The notes under the pieces were generated by a model that saw only the letters and a list, made by a program, of their open reading frames with translations, made no database searches and was not told the DNA's origin. A stretch of DNA of 64,000 bases from Candidatus Latescibacterota bacterium (GTDB lineage Bacteria > Latescibacterota > UBA2968 > GCA-2709665): the NCBI GenBank assembly GCA_965237675.1, contig OZ250150.1, forward strand, positions 928,001 to 992,000, written 5' to 3'. Below are positions 1 to 64,000 of the stretch, piece by piece (position 1 is the stretch's first letter; every line of letters starts with the position of its first letter). A program made the position numbers and the translations under genes.

Positions 1-197
1 ACAATGGTGAGATCCAGGATCACCATGCAGACGCGCCGCTGGCCGACTTCAAAAACGATGGCCTTTGCAAAGAGCGGATCCATCACGGCCTGGGCCGGGC
101 GGTGCTCGCCAGCCCCGCTTCCCGCCAGATGCGTCCCCGGCGGTGGCGTGATGTCAATCATCGCCGCTCCGGCTCTCAACAGGTTGGTCTCGTGCAT
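1..197 (-). CDS. neutral/alkaline ceramidase-like N-terminal domain protein, 5' part (runs off window start)
   Basis: Read by hand on the minus strand: MHETNLLRAGAAMIDITPPPGTHLAGSG...VMDPLFAKAIVFE...VILDL. The 'AGAA.IDITP' and 'DPL.AKA' motifs are typical; RBS AAAGGAGA lies upstream. Not in the ORF track. Confidence 0.7.
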   Translation of the reverse strand, partial: MHETNLLRAGAAMIDITPPPGTHLAGSGAGEHRPAQAVMDPLFAKAIVFEVGQRRVCMVILDLTI

Positions 198-774
198 GGT
201 TTCTCCTTTCGGCTCCGAGGGCGTCAAAGCGCACAAAAGGCTCGGCGTCGGTCAGCGCCTCGGGTGCAATGGCAGGTTAAACGGAATTTTGGCTGATTTG
301 GAAAGGATCCAGGCGGTCACGCGAACGTGTGCGTTGTTCGGCCTGAGGAAAAATAAGGTGCCGATATCGGTAATATGCAATTCGCCGAAAACGTACGCAA
401 GGATCCAGCGGGGTCCCTCATGAATCGCTTGTCGTCCCACAGAATCGTTCGGGAATGCTCAGAGTACCGCGGTAAAGGATTTTGTCGCGTTTCAGGGATC
501 GGCCTGGCACTTGAGGGCGCACTCCTCCGTACGGCTCACGCAGGGAGCGAATCGCGTAGGAGGTCAGGCGGCGAACTCGAACTGCGGCGGAGGGGGTAGG
601 GAGACGATTCAATATTGGCAAAACGGAGGGAGCAGCTCGTTCTTCCTGAACCGTACTTCCAACGGGGCTATGGGTTGCTATACACCCAGCACATTGAGCA
701 GGCGCACTTGGGCTTTGATTTTGATTTCCTTTAGTTATACCTTTACTGTTAAATTATTGAAGGAGAAAAGCAGA

Positions 775-935
775 ATGCTCGAAGAACAGTATCAAAAAGG
801 CGTTGAACAGTTTTCAAGAATGGTTGGCACCAATAAAATAGACGAGTTAAGGGAGAAATTCAGGTCGTTATCTCCGGATTTTGAAAAGTGAGTGATGGGA
901 GTAGTTGGCGGTGAGATTTGGAGCCGTCCAACCGC
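775..935 (+). pseudogene. carboxymuconolactone decarboxylase (CMD/AhpD-like) family fragment
   Basis: MLEEQYQKGVEQFSRM...LSPDFEK*VMGVVGGEIWSRP; GEIWSRP is a CMD-family motif; in-frame TGA at 889-891 and truncation after SRP; RBS AAGGAG. Confidence 0.6.
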
Positions 936-1052
936 AAGGGCAAAAACAAGCAGCGCCGCACCGCGGCCCAGCAAGCAGAACGCATGGCGCGCATCGGCGA
1001 CCCTCATGGAGGAGTGGGTGGAGGCCGAGGAAGCCATGGATAAAGGAGACCC

Positions 1053-1439
1053 ATGAAACGCAGAAACATACCGACTAGCAGCCCGTTTGGCGCGGAGTTT
1101 GGTTATTCGCGCGCCGTGCGCGTGGACCGGCACGTCCACGTCGCTGGCACCTGCGCCCAGCCGCCGCAGGACCAGGGCGATGCCTACGAGCAGGCCAAAG
1201 GCGCATTGCAGATCATCGACAAGGCGCTCGTCAAAACCGGTGCCAGCCTCGGCGATGTGGTGCGGACGGTCGTGTACATCACCGATGTGACCCATGCCGC
1301 TGGCGTCACCCGCGCTCACCGCGAGGTGTTTGGCGAGATCTTGCCGGCTTCGACCTTGGTCGTCATAGCTGCGCTGCTAAAGCCGCATCTGGTCGTCGAG
1401 ATCGAAGCCTACGCCATTTTGCCCACCGAAAGTACGTGA
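1053..1439 (+). CDS. RidA/YjgF family protein
   Basis: GYSRAVRV...VAGT, DVVRT, PAST, VEIEA motifs; RBS AAGGAG. Confidence 0.9.
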   Translation: MKRRNIPTSSPFGAEFGYSRAVRVDRHVHVAGTCAQPPQDQGDAYEQAKGALQIIDKALVKTGASLGDVVRTVVYITDVTHAAGVTRAHREVFGEILPASTLVVIAALLKPHLVVEIEAYAILPTEST

Positions 1440-1899
1440 ACAAAGACCGCCAAGTCCAGTCTATTGGCGTGTTGGGCTGCGGACCATCTACCAATTTGCC
1501 CACTTTGAGTCGTGCATCAAGGCCCGCAATACGCGGCCGTACGCGCTTTGCGACCAAGCGCCGGACTTGGTCGAGCGCATGGACTACCACGAGGGCTTTC
1601 ACATCTACGGAGAACACGGCAGCGTCGTCGGCAAAACCTACCTGCCGTGGTTTTTGAAATCCAGCGATGTCGAGTGCTTCTCCACGCGAGACGGTCAGTA
1701 CCACCGGCCTTTAGGAGCCGACGCGCATTTCTACCGACTCCAGCTCGAAGGTTTTGCCGATGCAGTCCTCCACGGCGCGCCCCAAATGGGGGCTGATGTG
1801 GAGGATGGAACTCAAGCTATGCGGGCGATGGCCGCCATTGCCCGCTCGGTCGCAAGCGGCGATTGGGTCCGCTTGGAGACCGTCACCGGCGGCGTCTAA
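1436..1899 (+). pseudogene. Gfo/Idh/MocA family oxidoreductase, frameshifted and internally deleted
   Basis: IGVLGCGP followed, after a frameshift, by IYQFAHFESC...ALCD...LVERM, which joins directly to the C-terminal DYHEGFHIYGEHGSV...QLEGFADAV...AIARSVASG. Confidence 0.75.
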
Positions 1900-1911
1900 C
1901 ACAGCGGATCA

Positions 1912-3456
1912 ATGCCCATGTTCTCGGCTGGCCCTCGCTTATGGCCTCTCTATTTGCTCGGAGGCGTCGTCGTCCTGGCGCTCCTGTTGATCTGGTTGCC
2001 CGAAGCCCCCCATCGCCAGCAACAGGTCATGCGCACCATGGCCACCTTCATTCTCGCGATTTTCTTTGCTTTGCTCTGGTTGCTCTTCGCGTCGCGGCTG
2101 GCCTGGGGACAGCGCCTGCGCTATTTCGGCGGTATCGTCCTCGTCATTGCGCTTGGGATCGGGTTTTTTCGCGTTAAGGGTATGAGCGGCGACTTCGCAC
2201 CGATCCTCGAATGGCGTTGGAGTACTGAGGACGAAGCCACCGCTGTCGAAGGAGGGGACGCCACCGCGCTCGACGCCCGCGATTGGCCGCAATTTCTCGG
2301 CCCCGAGCGCAACAACCGCCTCCGCGGCGTCCACCTCGAGCGCGACTGGGCCAAGCACCCGCCGCGCGAAATCTGGCGTCGCCCCGTCGGCGCAGCTTGG
2401 TCCTCCTTTGCCATTGTCGGCGGCCGGGCCGTAACTCAGGAGCAACACGGCCCCGAGGAGCAGGTCGTCTGCTACGACTTGGCAACGGGCCGCAAGCTCT
2501 GGCACCACGCCGACTCGACTCGCTACGAGACCGCCATTGCCGGCATCGGCCCGCGCGCTACGCCCACTATCGCTGGAGACCGGGTTTTCACGCTGGGCGC
2601 TACTGGCATCCTCAACTGCCTGGATCTGGCCAGCGGGGCGCTGATTTGGTCGCGGGACATCCTCGCCGACAATCAGGCTAAGGCCCATATGTGGGGCATT
2701 AGCTGTTCGCCGTTGGTTCTCGACACCTTGGTCGTGGTCAGTGCCGGAGGCCCGGATGAGCGCTCGCTAGTGGCCTATCACCGCCAAAACGGCGCGTTTG
2801 TCTGGGGCGGGGGCACAGACAAGGCCGGCTTCAGTTCACCGCGTCTGGTCACGTTGGCTGGACGCGAGCAGATCCTGATCTTCAACAACCACAGCGTTGT
2901 CGCGCACGATCCGCAGAGCGGAGCTCCCCTCTGGCGTCAGCCTTGGGATCGGGCCGAATGCATTGCCAATCCCCTGCCCTTGCCCGGGGACCGGGTTCTG
3001 GTCTCCACCGGCTACGGCATTGGAGCCAAGCTGTATCAAGTGAATGCCGCGCCCAACGGCGAGTTGACGACCGATATCGTCTGGAAAAGCCCCCGGATCA
3101 AGGCCAAATTTGCCAACATGGTCTATCGCGATGGTTTTGTCTATGGCCTCGACGATGGGGTGCTGGTCTGCCTCGACCCGCAAGACGGTAAGCGTCGCTG
3201 GAAGCGCGGGCGCTACGGCCACGGCCAGCTCATTCTGATAGACGATATCCTTCTGATAATGAGCGAATCGGGTGACGTGTTACTGGTCGAGGCTCGCCCC
3301 GACCGCCACGTAGAACTAGCGCGCATGACGGCCTTCGACGGCAAAACCTGGAATCCCCCGGCCTTTGCCACACCCTATCTGTTAGTGCGCACGGACAGCG
3401 AGGCCGCCTGCTACGAGCTGTCGCTTGCAAACGGTGCTCAGGCGCAGCGCTTCTAA
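1912..3456 (+). CDS. membrane-anchored PQQ-binding-like (BamB-like) beta-propeller protein
   Basis: Three N-terminal TM segments; DWPQFLGPERN, ATP, SSP and W-rich propeller repeats; TWNPP near the C-terminus. Confidence 0.9.
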   Translation: MPMFSAGPRLWPLYLLGGVVVLALLLIWLPEAPHRQQQVMRTMATFILAIFFALLWLLFASRLAWGQRLRYFGGIVLVIALGIGFFRVKGMSGDFAPILEWRWSTEDEATAVEGGDATALDARDWPQFLGPERNNRLRGVHLERDWAKHPPREIWRRPVGAAWSSFAIVGGRAVTQEQHGPEEQVVCYDLATGRKLWHHADSTRYETAIAGIGPRATPTIAGDRVFTLGATGILNCLDLASGALIWSRDILADNQAKAHMWGISCSPLVLDTLVVVSAGGPDERSLVAYHRQNGAFVWGGGTDKAGFSSPRLVTLAGREQILIFNNHSVVAHDPQSGAPLWRQPWDRAECIANPLPLPGDRVLVSTGYGIGAKLYQVNAAPNGELTTDIVWKSPRIKAKFANMVYRDGFVYGLDDGVLVCLDPQDGKRRWKRGRYGHGQLILIDDILLIMSESGDVLLVEARPDRHVELARMTAFDGKTWNPPAFATPYLLVRTDSEAACYELSLANGAQAQRF

Positions 3457-3515
3457 CAGGGCCATGGATTTTCCCGCTACCCCGCCAATCGCGACTCTAA
3501 TAACCGGGCACTTGT

Positions 3516-3810
3516 ATGGAGGAAAGTCATGGCAGACTATTCGCACATTCAAAAGCCGGACTTGGGCTACCGCCGGGTGCTTGCGAGGTGCTCGACTACG
3601 AGCCCTTCATGGTTATTAACCGGCACCTGATTGCCACCGACGAGTTGACGATCCACCGCTCGGCTGCCATCATCCGCCGGACCGGTTCGGCTCCCGTAGG
3701 GTGGCACACCGATTGGCGCAGCTATTCGACCGAAATCAAGCACTCGGGCGACGTCCTCAATCGCGGACTGTGGCCGTCGGGCAAGTGGTTCTACCTGACC
3801 GGGTCGCGGC
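3516..3810 (+). pseudogene. phytanoyl-CoA dioxygenase (PhyH)-like fragment
   Basis: WHTD facial-triad motif then 'WFYLTGS'; similarity ends there and the ORF runs into the convergent gene. Confidence 0.5.
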
Positions 3811-3832
3811 GACGAAATTACTCATTCGGACC

Positions 3833-4405
3833 TCACTGCGTCAGCGAATTCAAGTGTTCGAGAATTTCTTCCTGTTCGGCTAAATCAAACTGATTCGAGC
3901 CGATGTACATATATCTGATAGTGCCGAGTCTATCAATGATAAACGTCGCCGGGCGGGCAATGCTGTTGCTGAGATTGTGATCCGCCAGGCCGATCCAGTT
4001 GTGTAAAGGATAGCCGAGATTGTCGATGATGAACGTCGCGGGGCGGACGATGTTGTAAGCGAGGTTGTGCATCGCCAGGCCGAACCCGTGATATACCCCA
4101 TAACTCTTGATGATGCTCCAGTCTTCGTCCGCCAAAAGAGGATAGGTGATGCCACTGCGCTCGGCGTATTCGCGCAGTTCGCAAAGCTGCTGACCTGCGG
4201 CGATAGCAATAGATGTCGCGTTACGTTCGGCGTACGCGTCTATATGTTCTTGCACAGTCGCCAACTGACGACGGCTTCTCCTTCACCAGGTCCCCCGAAA
4301 AAACGTCAGCACGACGTGTTCTTTTTCCCGATGCGATGCCAGCGACACGTATCGTTGCTGTTGTGAGGGGAGGGTAAATAAGGGGGCCGTATCGTCCACG
4401 CTGAG
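3833..4405 (-). CDS. probable selenocysteine-containing AhpC/TSA (redoxin) protein; 5' end fused to an IS3 fragment
   Basis: ORFs 4283..4558 and 3833..4264 share a frame across TGA 4283-4285: APLFTLP...VVLTFFRGTW-U-RRSRRQL...YPLLAD...RPATFIID; SECIS-like hairpin at 4257-4272. Confidence 0.75.
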
Positions 4406-4629
4406 GACCCGTAGCTTGTACCGCGCAGTGAACCGCCGGCGCTTCGCCTTCTCTGACACTTCCGGGTCAGGGCGGGGCGCCTCGGTAGCAGTCCCTTCGC
4501 TCCGCTCCGGAACTGCTACCGACACCTGCTCCTGTCGGCCGTTGTCCATACTCATCATCTCTTGCTCTCCTCTCCGCCCTCAAGACTACACTAAACTCGG
4601 ATGGGGAGTTGTCTCACTCTATATTGGCA
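4406..4629 (-). mobile_element. IS3-family remnant (left end plus start of orfA)
   Basis: PDPEVSEKAKRRRFTARYKLRVL is a typical IS3 orfA start; terminal TGCCAATATAGAGTGAGACA (minus strand) at 4610-4629. Confidence 0.7.
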
Positions 4630-4715
4630 CGTAGGGATATAATATTTACATTTGACAAACGATCTCCAAAAGGCTATATCATAAGTAGGAAGTTAGCCAA
4701 CAAAAGGGATCGGAA

Positions 4716-5336
4716 ATGGAACAGAAAAAGACGACATACAAGCCGATTAAGGATATGAGTATTTTCCAATTTAGCAAGCGGTTTCCGAATGAAGCTGTTG
4801 CCATATCTTATGTCGAAAACCTGCGATGGAAAGATGGGATTTACTGTCCGCATTGTGGGGTTATCGGCAATGTTCAGAAAACGAAAAACGGCAAGCCGCA
4901 ACCTTATCGCTGTCGAGAATGCCGCAAGCATTTTTCAGTAAGGACCGGAACGATCATGGCGCAGTCCAACCTGCGATTGACAACGTTTCTCAATGCTATC
5001 TATCTTATCATCACACATCGCAAGGGTGTGCCGAGCACTATGCTTGCCAGGGAGTTGGGTGTTACGCAAAAGACAGCATGGCATCTGGCCCACAGAATTC
5101 GTAAAGCGTTGGAGATGAAGGGCGGTTTGTTCTCCGGACCGGTAGAGGTTGACGAAACCTATATTGGCGGCAAGGAACGGAACAAACATTCTTCCAAGAA
5201 GTTGCATGCTGGCCGTGGTACTGTTGGCAAGACTGCGGTTGTGGCAGTGCGAGATCGTGAAGATGGTAAGGTTAAAGCCAGGCTGGTACAGGGAACGGAT
5301 AAAAGGAAGTGGACCCCATCGTCAAGACCAATTTGA
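4716..5336 (+). pseudogene. IS1595-family transposase, C-terminally truncated
   Basis: Zn ribbon CPHCG...YRCRECRKHFSV, HTH 'ARELGVTQKTAW', VEVDETYIGG; the later catalytic D and E region is absent. Confidence 0.85.
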
Positions 5337-5489
5337 GGCGAATTTAAGGTGGATATGTTTTTGGTTTTCGATAGGGTTCTTCTTTGCGGCCCGTGCAACC
5401 GGCTGAAGAGCAATGTGTATACGCTTTCAGGGTTAAGGCGGGAGAACAAGAAGCGGAGATATTTGTACAACGGATAAAGGGGGTACAAG

Positions 5490-5696
5490 ATGGGTGCTGT
5501 TACCGTTGTGATGGGTTTGATTAATCGAGTAGTAAAAGGGGAGCGTCCTGAGGTTGTCGTTCGAGAGGCGGCGGAAGATCCCTTTCTGGCCCGATCTCTT
5601 CAGATTGATGAGGATATTCGTACCGGGCGGAACCGTCCGTTATCACCGGAGGAACAGCGCCGGTTTATTGAACGAGTAAGAAGGGGCGGGAAGTGA
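5490..5696 (+). CDS. small hypothetical protein, putative antitoxin
   Basis: 68 aa; GTGA overlap with the downstream RelE-like gene. Confidence 0.5.
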   Translation: MGAVTVVMGLINRVVKGERPEVVVREAAEDPFLARSLQIDEDIRTGRNRPLSPEEQRRFIERVRRGGK

Positions 5697-6055
5697 ATGA
5701 GGGGCGCGAGAGGCAACGGACCAGAAAAGCAGAGACGCCCGTTGAACAACCCAAACCGGAAGCACCACCGGTAGAGCAAGAGGTTATCATCTATCGGCGT
5801 GTTTCACGGTTTATAGAGAGGAAATTGCAACCAAAAGTACAGACACGTGCGCTTGCGGCGATTGATTCTCTCAAAGTCCCCACAAATATACGGGGGTCGG
5901 TAAAGATAGAGGGACGACCTGCCAACGATCCCATGTTCAGGATTGATAAAGATGCTTATAGGATCTTCTACAAGCGTCTTGAGGGCAAGGTTCATGTGGT
6001 AGACATGGAGAATCGGCAAGGTGCTTATGACAAGGGTCGCACGAGGAAACGCTGA
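5693..6055 (+). CDS. RelE/ParE-family toxin-like protein
   Basis: KLQPKVQTRALAAIDSL...SVKIEG...FRIDKDAYRIFY...VHVVDMENRQGAY matches the RelE pattern. Confidence 0.7.
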   Translation: MNEGRERQRTRKAETPVEQPKPEAPPVEQEVIIYRRVSRFIERKLQPKVQTRALAAIDSLKVPTNIRGSVKIEGRPANDPMFRIDKDAYRIFYKRLEGKVHVVDMENRQGAYDKGRTRKR

Positions 6056-6110
6056 TCTCCACAAGATGGGGACAGTGATATTAGATTCCATAGACGTTGC
6101 GGGGAAGGCA

Positions 6111-6305
6111 ATGAAAAAGACAGGCAAGCGCAGGGCGGCAACCAAAGGAAGAATTAAGGTTGCAAAGTCTTCGTACAGTCCCACGAAGGCGGAGACGGAA
6201 GAGTTGGTAAAGATTCCAAAGAAGTTGGAAGGTGCGTCTTTTGACGCTTTTGTGAGTGTTGCGATAAGGCCAGTTGAAGTTAAGGAGTCGGACAAGCCGA
6301 AATAA
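6111..6305 (+). CDS. small basic hypothetical protein (IS passenger)
   Basis: 64 aa, Lys-rich, 'YSPTKAETEE'; purine-rich RBS-like sequence upstream. Confidence 0.45.
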   Translation: MKKTGKRRAATKGRIKVAKSSYSPTKAETEELVKIPKKLEGASFDAFVSVAIRPVEVKESDKPK

Positions 6306-6365
6306 TTAGATTTTCCTCGTGTGCAAACTTCACTTCCCGTCGGCTAACATTGTATATAGTTCCCA

Positions 6366-6572
6366 TTGTAAAGGATTTCGGCGCGTTTCCGGCGTCAACC
6401 CGATACTCCCGCCACACGTCTCCCCGGCAGTCCCGCTCCTGCGGAGCGCAGATGCCCGGACCTGTCCCATTTCCCGCCAGATTCCCCTTGCCTGTGAAGG
6501 AGAGAACGTCGTATTTTCTTCCTATACGCCAACAATACACCAGGCTTGCAACGGCTCCGCAGGGTTGCGCCA
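6366..6572 (+). repeat. ~207-bp direct repeat, copy 1 (promoter-bearing)
   Basis: Aligns with 13017..13224 with about 12 substitutions and 1 indel (manual count). Confidence 0.95.
6488..6517 (+). promoter_or_regulatory. putative sigma70 promoter upstream of the dcm operon
   Basis: TTGCCT-N18-TATTTT; identical in copy 2 (13140-13169). Confidence 0.45.
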
Positions 6573-6699
6573 TATCCAGAACATTTCAACGGAGGCACGA
6601 GGTGATCCAGAGAGGTCTTTCGGAAATCCTTTCTGTTCAGACCCTGTTCCCTCCATTTGATTCAATTGCCTAAGTCCAACGACATCAGGTGTAGGTGTT

Positions 6700-7857
6700 A
6701 TGGGTAATCGTGAAGCTCACTATATCGTAGACCTGTTCAGTGGGGCAGGAGGCCTTAGTCTTGGCTGTGCCCGCGCAGGGTTTGTTGTTAGTGGCGCTAT
6801 TGATAACGATCCAAAGGCTAACGAAACTCACAAGCGTAACTTCCCAAACGCGGTACATGTAAACACAGATATTGCCGAACTTACCGGTACTGACCTAAAA
6901 CATGAATTGCATCTTAACGGCGAAACCATTATGGGGATTGTGGGCGGCCCTCCGTGTCAAGGCTTTAGCGCTATCGGTAGAAGGGACAAAAACGATATGC
7001 GCAATATGTCGTTCGTCCATTTCTTCCGCATAGTTTCTGAAGTCCAACCCAAGTTTTTCCTTGTCGAGAACGTGCCAGGAATCATGCATGACATGCATGA
7101 CGAAATCAGAGAGCAGGCATTCTCTCTCGTCGACGACAACTATGATGTTTTGTCTGAAATGTACTTGTCGGCAAATGAATACGGGGCTCCGACTAATCGG
7201 AAGCGAGTCTTTTTCTTTGGATATCGCACCGACGAGATGGACCCTCTGACGATTGACAGCTTTGATCCTCCTTTGGACGCAGAAACCGTTCATGTGAAGG
7301 ATGCCCTGTGTGGATTGCCTACGAGAATAGACCCCGAGTGGCAAAAGGAAGAACAGAGCTGGCAGGTTGTTGGCATCTCCCCGAACGGCAGCTTCGGACA
7401 AAGACTCCACGGACACATCCCCTCCGGTGTCGGCGACCAGGACGCTATTCGCCGGCTATTGAGTAAGAATGAAGTCTCCGGTTTCTTGGGCACCGCACAT
7501 ACAGCAGAAGTAGCTGACAGATACGCCAAGACCGAGTGCGGCCGATACGACTCCATCTCTAAGTCGTATCGACTCGATCCTGACGGCTTTTGCCGGACAT
7601 TGCGTGCGGGTACTGGTCCCGCCCAAGGTAGCTTCCAAGCGGTAAGGCCCATACACCCGACTGAAGCCCGAGTAATAACTCCACGTGAAGCCGCGAGACT
7701 TCAGGGCTTTCCTGATTGGTTTCAATTTTCCCCTACGAAATGGCATAGCTTCCGGCAAATCGGCAACAGCGTTAGTCCAATCCTCGCAGAACGAATCCTT
7801 AGAGTGGTAGCCAAGTCGCTGGGTATCCCCAATGCGACGGAGGACAAATGTGAATAA
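6700..7857 (+). CDS. dcm: DNA (cytosine-5)-methyltransferase
   Basis: DLFSGAGG (motif I), GGPPCQGFS (IV), ENV (VI), RKR (VIII), TPREAARLQGFP (IX), QIGNSV (X). Confidence 0.95.
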   Translation: MGNREAHYIVDLFSGAGGLSLGCARAGFVVSGAIDNDPKANETHKRNFPNAVHVNTDIAELTGTDLKHELHLNGETIMGIVGGPPCQGFSAIGRRDKNDMRNMSFVHFFRIVSEVQPKFFLVENVPGIMHDMHDEIREQAFSLVDDNYDVLSEMYLSANEYGAPTNRKRVFFFGYRTDEMDPLTIDSFDPPLDAETVHVKDALCGLPTRIDPEWQKEEQSWQVVGISPNGSFGQRLHGHIPSGVGDQDAIRRLLSKNEVSGFLGTAHTAEVADRYAKTECGRYDSISKSYRLDPDGFCRTLRAGTGPAQGSFQAVRPIHPTEARVITPREAARLQGFPDWFQFSPTKWHSFRQIGNSVSPILAERILRVVAKSLGIPNATEDKCE

Positions 7858-9259
7858 GTCACAGCAAGGCAAGTACGAGCCGGTCGATGCTTCCCCGGTC
7901 AAGTCGTTCTTCGTTTCCATGCTCACACGGGATATTCAACTGGAAGATGCCATACTCGACTTGCTCGACAATTGCGTTGACGGCATCTTGCGCTCCAAGG
8001 GAACTAACGGTCCGCGGCCGTACGAGGGCTTCAAAGCTGAAATCGAGTTCGGCGCCGAATCGTTTTCGATTCATGACAACTGCGGTGGCATTCCTTGGGA
8101 ACTGCACGAATACGCATTCAGAATGGGACCAGATCCTGATAGACCACGCGATGAATCCGGAACCGTCGGCGTATACGGAATCGGGATGAAACGGGCGATA
8201 TTCAAGTTGGGCAAACAGTGCCTCATATCCACTCGCAATGACGAGGACCAGTACGAGGTCGAGATCACTCCAGACTGGATAACAGACGAAGCTGTGTGGG
8301 TTATCCCTGTTCGTGAGGCCGATATCTCTGCAGATTACGACGGGACTACCATTATGGTCGGCGAGTTGTATCCCGGTATAGCTAAGACCTTTGGTGAGGG
8401 AGCGAAGTCCTTCAAAAGTGATCTGAAACGAATGATTGCGACACACTATGCATACATCATCGATAAGGGGTTTGAGGTCACGGTAAATGGTGATTCGGTC
8501 AAGCCCGGATCTACGAAAATCGTACACGATGAACGAGACACTGCATGTGCAGATGCGATTAGACCATTCGTCTTCAAAAGCGCCATCGATGGCGTCAGCG
8601 TCTACCTAGCTGTGGGCTTCACTCGTCCAATTCCTTCCGAGAACGAGCTTAGAGAGGAACAGGAGGCCGCGAGGTATTCTTCCGTAGATGCAGGATGGAC
8701 CATTCTTTGTAATGACAGGGCCGTGCTCTACTGTGACCGCAGTGAATTAACCGGCTGGGGGGAAGCTGGTGTTCCACGTTACCACACTCAATTCATCGCC
8801 ATATCGGGCATAGTCGACTTTCGATCCGACGACCCCTCGAAGCTCCCTACAACAACGACCAAGCGAGGAATCGACGCATCGTCACCTCTATATCTTCAGG
8901 TCAAGAATAAAATGCGTGAAGGTATGAGGATATTCACAGACTATACCAACAAATGGAAGGGCCGAGCAGAAGAATCTAAGTATCAAATCGAGCATGGTAC
9001 TCCTCTTCCCCTTGAGCAGCTAAAGACAAGTACCGAGCGACTAACCTTCACGAACACTCGCATTCTGCCTCTTGGCGAACAATATAAGCCTCAACTCCCT
9101 TTGCCACGTAGGCCTGAACGGACGACGCGCCGGATCTCGTTTGTCAAAGAAATTTCTAAGATCAAGGCGGTAGCCGACTACTTGGGGGATCCCGACATGC
9201 AGACCTCGGAAGTTGGCGAAGAATGTTTCGACGCCATACATGCTGAGGCTAGGGAATGA
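7850..9259 (+). CDS. GHKL ATPase (HATPase_c_3 / prokaryotic MORC-like)
   Basis: AILDLLDNCVD, DNCGGI, GVYGIGMKRA, GTTI Bergerat-fold motifs; GTG start overlaps the dcm stop. Confidence 0.85.
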   Translation: MNKSQQGKYEPVDASPVKSFFVSMLTRDIQLEDAILDLLDNCVDGILRSKGTNGPRPYEGFKAEIEFGAESFSIHDNCGGIPWELHEYAFRMGPDPDRPRDESGTVGVYGIGMKRAIFKLGKQCLISTRNDEDQYEVEITPDWITDEAVWVIPVREADISADYDGTTIMVGELYPGIAKTFGEGAKSFKSDLKRMIATHYAYIIDKGFEVTVNGDSVKPGSTKIVHDERDTACADAIRPFVFKSAIDGVSVYLAVGFTRPIPSENELREEQEAARYSSVDAGWTILCNDRAVLYCDRSELTGWGEAGVPRYHTQFIAISGIVDFRSDDPSKLPTTTTKRGIDASSPLYLQVKNKMREGMRIFTDYTNKWKGRAEESKYQIEHGTPLPLEQLKTSTERLTFTNTRILPLGEQYKPQLPLPRRPERTTRRISFVKEISKIKAVADYLGDPDMQTSEVGEECFDAIHAEARE

Positions 9260-10227
9260 CTACTCCGGCGTATCATCTTAGACCTAACAAGGCAGCTGAT
9301 CGCTTTGCCTTACTTGAAGCGATCAGACGCCTTCCGTTGCTAGGCGACGGAGGTCTGGACAAATACACGTACTTCAGCATGGGGGGAGCATACCTAGAAG
9401 ATTTTCGCCTGTTGTACGAGTTTTGTCCCGAGATGGGTATGGTGTCGATTGAGAGCGATGGGGAAGTTTACAGGCGCCAGAAGTTTAACCTTCCTTTCCG
9501 GACACTGAAACTCATAGAAGAAGATGTGTCCTCATTCATTAGTCGTTACGACCCTGGCGACAACAAGAGCGTCTTCTGGTTGGACTATACAAGGCTGGAA
9601 TATGGATGCTTTCTAGATTTTTCAGCTTTGTTAGAGACAGTACCCCCAAACAGTATGATTAAGATTACATTGCGGTCCGATCCTCGGATATACTGGGATC
9701 AAAATCCTGCTGGACCGAACAATAAGCAGGCCGAGAGATTTAAGAGGCAATTTGGGGGTATCATGCCCGACTCGTCTGCCAACCCTCCCAGGGCACCAGA
9801 AGATCTAGCTTATCTTCTTCAAGAGATGCTCCAGATTGCTTCAGAGAAAGTGCTGCCGCCTGGCGCTACAGGCAGATCGTTTGTACCGGTGTCTTCGTTC
9901 TATTACTCCGATGGAACGTGGATGTTCACCTTGACGGGCCTTGTTTGCGATGTCGACAAGACACAAAGCGTGAGACGGGCATTCAGGAATTGGGAGTTCG
10001 CAAATCTGGATTGGAGTAAGCCAATCAGGATTTCTGTGCCGGTGCTTAGCACTAAGGAACGGCTGCATCTCCAGAGGATTTTGCCTACTAAGACAGCGGC
10101 TGGAAGAAGGCTCCGTAAACGCCTGGGTTATCTAATCGAGGACGATGTCCTAAAAACTGAGGATGCGCTCGAACAGTACGCGGCATTTCATCGGTATTCC
10201 CCGTATTTTGTAAGGGGAGTGCCGTAG
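9256..10227 (+). CDS. putative methyltransferase-like protein (Rossmann fold, 'O-methyltransferase'-type)
   Basis: YHLRPNK, YFSMGGAYLEDF, SIE, RQKFNLP, VFWLDY, FYYSDG motifs; ATGA overlap with the ATPase gene. Confidence 0.65.
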   Translation: MTTPAYHLRPNKAADRFALLEAIRRLPLLGDGGLDKYTYFSMGGAYLEDFRLLYEFCPEMGMVSIESDGEVYRRQKFNLPFRTLKLIEEDVSSFISRYDPGDNKSVFWLDYTRLEYGCFLDFSALLETVPPNSMIKITLRSDPRIYWDQNPAGPNNKQAERFKRQFGGIMPDSSANPPRAPEDLAYLLQEMLQIASEKVLPPGATGRSFVPVSSFYYSDGTWMFTLTGLVCDVDKTQSVRRAFRNWEFANLDWSKPIRISVPVLSTKERLHLQRILPTKTAAGRRLRKRLGYLIEDDVLKTEDALEQYAAFHRYSPYFVRGVP

Positions 10228-10239
10228 ATAGGTAGCACA

Positions 10240-10683
10240 ATGGACACCCGGACTCAAGAAGAGCGGAGCCGGATAATGGCAGCCGTTCATAGCAAAGACA
10301 CTAGACCGGAGTTATTGGTACGTCGCTTCTTGTGGTCGAAGGGTATACGATATCGACTGCATGCTGCCAACGTGCTAGGCACACCGGACATCGCTGTGCG
10401 GCGACATAGATTGGCGATATTCGTTCACGGCTGTTTCTGGCACGGCCATGAGGGATGTTCAAGGGGCAGGCTTCCGAAATCTAGGTTAGAGTACTGGGGT
10501 ACCAAGATCGATGCCAACAAGTGCAGAGATGCGGCGACCGCGGAGCAATTGAGTCTGGAAGGTTGGCATCGGCTAGTGATCTGGGAATGTCAACTAAGGA
10601 CGCAACAGGCTGCTGCTATTGCTTTGCCCCAACTATGGAGTGAAATCCGTTCGATATGTCCGGAAATCGGACAGACTCAATAG
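10240..10683 (+). CDS. vsr: very short patch repair endonuclease
   Basis: RSRIMAAV.SKDTRPE, GTPDI, FVHGCFWHGH, GW..LVIWECQ. Confidence 0.95.
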   Translation: MDTRTQEERSRIMAAVHSKDTRPELLVRRFLWSKGIRYRLHAANVLGTPDIAVRRHRLAIFVHGCFWHGHEGCSRGRLPKSRLEYWGTKIDANKCRDAATAEQLSLEGWHRLVIWECQLRTQQAAAIALPQLWSEIRSICPEIGQTQ

Positions 10684-10743
10684 TTCATTAGCTATACGCG
10701 TCTACTGCGTTCCAACGTACCTTGGTTTGGGGCCACTGATCAG

Positions 10744-12859
10744 ATGGATGCCCTCGTACTCGAAACCGATGTCTTAGGGCCAGCATCGCAGTCCAGGTAC
10801 GACGATAACCTGACGAGCTACCAATTCCCGAGTCGGTATTTGAGGCACTTCAGGCCGCTCTCGGAAGGTGCGGACTTGTTGGCTATCGTTTATGAACCGA
10901 GAGGTAAGCCTCCGCGTGGCCGCATGGCGTATGTTGGCTGGGCGGTGCTTAGTGGTTCTCCCCGCAGGGATCTGTCTGTGCCGGGTAACGCATACAGAGT
11001 AGATTTCCTGGACGCATTGCGGAGTTTCGAACAGCCCGTGCCGAGAGAGATAAATGGAGACCCCTTGGAACGATGGCTTCGCGACTATCCTCGCGGTCGT
11101 CTGCGAAACACCGCAACGAGAGGACGAGCTGTTAGGGGCTTAGCTCCCGATGAAGCCGAAGCCATTATCCTGTTCGGGGCGACTGACGTCGCGTGGGATG
11201 CCCGGGAAGAAACCAGCGGGGAGCATCATGTGACAAGCCCTGGTGATTCGCGTGTGCGGCAGGTTGTCACAAGGCTCGAGCGGAGCGCCCGATTTAGACA
11301 GGACGTCCTGGTGGTTTATGGGAATCAATGCGCTGTGTCGGGATTGTCGGCCAACGGCGTCGAGGGTCTCATCGAAGCGGCCCACATTAGAGGAGCCGGA
11401 CGGCCAGAGGACGGTCCGGATCACATCACAAACGGAATAGCGCTGACCCCCACCCTTCATCGACTGTTTGATCGTCACCTATTCTCGCTCCAGTACATCG
11501 GCGAGGAGCTTGTCGTCGTTACCTCCAATCAGCTGTCTGCTGGCATGGTGCAGGATTCGATCACTGGAAGCTGGCTCAAAGTAATACAGGATCAGCGAGT
11601 ACGCCTACCGTCGCATGCTAGTGTTTTGTCCCTAAAGTAACTTGACTATTTATTGAGCCTGTCCTATGTTCTCTCTACACGCTTCTTACACCCATCGGGA
11701 AAGGAGAGAACCATGGGACGCGGTCGTCCTCGGAAGCCCATTGTGTTGTCTGGCCAGGTCCGTGAGGAACTCAACTCACTTTCAACCTCTCGTACGTTGT
11801 CGCATGGTCTCGTGCGACGTGCCAAGATCGTCTTGATGAGCGTCGAAGGTCTCAGTAACCGGGTGATTGCCCAAAAAGTCGGGCTGAGCCAGCAGAGCGT
11901 CATCACCTGGCGTAACCGCTTTCTCCAGCAAGGATTAATGGGTCTGTATGATGAACGCCGTTCGGGCAGACCACGCACGGTTGAGGCCGAAGACATCACC
12001 GCACTGATCCGCAAGACGCTGACCACAAAACCCGAAGACGGCAGCACCCATTGGACGTGTCGTTCCATCGCTGCCGAAACGAAGATATCCAAATCCGAGG
12101 TGCAACGTATCTGGTCCACATTGGGGATTGCGCCACACCGTCAGAAGCACTTCAAGCTATCTAACGATCCCTTCTTCACAGAAAAAGTCCACGACATCGT
12201 CGGTCTGTATCTGGACCCACCGGATTCTGCGATAGTGCTTTGTGTCGACGAGAAAAGCCAGACGCAGGCGTTGGAGCGTACCCAGCCGCTTTTGCCGATG
12301 GGGCTGGGATATGTGGAGGGCGTGACGCACGATTACCGCCGCCACGGCACCACGACGTTGTTCGCTGCCCTGGACATTGCCTCGGGCGAGGTGTTGACGC
12401 AATGCAAGCGCAGGCACCGCCACCAGGAGTTTTTGCAGTTTCTCAACCACATCGACCAAAACGTCCCTGATGATCTCGATGTGCATTTGATCGTCGACAA
12501 CTATTGTACGCACAAACACACCAAAGTGAAACGATGGCTTTCACAAAGACCCAGATACCACGTTCACTTTACACCGACCTACGCATCCTGGCTCAACCAG
12601 GTCGAGATCTGGTTCAATATCATCACTCAGAAGGCCATCAGGCGCGGCTCCTTCAGATCTGTCAATGAACTTATCGACAGAATACAAACCTTCACCGACA
12701 ACTACAACGACACGTCGAAGCCTTTCCTCTGGACCGCCACCGCACAATCGATCATCCAAAAAGTCGAACGATTTTGTAAAGCTATTTCTGGGACGGGACA
12801 CTAGCTCCCGCCCTGGTCGCGAGTTTGTTGCCTTCCACCGGCGTTTACTCCGTTCATAG
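10744..12859 (+). pseudogene. HNH endonuclease with N-terminal EVE/PUA-like domain, 3' end interrupted by IS630
   Basis: YDD...YQFP N-terminus; FR..VL..Y...CAVSG...EAAHI...NGIALTPTLHRLFD. Removing the IS restores ...RLPSHASSRPGREFVAFHRRLLRS* (stop at 12859). Confidence 0.85.
11621..12801 (+). mobile_element. IS630-family element (transposase 11713..12804)
   Basis: DDE motifs VDEKSQ, IVDNY, WLNQVE; TA duplication in CTAG at 11619-20 and 12802-03; imperfect inverted repeats. Confidence 0.95.
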
Positions 12860-13016
12860 CTGAAGAGCCGGTATTCGTAACATAGACTTACAAGGGTGTT
12901 CCTTCGTCTCGGCTCACAGCCGACACAACCAAGTAGGCTCTTGGCGACGAGCAATGGGTGTATGTATAGGTAAAAGTGAGGCGCCGATTTCGGTACTATG
13001 CTGTTCGCTGAAACCG

Positions 13017-15386
<2,370 letters not shown>

Positions 15387-15547
15387 TCTCAGCGGGTGCT
15401 CACAACGGCGGCATCCGAGGAGCCGAGATAGGCGCGGACTGCAGGGCATCAGTCGACAACGCGTCATTGACGTAGAGCAATTCGTCCCGAAGCCGCACTT
15501 CGGCCTGCAGCGCATATTCGATGAAGGTAGTAAAAGAAGGGACCACG

Positions 15548-16021
15548 ATGGCAATCACGCTGGCGGCAGGCGATGTTGCCCCGGATTTCGCGCACGCCGA
15601 CCAGGACGGCAATATCCATTCGCTGGCCGAATACAGGGGCCGGACGGTCGTCCTCTACTTCTATCCGCGCGATGAGACCCCGGGTTGTACGACTCAGGCC
15701 TGCTCTTTTCGGGATCATCACGCCGAAATCCTGGCCGCGGGTGCAATCGTGCTCGGCGTTTCTAGAGACGATGCCGATTCGCACCGGGATTTCCGCGAAC
15801 GCCACCGGCTGCCGTTTCCCCTGCTGGTAGATGACGAAGCAACCGTCGCCACGCGCTATGGCGCCTGGGGTGAGAAAGTCCTCTATGGTCGTCGGTTCCA
15901 GGGAATGACGCGGTCGACTTTCATCATTGGCCCCGATGGAATACTGACCAGGGTTTGGAAACGGGCCCGGCCCGCCGAGCACGGCGCGGCGGTGCTAAAG
16001 GCGCTGCGCGAGTCCGCTTAA
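15548..16021 (+). CDS. bcp: thioredoxin-dependent thiol peroxidase (BCP/PrxQ)
   Basis: YFYPRDETPGCTTQAC, RSTFII. Confidence 0.92.
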   Translation: MAITLAAGDVAPDFAHADQDGNIHSLAEYRGRTVVLYFYPRDETPGCTTQACSFRDHHAEILAAGAIVLGVSRDDADSHRDFRERHRLPFPLLVDDEATVATRYGAWGEKVLYGRRFQGMTRSTFIIGPDGILTRVWKRARPAEHGAAVLKALRESA

Positions 16022-16148
16022 GCGCGACCAAACTGCTCTTTGCGTTGGCCGGTGGCCCGCGAACTTACCACCGTCGACTCCCCTCCGGCAAGCTGATGGA
16101 GACTATCATCGAGAATGACCCCGTCACTGGAGGAAGGTGCATTCGACG

Positions 16149-16977
16149 ATGATTGAATGGCTTGGTATTGGCCACCTTTTCGAACTTTCAGGGACGGAAG
16201 CGATTGCGGGGTATTTCACCCCGCTGGTGATCTTCGCCGTGTTTTTCCTGGCGCAGCTCATACTGCCTGGAAAGTGGGTCTCCGGCTACGTCATCAATCC
16301 GGAGACCGGCGAGCCCCGCAACTAACGGCTGAACGGTATTCTGGTATTTGCAATCGCGCTGATCGTGTGGGCGTTCGAGCTCACCGGGATGCCGCGTGAT
16401 TGGTTCTACCGGTCATCAATCTATGCCGTGGCCGGCGGAACGGTTTTCACCACTATCTTTACAGTCGTAGCGGTGTTCAGCCAGCCGCAAGGCAGGATAA
16501 AGAATCCGCTCCTGGCGCTGTGGGCCATGGCCGCTTACCCGGACCCCGGATTCTCGCCGGCGTGGCCGAAGTTTTGGCTCATCGGAACGCCTGCGCTGTT
16601 TCTGGTCGGGTGGGTTGAACTCGCGCAGCGCCAATATGCAGAAATACACATTCAAGCGGTGGCCCGACCGCAAGTTTCTCGGTCTGATCGAGCCTGAGTT
16701 CATTGAGGCCGGTGACCGCAAGATCCTGTGCAGCGGACTATGGGGTGTCGCCCGCCACTTCAACTATCTGGGCGAGGGGTTTCTTTCCCTGTCAATCGCC
16801 CTGGTGTTCGGCCACTTCACCAATCCCTGGGCCTGGACCTACTTTGTCTTCATCGTCACGCTGTTCACCGTGCGTCAAGTTCAGGACGACAGGCGCTGTG
16901 CCGAGAAATACGGCCCCGAAAAGTGGGCGGAATATCAGGCACGGGTGAAGCACCGAATTATTCCTGGCATCTATTGA
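16149..16977 (+). pseudogene. ERG4/ERG24 (sterol reductase)-family membrane protein
   Basis: In-frame TAA at 16323, apparent internal deletion, frameshift near 16615; C-terminal LCSGLWGVARHFNYLGE...DDRRCAEKYG..W.EY..RV..RIIPGIY. Confidence 0.8.
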
Positions 16978-17142
16978 GAATGGCCCCGCGAATTTCATGC
17001 AGGGCGCCTGTGAATCGTTGACCTGGCCCGACGCGCGGTCCATACGGCCGCGCGTGTGCGGTTTAGCCAAACGCGAAAATTCGTCTGCCGGGATAAGCGA
17101 CGTTTCTTTGAAATAAGAATGGGAGAAAGAAGGACTACCCTA

Positions 17143-18042
17143 ATGAAGGGGCTTTTTTTTGTCACCATCGTGGCGTTGTCAAGCCTGTTTTCCTGTTCAG
17201 GAAATGACGACATGCCACTCGATGCACCTGCTACAACAGGATTATTTACACAAACACTGTCCCATAACGGAATAACAAGAGAATATATCGTGTATGTGCC
17301 GGATTCTTATGATGAGAATTCAAGAGTCCCATTGATGTTTAACTTTCACGGATTTGGTCAGACCGCAGACCAATATTTGAATTTCGCAGATATGCGGTCA
17401 TTGGCGGATACAGGGAATTTTATTCTGGTTTATCCTCAAGGTACCCTGCTGGATGGAGACCCGCACTGGAATGCCGGACTGAAAACAGATGACAACAAAA
17501 GTGATGCGGATGACTTTGGCTTTGTGGAAGCACTGATCGTTGAAATCTCCTCCAATTATAAGATTGATCCAGCAAGAGTATATTCCTGTGGTTACTCAAA
17601 TGGCGCTTTTTTTGCATATGCACTTGCTTGCTATCAAAGTGATAAAATAGCGGCAATAGGTTCTGTTGCCGGAACGATGATGGAGGAAACATTTAACAAC
17701 TGCAGTCCATCACACCCAACGGCCATGATAAATATCCATGGTACGTCAGACGCTTATGTGCCCTATGGGGGGATTGAAGGACTAAAATCAATCGATGACG
17801 TGCTTGCTTATTGGACAGGTTTCAATAATACGGGTACTACTCCCACAGTAAATCGCATAAATGATGGTGCAACAACAATCGAACGCTATTCCTATACGGA
17901 TGGAGACGACAATACCGCCGTTGATCATTTTAAGGTTATCAACGGAGGGCACGTCTGGTTCGATCTCAACTACGACGGTTCCAATACAAGTGCGCTGATC
18001 TGGAATTTTGTTTCAAGATACGACATTAATGGATTGAGGTAA
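17143..18042 (+). CDS. lipoprotein, PHB-depolymerase/LpqC-type alpha/beta hydrolase
   Basis: Lipobox LFSC, NFHGFG, VYPQG, GYSNG nucleophile elbow, HGTSD, GGHVW; noticeably AT-rich. Confidence 0.88.
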   Translation: MKGLFFVTIVALSSLFSCSGNDDMPLDAPATTGLFTQTLSHNGITREYIVYVPDSYDENSRVPLMFNFHGFGQTADQYLNFADMRSLADTGNFILVYPQGTLLDGDPHWNAGLKTDDNKSDADDFGFVEALIVEISSNYKIDPARVYSCGYSNGAFFAYALACYQSDKIAAIGSVAGTMMEETFNNCSPSHPTAMINIHGTSDAYVPYGGIEGLKSIDDVLAYWTGFNNTGTTPTVNRINDGATTIERYSYTDGDDNTAVDHFKVINGGHVWFDLNYDGSNTSALIWNFVSRYDINGLR

Positions 18043-18088
18043 TTCGTCGGGATCCAGGCGACTCAAGCAACGGGAGCTAAACTTCCAC

Positions 18089-18796
18089 ATGAAAGCTAAA
18101 AATTCACAAGAATCCCAAAGATTACTGGACTCCGTAAAGGAAAAGTACAACGATCCTACAGAACTTGAAATCCGAAAAGAAGATCTGAAAATCGGTATCA
18201 GAGAGGAAGAACAAGCGTTTGTTGGAAAATACCCTGTAGACAGCCGCCTGTTAGACATCGGATGTGCGACAGGACGATTATGCTTCGCACTTGCGCGGCT
18301 TGGATATAGCGTCACCGGTATTGATGTCGCAAAAAAGCAGATTGAACAGGCACGGCGAAATGCTGCAAAGGAACCCATCAACGTGACATTCCTACAATAT
18401 GAAATGCCGACGCTACCTTTTTCCAATGCCTCATTTGCCGCTGCATTTGTGGGAAACGTATACTGTTATGTCCCCCACCGCGCATCAAGAATCGCTTTCT
18501 TAGAAGAGATCTCGCGTGTGTTATATCCAAATGGCGAAGTTTTAATGTCTCAGACAGTGCTGGATTCTGTACTGAAGAATTACGAGGAGGTTTACGATGA
18601 CAACCATCGTCAATTTGCTCTCAAATATGACACCCTGGAAGAAGGGGACGGATTTGCATTGGGATCACCAAATTACCTGCATTTTTTCTTCGCTGAAGAT
18701 CTCATAGCAGAACTGGAAGCATCTCCGTTTCAGGTTGTGAATTCAGTTTTGAAGAAAGAGAAATTCACATGCGTTTTAAAGAAGCAAAACACATGA
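18089..18796 (+). CDS. class I SAM-dependent methyltransferase
   Basis: LLDIGCATGR, VTGIDV, LPFSNASF. Confidence 0.88.
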   Translation: MKAKNSQESQRLLDSVKEKYNDPTELEIRKEDLKIGIREEEQAFVGKYPVDSRLLDIGCATGRLCFALARLGYSVTGIDVAKKQIEQARRNAAKEPINVTFLQYEMPTLPFSNASFAAAFVGNVYCYVPHRASRIAFLEEISRVLYPNGEVLMSQTVLDSVLKNYEEVYDDNHRQFALKYDTLEEGDGFALGSPNYLHFFFAEDLIAELEASPFQVVNSVLKKEKFTCVLKKQNT

Positions 18797-19124
18797 TGTT
18801 TCACATCTACAATCCTTGCGATGTTGTGAAGATTTATACTGAACCAGTACGATGACCATACTTTCATCAGGGTTTTTCCAGGCATCGCGGTTCGTCGCAG
18901 TGGTACCTCAACCGGTTGATTCATACTCTATATCGGCACGTAGGTATAAAGAGCTTATCAAGATTCTGGGGCTAAAACATGATAAGAAGTGTGGCTGAGG
19001 CGGGGCCCTCGGCGGGGGCACCGCTGATAGCCTTACGCGAATCAGCGGAACGGGTTACAACTGACGAACTCTCAGACCAGTTCATGAACACACCGACCAG
19101 CCCCCAGTCCCCAGGCCCCGCTTC

Positions 19125-19862
19125 TCAATGCTTACACGCCACATGTCGATCTTCGTATTTTCCCTTTAGAAACCTTTCCGGATTGAGTTCTTCCGGCAGA
19201 TAATGCCAGGCCGTACTATAGCGCGTGCGATTGCTGTGGTTATCATTAGCACCGTGCAGGAGATTGGCGGAAAACAGAACAACCGTGCCAGCGGGAATGA
19301 CCAGATCCACAGCCCGCGATTCATCGACCTCCGTCCAACTGCCATGCCTGCCTGGATTTTTGCGATGCTCGACAATCTTGCCTATCAGGTGGCTGCCGGG
19401 CACGACCCGCAAACACCCATTCTCCACATCTGAATCTTCCAGATAAATTCCGCAACTGACAATGCGATCCGTATCGGTGCCAAAATAAAAATTGTCCTGA
19501 TGCCAGCTCGTTGATGTGCCGCCGTTGGGCAACTTCGGAAAAAACTTGGTGCCAAACACATCGATATTCTCACCAATCAAACCTGCCACGCGGTCTAAAA
19601 TCGCCGGTTCACGCGCCAGTTCCAACACGCGGGCATCGACCACGCAAACCCCCTGAACTTTGTGCAACAGACCCGCCCGGGGTTTACCGCGTTCGTCCAA
19701 CTCGAGCGCCCAGTGCGGCGTCTCCTCGGTCATTTTGCGTCCCTCTGCGACCAGTTCATCAAACACGCGTTTGTAATGGGCCAATCGCTCGCCTTGTATC
19801 AGGGCTTCAAAAACGAGATACCCATCTTCTCGAAACTGCCGGACCTGTTCGTCAGTTAACAT
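19125..19862 (-). CDS. phytanoyl-CoA dioxygenase (PhyH) family protein
   Basis: WHQD, ENGCLRVVPGSH, LLHG...N.S.R.R. Confidence 0.93.
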   Translation of the reverse strand: MLTDEQVRQFREDGYLVFEALIQGERLAHYKRVFDELVAEGRKMTEETPHWALELDERGKPRAGLLHKVQGVCVVDARVLELAREPAILDRVAGLIGENIDVFGTKFFPKLPNGGTSTSWHQDNFYFGTDTDRIVSCGIYLEDSDVENGCLRVVPGSHLIGKIVEHRKNPGRHGSWTEVDESRAVDLVIPAGTVVLFSANLLHGANDNHSNRTRYSTAWHYLPEELNPERFLKGKYEDRHVACKH

Positions 19863-20052
19863 TAAGACCTCCTCAAATTCGCTCGGCTACTTCGGTCGCG
19901 CAGAGGCGACCAGCACGGCATCGGGCCTGGAATCTGTCTCGATTACAGTGGAAATACGCCAGGGAATCCATGTGCAACTCAGTTCCTGTTAACGCGCAGT
20001 CTATTGGCTGCCGCGAGTAGATCTGAAACGAGTACCGCGAACGACGCGGCAA

Positions 20053-21162
20053 TCACATCCGGCTCGACGCTGGGGTGGGCCGCGCGGACCGCCAGACATG
20101 CTCGTTCTTCTCCATCCACGTCAGTACGTGTTCGCCCTGCGACGGTTCCCGTCCTGGACCGGTCAGGAGGTCCGCGGCGAGTTGGCTGGGAGCCACGCAA
20201 CGAAGGCCGTCGCGGTCGACTGCCCTATCAAAGACCACTTGGTCGAGAGGCTCTATAATCACCACGTTGGCGCCGGCTTCTGTCTCCCGAAGATCCAGTT
20301 GCTGGATAAATTGGATCGAGTCATTAACGTAGACGGCCACCAGTGCTGCCGGGGCAATCGGATCGAATCGCTGGGCAGCGAACGCGCCAGTGGCGACGTA
20401 CGGAAGCTTCGTCGCGCGGAGCTTCTTCTCGAGAGCCGATATTCCCCGTGGCTCAAGAGCCATCGTAGACGTGTTCGAGTCCGTTTGGTCGTAATCCTCA
20501 GTCCATCGCCTTATCACGCCTTTCCAATCGACGGCGGATACCCCTCCCCGCACGCGGGTCACGATGGCTTCCCGTTCGAGCAAGTCCAAAACGCGCGACA
20601 AGGTCGGCGCCGACGCGCTGGTCGACTCGGCCAACTCTCGGACACCGTACGGGGGAATTGTGTCGATGATGGCCCTCACTGCTCGTGCAGCACCCCGGCC
20701 CCGCAGCGATTGGAGCTTGTGATCCCTCGGCCAGGGATCACGATTCACCCCGTCGGCAGAAATGAACAGCCCCGGCATGGACGCTTCAATTCGGACATTG
20801 CCCGTAGTGTCGATGTATCCGACACCTCGGTCACGAATGAGAGCACGGGCGCGGGGAGAAAGGTAGGAGGACGCAACTACAGGTACCGCCCGCGGCATCG
20901 CGTGGGCTTTGATGGTGGAGAGCTGCTCGATCGCGCGGAGGACGCCGCGTGGTTCCAGATTGCGCTTGATCTCAATGACAAGGACCACCGTAGCTCCTGC
21001 CGGTGACGCGATTTCTGCCAGCAGATCCACCTGGTAACGACCTGCCAGGGCCTCCATCCGGGCGCAAAGTGACCAGCCGCACGGCATTCGTTCAGCCAGA
21101 GCGCGCTCGACGTGGCGAGCGACCTGAATGTCGGTCGGTGGCTTTTTGTCTGGGAGAGGCAT
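20053..21162 (-). CDS. AbiEi-like (type IV toxin-antitoxin) antitoxin / HTH regulator
   Basis: Nuclease-like N-terminus (VDL...IEIK, GYIDTTGN), HTH 'VRELAESTSASAPTLSRVL', 'GANV', 'QLAADLL.GPGR'; 3' end runs into a deletion junction. Confidence 0.7.
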   Translation of the reverse strand: MPLPDKKPPTDIQVARHVERALAERMPCGWSLCARMEALAGRYQVDLLAEIASPAGATVVLVIEIKRNLEPRGVLRAIEQLSTIKAHAMPRAVPVVASSYLSPRARALIRDRGVGYIDTTGNVRIEASMPGLFISADGVNRDPWPRDHKLQSLRGRGAARAVRAIIDTIPPYGVRELAESTSASAPTLSRVLDLLEREAIVTRVRGGVSAVDWKGVIRRWTEDYDQTDSNTSTMALEPRGISALEKKLRATKLPYVATGAFAAQRFDPIAPAALVAVYVNDSIQFIQQLDLRETEAGANVVIIEPLDQVVFDRAVDRDGLRCVAPSQLAADLLTGPGREPSQGEHVLTWMEKNEHVWRSARPTPASSRM

Positions 21163-21184
21163 GGATCTCCTATGCTGCTACGGG

Positions 21185-21239
21185 TATTTCATTAAATATA
21201 ATGTTTCGCGTTGTCTGAAACAAGTTATTTTATGAAACA
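21185..21239. promoter_or_regulatory. 23-bp inverted-repeat operator upstream of the AbiEi-like gene
   Basis: TATTTCATTAAATATAATGTTTC-N9-GAAACAAGTTATTTTATGAAACA; arms match at 18 of 23 positions. Confidence 0.7.
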
Positions 21240-21517
21240 CAGACTTTACCTTGCACCGTATCTCTGGAGATTTCTCTCATTGCCGTTGAAAGGATTCCGG
21301 AGCGCTTTGGGGGTCAGCCGGATTGCGAAAGTTCCCAATCCTACGAACGGCTCACAGGGCAGGGTGCGAATCCTGGAAGACACAGGATCAGTCTTTGGCT
21401 ATATTAGGCCGGTAGTCAAGGGCCTGAGCGCTCGAACGTGTTCCGGTCGGGGACTTTCCCTATACGCTGACACTTCGGATGTTTACTTGAAGGTTAAGAT
21501 CAGAAAGGAGTAGACCC

Positions 21518-22255
21518 GTGTCAAGAATCGAACCCGCATCCCGACTGTCCCGCCTGAACGGCGCCAGGATCGGACTTCTGGACCCGGGAAAGCGAACCGC
21601 GGGAGCCGTTCTCAATGCGGTCGGTGAGCGACTCGCGGCAGAGTACGACGCGAACGTGGTCGGACCCTGGAAAAAGTCATCCCCGTACCGCGTCTGCACG
21701 AAGAAGCTTCTGGAGGAAATCGTCCCGCAGTGCGACGGGCTTGTTATGGGGGTTGTGGACTGATGCGGCGCCAGTTCGTGCAGTTTGCACGATATGCTGG
21801 AGTTCGAGTTGAGAGGCATACCGACCGCCTACATCACGGCCGCGGGACGGGTACCGATGATCGAACGCGATGGTGATGGGTTCAAGCTATCGCATGCAAC
21901 AGGAAACTATCTGGTTGAGGCGTGGGAGGACTCGGGACCGCAGCCGGACAACGTGCATCGCAGGCTGATTCACTTCGGAGTACACCGCAGGATGAGGATG
22001 AGCGACGTGAAGGAGGGGGATCAGGTCCGGTACCGCGGCAGGGACCTGCGATGGGAGTATCCTCGAAAGGAGCTGGAAGCCAGATTCAGGCCTTCCGGAG
22101 CCGGTGCCTGGTCGAGCAAGCTTGACGGCGTCGCAGACTACAGGAATATCGAACTGCGCGCGCACGCTGCACCCATGGGAGGCGATAAAGTGGATGAATG
22201 CGTGGAGGAGGCCGTCCCACAGGTGGTGTCGATTCTGACCGGCGGGAGGGCATGA
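21518..22255 (+). CDS. probable UGSC-family selenoprotein variant (245 aa with TGA read as Sec)
   Basis: ORFs 21518..21763 and 21785..22255 are in frame: GVVD-U-CGASSCSLHDMLEFELRGIP; SECIS-like hairpin at 21776-21792; RBS AAGGAG. Confidence 0.8.
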
Positions 22256-22286
22256 GTTCACGCGTCGAATCACTGTAGCAACATGA

Positions 22287-23070
22287 CTAACCCATCTCCG
22301 GCTGTACGATGCAGAAGTCGGCGCCTTGAGGATCCCGGGCGACCACCATTCGTCCGAATCCCGCAATGTCGTCCGGCTCAGCCATCAATCGACCTCCGTG
22401 CCCCTGCACGTGACCCGCTGATTCGTCATAATCCCGGACCTGAAAATACACGTACCACTCGGACGCGACCCCTTCTTCGATCATCCGGTCCGGCATCTGC
22501 ATGATCCCGCCCACACCCTCGTCTCCCACCAGCAAGGTCGTATACTGAACCGGCTGTTCTTCGCCCGCCGTCGCGGTTTCGATACCGAATACCTGCTCGA
22601 AAAACCGAACCGATGCTGCACGATCCGTACTCAGATGCTCACACCAGGAAAACGCGTCCACCTCCGACGTCACTCCGCATCCCGCGAACTCGCCGGGCTC
22701 CCACAGCGTCGTCACACAACCCGTCGGGTCCGCGATCACCGCCACCCGACCCGCGCGATCGACGTCTCTCGAGCCAGCCAGCACAGCCCCGCTATTCGCC
22801 GCCACCCGCGCGACCACGGCGTCGACATCATCCACCGAGACGTAGAGGTTCCACTTCGCGGCCCCGTCCGGACGAATCTGCCCGGGGCCGGATTCATAGA
22901 TCGCCGCCGCTGCCGACCCGTCCAGCATCGCCATCGAATAAACCCCGATGTCCATCTCCCCCATCTCCTCATCCACGTACTCCCAACCGAATAGGCCGGC
23001 GTAGAACGCTTGCGCCCCGGCCAGATCAGTCGTCGCCAGATCGACCCAACACGGTGTTCCGTGTGTGTAG
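22287..23070 (-). CDS. VOC/glyoxalase family protein (two-domain); native start apparently lost
   Basis: GTPCWVDL..D...AQAFYAGLFGW, DPTG, FSWCE, W.VYF.V, DPQGA. Confidence 0.85.
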
Positions 23071-23274
23071 TCTAAAGTAATAAGTGTTTCCGCTTTCGCA
23101 ACCGTGGGCATCCAGCGGAGGTTCACCATCCAGTAACATCTGACAAAAAGGTGTTTCATTCAGATGCGAAAGGGTGGAATATTCCTCCGCCACGCTATTA
23201 ACGACCCATGGACGATCTATACTTCCATCGCCCGTAGCCAAGATTGCCAATATACCTTCTGGATCGGCTGACAT
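23071..23274 (-). pseudogene. DUF4919-like C-terminal fragment abutting the VOC gene
   Basis: ILATGDGS...PWVV.SV.EEY..L..L...Q.L...D...G.TYYF. Confidence 0.45.
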
Positions 23275-24285
23275 GCTTTGTCTCCGAACACACGGATCTG
23301 ATTGCAGGGATCATTGAGTGGAAATGAGTATCAGTAGCCCCGCCCTTATGTTTTGGACCTTGAATTTAGTCGATGCTAATTTTCGTTTCCCCATATTCGC
23401 TTGTGCAGGAATTGATCCAGAGCATCCGCGCCGCCCTGCTTGTCCACGCCGGCAGCGAGTTTGAGGTTTCTGTGAACCGTCTGTTTCGTGACGTTTCTTT
23501 TTTCAGCCAGCGCATTTTCGGCCTCATTTCTGACCTCTGTGACGCCCGGAAGCGAGGAACAACGGTCTTCTTTGTCTTTCATGTATCGTTTCACGTACGA
23601 CAAATCGCATATTGCTTGTCGTTTCATCTGCGCCCCCTTATACCTATGTTCTATCTTGGAATCTGAGTTGCGCCTGTTTGAGTCCGCGACCAACGGCACA
23701 GGGAGGATCAGAGCGCTTGCCCACGGGTTTCTCGTCCACTGTGAGCAACTGTAGGCGAGGATATATGACCTACCCGATCTGCACGTCGCCTGCCTGCACC
23801 ATTTCCCGCTTCAGCTTGTGTTGTTTTCCACTGCTGTCCAAGAACCGTGGGATTCTCAGAGATGAGGATAGAAAAGTGGCTTCAATTGGCGACTTTGTAC
23901 GGGTTTGACCCGGATGACAAGAACCAGGTTGCCGTCGTCTGCGAAATGCTGTCCAAGAACAAAGTGAGTTTCCTGGCAGCCAAAATTGTGTTGTTCCCGT
24001 CTCATTAAGCGCGTGAAATAGGCAGTTTGTGAAACTCAGGCGACGTTGGTCGAGGCGCTGCTTCGCGGAAGCAAACCAGATGCTGTCGAGTACAGAAACC
24101 GATTTTGAACAGGTGTGATCCGTCTTATACAATACGCCCGTTTTTTTGCGTTTTTTGCCGAATTTTCGGTACTTATTTGGGTTGTGGGAGAGGTGGGACA
24201 TCCTATGGGGTAATGAGGCCCGGGCATCGAATTGTCCCGTCGGGAAGATTACAAGATACCCTGGGACCTCTGCCTTTCGTTCAGA

Positions 24286-24546
24286 TCATGGACCAATCTC
24301 ATCTTTTTCGGGAAAGTCCATGAGTTCACGAAAAAAAGCTTCTGCTACTTCGGTATTTACAGGATGGTCCGGACTTTCTCCTTCAAGATCTTGAATGAGA
24401 AGAAGGACATCGCACCATGCTTTCTGCTTTTCTCTATCAGGTATTTCTTGCCCCAATGTCTCGACTATGGTCTGCATCGAGCGAGCCATGACATACAGGG
24501 CGGCTTTGGGAGGAAAGTCTGGTTTATCAAAATGGGTAGTATGCAT
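24286..24546 (-). CDS. hypothetical protein
   Basis: 86-aa ORF with AGGAGA RBS. Confidence 0.45.
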   Translation of the reverse strand: MHTTHFDKPDFPPKAALYVMARSMQTIVETLGQEIPDREKQKAWCDVLLLIQDLEGESPDHPVNTEVAEAFFRELMDFPEKDEIGP

Positions 24547-24816
24547 GGAATATCTCCTATTTGCCGAAGGTTGTTATGGGTCTATTTTATCAAAGACGTT
24601 ATGGATTTTTCGAATGTCGTGGTGGAATTCGAGTAGGAATCGAGGGACGTTTTACAGGTCGTCGTAAGGATATTTTCTCATTTTGTCTTGATTTTTCAAA
24701 TTGGGATCCGTCGGCGGAATGTTTCAAACATTATAGAAGATTCTGCGGTTGTTGACGGCCAGTCCTAGAGACGGCGATGATGATCGTTCTTTAAGTTATG
24801 AGCTGTAGTCTAATTT

Positions 24817-25083
24817 CCCCCGAATTATTCATAAAAAAGGTAGTTTCCATACCTAAATCATTGTATTATATTATGGTTACACACAAGAAACCATAACACA
24901 ATGAAACAGGAGGAAACTACCGTGGAGGTTCAAGATAATCAACGCACGCTCTCTTTCGCAAGTGTTTCGGGCAAGCAGGTGGAAGCCGTCTTCGATGGCG
25001 GTGTGCTCACCAGCGATATGGGGTTGATGTTGCTTCGGGAGGTGGCGTCGAAAACCAGCATCCTGTCTCGTATCGTGGCAGCC
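24817..25083 (+). mobile_element. IS1380-family remnant (left end plus transposase N-terminus)
   Basis: CCCCCGAATTATTCAT end; 'GKQVEAVFDGGVLTSDMGLMLLREV' signature. Confidence 0.8.
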
Positions 25084-25655
25084 TGTAGGGTACAGTACGG
25101 CAAAGGCGGATTAATGTCAAGAATGAAGCCGTGGATGTACCGCTGGGTTTGTTTATCATAGATTAAGAAACTATAGGGCATCACTCATCCGAAACCAGCA
25201 TATAAAATCCCGGAAGACCTCCCCAACCTTCACTATCAATATAAAGCTAAATATCCTCTTCGAGACACAAAGCAAGGTGCACCCTCCCACGAATTGTCAA
25301 TACATCCATTTCGGTAAATGGAGAATGCACTGTGGTAAGGTTGTTTTGCCTATTTCAAAAAGAATGAGGGTATAAACAAACAGGTCATATTTCAGTGTAA
25401 ATCATCCCCGGGATCGAGTCAATAAAGAACACCTTGATTCTGAAGACAAAGGAGTTATTCTAGCGAGCATCCAGGGGTTTGTCTCCCGGATGTCCGGAGC
25501 TCTAAAATGCGTGGATATATGTTCCATACCTTTGAATTGTAAAAGCAATTCGGTATCAGCCTTATTGCAGTGGTGGAGTTGACGATTACATTCTGGTATA
25601 GCGTCTTTCGATACAAAAAAGGGGGCCATGCGTTGACTTTAGGCAAGGAGGAAAA

Positions 25656-26111
25656 ATGCGGATCTCCGTTTGTCGTATAGCCGTAATATTCCTGGTGCTC
25701 GGGTGCGAGGGGCGCGCTGTTGTTAAAGAATACAATCGGGGGTTGGATGTCTCATTCCGAGAAAATGACTGTGGGCCTTATACTCAGATGGCGGGGCTGC
25801 GGTGTACCGGAGTCAAGTGGAGGTTTATATCCCACAGGAAGGTAAAACTCCCGCGCAAGCCTCCCATATCTGTTTCAGGTGTGGCGGTTGTATTTTGGGA
25901 AAACGAGACAGATAAAGAAATATCTGCGAAATGTGCCTTGTTGTGTAAAGATGAGCACGGATTAATCATTACCGGAGATGTGAAGACCGTTTCCATCCTG
26001 CCTGGGGTGGACAACGATTCGGTGTTTTTCGACCTTGAGATAGACGATATCGGTGCTGCAAATTTGGTCACAGCCATACATATTAAATGTGTGCCTCCGA
26101 GTACGAAATGA
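25656..26111 (+). CDS. hypothetical putative lipoprotein
   Basis: RBS AAGGAGG; signal peptide ending VLGC. Confidence 0.55.
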   Translation: MRISVCRIAVIFLVLGCEGRAVVKEYNRGLDVSFRENDCGPYTQMAGLRCTGVKWRFISHRKVKLPRKPPISVSGVAVVFWENETDKEISAKCALLCKDEHGLIITGDVKTVSILPGVDNDSVFFDLEIDDIGAANLVTAIHIKCVPPSTK

Positions 26112-26226
26112 TCGAAAACCTGTATGCTTAACTTGACACGATGCATATATGAAATTAAGATGCCTGGTCGCCTGATGGCGGAAAAATTGCCTTCCTCTCC
26201 AACCCCGAGACGACTCTTGATATTTA

Positions 26227-27457
26227 GGAATCTCTGATTAAGTTGCTTATTGATTATGTGGGTATGAAGTCGTATATACAAGGATAAGGATGGCCGCGTG
26301 TTGGGATTTGAGATGGAACAACATAGAACGAGGTGCCCAGCGATGAAACAAATGAGTTTTTCGGATTTGTCGTATAGAACGAAGAAGAAGCAGACGCGCA
26401 GAGAACGATTTCTGGAAGAGATGGATGCGGTGTTGCCGTGGGAGATTCTGCTTAAACCCATTAAGAGGAAGTATCCGAAACCTGGAAACGGTCGTCGTCC
26501 GATAGGCGCGGAGGTGATGCTGAGGATCTACTTCATGCAGCAATGGTATGGGTTGAGCGATCCGGGTATGGAGGACAGTCTTTATGACGTGGAATCGATG
26601 CGCCGTTTCGCCGGTGTGGAGATCAACGGGGTGCCTGACGAGACGACGATCTGCAAGTTCCGGCACTTTCTGGAGGGGCATGGTCTGACCGAAGCATTGT
26701 TTAAGCAGGCGAAGCGGTATCTGTCGGGGCGGGGCATGATCGTCAGTGAAGGCACGATTGTGGACGCCACGATCATTCATGCGCCATCGTCGACGAAGAA
26801 CCGGGAACGCAAGCGGGACCCCGAGATGAAAAGCACGAAGAAGGGCAACACCTGGTATTTCGGCATGAAGGCCCACGTCGGCGCCGATGTGAAAGGGCGG
26901 GTGCACAGTGTGGTCACCACCGCCGCTTCGGTGCATGACTCCCAGGTGATGGACGCGTGCCTGCATGGAAAGGAGCGGACGATCTATGGCGACAAGGCCT
27001 ATGCGGACCAGACGCGAAAGGAACAGGCCGAATCCAATGACATCGAATGGCGTGTGCTTCGCAAGGCCCGCCGTGGCAAGCGTCTCAACTGCGCGGACCT
27101 GTCGTTCAACAAGAAGAGCAATCGCACACGCGCACGGGTCGAACATCCCTTTGGCGTCATCAAGCACCTGTGGGGCTATCGCAAGGTCAGATACCGGGGC
27201 CTTGCCAAGAACACGGCCCACCTCTTCACTCTGTTCGCCCTGGCCAATTTCTATCTCGTCCGACGGGAACTGGCCACCGCTTAGGGACAAATCCGTCCGG
27301 ATCGGGCGGACGGGGGCACAAACCCCGGGACGGGGCGCATCCCACCCTCGAATAGCCCCCACAACCATCCAAAACCACGTCCTTTTCAACATAAACGTCC
27401 TCTCAACACGATCATATCACACCACGACTTCGTATAACCGGGTTGATCAGACCTTCC
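26227..27457 (+). mobile_element. IS5-family element (transposase 26343..27284)
   Basis: MKQMSF, VPDETTI, IVDATII, FGMKAHVG, YGDKAY, RARVEHPF, KVRYRGLAKN; ends GGAATCTCTGATTAA and TTGATCAGACCTTCC; no target duplication. Confidence 0.93.
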
Positions 27458-27743
27458 TTCGGAGTACACCGCAGGATGAGGATGAGCGACGTGAAGGAGG
27501 GGGATCAGGTCCGGTACCGCGGCAGGGACCTGCGATGGGAGTATCCACGAAAGGAGCTGGAAGCCAGGTTCAGGCCTTCCGGAGCCGGCGCCTGGTCGAG
27601 CACCCTTGACGGTGTCGCAGGCTACAGGAATATCGAACTGCGCGCGCACGCTGCACCCATGGAAGGCGATAAAGCGGATGAATGCGTGGAGGAGGCCGTC
27701 CCGCAGGTGGTGTCGATTCTGACGCGAGGGAGGGCGTGAGTTT
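27457..27743 (+). pseudogene. second, 5'-truncated copy of the UGSC-like gene 3' end
   Basis: About 95% identical to 21973..22259 (about 14 substitutions by manual count); begins at the IS5 right end. Confidence 0.92.
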
Positions 27744-27786
27744 ACGGTACGCGCTCAGATGCACCGAGGGTACCAAGGAGGCAATT

Positions 27787-29001
27787 ATGTTTTTCAGATC
27801 AGTTGCCATATTGGCGGTCCTGGTTCTCACAGCCCAGGCTTCCGGTTGTCCCGGTGACTTCGACAACAACAGGCGGGTTGACTTCGCTGATTTTATCGCC
27901 CTGGCCGTTGCATTTGGGGCTCAGCAGGGTGACGCAGGTTATAATGCCGCAGTGGATCTGGACACTGATGGCTCAATTGATATGGCCGACTTTCTGGCCT
28001 TCGCGAAGTTGTTTGGTAATCCTTGTTTTGCCGAACTCACCCGTTTGACGAATAGCGAGACCATCGAATTACATCCCACGTGGTCACCGCCAGACGGCCG
28101 CAAGATTGCTTATCTCTCTGGTTTTGAAGATCCGGAATTGTGGGTGATGAATGCGGATGGTGGTGATTCAATAAGATTAGCCACTTCTATTGCAGTGGAT
28201 ACCGAATTATACACGACGCTAGCCTGGTCACCGGACGGTGAGCACATCGCTTTTTCCTCTGCTCGGGATGGGAATTCAGAGATTTATAAGGTAGGTGCAA
28301 ATGGTGAAGGTCTCACTCGTCTTACAAATAATGACGCAGAAGATATATACCCTTCTTGGTCACCTGACGGCACCAAGATCACCTTTTCTTCCAACCAGGA
28401 CGGGAACTTTGAAATTTATGTGGCGGGTCCGGAAGGCGCAGATCTCACACGGCTAACGAATAGTACTGTCCACGATTGGCTTCCGGTCTGGTCACCCGAC
28501 AGTAAGAAGATTGCCTTTATGTCTATAGGTGTTGATTCCAATGATAATAGGTTCGCTGTAATTTCTGTGGTGGATGTTGAGTCGGCAACGGTTACGCAAC
28601 TCACCGCAGATACCGAAGGTAGTATTTTGCCTACGTGGTCGCCTGACGGAACAAGAATTACCTTCTGGTCAAGGCGCGACAATGCCCGCACAAACTATGG
28701 CGATATGTATGTGATGAATGCTGACGGTAGCGAGGTTACTCGCCTGACCTTTCAGGATATCTGGGATGATTTGTGGGTAGGTGCTGCATGGTCACCGGAC
28801 GGCACCAGAGTCGTTTACTCAGCTGAGGGAGACGGCCCACTTTTTGTAATGAACGCTGACGGAGCGAATATCAAACGCTTAACGAATAGCGAGACTGCGG
28901 AGTATTATCCGGCCTGGTCGCCTGATGGCAAGAAAATCGCCTTTCTCTCCAACCCCGAGAGGACTTTTGATATTTATGTTGTAGAGGTTCCGTCAGAGTA
29001 A
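27787..29001 (+). CDS. secreted TolB-like (PD40 repeat) protein with N-terminal dockerin-like EF-hand pair
   Basis: Signal peptide; DFDNNRRVDFADF and DLDTDGSIDMADF; seven 'P.WSPDG..IAF'-type repeats. Confidence 0.9.
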   Translation: MFFRSVAILAVLVLTAQASGCPGDFDNNRRVDFADFIALAVAFGAQQGDAGYNAAVDLDTDGSIDMADFLAFAKLFGNPCFAELTRLTNSETIELHPTWSPPDGRKIAYLSGFEDPELWVMNADGGDSIRLATSIAVDTELYTTLAWSPDGEHIAFSSARDGNSEIYKVGANGEGLTRLTNNDAEDIYPSWSPDGTKITFSSNQDGNFEIYVAGPEGADLTRLTNSTVHDWLPVWSPDSKKIAFMSIGVDSNDNRFAVISVVDVESATVTQLTADTEGSILPTWSPDGTRITFWSRRDNARTNYGDMYVMNADGSEVTRLTFQDIWDDLWVGAAWSPDGTRVVYSAEGDGPLFVMNADGANIKRLTNSETAEYYPAWSPDGKKIAFLSNPERTFDIYVVEVPSE

Positions 29002-29457
29002 CTCACATAACGAATCATATCAAATGACTTACGCGGGATTCTATAGACTTCGTGCGGGGGAATGTGCCTATCATAGTTGAAATAGAAGAGGCTCCGATGT
29101 AAATTGGATACGGTAGTCCCGCGAAGAATTACTGTATCCTCATACGAAAGGAGCCTGTCATGAGCAAGGTATCATCGAAGTCCCATAAATTCAAGTTGAA
29201 CACGGATGGCTGTGTATTGTCCGGTCCTGTCAGAAGCGCTGGAGGATGTTGACGCCCGTGTGTATTGATCCTGTCGCTGATCCCGCTTGGTCTGAACGCT
29301 GTGGCAGAAATCTTGCATAATGAGGTCGTTGAGACCCAGGCTCTGCCCGCAGGGCATCACTCGACAAGTATCGCTCTGGAACGTGCCTGGGGACGTGCCA
29401 GCGAGTCCGTCGAACATCCCGCGGACCCACGAAGTCTAAAGTGAACTGGTTGAGCCG

Positions 29458-30297
29458 ATGTCGCGCGATTGGAGCCGACAGGAGGTCGAAGCCACTGTCC
29501 GAGACTATTTCGACATGCTGGCTTCGGAACTTCGTGGTGAACCGTTCAACAAAGCCGCCCACAACAAGGCGCTCCGGGCTCGGTTGGATGACCGCACGCG
29601 CGGCGCAGTAGAGCGCAAACACCAGAACATCAGCGCAGTCCTGATCGAATTGGGGTTCCCCTACATCAACGGATACAAACCGCTCGTCAACATCCAGAGC
29701 ATGCTGAGGGATGTGGTGCACGAGCACCTATCGTCGCTCGAGAATTTGGTAAAAGCCGATGTCGAGGCACGCCAGATTCAAGTCGCCGTCGACGATCTCC
29801 TCGGTATCGGAGTCGATCCGCCTGTGCCTGCTTCTAGTTCAGTAGGTGAGGGACCCATTGACTACGTCGTTTCCGGTCAACCTGCACCAACGATCAACTA
29901 CCTCCAGATGGAGGCGCTCAATCGATCTCTGGGGTGTGCCGGAGAAGCGCTGGTCATGGAGTTTGAGCGCGCCCGGCTACTGGGCGAAGGCAAGGACCGC
30001 CTCGCCAGAAACGTCGAGCAGGTTTCCAAAACTGTGGGCGACCATGCCGGTTTTGATATTCGTTCGTACGAAGTCAGCGGGCGGGATCGATTCATTGAGG
30101 TAAAGACGACACGTTACGGTAAGCTCACGCCATTCTACATCAGCGCCGGCGAGGTCCGATTTTCCGAGGCGAACGTACACGCCTATCATCTCTACCGGCT
30201 GTTCGAGTTTCGGAAGAGACCCAGGCTCTTCCAGTTACCAGGGGATGTCGGACGTCACGTGCAGCTGCAGGCCGTCAGCTACCGCGCACGCTTCTGA
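29458..30297 (+). CDS. DUF3883 (NOV C-terminal) PD-(D/E)XK endonuclease-like protein
   Basis: LG.AGE..V..FE, GFDIRS, FIEVKTT, FYIS..E; N-terminal DWSRQEVEA...HQNISAVL domain. Confidence 0.8.
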   Translation: MSRDWSRQEVEATVRDYFDMLASELRGEPFNKAAHNKALRARLDDRTRGAVERKHQNISAVLIELGFPYINGYKPLVNIQSMLRDVVHEHLSSLENLVKADVEARQIQVAVDDLLGIGVDPPVPASSSVGEGPIDYVVSGQPAPTINYLQMEALNRSLGCAGEALVMEFERARLLGEGKDRLARNVEQVSKTVGDHAGFDIRSYEVSGRDRFIEVKTTRYGKLTPFYISAGEVRFSEANVHAYHLYRLFEFRKRPRLFQLPGDVGRHVQLQAVSYRARF

Positions 30298-30394
30298 GAG
30301 CCGCGTCTGTATGGAGGGCGAAAGGCTCAGAAACCTTTCTCCTTACTCGCGTCGACCCGCATCGTGGCCGACGACCGTCCCGCCTCTAGCGCTT

Positions 30395-31222
30395 ATGCCG
30401 ACTGAGGAATATCCGTTGATTTCGAACATAGTTAAGACCTTTCTGGAGTTGGGTGACGCGACGTCCCGCAATCTTGAGTTCTCCCATCGTACAGACGTGT
30501 ACGTCAGTTACGGTGAAGAAACGATCACCGAAACCAACCTGCTTGAGATCAGGCGCCGACATAGCGACCGCGTTCACCTTGAGACGTTTTCCAAGAAGAA
30601 GGAGGCCCATAGCGGCGCCGACTGGGAGTGGCACATCGTCGGCAATAGGTGGACCCTAAAAATGCGAGTACAGGCCAAGAGAGCAAGATACAAAGGTACG
30701 TTACAGATCAAGTACAACCAGCAACGTGAACTGCTCTTGGACAAGGCAGAGTTCGCCAATATGAAACCGATCTACTGTTTCTATTGCACCGAACCCCAGC
30801 GCTCCATTTGGAAGCAATCGAATCAAGAGGAATGCCATACTGGCTGTCTGTTGGCGGATGCCAACGACGTACCCGAGACAACCACGAAACTGTGCGAAAT
30901 CGAAGACAAATGCATTCCGTGGCACTACCTGTTTCAGCGTGCAGACTTCGCACGTTGCAAGTCGGATGGGTTGTTTTCTGCTCGCGTTGCGAGAATGGTC
31001 GATTTAGGCGATGCCGACAGGGACCCAGAAACGACGTGGTGGAAGGCTCCCACGATCGCGGACCTTAACGAAAAAGGGGATGGTGATTTCGACCACACCG
31101 GCGTTCACGAAACCAAGGGAGAAGACCTCCGTCAGTCAAGTTATCCGCAAGAAGATCACGCGGAACTTTCGGACCGCGGGATACATCGAAAACTCGTGAT
31201 TGACGTTCGTGTTCAGGAATAG
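30395..31222 (+). CDS. DUF6615-like protein (nuclease-fold candidate)
   Basis: EETITETNL, E..SGADWEW, RVQAKR, PIYCFY. Confidence 0.65.
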   Translation: MPTEEYPLISNIVKTFLELGDATSRNLEFSHRTDVYVSYGEETITETNLLEIRRRHSDRVHLETFSKKKEAHSGADWEWHIVGNRWTLKMRVQAKRARYKGTLQIKYNQQRELLLDKAEFANMKPIYCFYCTEPQRSIWKQSNQEECHTGCLLADANDVPETTTKLCEIEDKCIPWHYLFQRADFARCKSDGLFSARVARMVDLGDADRDPETTWWKAPTIADLNEKGDGDFDHTGVHETKGEDLRQSSYPQEDHAELSDRGIHRKLVIDVRVQE

Positions 31223-31519
31223 GTTGTTTCCAGAACCCGATTCAGAATGACAATGAGCATGGCAGACAGGAATGTCTGCCCCACCTTCATGCACGCTTCC
31301 CTCACGGGCTCGAAGAGCCATTATGCGAGGGATGGAATTGATTGATTCGCGAAAATAGCGGCTTACCTTGACAGCTCATGTTTTAATCAGCCCAGGATGA
31401 GATCGCTCGCAACGCCATTGCGTTTACATATTGTCAGTAGCGGAAAATAGTTGACAGTTTTTCGTCTGTTACACTGGAGAATGTAAACCATATGGTGCTC
31501 CCCGAACCTGAGGTCGTTA

Positions 31520-31710
31520 GCCTTGCCCTGAGCCGCTCCCTGAGCCTGTCGAAGGGTCGGCGAAGGGCTGTCCAATGGAGCCGAACGAGTTCCGAAACGC
31601 GCATTTCGACGAGCTCAATGAACGCATTTCGACAAGCTTGCATCGACAGGCTCAGCACAGGCAATGACCACGTTTCGGTAGGCTCAAAGACCGCTTTGAC
31701 AAGCTGAGCC
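31520..31710. repeat. cluster of REP-like palindromes (CTGAGCCTGTCGAAG / TTCGACAAGCTCAG type)
   Basis: Several degenerate units in both orientations; the same unit occurs at ~57520-57540. Confidence 0.7.
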
Positions 31711-31885
31711 GCTACAGAGGAGGATGTAAACTAAAGGGTGCTCCCCGTAATAACTACGAAAGCTGAGCGACTGGACGGTAGCGCCTCTACATCTTTTCGA
31801 AATCCGGTCTCACACCCGGCGTTTTCCACCACCTAGACCGCTCCCCAGCCCCTGCACGCTCCCTCCCACATAAGGAAAAATCGAA

Positions 31886-33622
31886 ATGCCAGAAAGTCAT
31901 CGCCCGTCAGTCCGCGGGAAACGGTACGTTGTCTCATCGGTGCACTATCTCGCAACCATGGGCGGGGTTCGTATCCTCGAAAATGACGGCAACGCTGCCG
32001 ATGCGGGTGTCGCCGTCGGTATCTGTATCAACGTGCTTCAACCGGGATCCACCCATTTTGGCGGTGTCGCACCGATTATCTATTGCCCGGGTTCGGGCGC
32101 ACCCGTTGAAACCATCAGCGGACTCGGACGCTGGCCTCAGGCGGCAAGCATCGACTACTTCCGAAAATATCACGGCGGCGACCTGCCCCCCGGAATCTTG
32201 CGAACCCTTACACCGGCATCGCCCGATGCGTGGTTGACGGCGTTGGCGCGGTTTGGCACCATGACCTTTGAACAGGTCATCCAGCCCGCGTTAGACCTCG
32301 TCGAAAACGGGCACCCGGTCGATCATCAGTTCCACGCCTTTGTCAGCGGGGAGCTGGGAGATCGGCCATCGACGGCTGCTGTTTTTAATCCCGGTGGACA
32401 TATTCCACAAGTCGGGGAAATTTTTTTCCAGAAGGATCTGGCGAACACCTTCCAGCGGATGATCGACGCCGAACGAGGGGCTGGGGGTGATCGGGAAACG
32501 GGAATCAGAGCCGCGCGCGATCTGATTTACAGGGGTGAAATTGCCAGGGAAATTGCCGATTTCCATGCGCAGGAGGGGGGGCTGCTGACCTACGAAGATC
32601 TCGCTGCATTTTCGGTTCGCGTCGAACCACCGACGCACATCACCTACAAAGGCTATGATGTATATACCTGCGGACCCTGGTGTCAGGGGCCAACGTTGAA
32701 CATGGCGCTGAAGATTCTCGAAGGGGTTGACTTGCAGAGGATGGGGCACGAATCCGCGGACTATCTCCACACAATTATCGAGGGACTCAAATTGGCGTTT
32801 GCCGATCGGGAGGCGTACTTCGGCGACCCCGATTTTGTGCAGGTGCCGATGGCGGGTCTGCTCGATGAGCGCTATGCCGCTGAAAGACGGGGCGCCATTG
32901 ACCCCCAACGAGCTGCTCGTGACATGCCGCCCGCCGGTGATCCGTGGCGATTCCATCCGGAACCGCGTGGGAAAAACGGACCCTTCCCGACCCTGGATCC
33001 GGATCGTCCGCAACCGGAGCGTATATCGCATTGGGAGAGCGATACCAGTTACCTTTGCGCGGTGGACGAACAGGGCAACGCCTTCTCGGCAACCCCTTCG
33101 GATGTCGTTGGTTGGTCCCCGGTCGTTCCGGGCTTGGGTTTTCCCGTCTCAGGACGGGGTACGCAGACGTGGCTTGATCCAGTGCATCCCTCCTGTTTGC
33201 AGCCGTGGAAGCGTCCACGCCTCACCCCAAACCCTGCGCTGGTACTTAAAGATGGAAAGCCGTTTATGCCCTTTGGTTGTCCCGGTGGCGATGCACAGGT
33301 CCAGGGGATGCTGCAGGTGTTCCTTAATATCATTGAGTTCGGAATGGAACCGCAAGAAGCGATCGAAGCCCCCCGTGTCATCAGTCACAGTTTTCCGAAT
33401 TCGTTCTGGCCCCACGGATCATTGCCCGGCGAGGTAACGGTTGAAGCCCGCATCACCCCACCGGTGCGTGAGGCGTTGCGAGGTCGCGGGCACCTCGTCC
33501 AAGATGATGACGATTGGAGCGCAGGGGTCAGCCGGGTGTGTGCGATTACAGTTGATCCTGAGACGGGCACACGCGTCGGTGGTGCAGATCCACGTTCTAC
33601 GTCGTATGCCATCGGTTGGTGA
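31886..33622 (+). CDS. ggt: gamma-glutamyltransferase family protein
   Basis: GNAADAG, QKDLANT, LAFADR..Y.GDP, DTS nucleophile site, PGGDAQVQ, GGADPR. Confidence 0.93.
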   Translation: MPESHRPSVRGKRYVVSSVHYLATMGGVRILENDGNAADAGVAVGICINVLQPGSTHFGGVAPIIYCPGSGAPVETISGLGRWPQAASIDYFRKYHGGDLPPGILRTLTPASPDAWLTALARFGTMTFEQVIQPALDLVENGHPVDHQFHAFVSGELGDRPSTAAVFNPGGHIPQVGEIFFQKDLANTFQRMIDAERGAGGDRETGIRAARDLIYRGEIAREIADFHAQEGGLLTYEDLAAFSVRVEPPTHITYKGYDVYTCGPWCQGPTLNMALKILEGVDLQRMGHESADYLHTIIEGLKLAFADREAYFGDPDFVQVPMAGLLDERYAAERRGAIDPQRAARDMPPAGDPWRFHPEPRGKNGPFPTLDPDRPQPERISHWESDTSYLCAVDEQGNAFSATPSDVVGWSPVVPGLGFPVSGRGTQTWLDPVHPSCLQPWKRPRLTPNPALVLKDGKPFMPFGCPGGDAQVQGMLQVFLNIIEFGMEPQEAIEAPRVISHSFPNSFWPHGSLPGEVTVEARITPPVREALRGRGHLVQDDDDWSAGVSRVCAITVDPETGTRVGGADPRSTSYAIGW

Positions 33623-33691
33623 ATGAACCCACCGAAGGTGGACTTACTATGCAACCGGTAGTCTGAGCTGGTGCTTTTACAGGAAAGGCCT

Positions 33692-35185
33692 ATGCTGACA
33701 CAAACTGATTATGCCGTAATCGCGGCTTACGCAGCATTGATGGCCTGGATCGGAATTCTGGCAAAGCGGAAGTCCGGAAATGTGGAACAGTACTTCGCGG
33801 CGGGGCACGGGTTGCCCTGGTGGATGGCGGCCATCTCACACCATGTGTCGGGATATAGCGCGGTCGCGTTTGTGGGTTTTGCCGGCCGTGCCGCGGTCAC
33901 GGGGTTCAGCATGTGGACCCTGTTTTCGCTTGGCGTGTTCGTGGCGCTGGTGATCGGATGCTTTGTGTGGGCGCCGAGATGGTCCAGGTTGAAAGTTCTG
34001 ACGCCGGTGGAATACCTGGAAGCGCGTTACGGCAATTCCGTGAGGGGTCTGATTGCGATTTCCGGTATTCTCATCAAGTTTATCGACCTCGGCATCAAGT
34101 TGTTCGCGATCTCAATTGTGGTCCACGTGGTTACCGGCTGGGCGGTACTGCCTGTTATCGTTGTTTCGGGTCTGATTACCATCGCCTACGTGTTTATTGG
34201 CGGGCTTTGGGCAACGGTACTTACGGATCTGGTACAGTTCGTGGTCCAACTCGTCATGAGTCTGGCCGTGCTGTTTATCGCGCTGGATATGGTGGGCGGA
34301 TGGAACGCGATGTGGGACAGCTTGCCCCGGGAACGTGCCGGCTTCTTCAACGCGGCGGGGGGGATCAGTACGAGCTTCTGGCTGGTCTATGTGGTTGTGA
34401 TCATTTTCAGCTACAACGGGGGCACCTGGGGACTGGCGCAGCGATTCGTGTCGGTGGCAAAGCCGAGGGATGCCCAGAAGGCGGCGCTTCTGTCGGCGAT
34501 TCTCTACTTGTTCTATCCCATCGTCATTTTCGTCCCCGCGTGGGCCGCGCCGCTGCTGATGCCAGAATACTTCGATCCGGTCACGCTTCAGCCAATCGCC
34601 GGCTTCGATCTGGATCAGACATATATCCTTGTCACGCAGAAACTACTGTCGCCTCTGGCGCCAGGGCTGATCGGACTGCTGGTATGCTCCATGTTTGCCG
34701 CGACCATGTCCATGATCGACAGCGATATCAATGCGCTTGCCGCGGTGTTCACCAAGGATTTCTACCAGCGTAATTTCAAGCGCGAGATCGACGACAGGGC
34801 GTTGTTCAGGGCGGGCATGATCATAACGGCGATTTTCGGCATCGCGGTTGTGGTAACGGCAATTGTGATCTCCCAGAGTCAGGGAATGAATAAGGTGTTT
34901 GCTCTGACCGTAAAACTATTCGGCGGCCTCCTGTCGCCCATCGCAATCCCATTGATGTTCGGGATGATATGGAAACGCCCGACGGCGCGAGGCGCAATCC
35001 TATCGTTTATCGGCGGTGTAACCACCTATTTCATCATGATTCAGTTCACCGACAGGTTCGAGATCTACACGGGGGTGGAAATCCTGGTTGCGCTGGTCAT
35101 CTACTTCGGCGAGAGTTATATCGGCAAGCGCAGCGAGGAGAAGGACGCGGAAGTCGAGGCCTTGTTCGAAAAAATCAGGAATTGA
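33692..35185 (+). CDS. sodium:solute symporter family protein
   Basis: About 13 TM segments; YF.AG..LPWW, EYLEARYG, GGLWATVLTD, AQRF, AATMSMIDS. Confidence 0.92.
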   Translation: MLTQTDYAVIAAYAALMAWIGILAKRKSGNVEQYFAAGHGLPWWMAAISHHVSGYSAVAFVGFAGRAAVTGFSMWTLFSLGVFVALVIGCFVWAPRWSRLKVLTPVEYLEARYGNSVRGLIAISGILIKFIDLGIKLFAISIVVHVVTGWAVLPVIVVSGLITIAYVFIGGLWATVLTDLVQFVVQLVMSLAVLFIALDMVGGWNAMWDSLPRERAGFFNAAGGISTSFWLVYVVVIIFSYNGGTWGLAQRFVSVAKPRDAQKAALLSAILYLFYPIVIFVPAWAAPLLMPEYFDPVTLQPIAGFDLDQTYILVTQKLLSPLAPGLIGLLVCSMFAATMSMIDSDINALAAVFTKDFYQRNFKREIDDRALFRAGMIITAIFGIAVVVTAIVISQSQGMNKVFALTVKLFGGLLSPIAIPLMFGMIWKRPTARGAILSFIGGVTTYFIMIQFTDRFEIYTGVEILVALVIYFGESYIGKRSEEKDAEVEALFEKIRN

Positions 35186-35209
35186 TGCCTCGGCATCTGG
35201 AACACAAAA

Positions 35210-35400
35210 ACAGCCGTAAGCTATCAGCTAAAATCGGTGAGACGAAAGAGGGGAGACGGGAGAGGACCACACCGCACCATGGGACATCGATAGGGCCGGG
35301 CGACATTACCTCGCGGATGCGCAGACCTCTCCCCCCGGCCCCCTCTCCCGGGGGGAGAGGGGGAGCATAAGGCAGCCATCAGCGTACAGCTGTCAGCTTG
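35210..35400. repeat. composite intergenic repeat (CAGC heptads, GTGAGACG unit, CCTCTCCCCCCGGCCCCCTCTCC hairpin)
   Basis: The same units recur at ~44470-44540 and ~45630-45720. Confidence 0.75.
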
Positions 35401-35609
35401 AAGCAAAAGCGAAAATCAAAGGCGGCAACCGGCGGTAAGACCGACTATCCAATGCGGTTTTTCCGATACGACCTTACTGCCGTCCGGTGGCTGAGATGGA
35501 GGCTTTCGTCCGCTGCATAAAACGTGCTGCTCACCATCATCGTCGATCGCCACAACTTGGGGTGAATCCGTCTTTGTCGGTTGGCCAGACACGTGGATTT
35601 CGGTATCAT

Positions 35610-36158
35610 TCATCTTCCAAAGACAAGCTCGATTGCTTCTGTCGCCATGTACATATTGAGGCGTGTTTTCTTCCACGCGTCTTGTGGCGCATTTCTTGGC
35701 CAAGGAAGACTTGGAGTCACCTTTTTCGTTGGACCATTCAGCGCATAGGCTCTCCCGTCGATCACCATCCAAATGATGTAACGCTCGACACCACGAAATC
35801 GGGTCTTGGGTACGTAAATAAAGACGCCCTCGCCCTTTGAATTGCCCACTGCACGGAGATCGGACGCGTTGACGTTAAGCGTATTTTTGCCCAAAGCAGC
35901 CGTAACGACGTTTAGTGCCTGATCTAGGTTAGCAGTCGCGCTCCTTGCCATAGGCTTTGGCTTTTCAATTGTCCTTCGTCTGGCCTCGTTTTCTTTACCC
36001 GCAGTGTCCCCGGCTCTGGTTTTTACTTCGGCTTTTGGTGCGGAAGCCTCCCGTTTTTGCCCGGCGGTCTCCTCTTTTGACTTCGAACCGCCACAGCCGG
36101 GAACCACTATCCAAATACCGAGAAACAGAAGAGCGATTAACGATCTAAAACGTAACAT
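35610..36158 (-). CDS. hypothetical lipoprotein
   Basis: Signal peptide ending VPGC, low-complexity linker, globular C-terminus; RBS GGAGGA. Confidence 0.7.
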   Translation of the reverse strand: MLRFRSLIALLFLGIWIVVPGCGGSKSKEETAGQKREASAPKAEVKTRAGDTAGKENEARRRTIEKPKPMARSATANLDQALNVVTAALGKNTLNVNASDLRAVGNSKGEGVFIYVPKTRFRGVERYIIWMVIDGRAYALNGPTKKVTPSLPWPRNAPQDAWKKTRLNMYMATEAIELVFGR

Positions 36159-36427
36159 ACACTATTCCTCCGTTGGACATGGATCTCCAAGTGAAATCTC
36201 GTAGGCTTTATTGATCGAGACCCATAAGTTAGGAATTCTAAAAATAATCGATCAACATTGAATATGCCAATATTCATCCAGCAGGTCTGCCTCGACGGGG
36301 GTAACCACCGGGGTTGCCACTGCGAAACTAACCTTAGAAATAAGCGATCAGCACAAATATCGAAAAGCAAACGGGCGTAAGACCGACAATGCAAACGACG
36401 GTTTCTCCGTATCGACGTCACAACCGT

Positions 36428-36575
36428 ACGGTGGCGGAGTCGGGGTTTTTCCACGCTGATCCGTTAGGCACCCAAACGCTGAAGTTCCGGATGCGTACTT
36501 AGGGGACAACTTGTAAGATTTGCCACTGCAAGACTCGTGGAAAAATCGGCCCCGCGCCGAGCGCCGCCGTTCTTT
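36428..36575. repeat. ~150-bp self-complementary repeat, copy 1
   Basis: Collinear similarity to 58809..58958; arms TTTTTCCACG and CGTGGAAAAA. Confidence 0.75.
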
Positions 36576-36921
36576 AAAAGGCGGTGAGTCACGTTAGACG
36601 GTAGAGGCGAGAGATTGCCTGCCCCGTGCGGTTTCATTTCTTGCCGGTGGCATAAAGGAAAAACCAATCGGGCAAGCACGTCTTCTCCCGGCTTCCGGCT
36701 CACGTCTACCCGCCTTCAGGTTTTTCCTCTTCCGTCTCCCCGCCTCTCGAAAAGGGCAAGGAAATAGGGGAATTTAGAGGGCGGGGAAGAAGTAAAGAGA
36801 AAGCAAGAACGAAAAAAGAACAAAATACGAGATTCAACATCCACATTTCCCTAGGGCCCCTGCCCTCGGCGGACAAAACTGGCTATTGGTTCGCCAGAAT
36901 ATTATTGATGGGAGTACCTCC

Positions 36922-37977
36922 ATGCTGATCGTCGACGCCCACCTCGATATCGCCTACAACGCGCTCGAATGGGACCGGGACTTGCTCCAGCCCATCGCCA
37001 AAATACGCGAGGCCGAGGCGGGAATGGCGCAGAAGGGCCGCGGCCTGAACGTGGTGAATTTCGCCGAACTGCGGCGCGGCGGGATCGGCCTCTTCTTCGT
37101 CACCATGGGCTGTCGGCTTGCTTCGATGGGCAAGCGCTTTCCCGGGGTGCGCACCCAGGACATTGCCTACGCCAAGTGCAAGGGCGAGTTAGCCTACTAC
37201 CGCCTGATGGAGGCCAAGGGAGTCTTGCGCCAGATACGCGATCGCGCTGAACTCGACGCCCATCTGGCCGAGTGGGACAACGATCCGCAGACGACCCCGC
37301 TGGGGTTTGTTCTCAGCATGGAAGGGGCGGACGGCATTGTGGCGCCCGAACAGGTAGCCGAGTGGTGGGATGAAGGCCTGCGGATCGTGAGCTTATGTCA
37401 CTACGGGGTCAGCTCCTACTCACACGGGACCCAGGCTCCCGGTGGCCTGACGGCCAGGGGCCGCCCCATGCTCGAAGCCCTGGAAGCGGCCAGGATAATC
37501 CTCGATGTGAGCCACCTGGCCGAGCAGGCATTCTGGGAAGCCCTGGAGATTTTCACCGGTCCCCCGCTGGCCACGCACAACTGCTGTCGGACCCTGTGCG
37601 ACCACGACCGCCAGCTCGACAATCGACAGATCAAAACGCTGGCGCAGCGCGGCGGAGTCATTGGCACAGCCATGGACATCTGGATGATCTCACCCTTGTG
37701 GGACCCGGCAGCCATGGACAACACGGGCATCACGCTGGAGACCGCGGTAGACCACATCGACCACGTCTGCCAGCTAACCGGGAGCTGCCGCCATGCCGCC
37801 ATCGGCACCGACCTGGACGGCGGCTACGGCAAGGAGCAGTGCCCCTCCGATCTCGACACCATCGCCGATCTGCGGAAGATTCCCGCCATCCTCGAAAAAC
37901 GCGGTTACTCGCAGACCGACATTGCCGACATCATGCACGGAAACTGGGTCCGCTTGCTGCGCGCGGCGTGGAGATGA
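36922..37977 (+). CDS. membrane dipeptidase (peptidase M19) family protein
   Basis: DAHLD, SMEGAD, LDVSHL, THN, DHIDH, GTDLDG, GNWVR. Confidence 0.92.
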   Translation: MLIVDAHLDIAYNALEWDRDLLQPIAKIREAEAGMAQKGRGLNVVNFAELRRGGIGLFFVTMGCRLASMGKRFPGVRTQDIAYAKCKGELAYYRLMEAKGVLRQIRDRAELDAHLAEWDNDPQTTPLGFVLSMEGADGIVAPEQVAEWWDEGLRIVSLCHYGVSSYSHGTQAPGGLTARGRPMLEALEAARIILDVSHLAEQAFWEALEIFTGPPLATHNCCRTLCDHDRQLDNRQIKTLAQRGGVIGTAMDIWMISPLWDPAAMDNTGITLETAVDHIDHVCQLTGSCRHAAIGTDLDGGYGKEQCPSDLDTIADLRKIPAILEKRGYSQTDIADIMHGNWVRLLRAAWR

Positions 37978-38163
37978 CCAGGATCGAGTGTTCTGTCCCG
38001 GAAATAAGTTGCCAAAATTCGGCCGTCGAGTCGCCCGTCTCGCAAGGCGCCTGAACGCAGGCGACCTGCGTAAGGTCGGCCCAACGCCGCGGGACGGGAT
38101 GAATCGCCGGCCGAATGGTGAGGTAGTTTTGGGACAGGACACTTGTCAGAGGAGTATTCAAAT

Positions 38164-40290
38164 ATGTCGATAGAGAGCAGTTTCTGTTTCGCGCTCGATG
38201 CCACTGCGCTCGAAGTACGAGGTCAGTTCGATCAACTCCAATACTGCGAGCTGAAAAAGGCTATCGTTCTCAATGATATGCTCCTGGTCGAAGACGATGC
38301 GCCAGCCATCGGCCGGCCCCAGGGCGCTGAGGACCGGTCGTGGTTTGAGAAATTGCAGGAAGGCGTGATGGCCCGCAAAGATCTCGTCCTGGATGATCCT
38401 CGCGCCATAGCCGCCTATCTGATCTTCAACGGACGGGAAATGGACGACAATGACCATGCACTCCACATCTCCATCAATGGTCACCACTTGATCCGCCCTC
38501 CGAGCAAGATAGCCCACCCCTCTGCTCGCCACTACTACACCACCGACTGGGGAGGCTCGCACTTCGACAACTGGTTCGTGGTGGCCGTGCCGGTGGGCGC
38601 CCTGCGGCAGGGTACCAATGAGTTCGTCCTGTGGGCCGAATCGGAGGAGACCAGTTGGGAAATCATGGTGGCCGCCGATGGAGAATACAAGCGTGGCTCT
38701 GAAACGCGGCTCTGCCACCCTGACCGCAGCGCCAAGAGCCGAGACGGAGGCCGTACCTGGGATTTTGAGCACCTGGGCTGGAAAGATGAAATCGACGGGG
38801 AGTACACCATCCGCCTCAGTCTGGATCGCAGCGTACCGCAGGGCACCTTTGTCTCGCCGGTGATCGACCTGGCTAAAGGAGAGGATACAAAAAGAATAGC
38901 GAAATTGCTCGACGTGGAAGAGTGCCGGGTAGGATGGGAGGTGGATGTGCCCGAGGGAAGCCAGGTAGAAATAGAGGCACGTCTGGGCGATAATCCAGTG
39001 CCTATAGCGGCCGCGTGGTCCCCTTTCGAGTCCGTAGCGAATTTCTCCAGGACATGGTGCGCTCCTGCTGGACGCTACTTGCAGTTCAAGATTGTCATGT
39101 ACGCCCACAATCCGCTGGTGACGCCGGTATTCAAAGGTATTTCCGTTGAAGCGAAGTGCCGCGAGCACAAGCACCGCTCCAATAGACGTTACCACATTCT
39201 CCGGTTCCGCAACCGTCGCGTCATCCGTCCATCCCTACCCTACGTCCACGAAGAATTCGCCCGCTTGAACGAACTGCGCCACCGCTTTGAACTGGACGCG
39301 ATGGTCTCAGGCGCGGCGACTGAGTTCGAAGCCCAGCTGCAACTCATGCACTGGGCCTACAAAGTGCCGCTCGGTCGCCTGGATGCCTACCAATGGAATT
39401 ACTTTGATCTGCCTCGACTCGATAGGGATGCACGTGGACGCCCCGGTCTGCCGGGCGACTACCAGAAACGCCGACGCGATGGCCACTGCCTCTACTGTAA
39501 CCTGGCCTTAATCGCCGCCTGTCTGGCCATGGGCTTTCCGGCCCGCTGGGTCAACATCTCCACCAAGCACACGTACGGGCACGAAGTGGCCGAAGTATGG
39601 TCCAACGAGTTCGACAAGTGGATATTCCTGGATGCGACGCGCGATTACTACATTTACGATCCCGACACGGGCATTCCCCTGAGTCTGGTGGAAATCAGCG
39701 AACGCCTGGCCGAAATCATGCCGGGACCGGCGACCTGGGAATATCCCATCCAGTGGCGCCTGCCGGACCTCGAAATGCTCCGTGCCGCGCGCGTTGCCTA
39801 TCGCCAGGGCGACAATGCTTTTTCGATTGACGACCTGAGCGGAGGGCCGGAGCACCTGATGCTCAAAGGACACTTGCAAATGGTGCGGCGCAACGACTTT
39901 GTCAGCCGGCCCTGGCCGCTACCGTGGCGACTCTCCAGCAACTGGGGAAGCGATCTCTTCTATTGCTTCTACAGCGATGTGTTCCCCCGCAAACGCGAAT
40001 ACCCCCAACACACCAAGCGCTGGCAGGATTTCAGTCCCCCGCTCAACCAGACGGAACTCTACTTGAGCGAAACCGCCGAGCCAGATGTCCTGCGCGTGGA
40101 TGTAGATACCGAGACGCCTTGCTTTGACGCATTTCTGGTGCAGATCGACAGAGCCGAATGGAGCGAACAAACAGACCCCTCGCTGGAGTGGAGACTGCAC
40201 GAAGGCCTGAACCAACTGCGGCTCAAGGCGCGCAACAGCGCGGGGGTTTGCGGCCCGGATAGCCATGCAGCGGTAGTGATGAATACTTGA
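38164..40290 (+). CDS. transglutaminase-like domain protein
   Basis: Cys-His-Asp triad: GHCLYC...GFPAR...HEVAEVWS...KWIFLD. Confidence 0.75.
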   Translation: MSIESSFCFALDATALEVRGQFDQLQYCELKKAIVLNDMLLVEDDAPAIGRPQGAEDRSWFEKLQEGVMARKDLVLDDPRAIAAYLIFNGREMDDNDHALHISINGHHLIRPPSKIAHPSARHYYTTDWGGSHFDNWFVVAVPVGALRQGTNEFVLWAESEETSWEIMVAADGEYKRGSETRLCHPDRSAKSRDGGRTWDFEHLGWKDEIDGEYTIRLSLDRSVPQGTFVSPVIDLAKGEDTKRIAKLLDVEECRVGWEVDVPEGSQVEIEARLGDNPVPIAAAWSPFESVANFSRTWCAPAGRYLQFKIVMYAHNPLVTPVFKGISVEAKCREHKHRSNRRYHILRFRNRRVIRPSLPYVHEEFARLNELRHRFELDAMVSGAATEFEAQLQLMHWAYKVPLGRLDAYQWNYFDLPRLDRDARGRPGLPGDYQKRRRDGHCLYCNLALIAACLAMGFPARWVNISTKHTYGHEVAEVWSNEFDKWIFLDATRDYYIYDPDTGIPLSLVEISERLAEIMPGPATWEYPIQWRLPDLEMLRAARVAYRQGDNAFSIDDLSGGPEHLMLKGHLQMVRRNDFVSRPWPLPWRLSSNWGSDLFYCFYSDVFPRKREYPQHTKRWQDFSPPLNQTELYLSETAEPDVLRVDVDTETPCFDAFLVQIDRAEWSEQTDPSLEWRLHEGLNQLRLKARNSAGVCGPDSHAAVVMNT

Positions 40291-40440
40291 TTGGCTACAA
40301 GCGTGGGTCAATAGATGAATTAGCCTTGATTCGTCATTTTTCGGGGACATTACATCGAATTTACACAGAAGAACAAAGGCGTTTTGACGTCGGAGTTCCA
40401 GGATGCTTAGGGTCACTGGACGTGAACGGAGAAAATGTCT

Positions 40441-40743
40441 AATCGAACGACCTCAATACCCCGTTTCTGAAGTTTTCGCCGCAGTGTCGCCTTGCTTTTT
40501 TCGAACTGCGATTAATTGCCACAAAAGGCACAAAAACACCTATCCAGTTACTGGAAGTATAACCAGGAGAAACAACGAAATAGCCACGGGATCACGGCGT
40601 CACAACACACGCCGTTCAGTACCTGTTCCTTTTGTGTCTTTTGTGCGTTTTGTGGCCAATTCAAAGGTTGACCAATTGGACGATCTTACGACCCCGTTTC
40701 TGAAGTCTTCGCCGCGGTGTCGTCTTCCTGTTTTTTCGAATTG
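40441..40743. repeat. ~65-bp direct repeats flanking an inverted-repeat MITE-like insert
   Basis: ACCCCGTTTCTGAAGT.TTCGCCGC.GTGTCG twice; GCCACAAAAGGCACAAAA...TTTTGTGCGTTTTGTGGC between them. Confidence 0.75.
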
Positions 40744-40789
40744 AGGTAAGCCCTTCAGCCGGTCAAAGAGTGCTTCGACTTCTCGCTCT

Positions 40790-41971
40790 TCAGTTGTCCT
40801 CCACCGACCCGTCCTCGTACCTGAGTTCCTCGCGGAGTTGCGGTTCGTAGGGGTGCGCCCGCGCCACCTCCTCGTTCAGCTCGAGTCCGAGACCGGGTAT
40901 GTCCGGCAACCTCACGAAACCGTCCTCGATCTGGTACCTGTGCCCGAAGAACAGGTCGTCCCTCCAGTCGGTCTTCTCCCTGGAGGGGTCGTCCGCATAG
41001 GAGGCCATCTCCTGGATGACGCTGTTCGGGCAGTTCAGGCCCATGTGGATCTCGGCGGTGACTCCGACTCTGCTGTAGGTGATGTGGGGTGAGACCTGAA
41101 TATACTGCGCCTCCGCCATGGCCGCGATCTTCTTGAACTCCGAGATGCCGCCGCAGTGGACGATATCCGGATTGAGGTAGCTCACCAGGCGCTTGGCAAT
41201 GATGTCCTGGAAGCCCCACTTGGTGAAGTTCCGCTCGCCCATGCACAGGGGCACCGACGTGCGGTCGCTCAGCCACTCGAGGGCGTCGTTCGATCCTTCC
41301 ACCTGGATCGGTTCCTCCATCCAGAAGGGACGGTAGGGCTCAACGGCTTTGCAATACTCCAGCGCCATGGTCGGCGTCAGCCGGCCGTGTGCGTCGATGA
41401 GGATGTCGAAATCATCGCCCCCTTCGACCCGCATCTCCTCGATCTGCCGGGCTGCCCGGTTCAGGTCCCATGGCATGGGAACGGTGAGAGGGTTGCCGAC
41501 CCTGGTCACCGGCGGCCCGGTCTTGACGGCATTGCATCCCATGCTCCGGGCGCGCTGCACGCCCGACTTTCCGCTGCCGCCGGCGTAGATGCGGACCTTG
41601 TCCCGCGCGGCGCCTCCGAGGAGCTTGTAGATCGGCAGGCCCGCGATCTTTCCGAGGATATCCCACAGGGCGATATCGATGGCGCTGAGGGCGGTGCTGA
41701 AAAGCACGCCCACGTGCCAGCGGTTCCAGCGGTAGAGCCCCTGCCAAAGATACTCGATGTCCGTGGGATTCTTGCCGATGAGGTGGCCCTCCAGGTCTTT
41801 GATGCACTGGGCGATCGTGCCCACCTTGTTGTCGCTGATCGAGCCTTCGCCCAGTCCCGTGATCCCCTCGTTGGTGCTGATCTTCACGAAACAGCAGTTG
41901 CCTTCCACCAGAAAGGTGTCCACGGCGGTGATCCTGATACCGGGGTACTTCGCGCTTCCTTCGTCCGCCAT
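40790..41971 (-). CDS. mandelate racemase/muconate lactonizing enzyme family (galactonate dehydratase-like)
   Basis: SAIDIALWDILGK, LLGGAARD, DAHGR, WMEEP, MGER, GGISE, PGLG. Confidence 0.92.
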   Translation of the reverse strand: MADEGSAKYPGIRITAVDTFLVEGNCCFVKISTNEGITGLGEGSISDNKVGTIAQCIKDLEGHLIGKNPTDIEYLWQGLYRWNRWHVGVLFSTALSAIDIALWDILGKIAGLPIYKLLGGAARDKVRIYAGGSGKSGVQRARSMGCNAVKTGPPVTRVGNPLTVPMPWDLNRAARQIEEMRVEGGDDFDILIDAHGRLTPTMALEYCKAVEPYRPFWMEEPIQVEGSNDALEWLSDRTSVPLCMGERNFTKWGFQDIIAKRLVSYLNPDIVHCGGISEFKKIAAMAEAQYIQVSPHITYSRVGVTAEIHMGLNCPNSVIQEMASYADDPSREKTDWRDDLFFGHRYQIEDGFVRLPDIPGLGLELNEEVARAHPYEPQLREELRYEDGSVEDN

Positions 41972-42199
41972 CGTCAGTGTCTCCTATAACAGGCCGCCCC
42001 TCCACCCCGCGCCCCCAGGGTGAGAGGGTAGACGGGAGAAGGGAGAGGACCACACCCCACCCACCGGTGTCGCGCTCCCATCAGCGATGTACTTTCTCTT
42101 TGATGTGACGAGAGTCCATTTGTGGACTCTCATACGGAAAAGTTACCAAAACGGCTTATGTCTCCCCTCTTCCGTCTTCCCTCTCACGGCTTTTGACAC

Positions 42200-43312
42200 T
42201 CACACCGGATAGTTGACCTTCAGATCCTTGAAGTTATCGTTGAGCTTGAAAGCCTTACCTTCCGCGCGGGCGCGATCCCGGTCGATATTGTTGGCTTCCT
42301 TGACGAAGGCGTTGCTGACGACGTCCTCGGCCTTATAGTGGTTCTCGATCTGCCCGAGTTGGTGCACGGTGTCGATGTAGGCCTGCCAGGATTCCAGGTC
42401 GCTGTATCCGTACCCTTTGCCAACGCGGTCGCCGTCAAAGTAGTTCGTGCCCAACTCGAGCATGGAATCCATCGCAAGCTGGGGCGCCATCTGTTCGCGC
42501 AAGTCGGGAAAGCGGCCGTAGGTGATCTGACCTGCCGCACGCGGATTGGCTCGCGTAAACTCGTAGGCCAGACAATTGGCCTTGAAGAAGCGCGTCCAGA
42601 TGTCGACGCGGATTTCGTCCTTCAGATCGTCGCGGTGGATGGCATAACCGTTGGATGGATGATTGGAGAACTCCATCCCGACAAGGAACTTGAGCTTCAT
42701 TCCCAGGGCTTTCCACTGGGCGGCCAGCCCTCGCCATGCAAGTCCCGCGTCCGCGCGGCCGAGGGCGACCATCTGCCCCCACTGCGGGCCGCCATTCAGG
42801 TAGGTGACAGCCTTGGGGTCGACACCCGCTTCCACCAGGATGGGATCGATGATCACACGCCAGCCTTCGGAAGCGACGGCAATGGTTTTGCCTTCCAGGT
42901 CCTGGACTTTCGCAATAGGACTGTCTTCGGGCAGGGCGAAGTCGAAGACCTGCTTCATCACCATCTCCCAGACGAGCACAACCGGGATACCCGCGTCGAC
43001 ACTGGAAAGCAGTACGCCCGGAGACGGAAAACCGATGTCGGCCTGTTTCTGGCCCACAAGTTTGGTTACCGCCATCGCTTCGGTGGGACCGGGTTCCAAA
43101 ACGACATCCAGGTTCAGTTCCTTGAAGTAGCCCCTTTCGTGGGCAATCCACAGGTTGAAATCGTCCATCACTTCCAGGTTCCCACGGGGTGAGACCCATA
43201 CGATTTTGTCGGCCTCGCCAGCGCTGAGTGGGTTTGCCGGAAGACAAAACAGGACGCCCATGGCGGATGAATAACCCAGAAACTGGCGGCGTGTGACGGC
43301 ATTTTTCTTCAT
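42200..43312 (-). CDS. ABC transporter substrate-binding protein (NMT1/SsuA-like), Tat signal
   Basis: TRRQFL; GYFKELNLDV, DLEGKTIAV. Confidence 0.88.
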   Translation of the reverse strand: MKKNAVTRRQFLGYSSAMGVLFCLPANPLSAGEADKIVWVSPRGNLEVMDDFNLWIAHERGYFKELNLDVVLEPGPTEAMAVTKLVGQKQADIGFPSPGVLLSSVDAGIPVVLVWEMVMKQVFDFALPEDSPIAKVQDLEGKTIAVASEGWRVIIDPILVEAGVDPKAVTYLNGGPQWGQMVALGRADAGLAWRGLAAQWKALGMKLKFLVGMEFSNHPSNGYAIHRDDLKDEIRVDIWTRFFKANCLAYEFTRANPRAAGQITYGRFPDLREQMAPQLAMDSMLELGTNYFDGDRVGKGYGYSDLESWQAYIDTVHQLGQIENHYKAEDVVSNAFVKEANNIDRDRARAEGKAFKLNDNFKDLKVNYPV

Positions 43313-43600
43313 CTCTTTTCCTCCTGATTGACTCCTTGCAGTTCACAAGGGTGCTGGCGTGAATTATTCGCAAAGAGTTGTCGTATTTTTGAATAAGAGG
43401 TTGTTTTTCAATAAATTAATCGTAGGAAATAACGACAACTTTTGAAGCTGTGGGATCGGGTTGTCAAGAGTGATGTCGCACAGTCTATGGGGGACGGATT
43501 CATCGCTATAACCCGGAATAGGGAGCACGCTTCCTACTTTTCGTTTTTATCCCTTCCATCCTGTCCATCCATGTAAATTCCGGTTTCTGAATTATTTGGA

Positions 43601-44401
43601 CTAGTTTTCCCAATTCGCCCATTTCTTTCCGATCAGGTAAAAGGCGACGTATAGGCCGATGCCGATCGCGGCAATCAGGATAATTACGGCGAAAAAGCTG
43701 GACATGCGTGCGAGGGAGGAATAGTAGACCAGGCGATTGCCCAGGCCGGAACCGCCCCCCACCATCTCCGCGCCTATCGCGGTCAGCAGGCCGAAGATGC
43801 CTCCCACCATGAGTCCGACGATGATCATCGGCAGAGCGAGCGGAAAGCGGACCTTGTGGAAAATCTGAAGTGTCGTAGCGCCGTACGAGCGTGCGAGGGC
43901 GATTTTTGCCAGGTCGGTTCTGCGGAAGCCCGTGGCGGCGTTGATCATCACCATCGGGCCGACCGCGAGAGCAACCGCGATAACCCGTGGCGTCTGACCG
44001 AACCCGAACTTGAGGATCAGCAGGGGCACCAGGGCGAGCATGGGCGTGGTGACCAGAATGAGGATATACGGCGTCACGATTTTTTCCACAAAAGGAAACT
44101 GAGTGATGAGAGCGGCCAGAAGAATGCCGACGACAGCCCCGATAGCGTATCCCAGACCCAGTTCCTGAAGCGTGACCAGCAGATGCGGCAAGATTAACGG
44201 GAAGGACCGGTAGAGTGCGGATGCAATCTCACTCGGCAGCGGGAATACATAGGACGGAATGTCCCAGGCGCGGACCGCGAGTTCGGAAGCCGCCACGACG
44301 ACCAGCGCCACACCGGCGATCGCAGCGATCTGTACTCCGGCGAAACTCACGGAGGTCAGGGCTGACCAGTTAATGGGTTGCTTTTCGTCCTTAGTAGGCA
44401 T
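43601..44401 (-). CDS. ABC transporter permease (SsuC/TauC-like)
   Basis: TM segments; ARSYGAT..QIF.KV.FP.ALP, AEMVG. Confidence 0.9.
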   Translation of the reverse strand: MPTKDEKQPINWSALTSVSFAGVQIAAIAGVALVVVAASELAVRAWDIPSYVFPLPSEIASALYRSFPLILPHLLVTLQELGLGYAIGAVVGILLAALITQFPFVEKIVTPYILILVTTPMLALVPLLILKFGFGQTPRVIAVALAVGPMVMINAATGFRRTDLAKIALARSYGATTLQIFHKVRFPLALPMIIVGLMVGGIFGLLTAIGAEMVGGGSGLGNRLVYYSSLARMSSFFAVIILIAAIGIGLYVAFYLIGKKWANWEN

Positions 44402-44678
44402 GGGGCGAACCCGAGGCGAAGTGTTCTGTCCCGGAAATAGATTGCCGAAATTCGGCCGTCCAGAAGCAGCAAATACAGCTATAAGCCGTCAGCGCCGTGA
44501 CCTCTCCCCCCGGCCCCCTCTCCTAAAGGAAAGGGGGAGACGAGCGTTGACCCGTAACAATATGTCGCGTGGATTCTTTAACTGTCGTTATGTCGTCAAC
44601 CAATGACAGTTCTCCCCTTCCTTCAGGAAGGGGGAAAGGGGGTAGGTCTTGCGCTCCGCTGCACGTGGCCGGCTTTGG

Positions 44679-45467
44679 TCAGGCCGACGCGGTGTCGTTT
44701 TGAACGTCATGGAAAATGGTCTGTTTGATTTCCGCGACGATCTCGAAAAAATGGGGTTCGGCCGTAACGGATAACGGGCGGGGGCGTGGCAGATCGATGT
44801 CATAGATTCTTGAGTTCCTGCCCGGACGGGGGGTCATCACGTAGATCCGGTCGGAGAGGTAGACGGCTTCGGGGATCTGATGGGTGACGAAGACGATGGT
44901 CTTACGGGACTGTTCCCAGATGTTGAGGAGCATCAGATTCATTTCGTCCCGTGTGAACGCGTCCAAAGCGCCGAAGGGTTCGTCCATGAGCAGAACCCGC
45001 GGGTCGTACGCCAGCGCCCGGACGATGGAAGCCCGTTGCTGCATGCCGCCCGAGAGTTCGCGCGGATAGTGATGTTCAAAGCCCTTCAGTGCCGTGATCT
45101 CGATCAGGTCATCGATACGATCCCGGTAGCGTTCGGGGTCTTCCCGCATGATTTCAAATGGAAAACGGATATTCTGCAGCAGGTTCCGCCACGGCAGCAG
45201 GTTGGAGGTCTGGAAGACCATGCCGATCTCGCGCCGGGGTTCCAGGACCTCCTGTCCGTTTACGGTAATTCTCCCCTCGGTGAGTGGCCAGAGCGCGGCC
45301 ATCGCCCATAGCAAGGTGCTCTTTCCGCAACCGCTTGGCCCGACGATGGAAACGAACTGGCCTTCCCGCACGGCCATATCGAAGCCGTCCAGGGCCTGGA
45401 CCTCCCCGCGGTCTCCGGTAAAGGTCTTGCACGCATTCTCTACGGTGATGATGGGTGGGTTTTGCAT
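44679..45467 (-). CDS. ABC transporter ATP-binding protein
   Basis: GPSGCGKS, LSGGMQQR, LLMDEPFGALD, FVTH. Confidence 0.95.
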   Translation of the reverse strand: MQNPPIITVENACKTFTGDRGEVQALDGFDMAVREGQFVSIVGPSGCGKSTLLWAMAALWPLTEGRITVNGQEVLEPRREIGMVFQTSNLLPWRNLLQNIRFPFEIMREDPERYRDRIDDLIEITALKGFEHHYPRELSGGMQQRASIVRALAYDPRVLLMDEPFGALDAFTRDEMNLMLLNIWEQSRKTIVFVTHQIPEAVYLSDRIYVMTPRPGRNSRIYDIDLPRPRPLSVTAEPHFFEIVAEIKQTIFHDVQNDTASA

Positions 45468-45763
45468 CAGATAAGAAAACAGGAACGCCACGACACCACG
45501 CGGCATGAAGGCGAGACACTCGAGCTTGCACGGGACATGGGGCGGAATCGTGGCGGGTTGGAGGCGACAAAAGGGCGAACGGGAGTATATTCGATTTCGT
45601 GAATTGCAACAAGGGATTTTTTGCACGGCGCGAAGCAGCGAACAGCGATCAGCCTGAAGCGAAAGGCGGTGAGACGACCTCTCCCCCCGGCCCCCTCTCC
45701 TGCGAGGAGAGGGGGAGGAGAACCAGGGGATGAGCCACAAATTGTGTCGCGTCTCAGGTTTTC

Positions 45764-45790
45764 GTAGGGGCGGTTCGCGAACCGCCCGTG
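45764..45790. repeat. GTAG-type REP palindrome
   Basis: GTAGGGGCGGTTCGCGAACCGCCC; relatives near 46476-46527, 48168-48194 and 59153-59168. Confidence 0.7.
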
Positions 45791-46808
45791 CAGCGTACAG
45801 GATGGGTTAGAATCGCCACGACGCGAGATGTAAGAAGGCCAGCCCTCGACCCGGGGGGCACCAATCAGTCAACAGCAGTTAGCTTTAGGTAAAAACCAAA
45901 AATCCACATCTCACCAAATTCCCTGCCTCCGGCGGGTTCCTTAAAACCGTGAGACGTTAGACGGGAGAGGGAAGAAGACCACGCCGCCACCCACCAGTTT
46001 CGCGCCCTCTTTAGTGATCTGTCTCTATTTGCCCGTTAGCAGGAGACCGGTTCAGAGGGTGAAATATGACAAAGTCTTTAAACCCTCTACCGTCTCGCCT
46101 CTTACCTCTTACCGCTTTTACAAAAGTCGCCGCTGGGCGCGGGGCCTTCCATATGCACAGCGCAAATTACCTCACGAGATGCACATAATCCTCTGCCCTA
46201 CCAGCCACGGAAGTACATCAAACCTCATTGCGGGATGGACTAGCGCGCTCTGCTCTGGTTGTGCTCTGTAATGGCAGCGCATCGGGAATCAGCCCGGATA
46301 ACTCATTGCGAGCAGCCGACAGAGGCCAGCAATCAGTCAAAACCGGTTTGCGATACCGCCTGGCGATATCAAATTCGCGGATGCCCGGCTTATGCATGGG
46401 CGACCGGCCGGTCGCCCATGCAAATGCAACGACGGCGCCAAACGCCAGATCCGGATATCGCGCATTTCAGTTACTTGTAGGGGCCTGCCTACTGACGCAG
46501 ACGAGGCAGGCGGTTCGTGAACCGCCCGCCTTTCTCGGCAATCCTTTTGGGACAGCCTCGGGATCCGTTTCGGGACCACATTGTAGCCGAATGTCTGTGT
46601 ATGTCTGTCCAGGTGCGGCGTGATGGGCGCCGTACAGCAATCCAAGAACCTCGAAACGGACAATACAATGGTTTTTTGCCTCATTGATGACAAAATAAAT
46701 AAAGTTATTACACTTAATAACTGTTTTTTGATTGTATACAATTCGTTACATTTTCCGTATCGCAGATACACAGCCGCACATAGAGCACCGACGTGAAGGA
46801 GACTCACT

Positions 46809-47804
46809 ATGAAAGTCGACTCTGATTGCCTTCGTACACTGCGCCAACGGAAGAAACTATCACGGCCCGATCTTGAACGGGTTTCCGGAATTACTGTGCG
46901 CACGATCCAGCGCCTGGAAAATGAACCGGATAAGTGTCGGAAAACCCGTGAAGACACTGTGAACGAACTGGCGAAAGCGCTAGATGTCGAACCGGGTGTG
47001 CTCACGGGTGAACTGCCCCTTCCAGAGCCCGATGAAGCGCCCGCTTCCGAACCCGACCCCGTCCGGATCGGCGCTCAGATCGCCCCTAAGGTCCGGCTCG
47101 CCTACGATCTCATCAAACGCCGGTACGGCGTCAACGCAACCGATGTCATCACGATGGCGCCGCTGTTTTTTGCGCTGCTAGCGGAGGGAAGCCTTACATG
47201 GCGACGAGAGAAATCGCAGTTAGCGGATGATGGATTCGACCTCTTATTGAAATCAGGAATCGCCCATGACGTCCTGGATGAACCCTTTCGGAATGAAGAC
47301 GAGTCTATCGACAAGGCCGATATCTTCGGCGAGCATCTGTTTATTAATGAATTTGGTCCCGAACCCTTCGATCCCTCCATAGAGAACCCATTCGCCAACT
47401 ACCTGTGTAAGTTACCTGATGACCTCGAAATCCACTCTGGCGTTGTAAACGTGGACAATGGCGGTCTGAGTTTCGGCTCACCGGCGGAGTTCCCGGACTA
47501 CAATATTTGGAACGACGAGATCGAACGCATTACTAACGGTTCTGCCGCTGCAAAAAGAGCTCTTGAGACGGGATTTGCACGGCTTCTGGACATTCCCGAG
47601 GAACTGATGGCCGAAGACAAGGATGCTGAACGCCAGCAATGGCTTGAAGACCGCCTCCCGCCCATCTACAAGGGTCCAAAAATGGATGTACTCGCGCGAA
47701 TGACGGCCTTGTCGCCAACTGGTGACAAAGTGCGGGATATCTTTAAGGATGTGCATCCACGAAAGAACACTTCCGAAACAGAAGACGAAGGAGACGATCA
47801 ATGA
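46809..47804 (+). CDS. XRE-family HTH protein with a long C-terminal domain
   Basis: LRTLRQRKKLSR.DL...SGITVRTIQRLE...LAKALDV; RBS AAGGAG. Confidence 0.85.
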   Translation: MKVDSDCLRTLRQRKKLSRPDLERVSGITVRTIQRLENEPDKCRKTREDTVNELAKALDVEPGVLTGELPLPEPDEAPASEPDPVRIGAQIAPKVRLAYDLIKRRYGVNATDVITMAPLFFALLAEGSLTWRREKSQLADDGFDLLLKSGIAHDVLDEPFRNEDESIDKADIFGEHLFINEFGPEPFDPSIENPFANYLCKLPDDLEIHSGVVNVDNGGLSFGSPAEFPDYNIWNDEIERITNGSAAAKRALETGFARLLDIPEELMAEDKDAERQQWLEDRLPPIYKGPKMDVLARMTALSPTGDKVRDIFKDVHPRKNTSETEDEGDDQ

Positions 47805-48100
47805 GTAATCTGACCTTTTCCCGTCACGCCGAGACGCGCACGCAGCAACGGGCGATTCGGAAAGAGGACGTCCGGCTAATTCAGGAATTCGGGACACCTG
47901 TCGACGCAGACACCTGGTTGATGCGAAGCCGGGACGTTGCCCGAGAGATCGAAAACCGCAAGCGGGAGATCCGCGCATTGAGCCGCCTCAGGAATCGCAA
48001 GGTCGTCATTTGCGGAGAGCGCGTCATCACGGCGTATCCCTCACGGCCCGCAGACCAGAAACGCGCGCTGCGCCGTGGAAGGCAGAAGGGGTATCTGTAA
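47801..48100 (+). CDS. DUF4258-like small basic protein, putative toxin
   Basis: FSRHAETR.QQRAI...VITAY; ATGA overlap with the XRE gene. Confidence 0.6.
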   Translation: MSNLTFSRHAETRTQQRAIRKEDVRLIQEFGTPVDADTWLMRSRDVAREIENRKREIRALSRLRNRKVVICGERVITAYPSRPADQKRALRRGRQKGYL

Positions 48101-48306
48101 CCTCGACTCGTCAAAGACTCCGTCCCACCGACGGTCACGCCTTCACCTCCCCATCACTCCCCCGCCTTGTAGGGGCGTCCCTTGTGGGCGCCCGGCCTCC
48201 GGCGGCGGTGGGGGGATAGCGACCGTATGGAGAGCTCGAAAGATCGTTGGCTCGTACCGCCAATTTTCCAATCCCGACATTTGACAGCTATGGCAGGAGG
48301 CGTAAA

Positions 48307-48984
48307 ATGGAACAGAAAAATAAGACGATCCGCGATGAAATACATGAGATCATAAACATGCACGAATCGGATAGCCCGGATGATCATTGGCTAAGTACAA
48401 ACGAATCGATCGAGACGGTTTCGGACTTCGAGATGTTTGCAGAACAGTTAAAACGAACCGCGGATGACCCTCACCGATGGAAATGGGCCATTATCGCGCT
48501 GCACAGCGGCCTCCAAGGCATGATGGTTCTCGCGCTTAAAGGAAGCAACGGCTTGAATGTTTTAAGCGACGAAAACAAGAAACAATGGCTAAAATGGCAC
48601 AACAGCGACCGATGCGACAAGGCGCGCCCAAAGGATTTAAAGCTGGCGAGTTTTCTTGGGCTTTATAAGAGGATCAAAAGCGACAAAATGAACATGTACG
48701 TTCAAAGCCGGAAATTCCGCCCCTCCGAGACACATGACCGATCTGTCGGACTATTAAACAATACAAGAAACGACTTTATCCACTTCACGCCCAAAGTCTG
48801 GGGACTCGAACTCGGCGGACTTCCCGAGATAGCAACAGATTGCCTTGAATTAGCCGAATTTCTGGCGTGAGAATCCGGCAATGTACGATTCCGGTTGTCA
48901 ATTAAACCTGACCTGGAGGATAGACTACAGGACGCATTTACTTCTGCCGACGAGTCTCTGTGGGCGTTTCGGCAGCAAGGGTAA
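48307..48984 (+). pseudogene. HEPN-like protein with a probable premature TGA at 48868-48870
   Basis: RNDFIH (Rx4H) motif; the frame stays open for 37 codons after the TGA; RBS AGGAGG. Confidence 0.55.
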
Positions 48985-49069
48985 CAAAACGACGACACAA
49001 ACGCCCTGTCTAAAGACGGTTATTATCGAGCGTATTTTAGCCATCAGGACGCAACTAAAGGAGCAAACC

Positions 49070-49867
49070 GTGTCAATATCTCGGGATGATAAGAATCGAC
49101 TATACGCGGCCCTCCGATCTGTACTGAACAATCTATCGGTCCAAAACATAAGAAATACAGTCGCCGCTGCCGGGTTCGACGTTTCGCAGATCACAGCCAA
49201 AGCCGAAGCGCGGAGTGGCCTCGGCAGTCGAGCGGAGGTGATGCCGGCAGTGGATCGGCTGTTCGGAAAAATGAATGAATCTGCACAAGAGACGGCATTG
49301 CGTATATTAGCAGAGCGACTTACGGAACACAATCCTGATCTGCGGACCAGTACCCAGGACATTCTGGGCCGTCATGGTTACCAGTTTATCGACGGCAACT
49401 TCATCCCTGTGCATGAACTTGATGCAAGGGAGGCCAGGTTTATCCCAAAATCTGCCGCAAACGAGCTTGGCCGGGCCATGTCTCGACTTATCGATGATGA
49501 CTATAGTGGCGCCATCACATCGGCCTGCGGCGCGGTGGACCTGGTAACCCAATCCATCTATGAAAACCAAGATATTGGAAATCCGGGACGCGTTTCATTT
49601 CAGACAAAGGTAAACACGGCCCTTAAGCGGTTGGGCGTATTCGAGGCGATGAGCGAGGAGTTCGTTAGCATTGGCATGAAGCCTGAGGATGTTTCAGCCG
49701 CTGTTGACCACATGAAGAAATCCTGCAACCACGCGGCACACGCTCTCCAGGTACTCCGCCGCGCGATGGGAGATACCCACGGCTCAAAGCCAGCGTTGCG
49801 CCAGACAGCCTATGACGCAGTAAAATGGTCGTCCGCGATCTGTGGGCTTCTTCAACGAGATGGGTGA
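49070..49867 (+). CDS. abortive infection (Abi_C/HEPN-like) family protein
   Basis: DDYSGAITSAC..V and LRRAMGDTHG motifs; GTG start after AAGGAG. Confidence 0.65.
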   Translation: MSISRDDKNRLYAALRSVLNNLSVQNIRNTVAAAGFDVSQITAKAEARSGLGSRAEVMPAVDRLFGKMNESAQETALRILAERLTEHNPDLRTSTQDILGRHGYQFIDGNFIPVHELDAREARFIPKSAANELGRAMSRLIDDDYSGAITSACGAVDLVTQSIYENQDIGNPGRVSFQTKVNTALKRLGVFEAMSEEFVSIGMKPEDVSAAVDHMKKSCNHAAHALQVLRRAMGDTHGSKPALRQTAYDAVKWSSAICGLLQRDG

Positions 49868-51438
49868 GGCCAGGACTCCGTTTTCGGCCGCCAGGTTTTG
49901 CCAGTTGAAGAGCCACATTGAGAGGAAACCGACTCGACGGATATTGGACAACCGCCGCCCCGTCGCTCGTGCTTTGGAACGCACATAAAAACGCGAAACT
50001 AAAACGTAAATCCATCTGAAATCCGCCTCACATTGGTCTTGACTCTGTGGTCGCCTTTAGACTACACTTTGATTTCCGAACCGCCAGGATATTTCGTCGT
50101 TCAAGCCCACAGGGAGCATAGATCGATGCGAATGATTCAATTTCTGATGTGTCTAAACGCATTATTCGGTGGTTGTTTCACTTCTTTCAGCCATGCCTCG
50201 CCAGAGTCGGCCGAAACCGTCCATTTCTGCCTGCCCCTCGACATTGAGCAAATGTCGGCACGTGACAGCACCTACGCCGCGAGCAAGCAGGCGTTGAATT
50301 TGAACGTCGGACCCCCGCGTACGGTCAGGATGATCTATTTCCTCCCCAACGACCGGCCGTACCGCGCCAGCGTGGTGGACTCGATGAGAAGGACCATTCG
50401 CCAGATTCAGACCTTCTATGGCGAGCAGATGCAGGCGCACGGTTACGGATACAAGACACTCGCTGTTGAATCCGATGCATCCGGGGAACCGATAGTCCAT
50501 CGCGTAGCTGGTAAGTATCCCGTCAACCATTACTCTGACGACACCTTCCAAAGGGTGTTTGAAGAGATTGGCCAAGTTTTCGACATCCAAGCGAATATAT
50601 ATCTTCTTGTCCTTGACAATGGTGTAAATACGGTTGTTTCCCGAGGTCGTGAGGTCCTCGGCGTAGGAGGCCAAACGGGAAAAGGTGGAGGTGTTGGGTT
50701 GGTTTCTGGGGATTTTGTTTTTATTACCGTGGCCCACGAAATTGGACACGCCTTTGGCTTGAAACACGATTTCAACGACGGCACCAATATTATGTCGTAC
50801 GGACTGGGACGGGATCGGTTGTCAGCGTGTAGTGCCAGTGTTTTGGCGATACACCCGTATTTTAGTGCCGGAGTTGGAACGACGGAAGGGCCCGGGCCAA
50901 CTGTTGAACTGATTTCGGAGACTCGCTATCGTGCTGGCTTAAAAAGCGTTCCCGTGAAAGTTAGAATACGCGATTCGGATGGGCTTCATTTGGTGATCTT
51001 ATTTGTCCCAACAAGAGAACCGCATCCTGCAGCCGAATTCCTTGAGGTGAAGGCGTGTCGCATATTGGAAGGTGAACGCGTGGCGGTCGTTGAATTTGAC
51101 TATAACGGCGTTATTCCATCTAAAAAAGGCTTTTCAAGCCTAATCAAACATGACGAACACCCGATTATTATTAAAGCGTTTGATACAGCCGGGGATGGTG
51201 GCCAAAAAGCCGACGACAACGGCGTAGGATGGGCGTCTTTCACGCTCTCAAAGATCCCGCCCGAGAATGTGCCGCTTTTGACCTTTGAGCATTATGGAGG
51301 TGGCCTTATCTCATTTTCGCCCGATGGCGCAATCCTTGCTGGTCGCACTTCCCTTTTCGAAAAGACGAGGTTTATTATAGTAGCGTTAATCTGTGGTCTA
51401 CCGCAGCAACCCACGGCGATAACTCAAGAAGACCTCTA

Positions 51439-52660
51439 GTACCCTTTGACGGCTAAAGCGCCGCGTAGTCTGGATACAGCTTTCTCAGCTTGATCCGAGC
51501 ATCGTTGGTCGTGAACCGCCAATTGACAGCCTTGCTTTTATTGTTGCGATCGTTCATCCAGGCGGAAGTCTGCTCTTTGAGTGATTCGATATCGGGGATG
51601 CGTTCCTTCAAGCATTGGTTGCTCAAGACGCTGAGTTCGATCTCGGCGATGTTGAGCCAGCTCCCGTGTTTGGGCGTGTAGTGGATTTCGAGACGTTTGG
51701 CCAGACGGCGAGCTTCTTCGGGTGAGAACGCCTCGTAGAGTGCCGCGGGAGTGTGTGTGTTGAGGTTATCACACACCAAGACGACGGTTTCGGCTTCACA
51801 GTAGTCCGTATCAAGTAGATCCTTGATCTCTTGAGCCCAGTCCACTGCGGTCTTGCGTTGTCTTACACGGACCTTGCGCCAGCCCGCCAGCGGTTCGGTG
51901 AACATGAAGTTCACGGCTGTTCCGTTACGTTCATACTCGTAGTCGTAGCGTTCAGATTGGCCCGGACGTGTTGCGACCACACTACGAGTCTCCTTGACCA
52001 ACTGGACCGGGTGTTCGTCCATATTGACAACGGGCCTCCTGGCGTCGTAGGGCCGCTGATAGACGTCCAAGACATCCTCCATCGCGGCGACAAACGCGGC
52101 GTTCTGCTTGGGCGGAATCACCCAGCACCTTCTCAGGTGAGGCCTAAGTTTGTTTTTTTTAGCGTCCGTTGCACCGTTCGGTATGAGATGCTATCGATGA
52201 TCTCCAGGACCACGAGTTCATCGGCCAGCAGCTTCAGCGTCCACCGCTTATGTCCCTTTGGAGGTTCACTGCAAGCCAACGCGATCAATCGGGCTTCCTT
52301 AGCACCATCGAGCTTTCTTTCGGTGGGAGGATTGGCTCGCTTCTTTCGCTCAAGGGCTGAATCCAGTCCCTCCAACACAAAACGCTTCCGGATGCCCTCA
52401 ACCGTAGACCGATTGCACGAAAAGGCCTCCGTGATCTGCCGATCCAGCCAGGCCGGACCCGCTGCATCGGCCTTGAGAAGTATGTGAGCGTGCCTTATTC
52501 GGTAGGCTTGCGTCTTGCCTTTGCTTACCAGATCCTGCAGACGCTCCCGTTCTTCGGGTCTCAGACGTACGACGTATTTCTTCGGCATGCCGATGGCTCC
52601 TTCGTCTTGAGGGGAGACATCAAACTATAGGCACGCGCAGTCTTAGAAGTCAATAGGTAC
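51439..52660 (-). mobile_element. IS630-family element with split transposase (52133..52588 and 51453..52121)
   Basis: MDE, CDNLNTH, WLNIAEIE; A8 slippery run near 52153-52160; inverted repeats GTACCCTTTGAC and GTCAATAGGTAC; TA duplication in CTAG. Confidence 0.95.
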
Positions 52661-52834
52661 TAGACAGACTTGACGGTAACAACGGGCCCGTCAGTTCGGT
52701 GGCGTTTTCGCCCGACGGTACATTGCTTGCGGCAGGAAAAAATGATCACTCTGCTTCAACGAGCATTGTTGAACTGTGGGATGTTGCGCAGTCAACGCCG
52801 GTCCGACGCCTTACCGCGACCTTAGATGGGCCTA

Positions 52835-54086
52835 GTGGTCGATTTCAGAAATAGGTATAATGTTGTCTGGAACCGGGTGTGTGCTTATAATAAGGTTGTC
52901 TCCCCGACCGCGTTGGGAGGTAACCGATGCCTGGACCGAAGCCGAAGTATCAACCCGAGTTTGAGACGGAGGAGATCGCAGAGGCTCGTAGGATTGCACG
53001 ACAACGAACGGCACCCAGCTCCCATGTTCACCGGGCCAAGATGGTCGTGATCTTGTCGGAGCATCCGGACATCTCGCACGAGAGGCTGGCTCAAGCCGTT
53101 GGGGTGCACCCGAGAACGGTGATGAAATGGCGAAAGCGCTGGTCGGTTGAGGGTTTTTCACTGTTGGATCAGCCTCGTAGTGGAAGACCCCCGGTTTTTC
53201 CCCCCCGAAAGCGTCGCTGAAATTAAGGCCATCGCCTGCCAATTGCCAGCCGTGCGGGAGATCCCGCTTTCCCGCTTCAGCCTCGCAGAGATGCTTCGGG
53301 AAATCCGTTCGGAGTCCACCGTGTCGATCTCCAGGAGCACGCTGTGGCGTCTCCTCAAACAGGACGCCATTCGTCCCTGGTTTCACCGATCCTGGATCTC
53401 TGTCAAGGATCCGCGCTTTCTGGAAAAAGCGGGCCCCGTTTTGGATCTGTATCAAGGTGATTATGAGGGCGTGCCACTGGGGCCCAAAGACTACGTCCTC
53501 AGTGCGGACGAGAAATCGCAGCTCCAGATCCTGGAGCGGGAGTTCCCGTGTTCACCGCCGGGACCGGGCAAACCCATTCACTGTGAGTCGGACTACAAGC
53601 GCCACGGGACCGTGGCCTACCTGGCCGCACTCGATATCAGAAGCGGAAAAATCTTTGGTCGTGTGGATCAAACCACGGGGATCGAACCCTTTCAGGCTCT
53701 GGTCGACCTCGTGATGAAGCAGGAGCCGTATGCTTCGGCCGAACGCGTGTTCTGGATCCTCGACAATGGGGCTTCCCATCACCCGTCGACCTCCCCTGCG
53801 CGACTCCGGAAGGCTTACCCGAACCTGATCGCCATCCATCTTCCCGTCCACGCAAGCTGGCTCAACCAAATCGAGATCTACTTCTCTATCCTTCAAAGAA
53901 AGGCACTTACGCCCAACGACCTCGCAGACAGAAAGCAAATGGAAGACCGAATCCTCGGTTTTGAGCGCCGCTACAACCAAACTTCCAGACCCTTCAACTG
54001 GCGATTCACCCGCAACGACCTCGAAGAAAGGCTCCGCGAACTCAAAATCGCCGCCTAACTTGATACTAACTTCTGAAATCGACCAC
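52835..54086 (+). mobile_element. IS630-family element with split transposase (52927..53220 and 53147..54058)
   Basis: ADEKSQ, LDNG, WLNQIE; TTTTTCCCCCCC slippery site near 53195-53206; perfect 16-bp inverted repeat GTGGTCGATTTCAGAA; TA duplication in CTAG. Confidence 0.95.
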
Positions 54087-57000
54087 TAGCGACTTTATAG
54101 GTCCTGTCATGTTTTCGCCCGATGGCCGCATTTTGGCCGGCGGTGGCGCGAGCGAAATACGCTTGTGGGATGTGGCCAAAAAAGAAAAGATCGACGACCT
54201 TCCGGGGTATGGTGGGATCTCTGTTGCATTCTCACCCGATGGTAAAACGCTTGCTTCCGCAGTTAGCGGTGGCGCTCAGTTATGGGATGTTGCGACACAG
54301 ACACCCGTAGCTTTCCTTAGGGGGCGTCGCCGGGATATGATTCCCCACGTTGCATTTTCGCCGGATAGCACAACGCTTGCTTCAACTTGGGGATCAGATG
54401 GCGTTCAGTTGTCAAATGTCTCCACACAAGAACAAATCGCCGTTCTTGAGGGGGACGATGCCGAAGAATTCTATTCTGTTGCGTTTTCGCGCGATGGTAA
54501 GACGCTTGCTTCCGGCAGTTGGGATTTTCCTAGTAAGGTTGTACTTTGGGAGGTAGCGACGAGACAGACAATCGCCACTTTTGTTGAAGGGCATGATGGC
54601 GTGAGCATCAATTCTGTTACATTCTCGCCCGATCGCACAATCCTGGCCAGCGGCAGCGGTTCCGCAGAATCAATTCACTTGTGGGATGTGTCTAAATGGA
54701 CAAGCCGCCGACCGCAGCCCCAGACTCTCCAGATAATTTCAGGCAATAACCAGCAATCACCGACCGGTTCGGCGTTGGCGAAGGCGTTTGTTGTTGAAGT
54801 AAGAGATCAGAATGGCAACCCGTTGCAAGGTGTTAAGGTCCGATTTTCTGTTACCGAGGGCAACGGAAAACTTAGCGGGAAATTTACCGTTCAAAACACT
54901 ACCACCGATGCAACTGGCAGGGCGCAACTTACTCTTACGCTTGGGCCGGATGCTGGAACAAATGTTGTCGAGGTTTCTGTCGACGGCATTGTCGCAAAAA
55001 TCAAGGAGACGTTTAGTGCGAAAGGCGTTGAAACGGAGACTTTGGATCGTGATTATCGAAAGTGGCACTTGCCCAACGGCACCATCGCTCGGCTGGAAAA
55101 GGGAAGCATTAGTGGTACCGTTGTGTTTTCTCCCGATGGACATACGCTCGCTGTCTCAAGTGGCATTGGTGTCTGGCTTTATGATGTTGCGACACAGAAT
55201 GAACTCGCGCTGTTAACGGGGCATCAGGGCTGGGTCAATTCAGTGGCTTTCTCTCCTAACGGTACCATGTTGGTTTCCGGGTCGAGCTCATCTTACAGCG
55301 GTACACTGAAGCTGTGGGACGTTTCGACGGGAAGCAACATTGCAACCCTTGGAGATAACCGCACCTGGCGGCAAGCAATCCAGTCAGTGGCGTATTCACC
55401 TGATGGAAACTCGATTGCTGCCGGTTCTTACGGCGAGGTTAACCTTTGGGACGTTGCCTCTAAAACAAAAATCGCTACCCTTGCGGGGCATGCACGATGG
55501 GTTCATTCCGTAGCCTACTCCCCAGACGGCAAGATGCTCGCCGCAGGGCTCAATGATGACAAAGTCGAGCTTTGGGATATTGCCGCAAGGACGAAGACGA
55601 CATTGACACATGAAGGTTTGGTAGGGTCCGTCGCATTTTCTCCCGATGGAACAACCCTTGTGTCTGCTGGTTCCGGAATCGTGAATTTCTGGGATGTAGC
55701 AACAGGGACTATTGTCTCCACATTGAGAAATACTTATGGCCCTGTGGCGTTTTCTCCCGATGGCACTAAGCTTTTTGCTGGGGATAAATTGAGGGATGTG
55801 AAGACAGCCACAATTCATGCTACGTTTGACCGACGAGCCGTTACCGTTGCATTTTCACCCAACGGCAGAACCCTTGCGACAACGGCTTTTGAAGAGGTTA
55901 GACTGTGGGATATTCACACGCATAATAGCGTACGAATAAGCCATAGTTCCCGAGTTGGATCGGTTGCGTTTTCGCCAGATGGCAATACGCTTGCTGCGGG
56001 GGCTAAATTATGGGATGTGAAGACGCAATCGAATTTCGCTACGCTCCGAGGATCCGGTCGCGATGTGGCGTTCCTACCCGGCGGCACGTCGGTCTTGATC
56101 GGAAACACGCTGTGGGATTTGGCGACGCGGACAATCCTGGCAACATTTCCGGGTCGGTTTCTTTCCGCTGCGGTTTCGCCCGATGGAACAACAATTGCGT
56201 CCGGCGGACGGGGAAGCAGCGTCGAACTGTTGGACGTTTCAACCAAGAAAGTTATCGGCACACTCGAGGGGCATACCGGTGACTTCATTGACGGCGCCGT
56301 GCAGGGCGTCGCGTTCTCACCAGACGGTATGACACTTGCTTCGGCATCGAGGGACAGGACTATTAAGCTGTGGAACGTTGCAACGAGACAAAATATCGGC
56401 ACACTCCAGGGACATAGTAAACATGTTGAATCGGTGGCGTTTTCGCCCGATGGCGAAACGCTTGTGTCCGGGTCCCGGGATGGCTCGGTCAGGCTTTGGA
56501 ACGTCTCGACAAGGTCGAATACGGCCACATTAAGGCACGGTATGGCCGTTATGACAGTCGCGTTTTTACCTGACGGCTCGACAGTCGCGTCAGGGATCTC
56601 GGGAAGTACCATCAAGCTATGGGATGTCGCGGCAGCTCGAAGTATTGCTACTCTTGAAGGACATTCGGGATGGGTACTGTCTATTGCGTTTTCACCGGAT
56701 GGGGAATTGCTCGCTTCGGGCTCGTCTGATGGCACGGTTCTGCTGTGGGATACGTCTTCCTACGGACCAGGAGCGACATCAGACGCCACCTTCTCCATTT
56801 CCCTGGACGGGAACGCCGCCGCAGGAGATCAGGGCGTCACAACGCTTGATGTTGCCACCGGATCGGTTGTCCCGATACAGCTTTTTGGCAATGGCATCCG
56901 GGATGCAAACGGTGTTTCCGCCCGGTTTGAATACGATGCTGCTCAGGTCGGTTATGACAGGTTCGATCCGGGAAGCCTGTTGCCAAATGCGCAGGTGCTC

Positions 57001-57701
57001 GCGGTGCCTGCTACAAATCCAACTGCCATCGATATCAGCGTCGTGTCTTTTGGCGGGCAGGCAACGGTCGATAGCGGCCTGGTGGGCAGCGTTCGTTTCC
57101 GCACGATGGACGGGTTCTCAGGTACCACGCTTCGGCTCGTGAGCGCTGAGATCGGCAGGGGTGATCAACGTGAGAAACTCACGCTGTCAGATACCGGCGT
57201 CATGCTAAGGCTGGCTCAGGCGACGCCGGACTTCAATGGCGACGGCAAGGTCGATTTTGGCGACTTTGTGGCGTTTGGCATGCGGTTCGGCGCAAGCCGG
57301 GGCGATGAAAGGTATGAGGCCAAATACGATCTGGATGAAGACGGCACGATCGGTTTTGGCGATTTCCTGATATTTGGCCGCGAGTTTGGTACGTGAGCGT
57401 CACAAACTGCACATTTAGAGTCTTACGGTAAGACTTCTGCGCAAAATGCGTTCATGCTTTTTCAGGCAACTTGCATACGGTAAGGCGTAGAAATCCCCCC
57501 ACCGCATCAGCCGTCGCCTGCCCTTCGACAAGCTCAGGGAACCGGATCGGCTTCTGCGACTCCCCCTCAAGGGGGGAGTGATTGGGCCGTCAAACGGGCT
57601 TGCGCGTTGACGTCCACCAATTTGGTTGCGGCTGAGCAAAGCGAAGCCGCGCTTGGAAAAATACATTGGCCAAATCTATTAAGGATCTACCAGGAGAACA
57701 G

Positions 57702-58439
57702 ATGGCGTGTAGACTATGTAAGGAAGACAAACCTCTGCTCAAGTCCCATATATTCCCGGAATGGCTCTATACTCCACTTTATGACGAGAACCGTCGGTTC
57801 TTTGTTCTTAGTACGGATGAAAACAAGAGGAGGGGTACACGCCCAAAGGGAATTTACGAGAAACTTTTGTGTAATGAATGTGAACAGCTATTCAGCAAAT
57901 GGGAGGGATACGCTCGAGCGGTTTTCTATAGGGATGATCCACGAATGAAGATTCAGGATCGCGGACCCCAAGTTGTATTCTCATGTCTGCAATATGCCCC
58001 ATTTAAGCTCTTTCAGATGTCCTTGATTTGGCGTGCATCGATCACGAATAGGCATGAAGTCCGCAGGATCAACCTGGGGCCACATGCTGAAAGACTTCGA
58101 GAAATGTTGTTCGAAGAATGTCCGGGGGAGAGTTACGAATACGCCGCAATTCTAATGTCGCTACCCAGGTCGCAGGACCAGATAATGCGGGAATTCATAT
58201 ATCCTCCAGAACCCCTCCCGAAAAAAATCGACGGTCACACAGGATACCGGGCTGTTTTTGGTGGTCTTTTCTGGCAGTTCATTGTCTCAAATCACTCAGC
58301 CGATCTTCAAGATAAGGATCTGTTTCTTTCGAAGGATGGGCAGCTTCCAATCTATAAAGTCGGGGAACCTGCCGTAGAATTTATGCGGAAACTGGCACTC
58401 GATTTTTCGAAAGCAGGTATGTTGAGTCAGCCGCTCTGA
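57702..58439 (+). CDS. hypothetical Zn-binding, HNH-like protein
   Basis: CRLC...SHIFP...LLCNECE; RBS AGGAG. Confidence 0.65.
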   Translation: MACRLCKEDKPLLKSHIFPEWLYTPLYDENRRFFVLSTDENKRRGTRPKGIYEKLLCNECEQLFSKWEGYARAVFYRDDPRMKIQDRGPQVVFSCLQYAPFKLFQMSLIWRASITNRHEVRRINLGPHAERLREMLFEECPGESYEYAAILMSLPRSQDQIMREFIYPPEPLPKKIDGHTGYRAVFGGLFWQFIVSNHSADLQDKDLFLSKDGQLPIYKVGEPAVEFMRKLALDFSKAGMLSQPL

Positions 58440-58808
58440 TTCTCGGCGCACACCCTGGTCTGCAGGCGCTCCCTCGCGCTCCCAGTTGTCGCAAAATGCG
58501 ACACCTGCGTTTCGAAGCCTAATTGTTCGGCATTCCTTCCCGTATACCTCACGCCCCGCCGGTGGTGGCGTTGGGGCTTTCCGCCGATTTCTGCTTTGGC
58601 AACTCGCACCCGTACGTTTGTTGTGTGGGGGGATCGTTCGCGGCATGAATCGCGCCGCTCACCAACGGCCTTAAACGCAAAAACCACGCGTCCCCTGTTG
58701 TCCCGAAAAATCGCCGGGACAACAGGTCGCCCGTTTTTCGGGTGGAGGCTGGTTCTCCGTGCCTTAACGTACAACAACATCAAGTACTGTAATTCTTCCC
58801 TCGTGCGG

Positions 58809-58958
58809 CCGGTGGTGGAGAGGGGGGTTTTGCCACGCTAATCCGTCCAGCACTGAAGCACCGAGGTGCCGTATTCGTACGTAGGGCACAATCGCCAGTC
58901 TATGCCACTGAGGAAGTTCGTGGAAAAACCGGCCCCGCGCCGAGCGGCGCGGTTCTTT
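58809..58958. repeat. ~150-bp self-complementary repeat, copy 2
   Basis: Shares CCACGCT.ATCCGT, CGTAC.TAGGG.ACAA, TGCCACTG and CGTGGAAAAA.CGGCCCCGCGCCGAGCG with 36428..36575. Confidence 0.75.
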
Positions 58959-59195
58959 TTGGTCCTTTTTCTTACGCGAATAAGAAAAAGGACGAAGAAG
59001 AAAAGAAGTTGAAGTAAAGGGTAAGGCCTGTGTCCGCCCGGAACGCAGTTCCAAAAAAGCCGGAAGAGGAAAGACGGACGACGTAAGGCCGCCCAACCTC
59101 CGCCGAACATCGATACGGCCTGACGAGATCAATTCGCGAACGTCTGGTTCTTGCAGGGGCGGTTCGCGCTGCCTCCTCCATTCCTGACAATAGAT

Positions 59196-61166
59196 TCAAA
59201 CGGCTTCCGTTACCGCCCCGCGCATCTTCAAGATATACTTCGCCCGATCCAGCGGCGATATCCCTTTGTAGGGCCGCACGACTCCCTCGCCCGGCGGGCA
59301 GGGCTCATATCCGCCGTACTTGAAGGAGAACTTCGCCGTTCCGCCTGTCAACGAGTTCAGCCGGATCGGATAGTCCATCGAAGTCGCCAGGGGTAATCGT
59401 CCTGTAACCGATAACGCACCTCCGTCAGCCTCCACGGGATCGAAGGTGCCGCGCGCATTTATGATATCCGACGTGATCTTTCCAATGCAGGTCTCGGGCA
59501 CCGAAATTTTGAACGCCAGAATCGGTTCGAGCAGAATCGACCCGGTCTCGGTCAGGCCTTTCAACACCGCGATATTCGTTGCCAGTTTGAAATTGCCCGC
59601 GCGGCTGTGCAAAACGTGATCGCTCCCCTCCACCAGGGTGATCTTCAGATCCGTGACTTCCCATCCCTTGATTCCCTGCTTGAGCGCGGCCTCGATCGAT
59701 CTTTCGATCTCCTTCTGATATCGTGCCTTGATGTCGTTGACGCCGACCTGTGACGAATAAACAACACCGCTTCCCGGCTCGCCCGGTTCCATCCGATACT
59801 TCACGATGGCCCAACACGGCTTCGGCATCGTGTAGCGCTCAATGCCGTGTCCGACCGAAGCAGGTGTCTCCTTGTAAATGACCATCGGGTCATTGAACCG
59901 TGCTTTGACGCCAAAGCGCGCATCGAGCATCTCCTTCAGAATCTCTGCCTGAACGGCGCCCATGATCTTCACGTGCAGTTCGCGTTCATCCTCGAACCAC
60001 GTGAAGTTGAGGTGTGGGTCTTCGCTCGACAACTGCTGCAGCGCCCCGGCCAATCGAGAGTGATCCGCCTCGTCTTCCGGGATAGCCTGTACCGACAGCA
60101 GGGGCTCTCCGAGCTCGCAGGACCTGGGGATGGGGCCCGGATCGCCCAGGATGTCGCCGATCTTCGCGTCCGGCATCCCGCAGAAGAAACCGATGTCGCC
60201 GGCGGAGAGGACGCCTGCGTCCTCATATCGATTGAGAAAGGATTTCTTGATCTGCGTAATCTTCTCGTCGCGATCCGCCGTGACATTCCGGATGATATCT
60301 CTGTTTTGGAGTCTTCCTGCATAGAGACGAACGCCGGCGATGCGCCCAAGTTTCGGATCGTGGTCGAGCTTGAACACCACACCGGAGGCAGGACGTGAGT
60401 CGTCGGCATTCGCATCGGGGAAATAGGCCACGATCTTCCCCAGCAGTTCCTCCGTTCCGATCATGTTCTTGGCCACGCCGCAGAGTATGGGAAACAGCTC
60501 TCTCTTTGCCGTGCAAGCCGCGATTACCTTCTCGATCTCTGCTCGTGAAATTGGCTCCTCGTTCAGGAATCGCTCCAGGTACACGTCGTCCTTCGCGGCG
60601 ACGCTCTCGGTCAGGGCGGTCAGACCGTCCGGGTCAAGATCGGCGATACCCGCGTCCGATTCGCCTTCCTTCTCCGGCTGATTGACCGGAATCGCGTCGG
60701 GTGAAAATCGGCGCTTCAGATCGTCGACGACCCTGGCCGTATCGGCGCCCATCCGATCCAGCTTGTTCACGAACAGGATGACGGGTATGCTCAGCGCTTC
60801 CAGCGCGGCCCAGATCGATTCCGTCTGAGCCTGGATGCCTTCGACCGCGGAAAGAACGAGCACGGCGCAGTCGAGCACACGCAGAGATCGCTCGACCTCG
60901 GCGGAAAAATCGACGTGCCCCGGCGTGTCGATCAGGTTGATCCTCACGCCCTCCCACTCGAATGACAGCGCCGATGCTCGGACCGAGATCCCCCGCCGCC
61001 TCTCCACGTCGAGCGCATCGGAGAGACTTGTCCCTTTGTCGACATTTCCAGCCGAGCGGATGGCGCCGCTGAGGAACAGCATATTCTCAGTCACGGTCGT
61101 CTTGCCGGCATCGACGTGCGCGAGGATACCGAGATTGCGAATTCTTGAGGAATCTTCAGGAGCCAC
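59196..61166 (-). CDS. TetM/TetO-like translational GTPase (EF-G paralog)
   Basis: NLGILAHVDAGKTT.TE, RGIS, DTPGH.DF..EVERSL, NKLD, EDP, LLEP; start codon uncertain (61166 or 61226). Confidence 0.88.
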   Translation of the reverse strand: MAPEDSSRIRNLGILAHVDAGKTTVTENMLFLSGAIRSAGNVDKGTSLSDALDVERRRGISVRASALSFEWEGVRINLIDTPGHVDFSAEVERSLRVLDCAVLVLSAVEGIQAQTESIWAALEALSIPVILFVNKLDRMGADTARVVDDLKRRFSPDAIPVNQPEKEGESDAGIADLDPDGLTALTESVAAKDDVYLERFLNEEPISRAEIEKVIAACTAKRELFPILCGVAKNMIGTEELLGKIVAYFPDANADDSRPASGVVFKLDHDPKLGRIAGVRLYAGRLQNRDIIRNVTADRDEKITQIKKSFLNRYEDAGVLSAGDIGFFCGMPDAKIGDILGDPGPIPRSCELGEPLLSVQAIPEDEADHSRLAGALQQLSSEDPHLNFTWFEDERELHVKIMGAVQAEILKEMLDARFGVKARFNDPMVIYKETPASVGHGIERYTMPKPCWAIVKYRMEPGEPGSGVVYSSQVGVNDIKARYQKEIERSIEAALKQGIKGWEVTDLKITLVEGSDHVLHSRAGNFKLATNIAVLKGLTETGSILLEPILAFKISVPETCIGKITSDIINARGTFDPVEADGGALSVTGRLPLATSMDYPIRLNSLTGGTAKFSFKYGGYEPCPPGEGVVRPYKGISPLDRAKYILKMRGAVTEAV

Positions 61167-61519
61167 AAGATTGTCGTTCAATAGGTGGGTGGCGGGACGG
61201 CACACAAGCGACGTGCGCGGATACACACCTCATGATAAACAAAAGCCGTCACGCCGGCGAGGAGTAAAGGAGACTAAGAAAGATCAAAATGTGAAGGGAG
61301 AGGTGATGCCGTTGTCCGCCCGGAACGCAGTTCCATGCGAAAATTTTCCGCTGGCAACGCCCGATTCCGTTCCTTTTCCCGTATTCCTTGCGTTCAACCA
61401 TGCTTTTCTTTACTATACCGATCCCCGGTGTCGATCCCCCCACCCCACGATTCGAATATGAAGTGAGAGGTAGGGAATTTTCCACCGGCCTTTGCCATTT
61501 TTGAACACGGGAGAATGCA

Positions 61520-62803
61520 ATGCAGACCGATTACGCGTTTGAAATGGGGACTTCGAATTTGCGGTTCGGTCCGGGAGCCACGCGGGAAGTGGGAATGGAT
61601 CTGTCCGAGTTGGGAGCCAGGCGGGTGATGCTGGTTACGGATCCCAACCTGGTGGAACTGCCTCCTGTGCGGACCGTGGTCACGTCCCTCACACGCGAGG
61701 GTGTCGAATACGCGCTTTTCGATCGGGTCCGGGTAGAGCCGACAGATGTGTCTTTCCAGGAAGCGATTGACTTTGCATTGGATGGAAATTTCGATGCTTT
61801 TCTCGCGGTGGGCGGGGGCTCCTCAATCGATACGGCAAAAGCCGCGAATCTTTATTCCACCTATCCCGATGATTTCTACGCGTACGTAAACGCGCCGATT
61901 GGAAGCGGCAAGCCGGTGCCCGGGGCGCTCAAGCCGCTGATCGCGATCCCGACGACCGCGGGAACGGGCAGCGAGACCACAGGAGTCACGATATTCGATA
62001 TCTCCGAAAAACACGTGAAAACCGGTATTGCGCACCGCCGCCTGAAACCCACGCTGGGCATTGTGGATCCCGAGAATACGCGGACGATGCCTCCGATTGT
62101 CGCTGCGTCTACCGGCCTGGACGTGCTCTGCCACGCCCTCGAGTCCTATACGGCGATTCCGTACGATCAGAGGCCTTTGCCCGAACGGCCGATTCTGCGG
62201 CCGGCATACCAGGGAACCAATCCGATCAGCGATATGTGGGCCCTCAGGGCCATCGAACTGGTCGCGGAAAACATCGTCCGCGCGGTTGCGGACCCGGAGG
62301 ATGACAAGGCGCGGTGGAATATGATTCTGGCTTCGAGTATGGCGGGTATGGGGTTCGGCAACGCGGGCGTTCATCTGCCTCACGGGATGTCCTATCCCGT
62401 GTCGGGAATGGTGCGGGACTACAAACCCGAGGGGATGGTGAGCGAACATCCCATCGTACCCCATGGGATGTCCGTTTTCCTGAATGCGCCCGCGGCCTTT
62501 CGTTTTACGGGACCGGCCTGCCCGGATCGACATCTCAAGGCCGCGGCATTGTTGGGCGCGGATATTGGCGGGGTGAAAGACCCCGAGGCGGAGGCAGGCG
62601 AGGTACTCGCGAATCGCATTGTGGCGCTGATGAAGCGTCTTGAAATGCCGAACGGCCTTTCGGCAATCGGATTTACGGAGGCGGATGTGCCGGCGCTGGT
62701 AGAAGGCACGCTGCCCCAGCATCGCGTGACCAAGCTGTCGCCGAAGCCCGCCAGCGAAGCGGATCTGGCAGCGCTATTCACGGAATCGCTAACAGCGTGG
62801 TAA
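61520..62803 (+). CDS. hydroxyacid-oxoacid transhydrogenase (iron-containing alcohol dehydrogenase family)
   Basis: GGGSSIDTAKA, YVNAPIG.G, PTTAGTGSE, RPAYQG.NPISD, GNAGVHLPHGMSYP, PHG. Confidence 0.92.
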   Translation: MQTDYAFEMGTSNLRFGPGATREVGMDLSELGARRVMLVTDPNLVELPPVRTVVTSLTREGVEYALFDRVRVEPTDVSFQEAIDFALDGNFDAFLAVGGGSSIDTAKAANLYSTYPDDFYAYVNAPIGSGKPVPGALKPLIAIPTTAGTGSETTGVTIFDISEKHVKTGIAHRRLKPTLGIVDPENTRTMPPIVAASTGLDVLCHALESYTAIPYDQRPLPERPILRPAYQGTNPISDMWALRAIELVAENIVRAVADPEDDKARWNMILASSMAGMGFGNAGVHLPHGMSYPVSGMVRDYKPEGMVSEHPIVPHGMSVFLNAPAAFRFTGPACPDRHLKAAALLGADIGGVKDPEAEAGEVLANRIVALMKRLEMPNGLSAIGFTEADVPALVEGTLPQHRVTKLSPKPASEADLAALFTESLTAW

Positions 62804-62955
62804 CTGTAAAGCGACGGACACAACGGCTGCCCGCTTGCGACTGTCACGGTGGGCTGCGTTCGGTCACTTGATCGTTGCGTAGCAGTGCCTTTATTCATAC
62901 CATTGCCGGGCCTGTTCTTCACTATTTCTACATTTCCACCGGAGGGACGGACGTT

Positions 62956-64000
62956 GTGGAAGCCAAGCTGATCTGGTTGTTGATCTTTGTGGGTCTATAC
63001 TGGGCCTATTGTCTTTTCTGGGGGTTCCGGGGGGCGCTGCGCTCGCGTACCTCCGCGGACTATTTCGTGGCCGGTCGCAGTATTGGGGTCTGGGTTTTTG
63101 TGCTCGCCGCCACGGCCACCAGTTTTTCGGGCTGGACCTTTGTGGGCCATCCGGGCCTGATTCTGGAGGCGGGCCTGCCCTATGCGTTTGCTTCCTTTTA
63201 TGCGTTGACGATCCCGCTTACGGGCGTGTTTTTTTTGAGGCGGCAATGGCTGATCGGCAGGGCGTTTCAGCATATCACGCCCGGCGAGATGTATTCTCGC
63301 TATTACGGGGGCGATACGATCCGTTTGCTGACCGTACTCGTGGCGTTTCTTTTCAGCGTGCCTTATCTGGGGGTGCAACTTCGGGCCTCGGGGGTGTTGT
63401 TCAACGTCCTTTCCGATGATCTGATAAGCGTCGAAGTGGGGATGTTCGCCCTGTCCGCCATTGTGATGATTTACGTGGCTGCCGGCGGGCTGCGTTCCGT
63501 GGCTTACGTGGATTGCGCGCAGTGCATTCTTCTGGCGTTCGGGATTGTGGCGCTGGGGTTTGTTGCGGTTCATTTCGCAGGCGGATGGTCCTCATTCACC
63601 GAGGGCGTCGGAAATCTGGTTCGGCAGGACCTGGCATCGGGAAAGGGACTGACGGCCGCGGGGCATTCACATTACGTGGCGCTTCCCGGCTCAATTCAAA
63701 TTGTCTCCGCGGGGTCGAAAGCGGTCGGCGGCGTCTGGACAGGTATGATGTGCATGACTTATATGTTCGCACTGATGGGCATCCAGTCTTCGCCCGCGTT
63801 TTCGATGTGGGCCTTTTCCAACCGCAGCAGTAAACCGTTCCGTTGGCAACAGGTGGTGGCTTCTTCGCTAATCATCGGGATCATCCTTTTTACCTTTACC
63901 ATTTTTCAGGGGCTGGGCGGCAATGTGCTGCTGGCCAACGGGGTCTTCGACGAGGTGAGCCGGCCGAAATTGGTGCCCCAGTTGATCAACTTGCTTTCGG
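62956..64000 (+). CDS. sodium:solute symporter family protein, partial (runs off window end)
   Basis: Read by hand: MEAKLIWLLIFVGLYWAYCLFWG...DYFVAGRSIG.W...ATATSFSGWTFVGHPG...ITPGEM...YVAAGGLRSVAYVD. Not in the ORF track. Confidence 0.9.
   Translation, partial: MEAKLIWLLIFVGLYWAYCLFWGFRGALRSRTSADYFVAGRSIGVWVFVLAATATSFSGWTFVGHPGLILEAGLPYAFASFYALTIPLTGVFFLRRQWLIGRAFQHITPGEMYSRYYGGDTIRLLTVLVAFLFSVPYLGVQLRASGVLFNVLSDDLISVEVGMFALSAIVMIYVAAGGLRSVAYVDCAQCILLAFGIVALGFVAVHFAGGWSSFTEGVGNLVRQDLASGKGLTAAGHSHYVALPGSIQIVSAGSKAVGGVWTGMMCMTYMFALMGIQSSPAFSMWAFSNRSSKPFRWQQVVASSLIIGIILFTFTIFQGLGGNVLLANGVFDEVSRPKLVPQLINLLS

What the first reader, a model, noticed from the sequence alone, without database searches (positions are those of the whole stretch)
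21518..22255. Hidden selenoprotein: UGSC-family variant with a vicinal U-C motif and a large insertion
Seen: in-frame TGA at 21761-63 giving GVVD-U-CGASSCSLHD, with hairpin TCGTGCA-GTT-TGCACGA whose G-led loop starts 19 nt after the TGA (further CCAG/CTGG pairing below). Known: this fits bacterial SECIS geometry, and UGSC-family proteins read roughly D-U-GSC-TSCS.HD...E.RGIP. Inference: here UGSC is replaced by UCGA, placing Cys next to Sec instead of at +3. Roughly 80 extra residues appear inserted after AYITAAG. This would be a different redox centre on an annotation-invisible gene.
Basis: partly seen in the sequence, partly recalled or inferred. Interest (0 to 1): 0.7.

Follow-up and report, generated by a model that had tools for sequence, protein, structure and literature searches.

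The report
Selenoprotein with inserted Obg tail domain
A gene that annotation software cuts in two at a UGA codon is one gene for a predicted selenium-containing protein, which has lost its family's usual partner cysteine and carries in its middle the tail domain of the ribosome-associated GTPase Obg, likely as a cap that picks its still-unknown target.

Summary
The TGA at 21761-63 is in frame and kept in 24 of 24 homologous genes. Its hairpin meets all four bacterial SECIS rules, selA/B/C/D are present, and both halves are under purifying selection. Its profile retrieves Obg tails from 1.84 billion proteins and aligns to them at probability 98.9%; Thermus Obg ranks first, weakly, in two fold searches. 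No Obg with this domain was found in 168 genomes of the phylum. The insert marks a wider subfamily that includes 15 uninterrupted Cys-form proteins. There the Sec/Cys column is invariant, Cys+3 is lost in 14 of 15, and the vicinal Cys occurs in only 1 of 15, the sister of this clade. So U-C is real and conserved but clade-specific; the defining novelty is the OCT insert with loss of UxxC. The usual neighbouring partner gene was not found in 18 of 22 carrier genomes. Likely function: a stand-alone one-selenol redox enzyme or sensor; untested. The scan reported this architecture before in other genomes (7 notes); my paper searches found no description of it.

The parts
21377..21405 (+). Promoter-like site (AAGACA-17 nt-TATATT)
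   Evidence: Consensus scan, 1 found against 0.7 expected by chance; the same hexamers recur in 5 of 5 aligned close relatives but not in the 9 more distant loci. Weak.
21506..21510 (+). Ribosome-binding site AGGAG, 7 nt before the GTG start
   Evidence: Sequence; a purine-rich AGGA/GGAG run precedes the start in the homologs
21518..22255 (+). Whole gene, 245 aa when TGA82 is read as Sec
   Evidence: full-length homologs with one TGA; dN/dS 0.03-0.30 in four segments
21518..21847 (+). UGSC-family core, N-terminal part (four predicted parallel strands with helices)
   Evidence: PF24696 aa 5-108, 90.7 bits, cut-off 25; hhalign to canonical UGSC 99.9% over 107 columns; model
21761..21763 (+). TGA predicted to encode selenocysteine 82
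   Evidence: 24 of 24 genes keep TGA; Cys at this column in 15 of 15 uninterrupted homologs
21764..21781 (+). C83-G-A-S-S-C88: vicinal Cys (+1), Ala in place of the canonical Cys (+3), retained Cys (+6)
   Evidence: C83 in 24 of 24 genes, 23 TGC and 1 TGT; C88 TGC in 24 of 24
21776..21792 (+). SECIS upper stem-loop TCGTGCA-GTT-TGCACGA
   Evidence: lowest synonymous diversity among codons 2-180; 6-pair core shared with canonical UGSC genes
21848..22060 (+). Inserted Obg C-terminal (OCT/DUF1967)-like domain, aa 111-181
22061..22255 (+). Linker and C-terminal part of the UGSC core (last strand and helix)
   Evidence: Weak PF24696 match to profile positions 128-171 in the duplicate and in homologs; aa 191-219 poorly modelled
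27457..27746 (+). Truncated second copy of the 3' third of the gene (94.8% DNA identity), starting at the right end of an insertion sequence; no Sec codon or SECIS
   Evidence: contigs of DNA runs cover both copies

Best explanation
This is one gene for a predicted 245-residue selenoprotein whose core comes from the UGSC family and carries an inserted Obg C-terminal domain, and it likely works as a stand-alone redox enzyme or sensor in which Sec82 is the single reactive group and the inserted domain likely caps the site and selects the target. Shown: one conserved reading frame through the TGA, SECIS geometry, Sec machinery, identity of the insert, loss of UxxC. Inferred step 1: SelB binds the GUU-loop hairpin and Sec is inserted at codon 82. 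Inferred step 2: Sec82 sits after strand 3, ahead of a helix, the same place as the Sec of GrdB/PrdB, and attacks an oxidant or a disulfide. Inferred step 3: the oxidised selenium is resolved or protected by Cys83 or Cys88, Cys83 being this clade's replacement for the lost Cys+3. Inferred step 4: the OCT domain leaves the sheet at the end of strand 4, beside the Sec loop, and supplies the recognition surface that canonical members get from the partner encoded next to them.
For: Gene: TGA in 24 of 24 genes of 60-93% protein identity, never TAA or TAG; dN/dS 0.13, 0.026, 0.17 and 0.30 for N-part, motif core, insert and C-part over 210 pairs. Sec: selA, selB and tRNA-Sec clustered, selD with its own TGA; selA in 20 of 21 other carriers; all four bSECIS rules of PMC13188914 met; the six lowest of 171 synonymous-diversity windows start at codons 82-87. 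Single reactive residue: Cys at column 82 in 15 of 15 Cys forms, but Cys+1 in 1, Cys+3 in 1 and Cys+6 in 10. GrdB/PrdB link: canonical UGSC aligns to their Sec segment at 91.9%, score 47 against at most 20 in 30 column shuffles. Insert: Obg tails retrieved at E 1.7e-5 to 1.5e-4 among 1.84 billion proteins; hhalign 98.9% over 70 columns; 1UDX residues 351-416 rank 1. Partner: found in 20 of 20 genomes with a canonical gene and 4 of 22 with the variant, 0 of 15 in the genus. A canonical gene sits in a trxB-trxA operon in Arthrobacter.
Against: No activity, substrate or Sec incorporation has been measured. The motif loop (81-88) and aa 191-219 have pLDDT < 50, so neither the Sec-Cys geometry nor the cap position is shown. 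The direct comparison of the variant with GrdB/PrdB is weak (6.7%, score 26), both profiles are shallow, and part of the canonical score comes from the Cys-rich motif itself. The SECIS shows no compensatory change, 0 of 12 pairs, and its codons also encode the active-site motif. Five of 15 Cys forms have no second Cys in the motif and 12 of 15 have His at +2, which fits metal binding as well. The neighbourhood is variable and names no pathway. The window's own insert is under the Pfam cut-off (14.2 against 27 bits) and the fold match is weak (E 0.88; Z 3.0, rmsd 2.2, 53 aligned). Genomes compared are kin, so the partner counts are not independent events.
Confidence: 0.45

Rival explanations
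1. The protein is a metal-binding sensor or chaperone: Sec82, Cys83 and Cys88 (Cys and His+2 in the larger Cys-form branch) would ligate a soft metal or an iron-sulfur cluster, and the OCT domain would relay the signal.
For: In Table 1 of PMC13188914 the only UC motif is in a (2Fe-2S)-binding CopZ-family protein, and most of the 7 CU motifs are in proteins named as metal-related (SaoL, HgcA, MbdU, a 2Fe-2S protein). His+2 in 12 of 15 Cys forms. One sister protein reads CCACSACC.
Against: The ligand set is not conserved across the subfamily: only column 82 is invariant. No metal-resistance or cluster-assembly genes recur beside it in the loci examined. No fold match stood above the tied background.
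Confidence: 0.25
2. The protein is the selenium subunit of a GrdB/PrdB-like reductase that would cleave a C-N or similar bond of a small substrate by selenolate attack.
For: Canonical UGSC aligns with the GrdB/PrdB Sec segment, and a GrdB of this phylum itself reads U-G-S-C-N-R-C.
Against: The variant lacks UxxCxxC. PF07355 was not found in the own genome (where no control rang either) and in only 4 of 168 genomes of the phylum. The gene stands alone, with no reductase operon.
Confidence: 0.13
3. The OCT insert keeps its Obg-related role and would dock the selenoprotein on the host's tail-less Obg or on the ribosome, coupling redox state to ribosome assembly or the stress response.
For: The host Obg ends after the G domain (330 aa), as do 30 of 30 Obg proteins read from the order (324-342 aa). 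No DUF1967 over the cut-off occurs in 168 genomes of the phylum; the only two matches are the inserts. PMC9545696 (passages) reports that in the T. thermophilus crystal the nucleotide-binding site contacts the C-terminal domain of a neighbouring molecule. Basic and aromatic OCT residues (G154, R157, R160, G167, D168, W179) are the best conserved in the subfamily.
Against: 146 of 168 genomes of the phylum manage without the full gene, so it is not a needed complement of short Obg. The gene was not found near obg or ribosomal genes in the loci read.
Confidence: 0.12
4. The TGA is a true stop: two small genes or a pseudogene, the second perhaps started at the ATG in the TGATG overlap.
For: TGA-TGC creates an overlapping ATG. 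Two decayed copies exist in this genome and one metagenome homolog has a second TGA at codon 9. No protein-level evidence was obtained.
Against: The overlap frame varies from 12 to 144 aa among the 24 genes. The stop is always TGA. Fifteen homologs are fused with Cys at this column. The SECIS core is shared with canonical UGSC genes. Contigs of three DNA runs match the TGA without a difference.
Confidence: 0.04

Closest known systems
UGSC-containing (seleno)protein family, Pfam PF24696 / NCBIfam NF041046 (PMC2398784, PMC13188914)
   Same: Homologous core (hhalign 99.9%), Sec after Asp at the same column, Cys+6 kept, same SECIS core CGTGCA-GTN-TGCACG at the same 19-nt spacing.
   Different: UxxC lost; Cys at +1; about 85 extra residues holding an OCT domain where canonical members have a helix after strand 4; scores 64 against a cut-off of 125 on NF041046; the large partner gene found beside canonical members is mostly missing.
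Obg C-terminal domain (OCT, Pfam PF09269 DUF1967; PDB 1UDX residues 351-416; the label OCT is recalled)
   Same: Full-length profile match over 70 columns, shared G..R.LR..G...GD.V.....W pattern, hairpin-helices-hairpin layout, rank 1 in both fold searches.
   Different: Sits inside a selenoprotein core instead of at the end of a GTPase; adds conserved His156 and Tyr-Pro after the Trp; under the Pfam cut-off in this protein; occurs in a phylum where no Obg with this domain was found.
Glycine reductase GrdB / D-proline reductase PrdB (Pfam PF07355)
   Same: Strand-Sec-helix-G(I/V)P-strand segment resembles that of canonical UGSC (91.9%).
   Different: No UxxCxxC, no reductase operon, direct similarity of the variant only 6.7%.
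Bacterial selenoproteins with adjacent Sec and Cys (GxUC CopZ-family 2Fe-2S protein; CU in SaoL, SaoC, HgcA, MbdU, KCU-star)
   Same: Sec and Cys next to each other (Table 1 of PMC13188914).
   Different: No sequence relation was found in the family scans; here the pair is internal, in a UGSC core, and restricted to one clade.

Membership tests
Bacterial selenoprotein gene (bSECIS model as given in PMC13188914) | In-frame TGA aligned to Cys in homologs | tested here: met
   24 of 24 genes TGA; 15 of 15 uninterrupted homologs Cys (their DNA could not be read)
Bacterial selenoprotein gene (bSECIS model as given in PMC13188914) | Loop 3-9 nt, stem 4-16 bp, G in first two loop positions, spacing 16-37 nt, energy at most -7.5 kcal/mol | tested here: met
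   Loop GUU, 7 bp, 19 nt, -17 kcal/mol; bSECISearch itself was not run
Bacterial selenoprotein gene (bSECIS model as given in PMC13188914) | selA, selB, selC, selD in the genome | tested here: met
   All over cut-off, tRNA-Sec found
Bacterial selenoprotein gene (bSECIS model as given in PMC13188914) | Selenium in the product | not testable with these tools
   Needs labelling or mass spectrometry
UGSC superfamily (PF24696) | Score over the Pfam gathering cut-off | tested here: met
   90.7 bits against 25, aa 5-108
UGSC family proper (NF041046 equivalog) | Score over the curated cut-off | tested here: not met
   64 bits against 125
UGSC family proper (NF041046 equivalog) | UGSC (UxxC) motif | tested here: not met
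   UCGA or UCGS in 24 of 24 genes
UGSC family proper (NF041046 equivalog) | Large partner gene encoded next to it (seen here beside canonical members; not a curated criterion) | tested here: not met
   Not found with this query in the own genome or 14 congeners; present elsewhere in 4 of 22 carriers
OCT / DUF1967 (PF09269) | Score over the Pfam cut-off for this protein | tested here: not met
   14.2 bits against 27; subfamily members P0040, P0046 and P0082 pass at 29.2-29.5
OCT / DUF1967 (PF09269) | Full-length homology to Obg tails | tested here: met
   3 Obg-type tails among 21 hits of the insert profile; hhalign 98.9%, E 2e-17 (the three tails were picked by the same profile)
OCT / DUF1967 (PF09269) | Same fold as 1UDX C-terminal domain | tested here: inconclusive
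   Rank 1 of 350,542 and of 48,161 chains, but E 0.88 and Z 3.0, rmsd 2.2, 53 aligned, tied with RsmE at Z 2.8
Obg GTPase | Obg fold and G domain | tested here: not met
   No such match in the protein; the genome's obg lies elsewhere
GrdB/PrdB (PF07355) | UxxCxxC or UxxC motif | tested here: not met
   Motif is UCGASSC
GrdB/PrdB (PF07355) | Profile similarity | tested here: inconclusive
   6.7% direct, 91.9% through canonical UGSC
Thioredoxin fold (proposed for UGSC in PMC2398784) | Structural match to thioredoxin-fold chains | tested here: inconclusive
   The listed rows are three-layer alpha/beta folds tied at Z 7.8-9.6; model pLDDT 69

The most novel reading that the evidence does not exclude
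A selenoprotein subfamily has captured the tail domain of Obg and uses it to dock on the ribosome or on a tail-less Obg, so that a Sec82-Cys83 switch couples cellular redox state to ribosome assembly or the stringent response; the protein would also be a natural probe for what the OCT domain binds.
Probability: 0.12. Interest if true: 0.85.

Novelty: new variant of a known kind. Interest (0 to 1): 0.5.

Why it matters
UGSC proteins are among the most abundant selenoproteins in ocean metagenomes (255 sequences in PMC2398784) and have no known function; the function of the folded Obg tail is also poorly defined in the passages I read. This protein joins the two in a small, apparently partner-free form, with natural Cys variants that can be expressed without Sec machinery. 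That makes both questions testable: what a UGSC core does, and what OCT binds. The subfamily also shows that the family's name-giving UxxC is dispensable. It is an annotation blind spot as well: all 30 hits of the first protein search were pieces that start after the TGA.

Tried and rejected
Complex prediction of the insert with the host Obg (alignments of 12 and 18 rows) gave no answer, score 0.00 against a mark of 0.32; this is neither support nor evidence against binding. Sequence searches of the PDB with the insert and the full profile found nothing under E 0.1. Fold searches of the full model gave only tied alpha/beta folds; no thioredoxin-fold or GrdB/PrdB chain was among the rows shown, which does not exclude them. 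Rfam found nothing at E up to 1. The ESM Atlas returned only UGSC clusters by structure for a Cys-form homolog; the insert alone was not searched there. Plasmids held five canonical-type matches, none covering the insert. Viral contigs were not scanned. The TGATG overlap ORF was rejected as unconserved. The lower SECIS helix was rejected as unconserved. Neighbourhood: a PhyH gene cluster recurs in 15 and a glyoxalase cluster in 17 of 28 loci, but many of those loci are congeners or duplicates and the genome has 33 PhyH-like loci, so no link is claimed; catalase-peroxidase lies within 7 kb in the window, L059 and L061 only. RNA: one run held 0.04 of the words; two contigs of relatives in it span the TGA unchanged, but DNA can be in such a library and no silent control was laid, so transcription is not shown. 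Paper searches with no hit: UGSC + Obg, DUF1967, Obg + C-terminal domain + OCT domain, UGA context terms. Latescibacter + selenoprotein listed two papers that I did not open.

Full report
Observation. Window 21518-22255 is a GTG-started frame with one internal TGA at 21761-21763, reading GVVD*CGASSCSLHD. The hairpin TCGTGCA-GTT-TGCACGA begins its loop 19 nt after the TGA. It meets the four rules of the bacterial SECIS model as printed in PMC13188914 section 5. A stem of 7 or more pairs with this geometry follows 39 of 7,959 genomic TGAs that have 60 open codons on each side. Folding z-scores depend on the window: -2.4 and -3.6 for 40 and 35 nt, -1.4 and -0.95 for 60 and 67 nt.

The TGA is best read as Sec. 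The genome has selA, selB and tRNA-Sec in one cluster and a selD with its own TGA. In 168 genomes of the phylum, 22 carry this variant, 20 carry a canonical UGSC gene, one has a 45-residue fragment and 125 have no match; 13 of 14 congeners have it. Record titles of the closest loci read Candidatus Latescibacterota or Gemmatimonadota. In 24 distinct genes of 60-93% identity the codon is TGA every time (repeated fetches, one of two near-identical copies in one genome and partial contigs were left out). dN/dS over 210 pairs of the 21 colinear genes is 0.13, 0.026, 0.17 and 0.30 for the N-part, motif core, insert and C-part; the six lowest of 171 synonymous-diversity windows start at codons 82-87. 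The 6-pair SECIS core is the same in variant and canonical genes, with one U-A to U-G change and no compensatory change. selA was found in 20 of 21 other carriers, the miss being an 80% complete genome, and also in 7 of 7 non-carriers, so this is a necessary condition met and no more. Contigs of three DNA runs match the codon; they may include the source sample.

The insertion is an Obg C-terminal domain. DUF1967 was the best Pfam match in 7 of 7 inserts or C-halves, all under the cut-off. A profile of 12 inserts run against 1.84 billion proteins gave 21 hits; three are Obg-type tails, one from a full-length protein whose cluster is named GTPase ObgE of Chloroflexota. Insert and Obg-tail profiles align over 70 columns at 98.9%. 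Three distant members pass the Pfam cut-off. The insert alone folds at pLDDT 83, and T. thermophilus Obg residues 351-416 rank first in both fold searches, with weak scores (E 0.88; Z 3.0, rmsd 2.2, 53 aligned). The host Obg is 330 aa and 30 of 30 Obg proteins read from the order are 324-342 aa. No DUF1967 over the cut-off was found in 168 genomes of the phylum, while 6 of 14 control genomes had one. The domain therefore did not come from the present obg of this lineage (inference).

The vicinal cysteine is real but local. The same searches uncovered a wider subfamily with the insert at the same place, including 15 uninterrupted proteins (two of these searches scored only about 8,000 candidates, so the set is incomplete). 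All 15 have Cys at the Sec column; 1 has Cys+1, 1 has Cys+3, 10 have Cys+6 and 12 have His+2, mostly as CGHGSSC or CGHGSSV. The one with Cys+1 (P0035, CCACSAC) is sister to the U-C clade at 96/95 support, so Cys+1 probably arose before Cys+3 was lost in this branch (inference from one sequence; midpoint root). Within the clade C83 is kept in 24 of 24 genes, with one synonymous change, and lies outside the conserved stem, which points to selection on the residue. In Table 1 of PMC13188914 one family has a UC motif and seven have CU, so adjacency is uncommon but has precedent.

Core and context. PF24696 matches aa 5-108 at 90.7 bits; NF041046 is missed, 64 against 125. The model (pLDDT 69) is a parallel-sheet alpha/beta core with Sec after strand 3 and the insert after strand 4; the motif loop and aa 191-219 are unresolved. 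Fold matches are tied generic folds such as lumazine synthase, MID and periplasmic-binding domains. That strands 3 and 4 are neighbours in such folds is recalled, and it is the basis for placing the insert beside the Sec. Canonical UGSC aligns with the Sec segment of GrdB/PrdB at 91.9%; the variant directly at only 6.7%. A 471-aa protein encoded beside canonical UGSC has a match in 20 of 20 genomes with a canonical gene and in 4 of 22 with the variant. It may be the Unknown_1 of PMC2398784; that supplement figure was not seen. In annotated plasmids canonical UGSC also adjoins a roughly 340-aa hypothetical gene in 3 of 3 annotated records, once behind trxB-trxA. The variant stands alone, with its own ribosome-binding site, in changing neighbourhoods.

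Mechanism. The best-supported reading is a stand-alone redox enzyme or sensor with one reactive selenol, resolved or protected by Cys83 or Cys88, and an OCT cap that selects the target (0.45). Rivals: metal or cluster binding (0.25), GrdB/PrdB-like substrate cleavage (0.13), docking on Obg or the ribosome (0.12), not a selenoprotein (0.04). I put the gene-level claim at about 0.95 and the identity of the insert at about 0.9; everything about chemistry and partners is inferred.

Literature seen. PMC13188914: section 5 whole, section 7 parts 1-2 of 3 with all of Table 1, and passages; it lists UGSC with motif UGSC only. PMC2398784, PMC9545696, PMC6778437, PMC10123104: passages only. Other papers: search listings only. 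No supplements were opened. Searches for UGSC + Obg and for DUF1967 returned nothing; most subscription papers are outside the library. Seven earlier notes of this scan describe the same architecture in other genomes. I identified the insert and tested the partner before reading them; the cap or lid wording follows two of them.

Verdict. A real and conserved new variant of a known selenoprotein kind. Interest 0.5: unexpected to a selenoprotein or Obg specialist and testable, but with no function yet.

Noticed in passing
window 26229-27457 and 27457-27746: A single-copy insertion sequence with a DDE transposase (IS5-like ends, name recalled) abuts a 290-bp, 94.8%-identical copy of the gene's 3' end; 26162-26226 also repeats the end of the downstream beta-propeller gene (28912-28976). 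This looks like an old tandem duplication trimmed by the element.
   Followed up: partly
G000:C1:2294868-2295104: Remnant of a second paralog: about 13 N-terminal codons joined to the last 65, with Sec, SECIS and OCT deleted; the locus is syntenic with an intact 65%-identical paralog in G012 (L025).
   Followed up: yes
L101 and L102 (G144, G149); L103 and L104: Glycine-reductase-type operons whose GrdB reads through a TGA as U-G-S-C-N-R-C, and PrdB-like genes with U-P-N-C, in 4 of 168 genomes of the phylum.
   Followed up: partly
L134:8570-9793 and G020, G102, G103 and others: A second, roughly 449-aa family related to the canonical UGSC partner occurs in about 19 genomes of the phylum, in G107 some 3 kb from the variant gene with two opposite-strand genes between.
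   Followed up: no
L066:471-1214: A metagenome homolog has a second TGA at codon 9, a possible pseudogene or assembly error.
   Followed up: no
window 13140-16021: Catalase-peroxidase and an AhpC/TSA peroxiredoxin gene lie 5-8 kb upstream; catalase-peroxidase is also close to the gene in L059 and L061.
   Followed up: partly
window 24820-25010: A roughly 180-bp stretch with very high summed contig depth in all four runs laid, matching in reverse orientation just before the beta-propeller gene in congeners; possibly a small repeated element.
   Followed up: no
window 20053-21162 (-): A 369-aa protein with a weak NucS-like nuclease match and a helix-turn-helix, divergent from the gene and present in 5 of 28 loci.
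   Followed up: no
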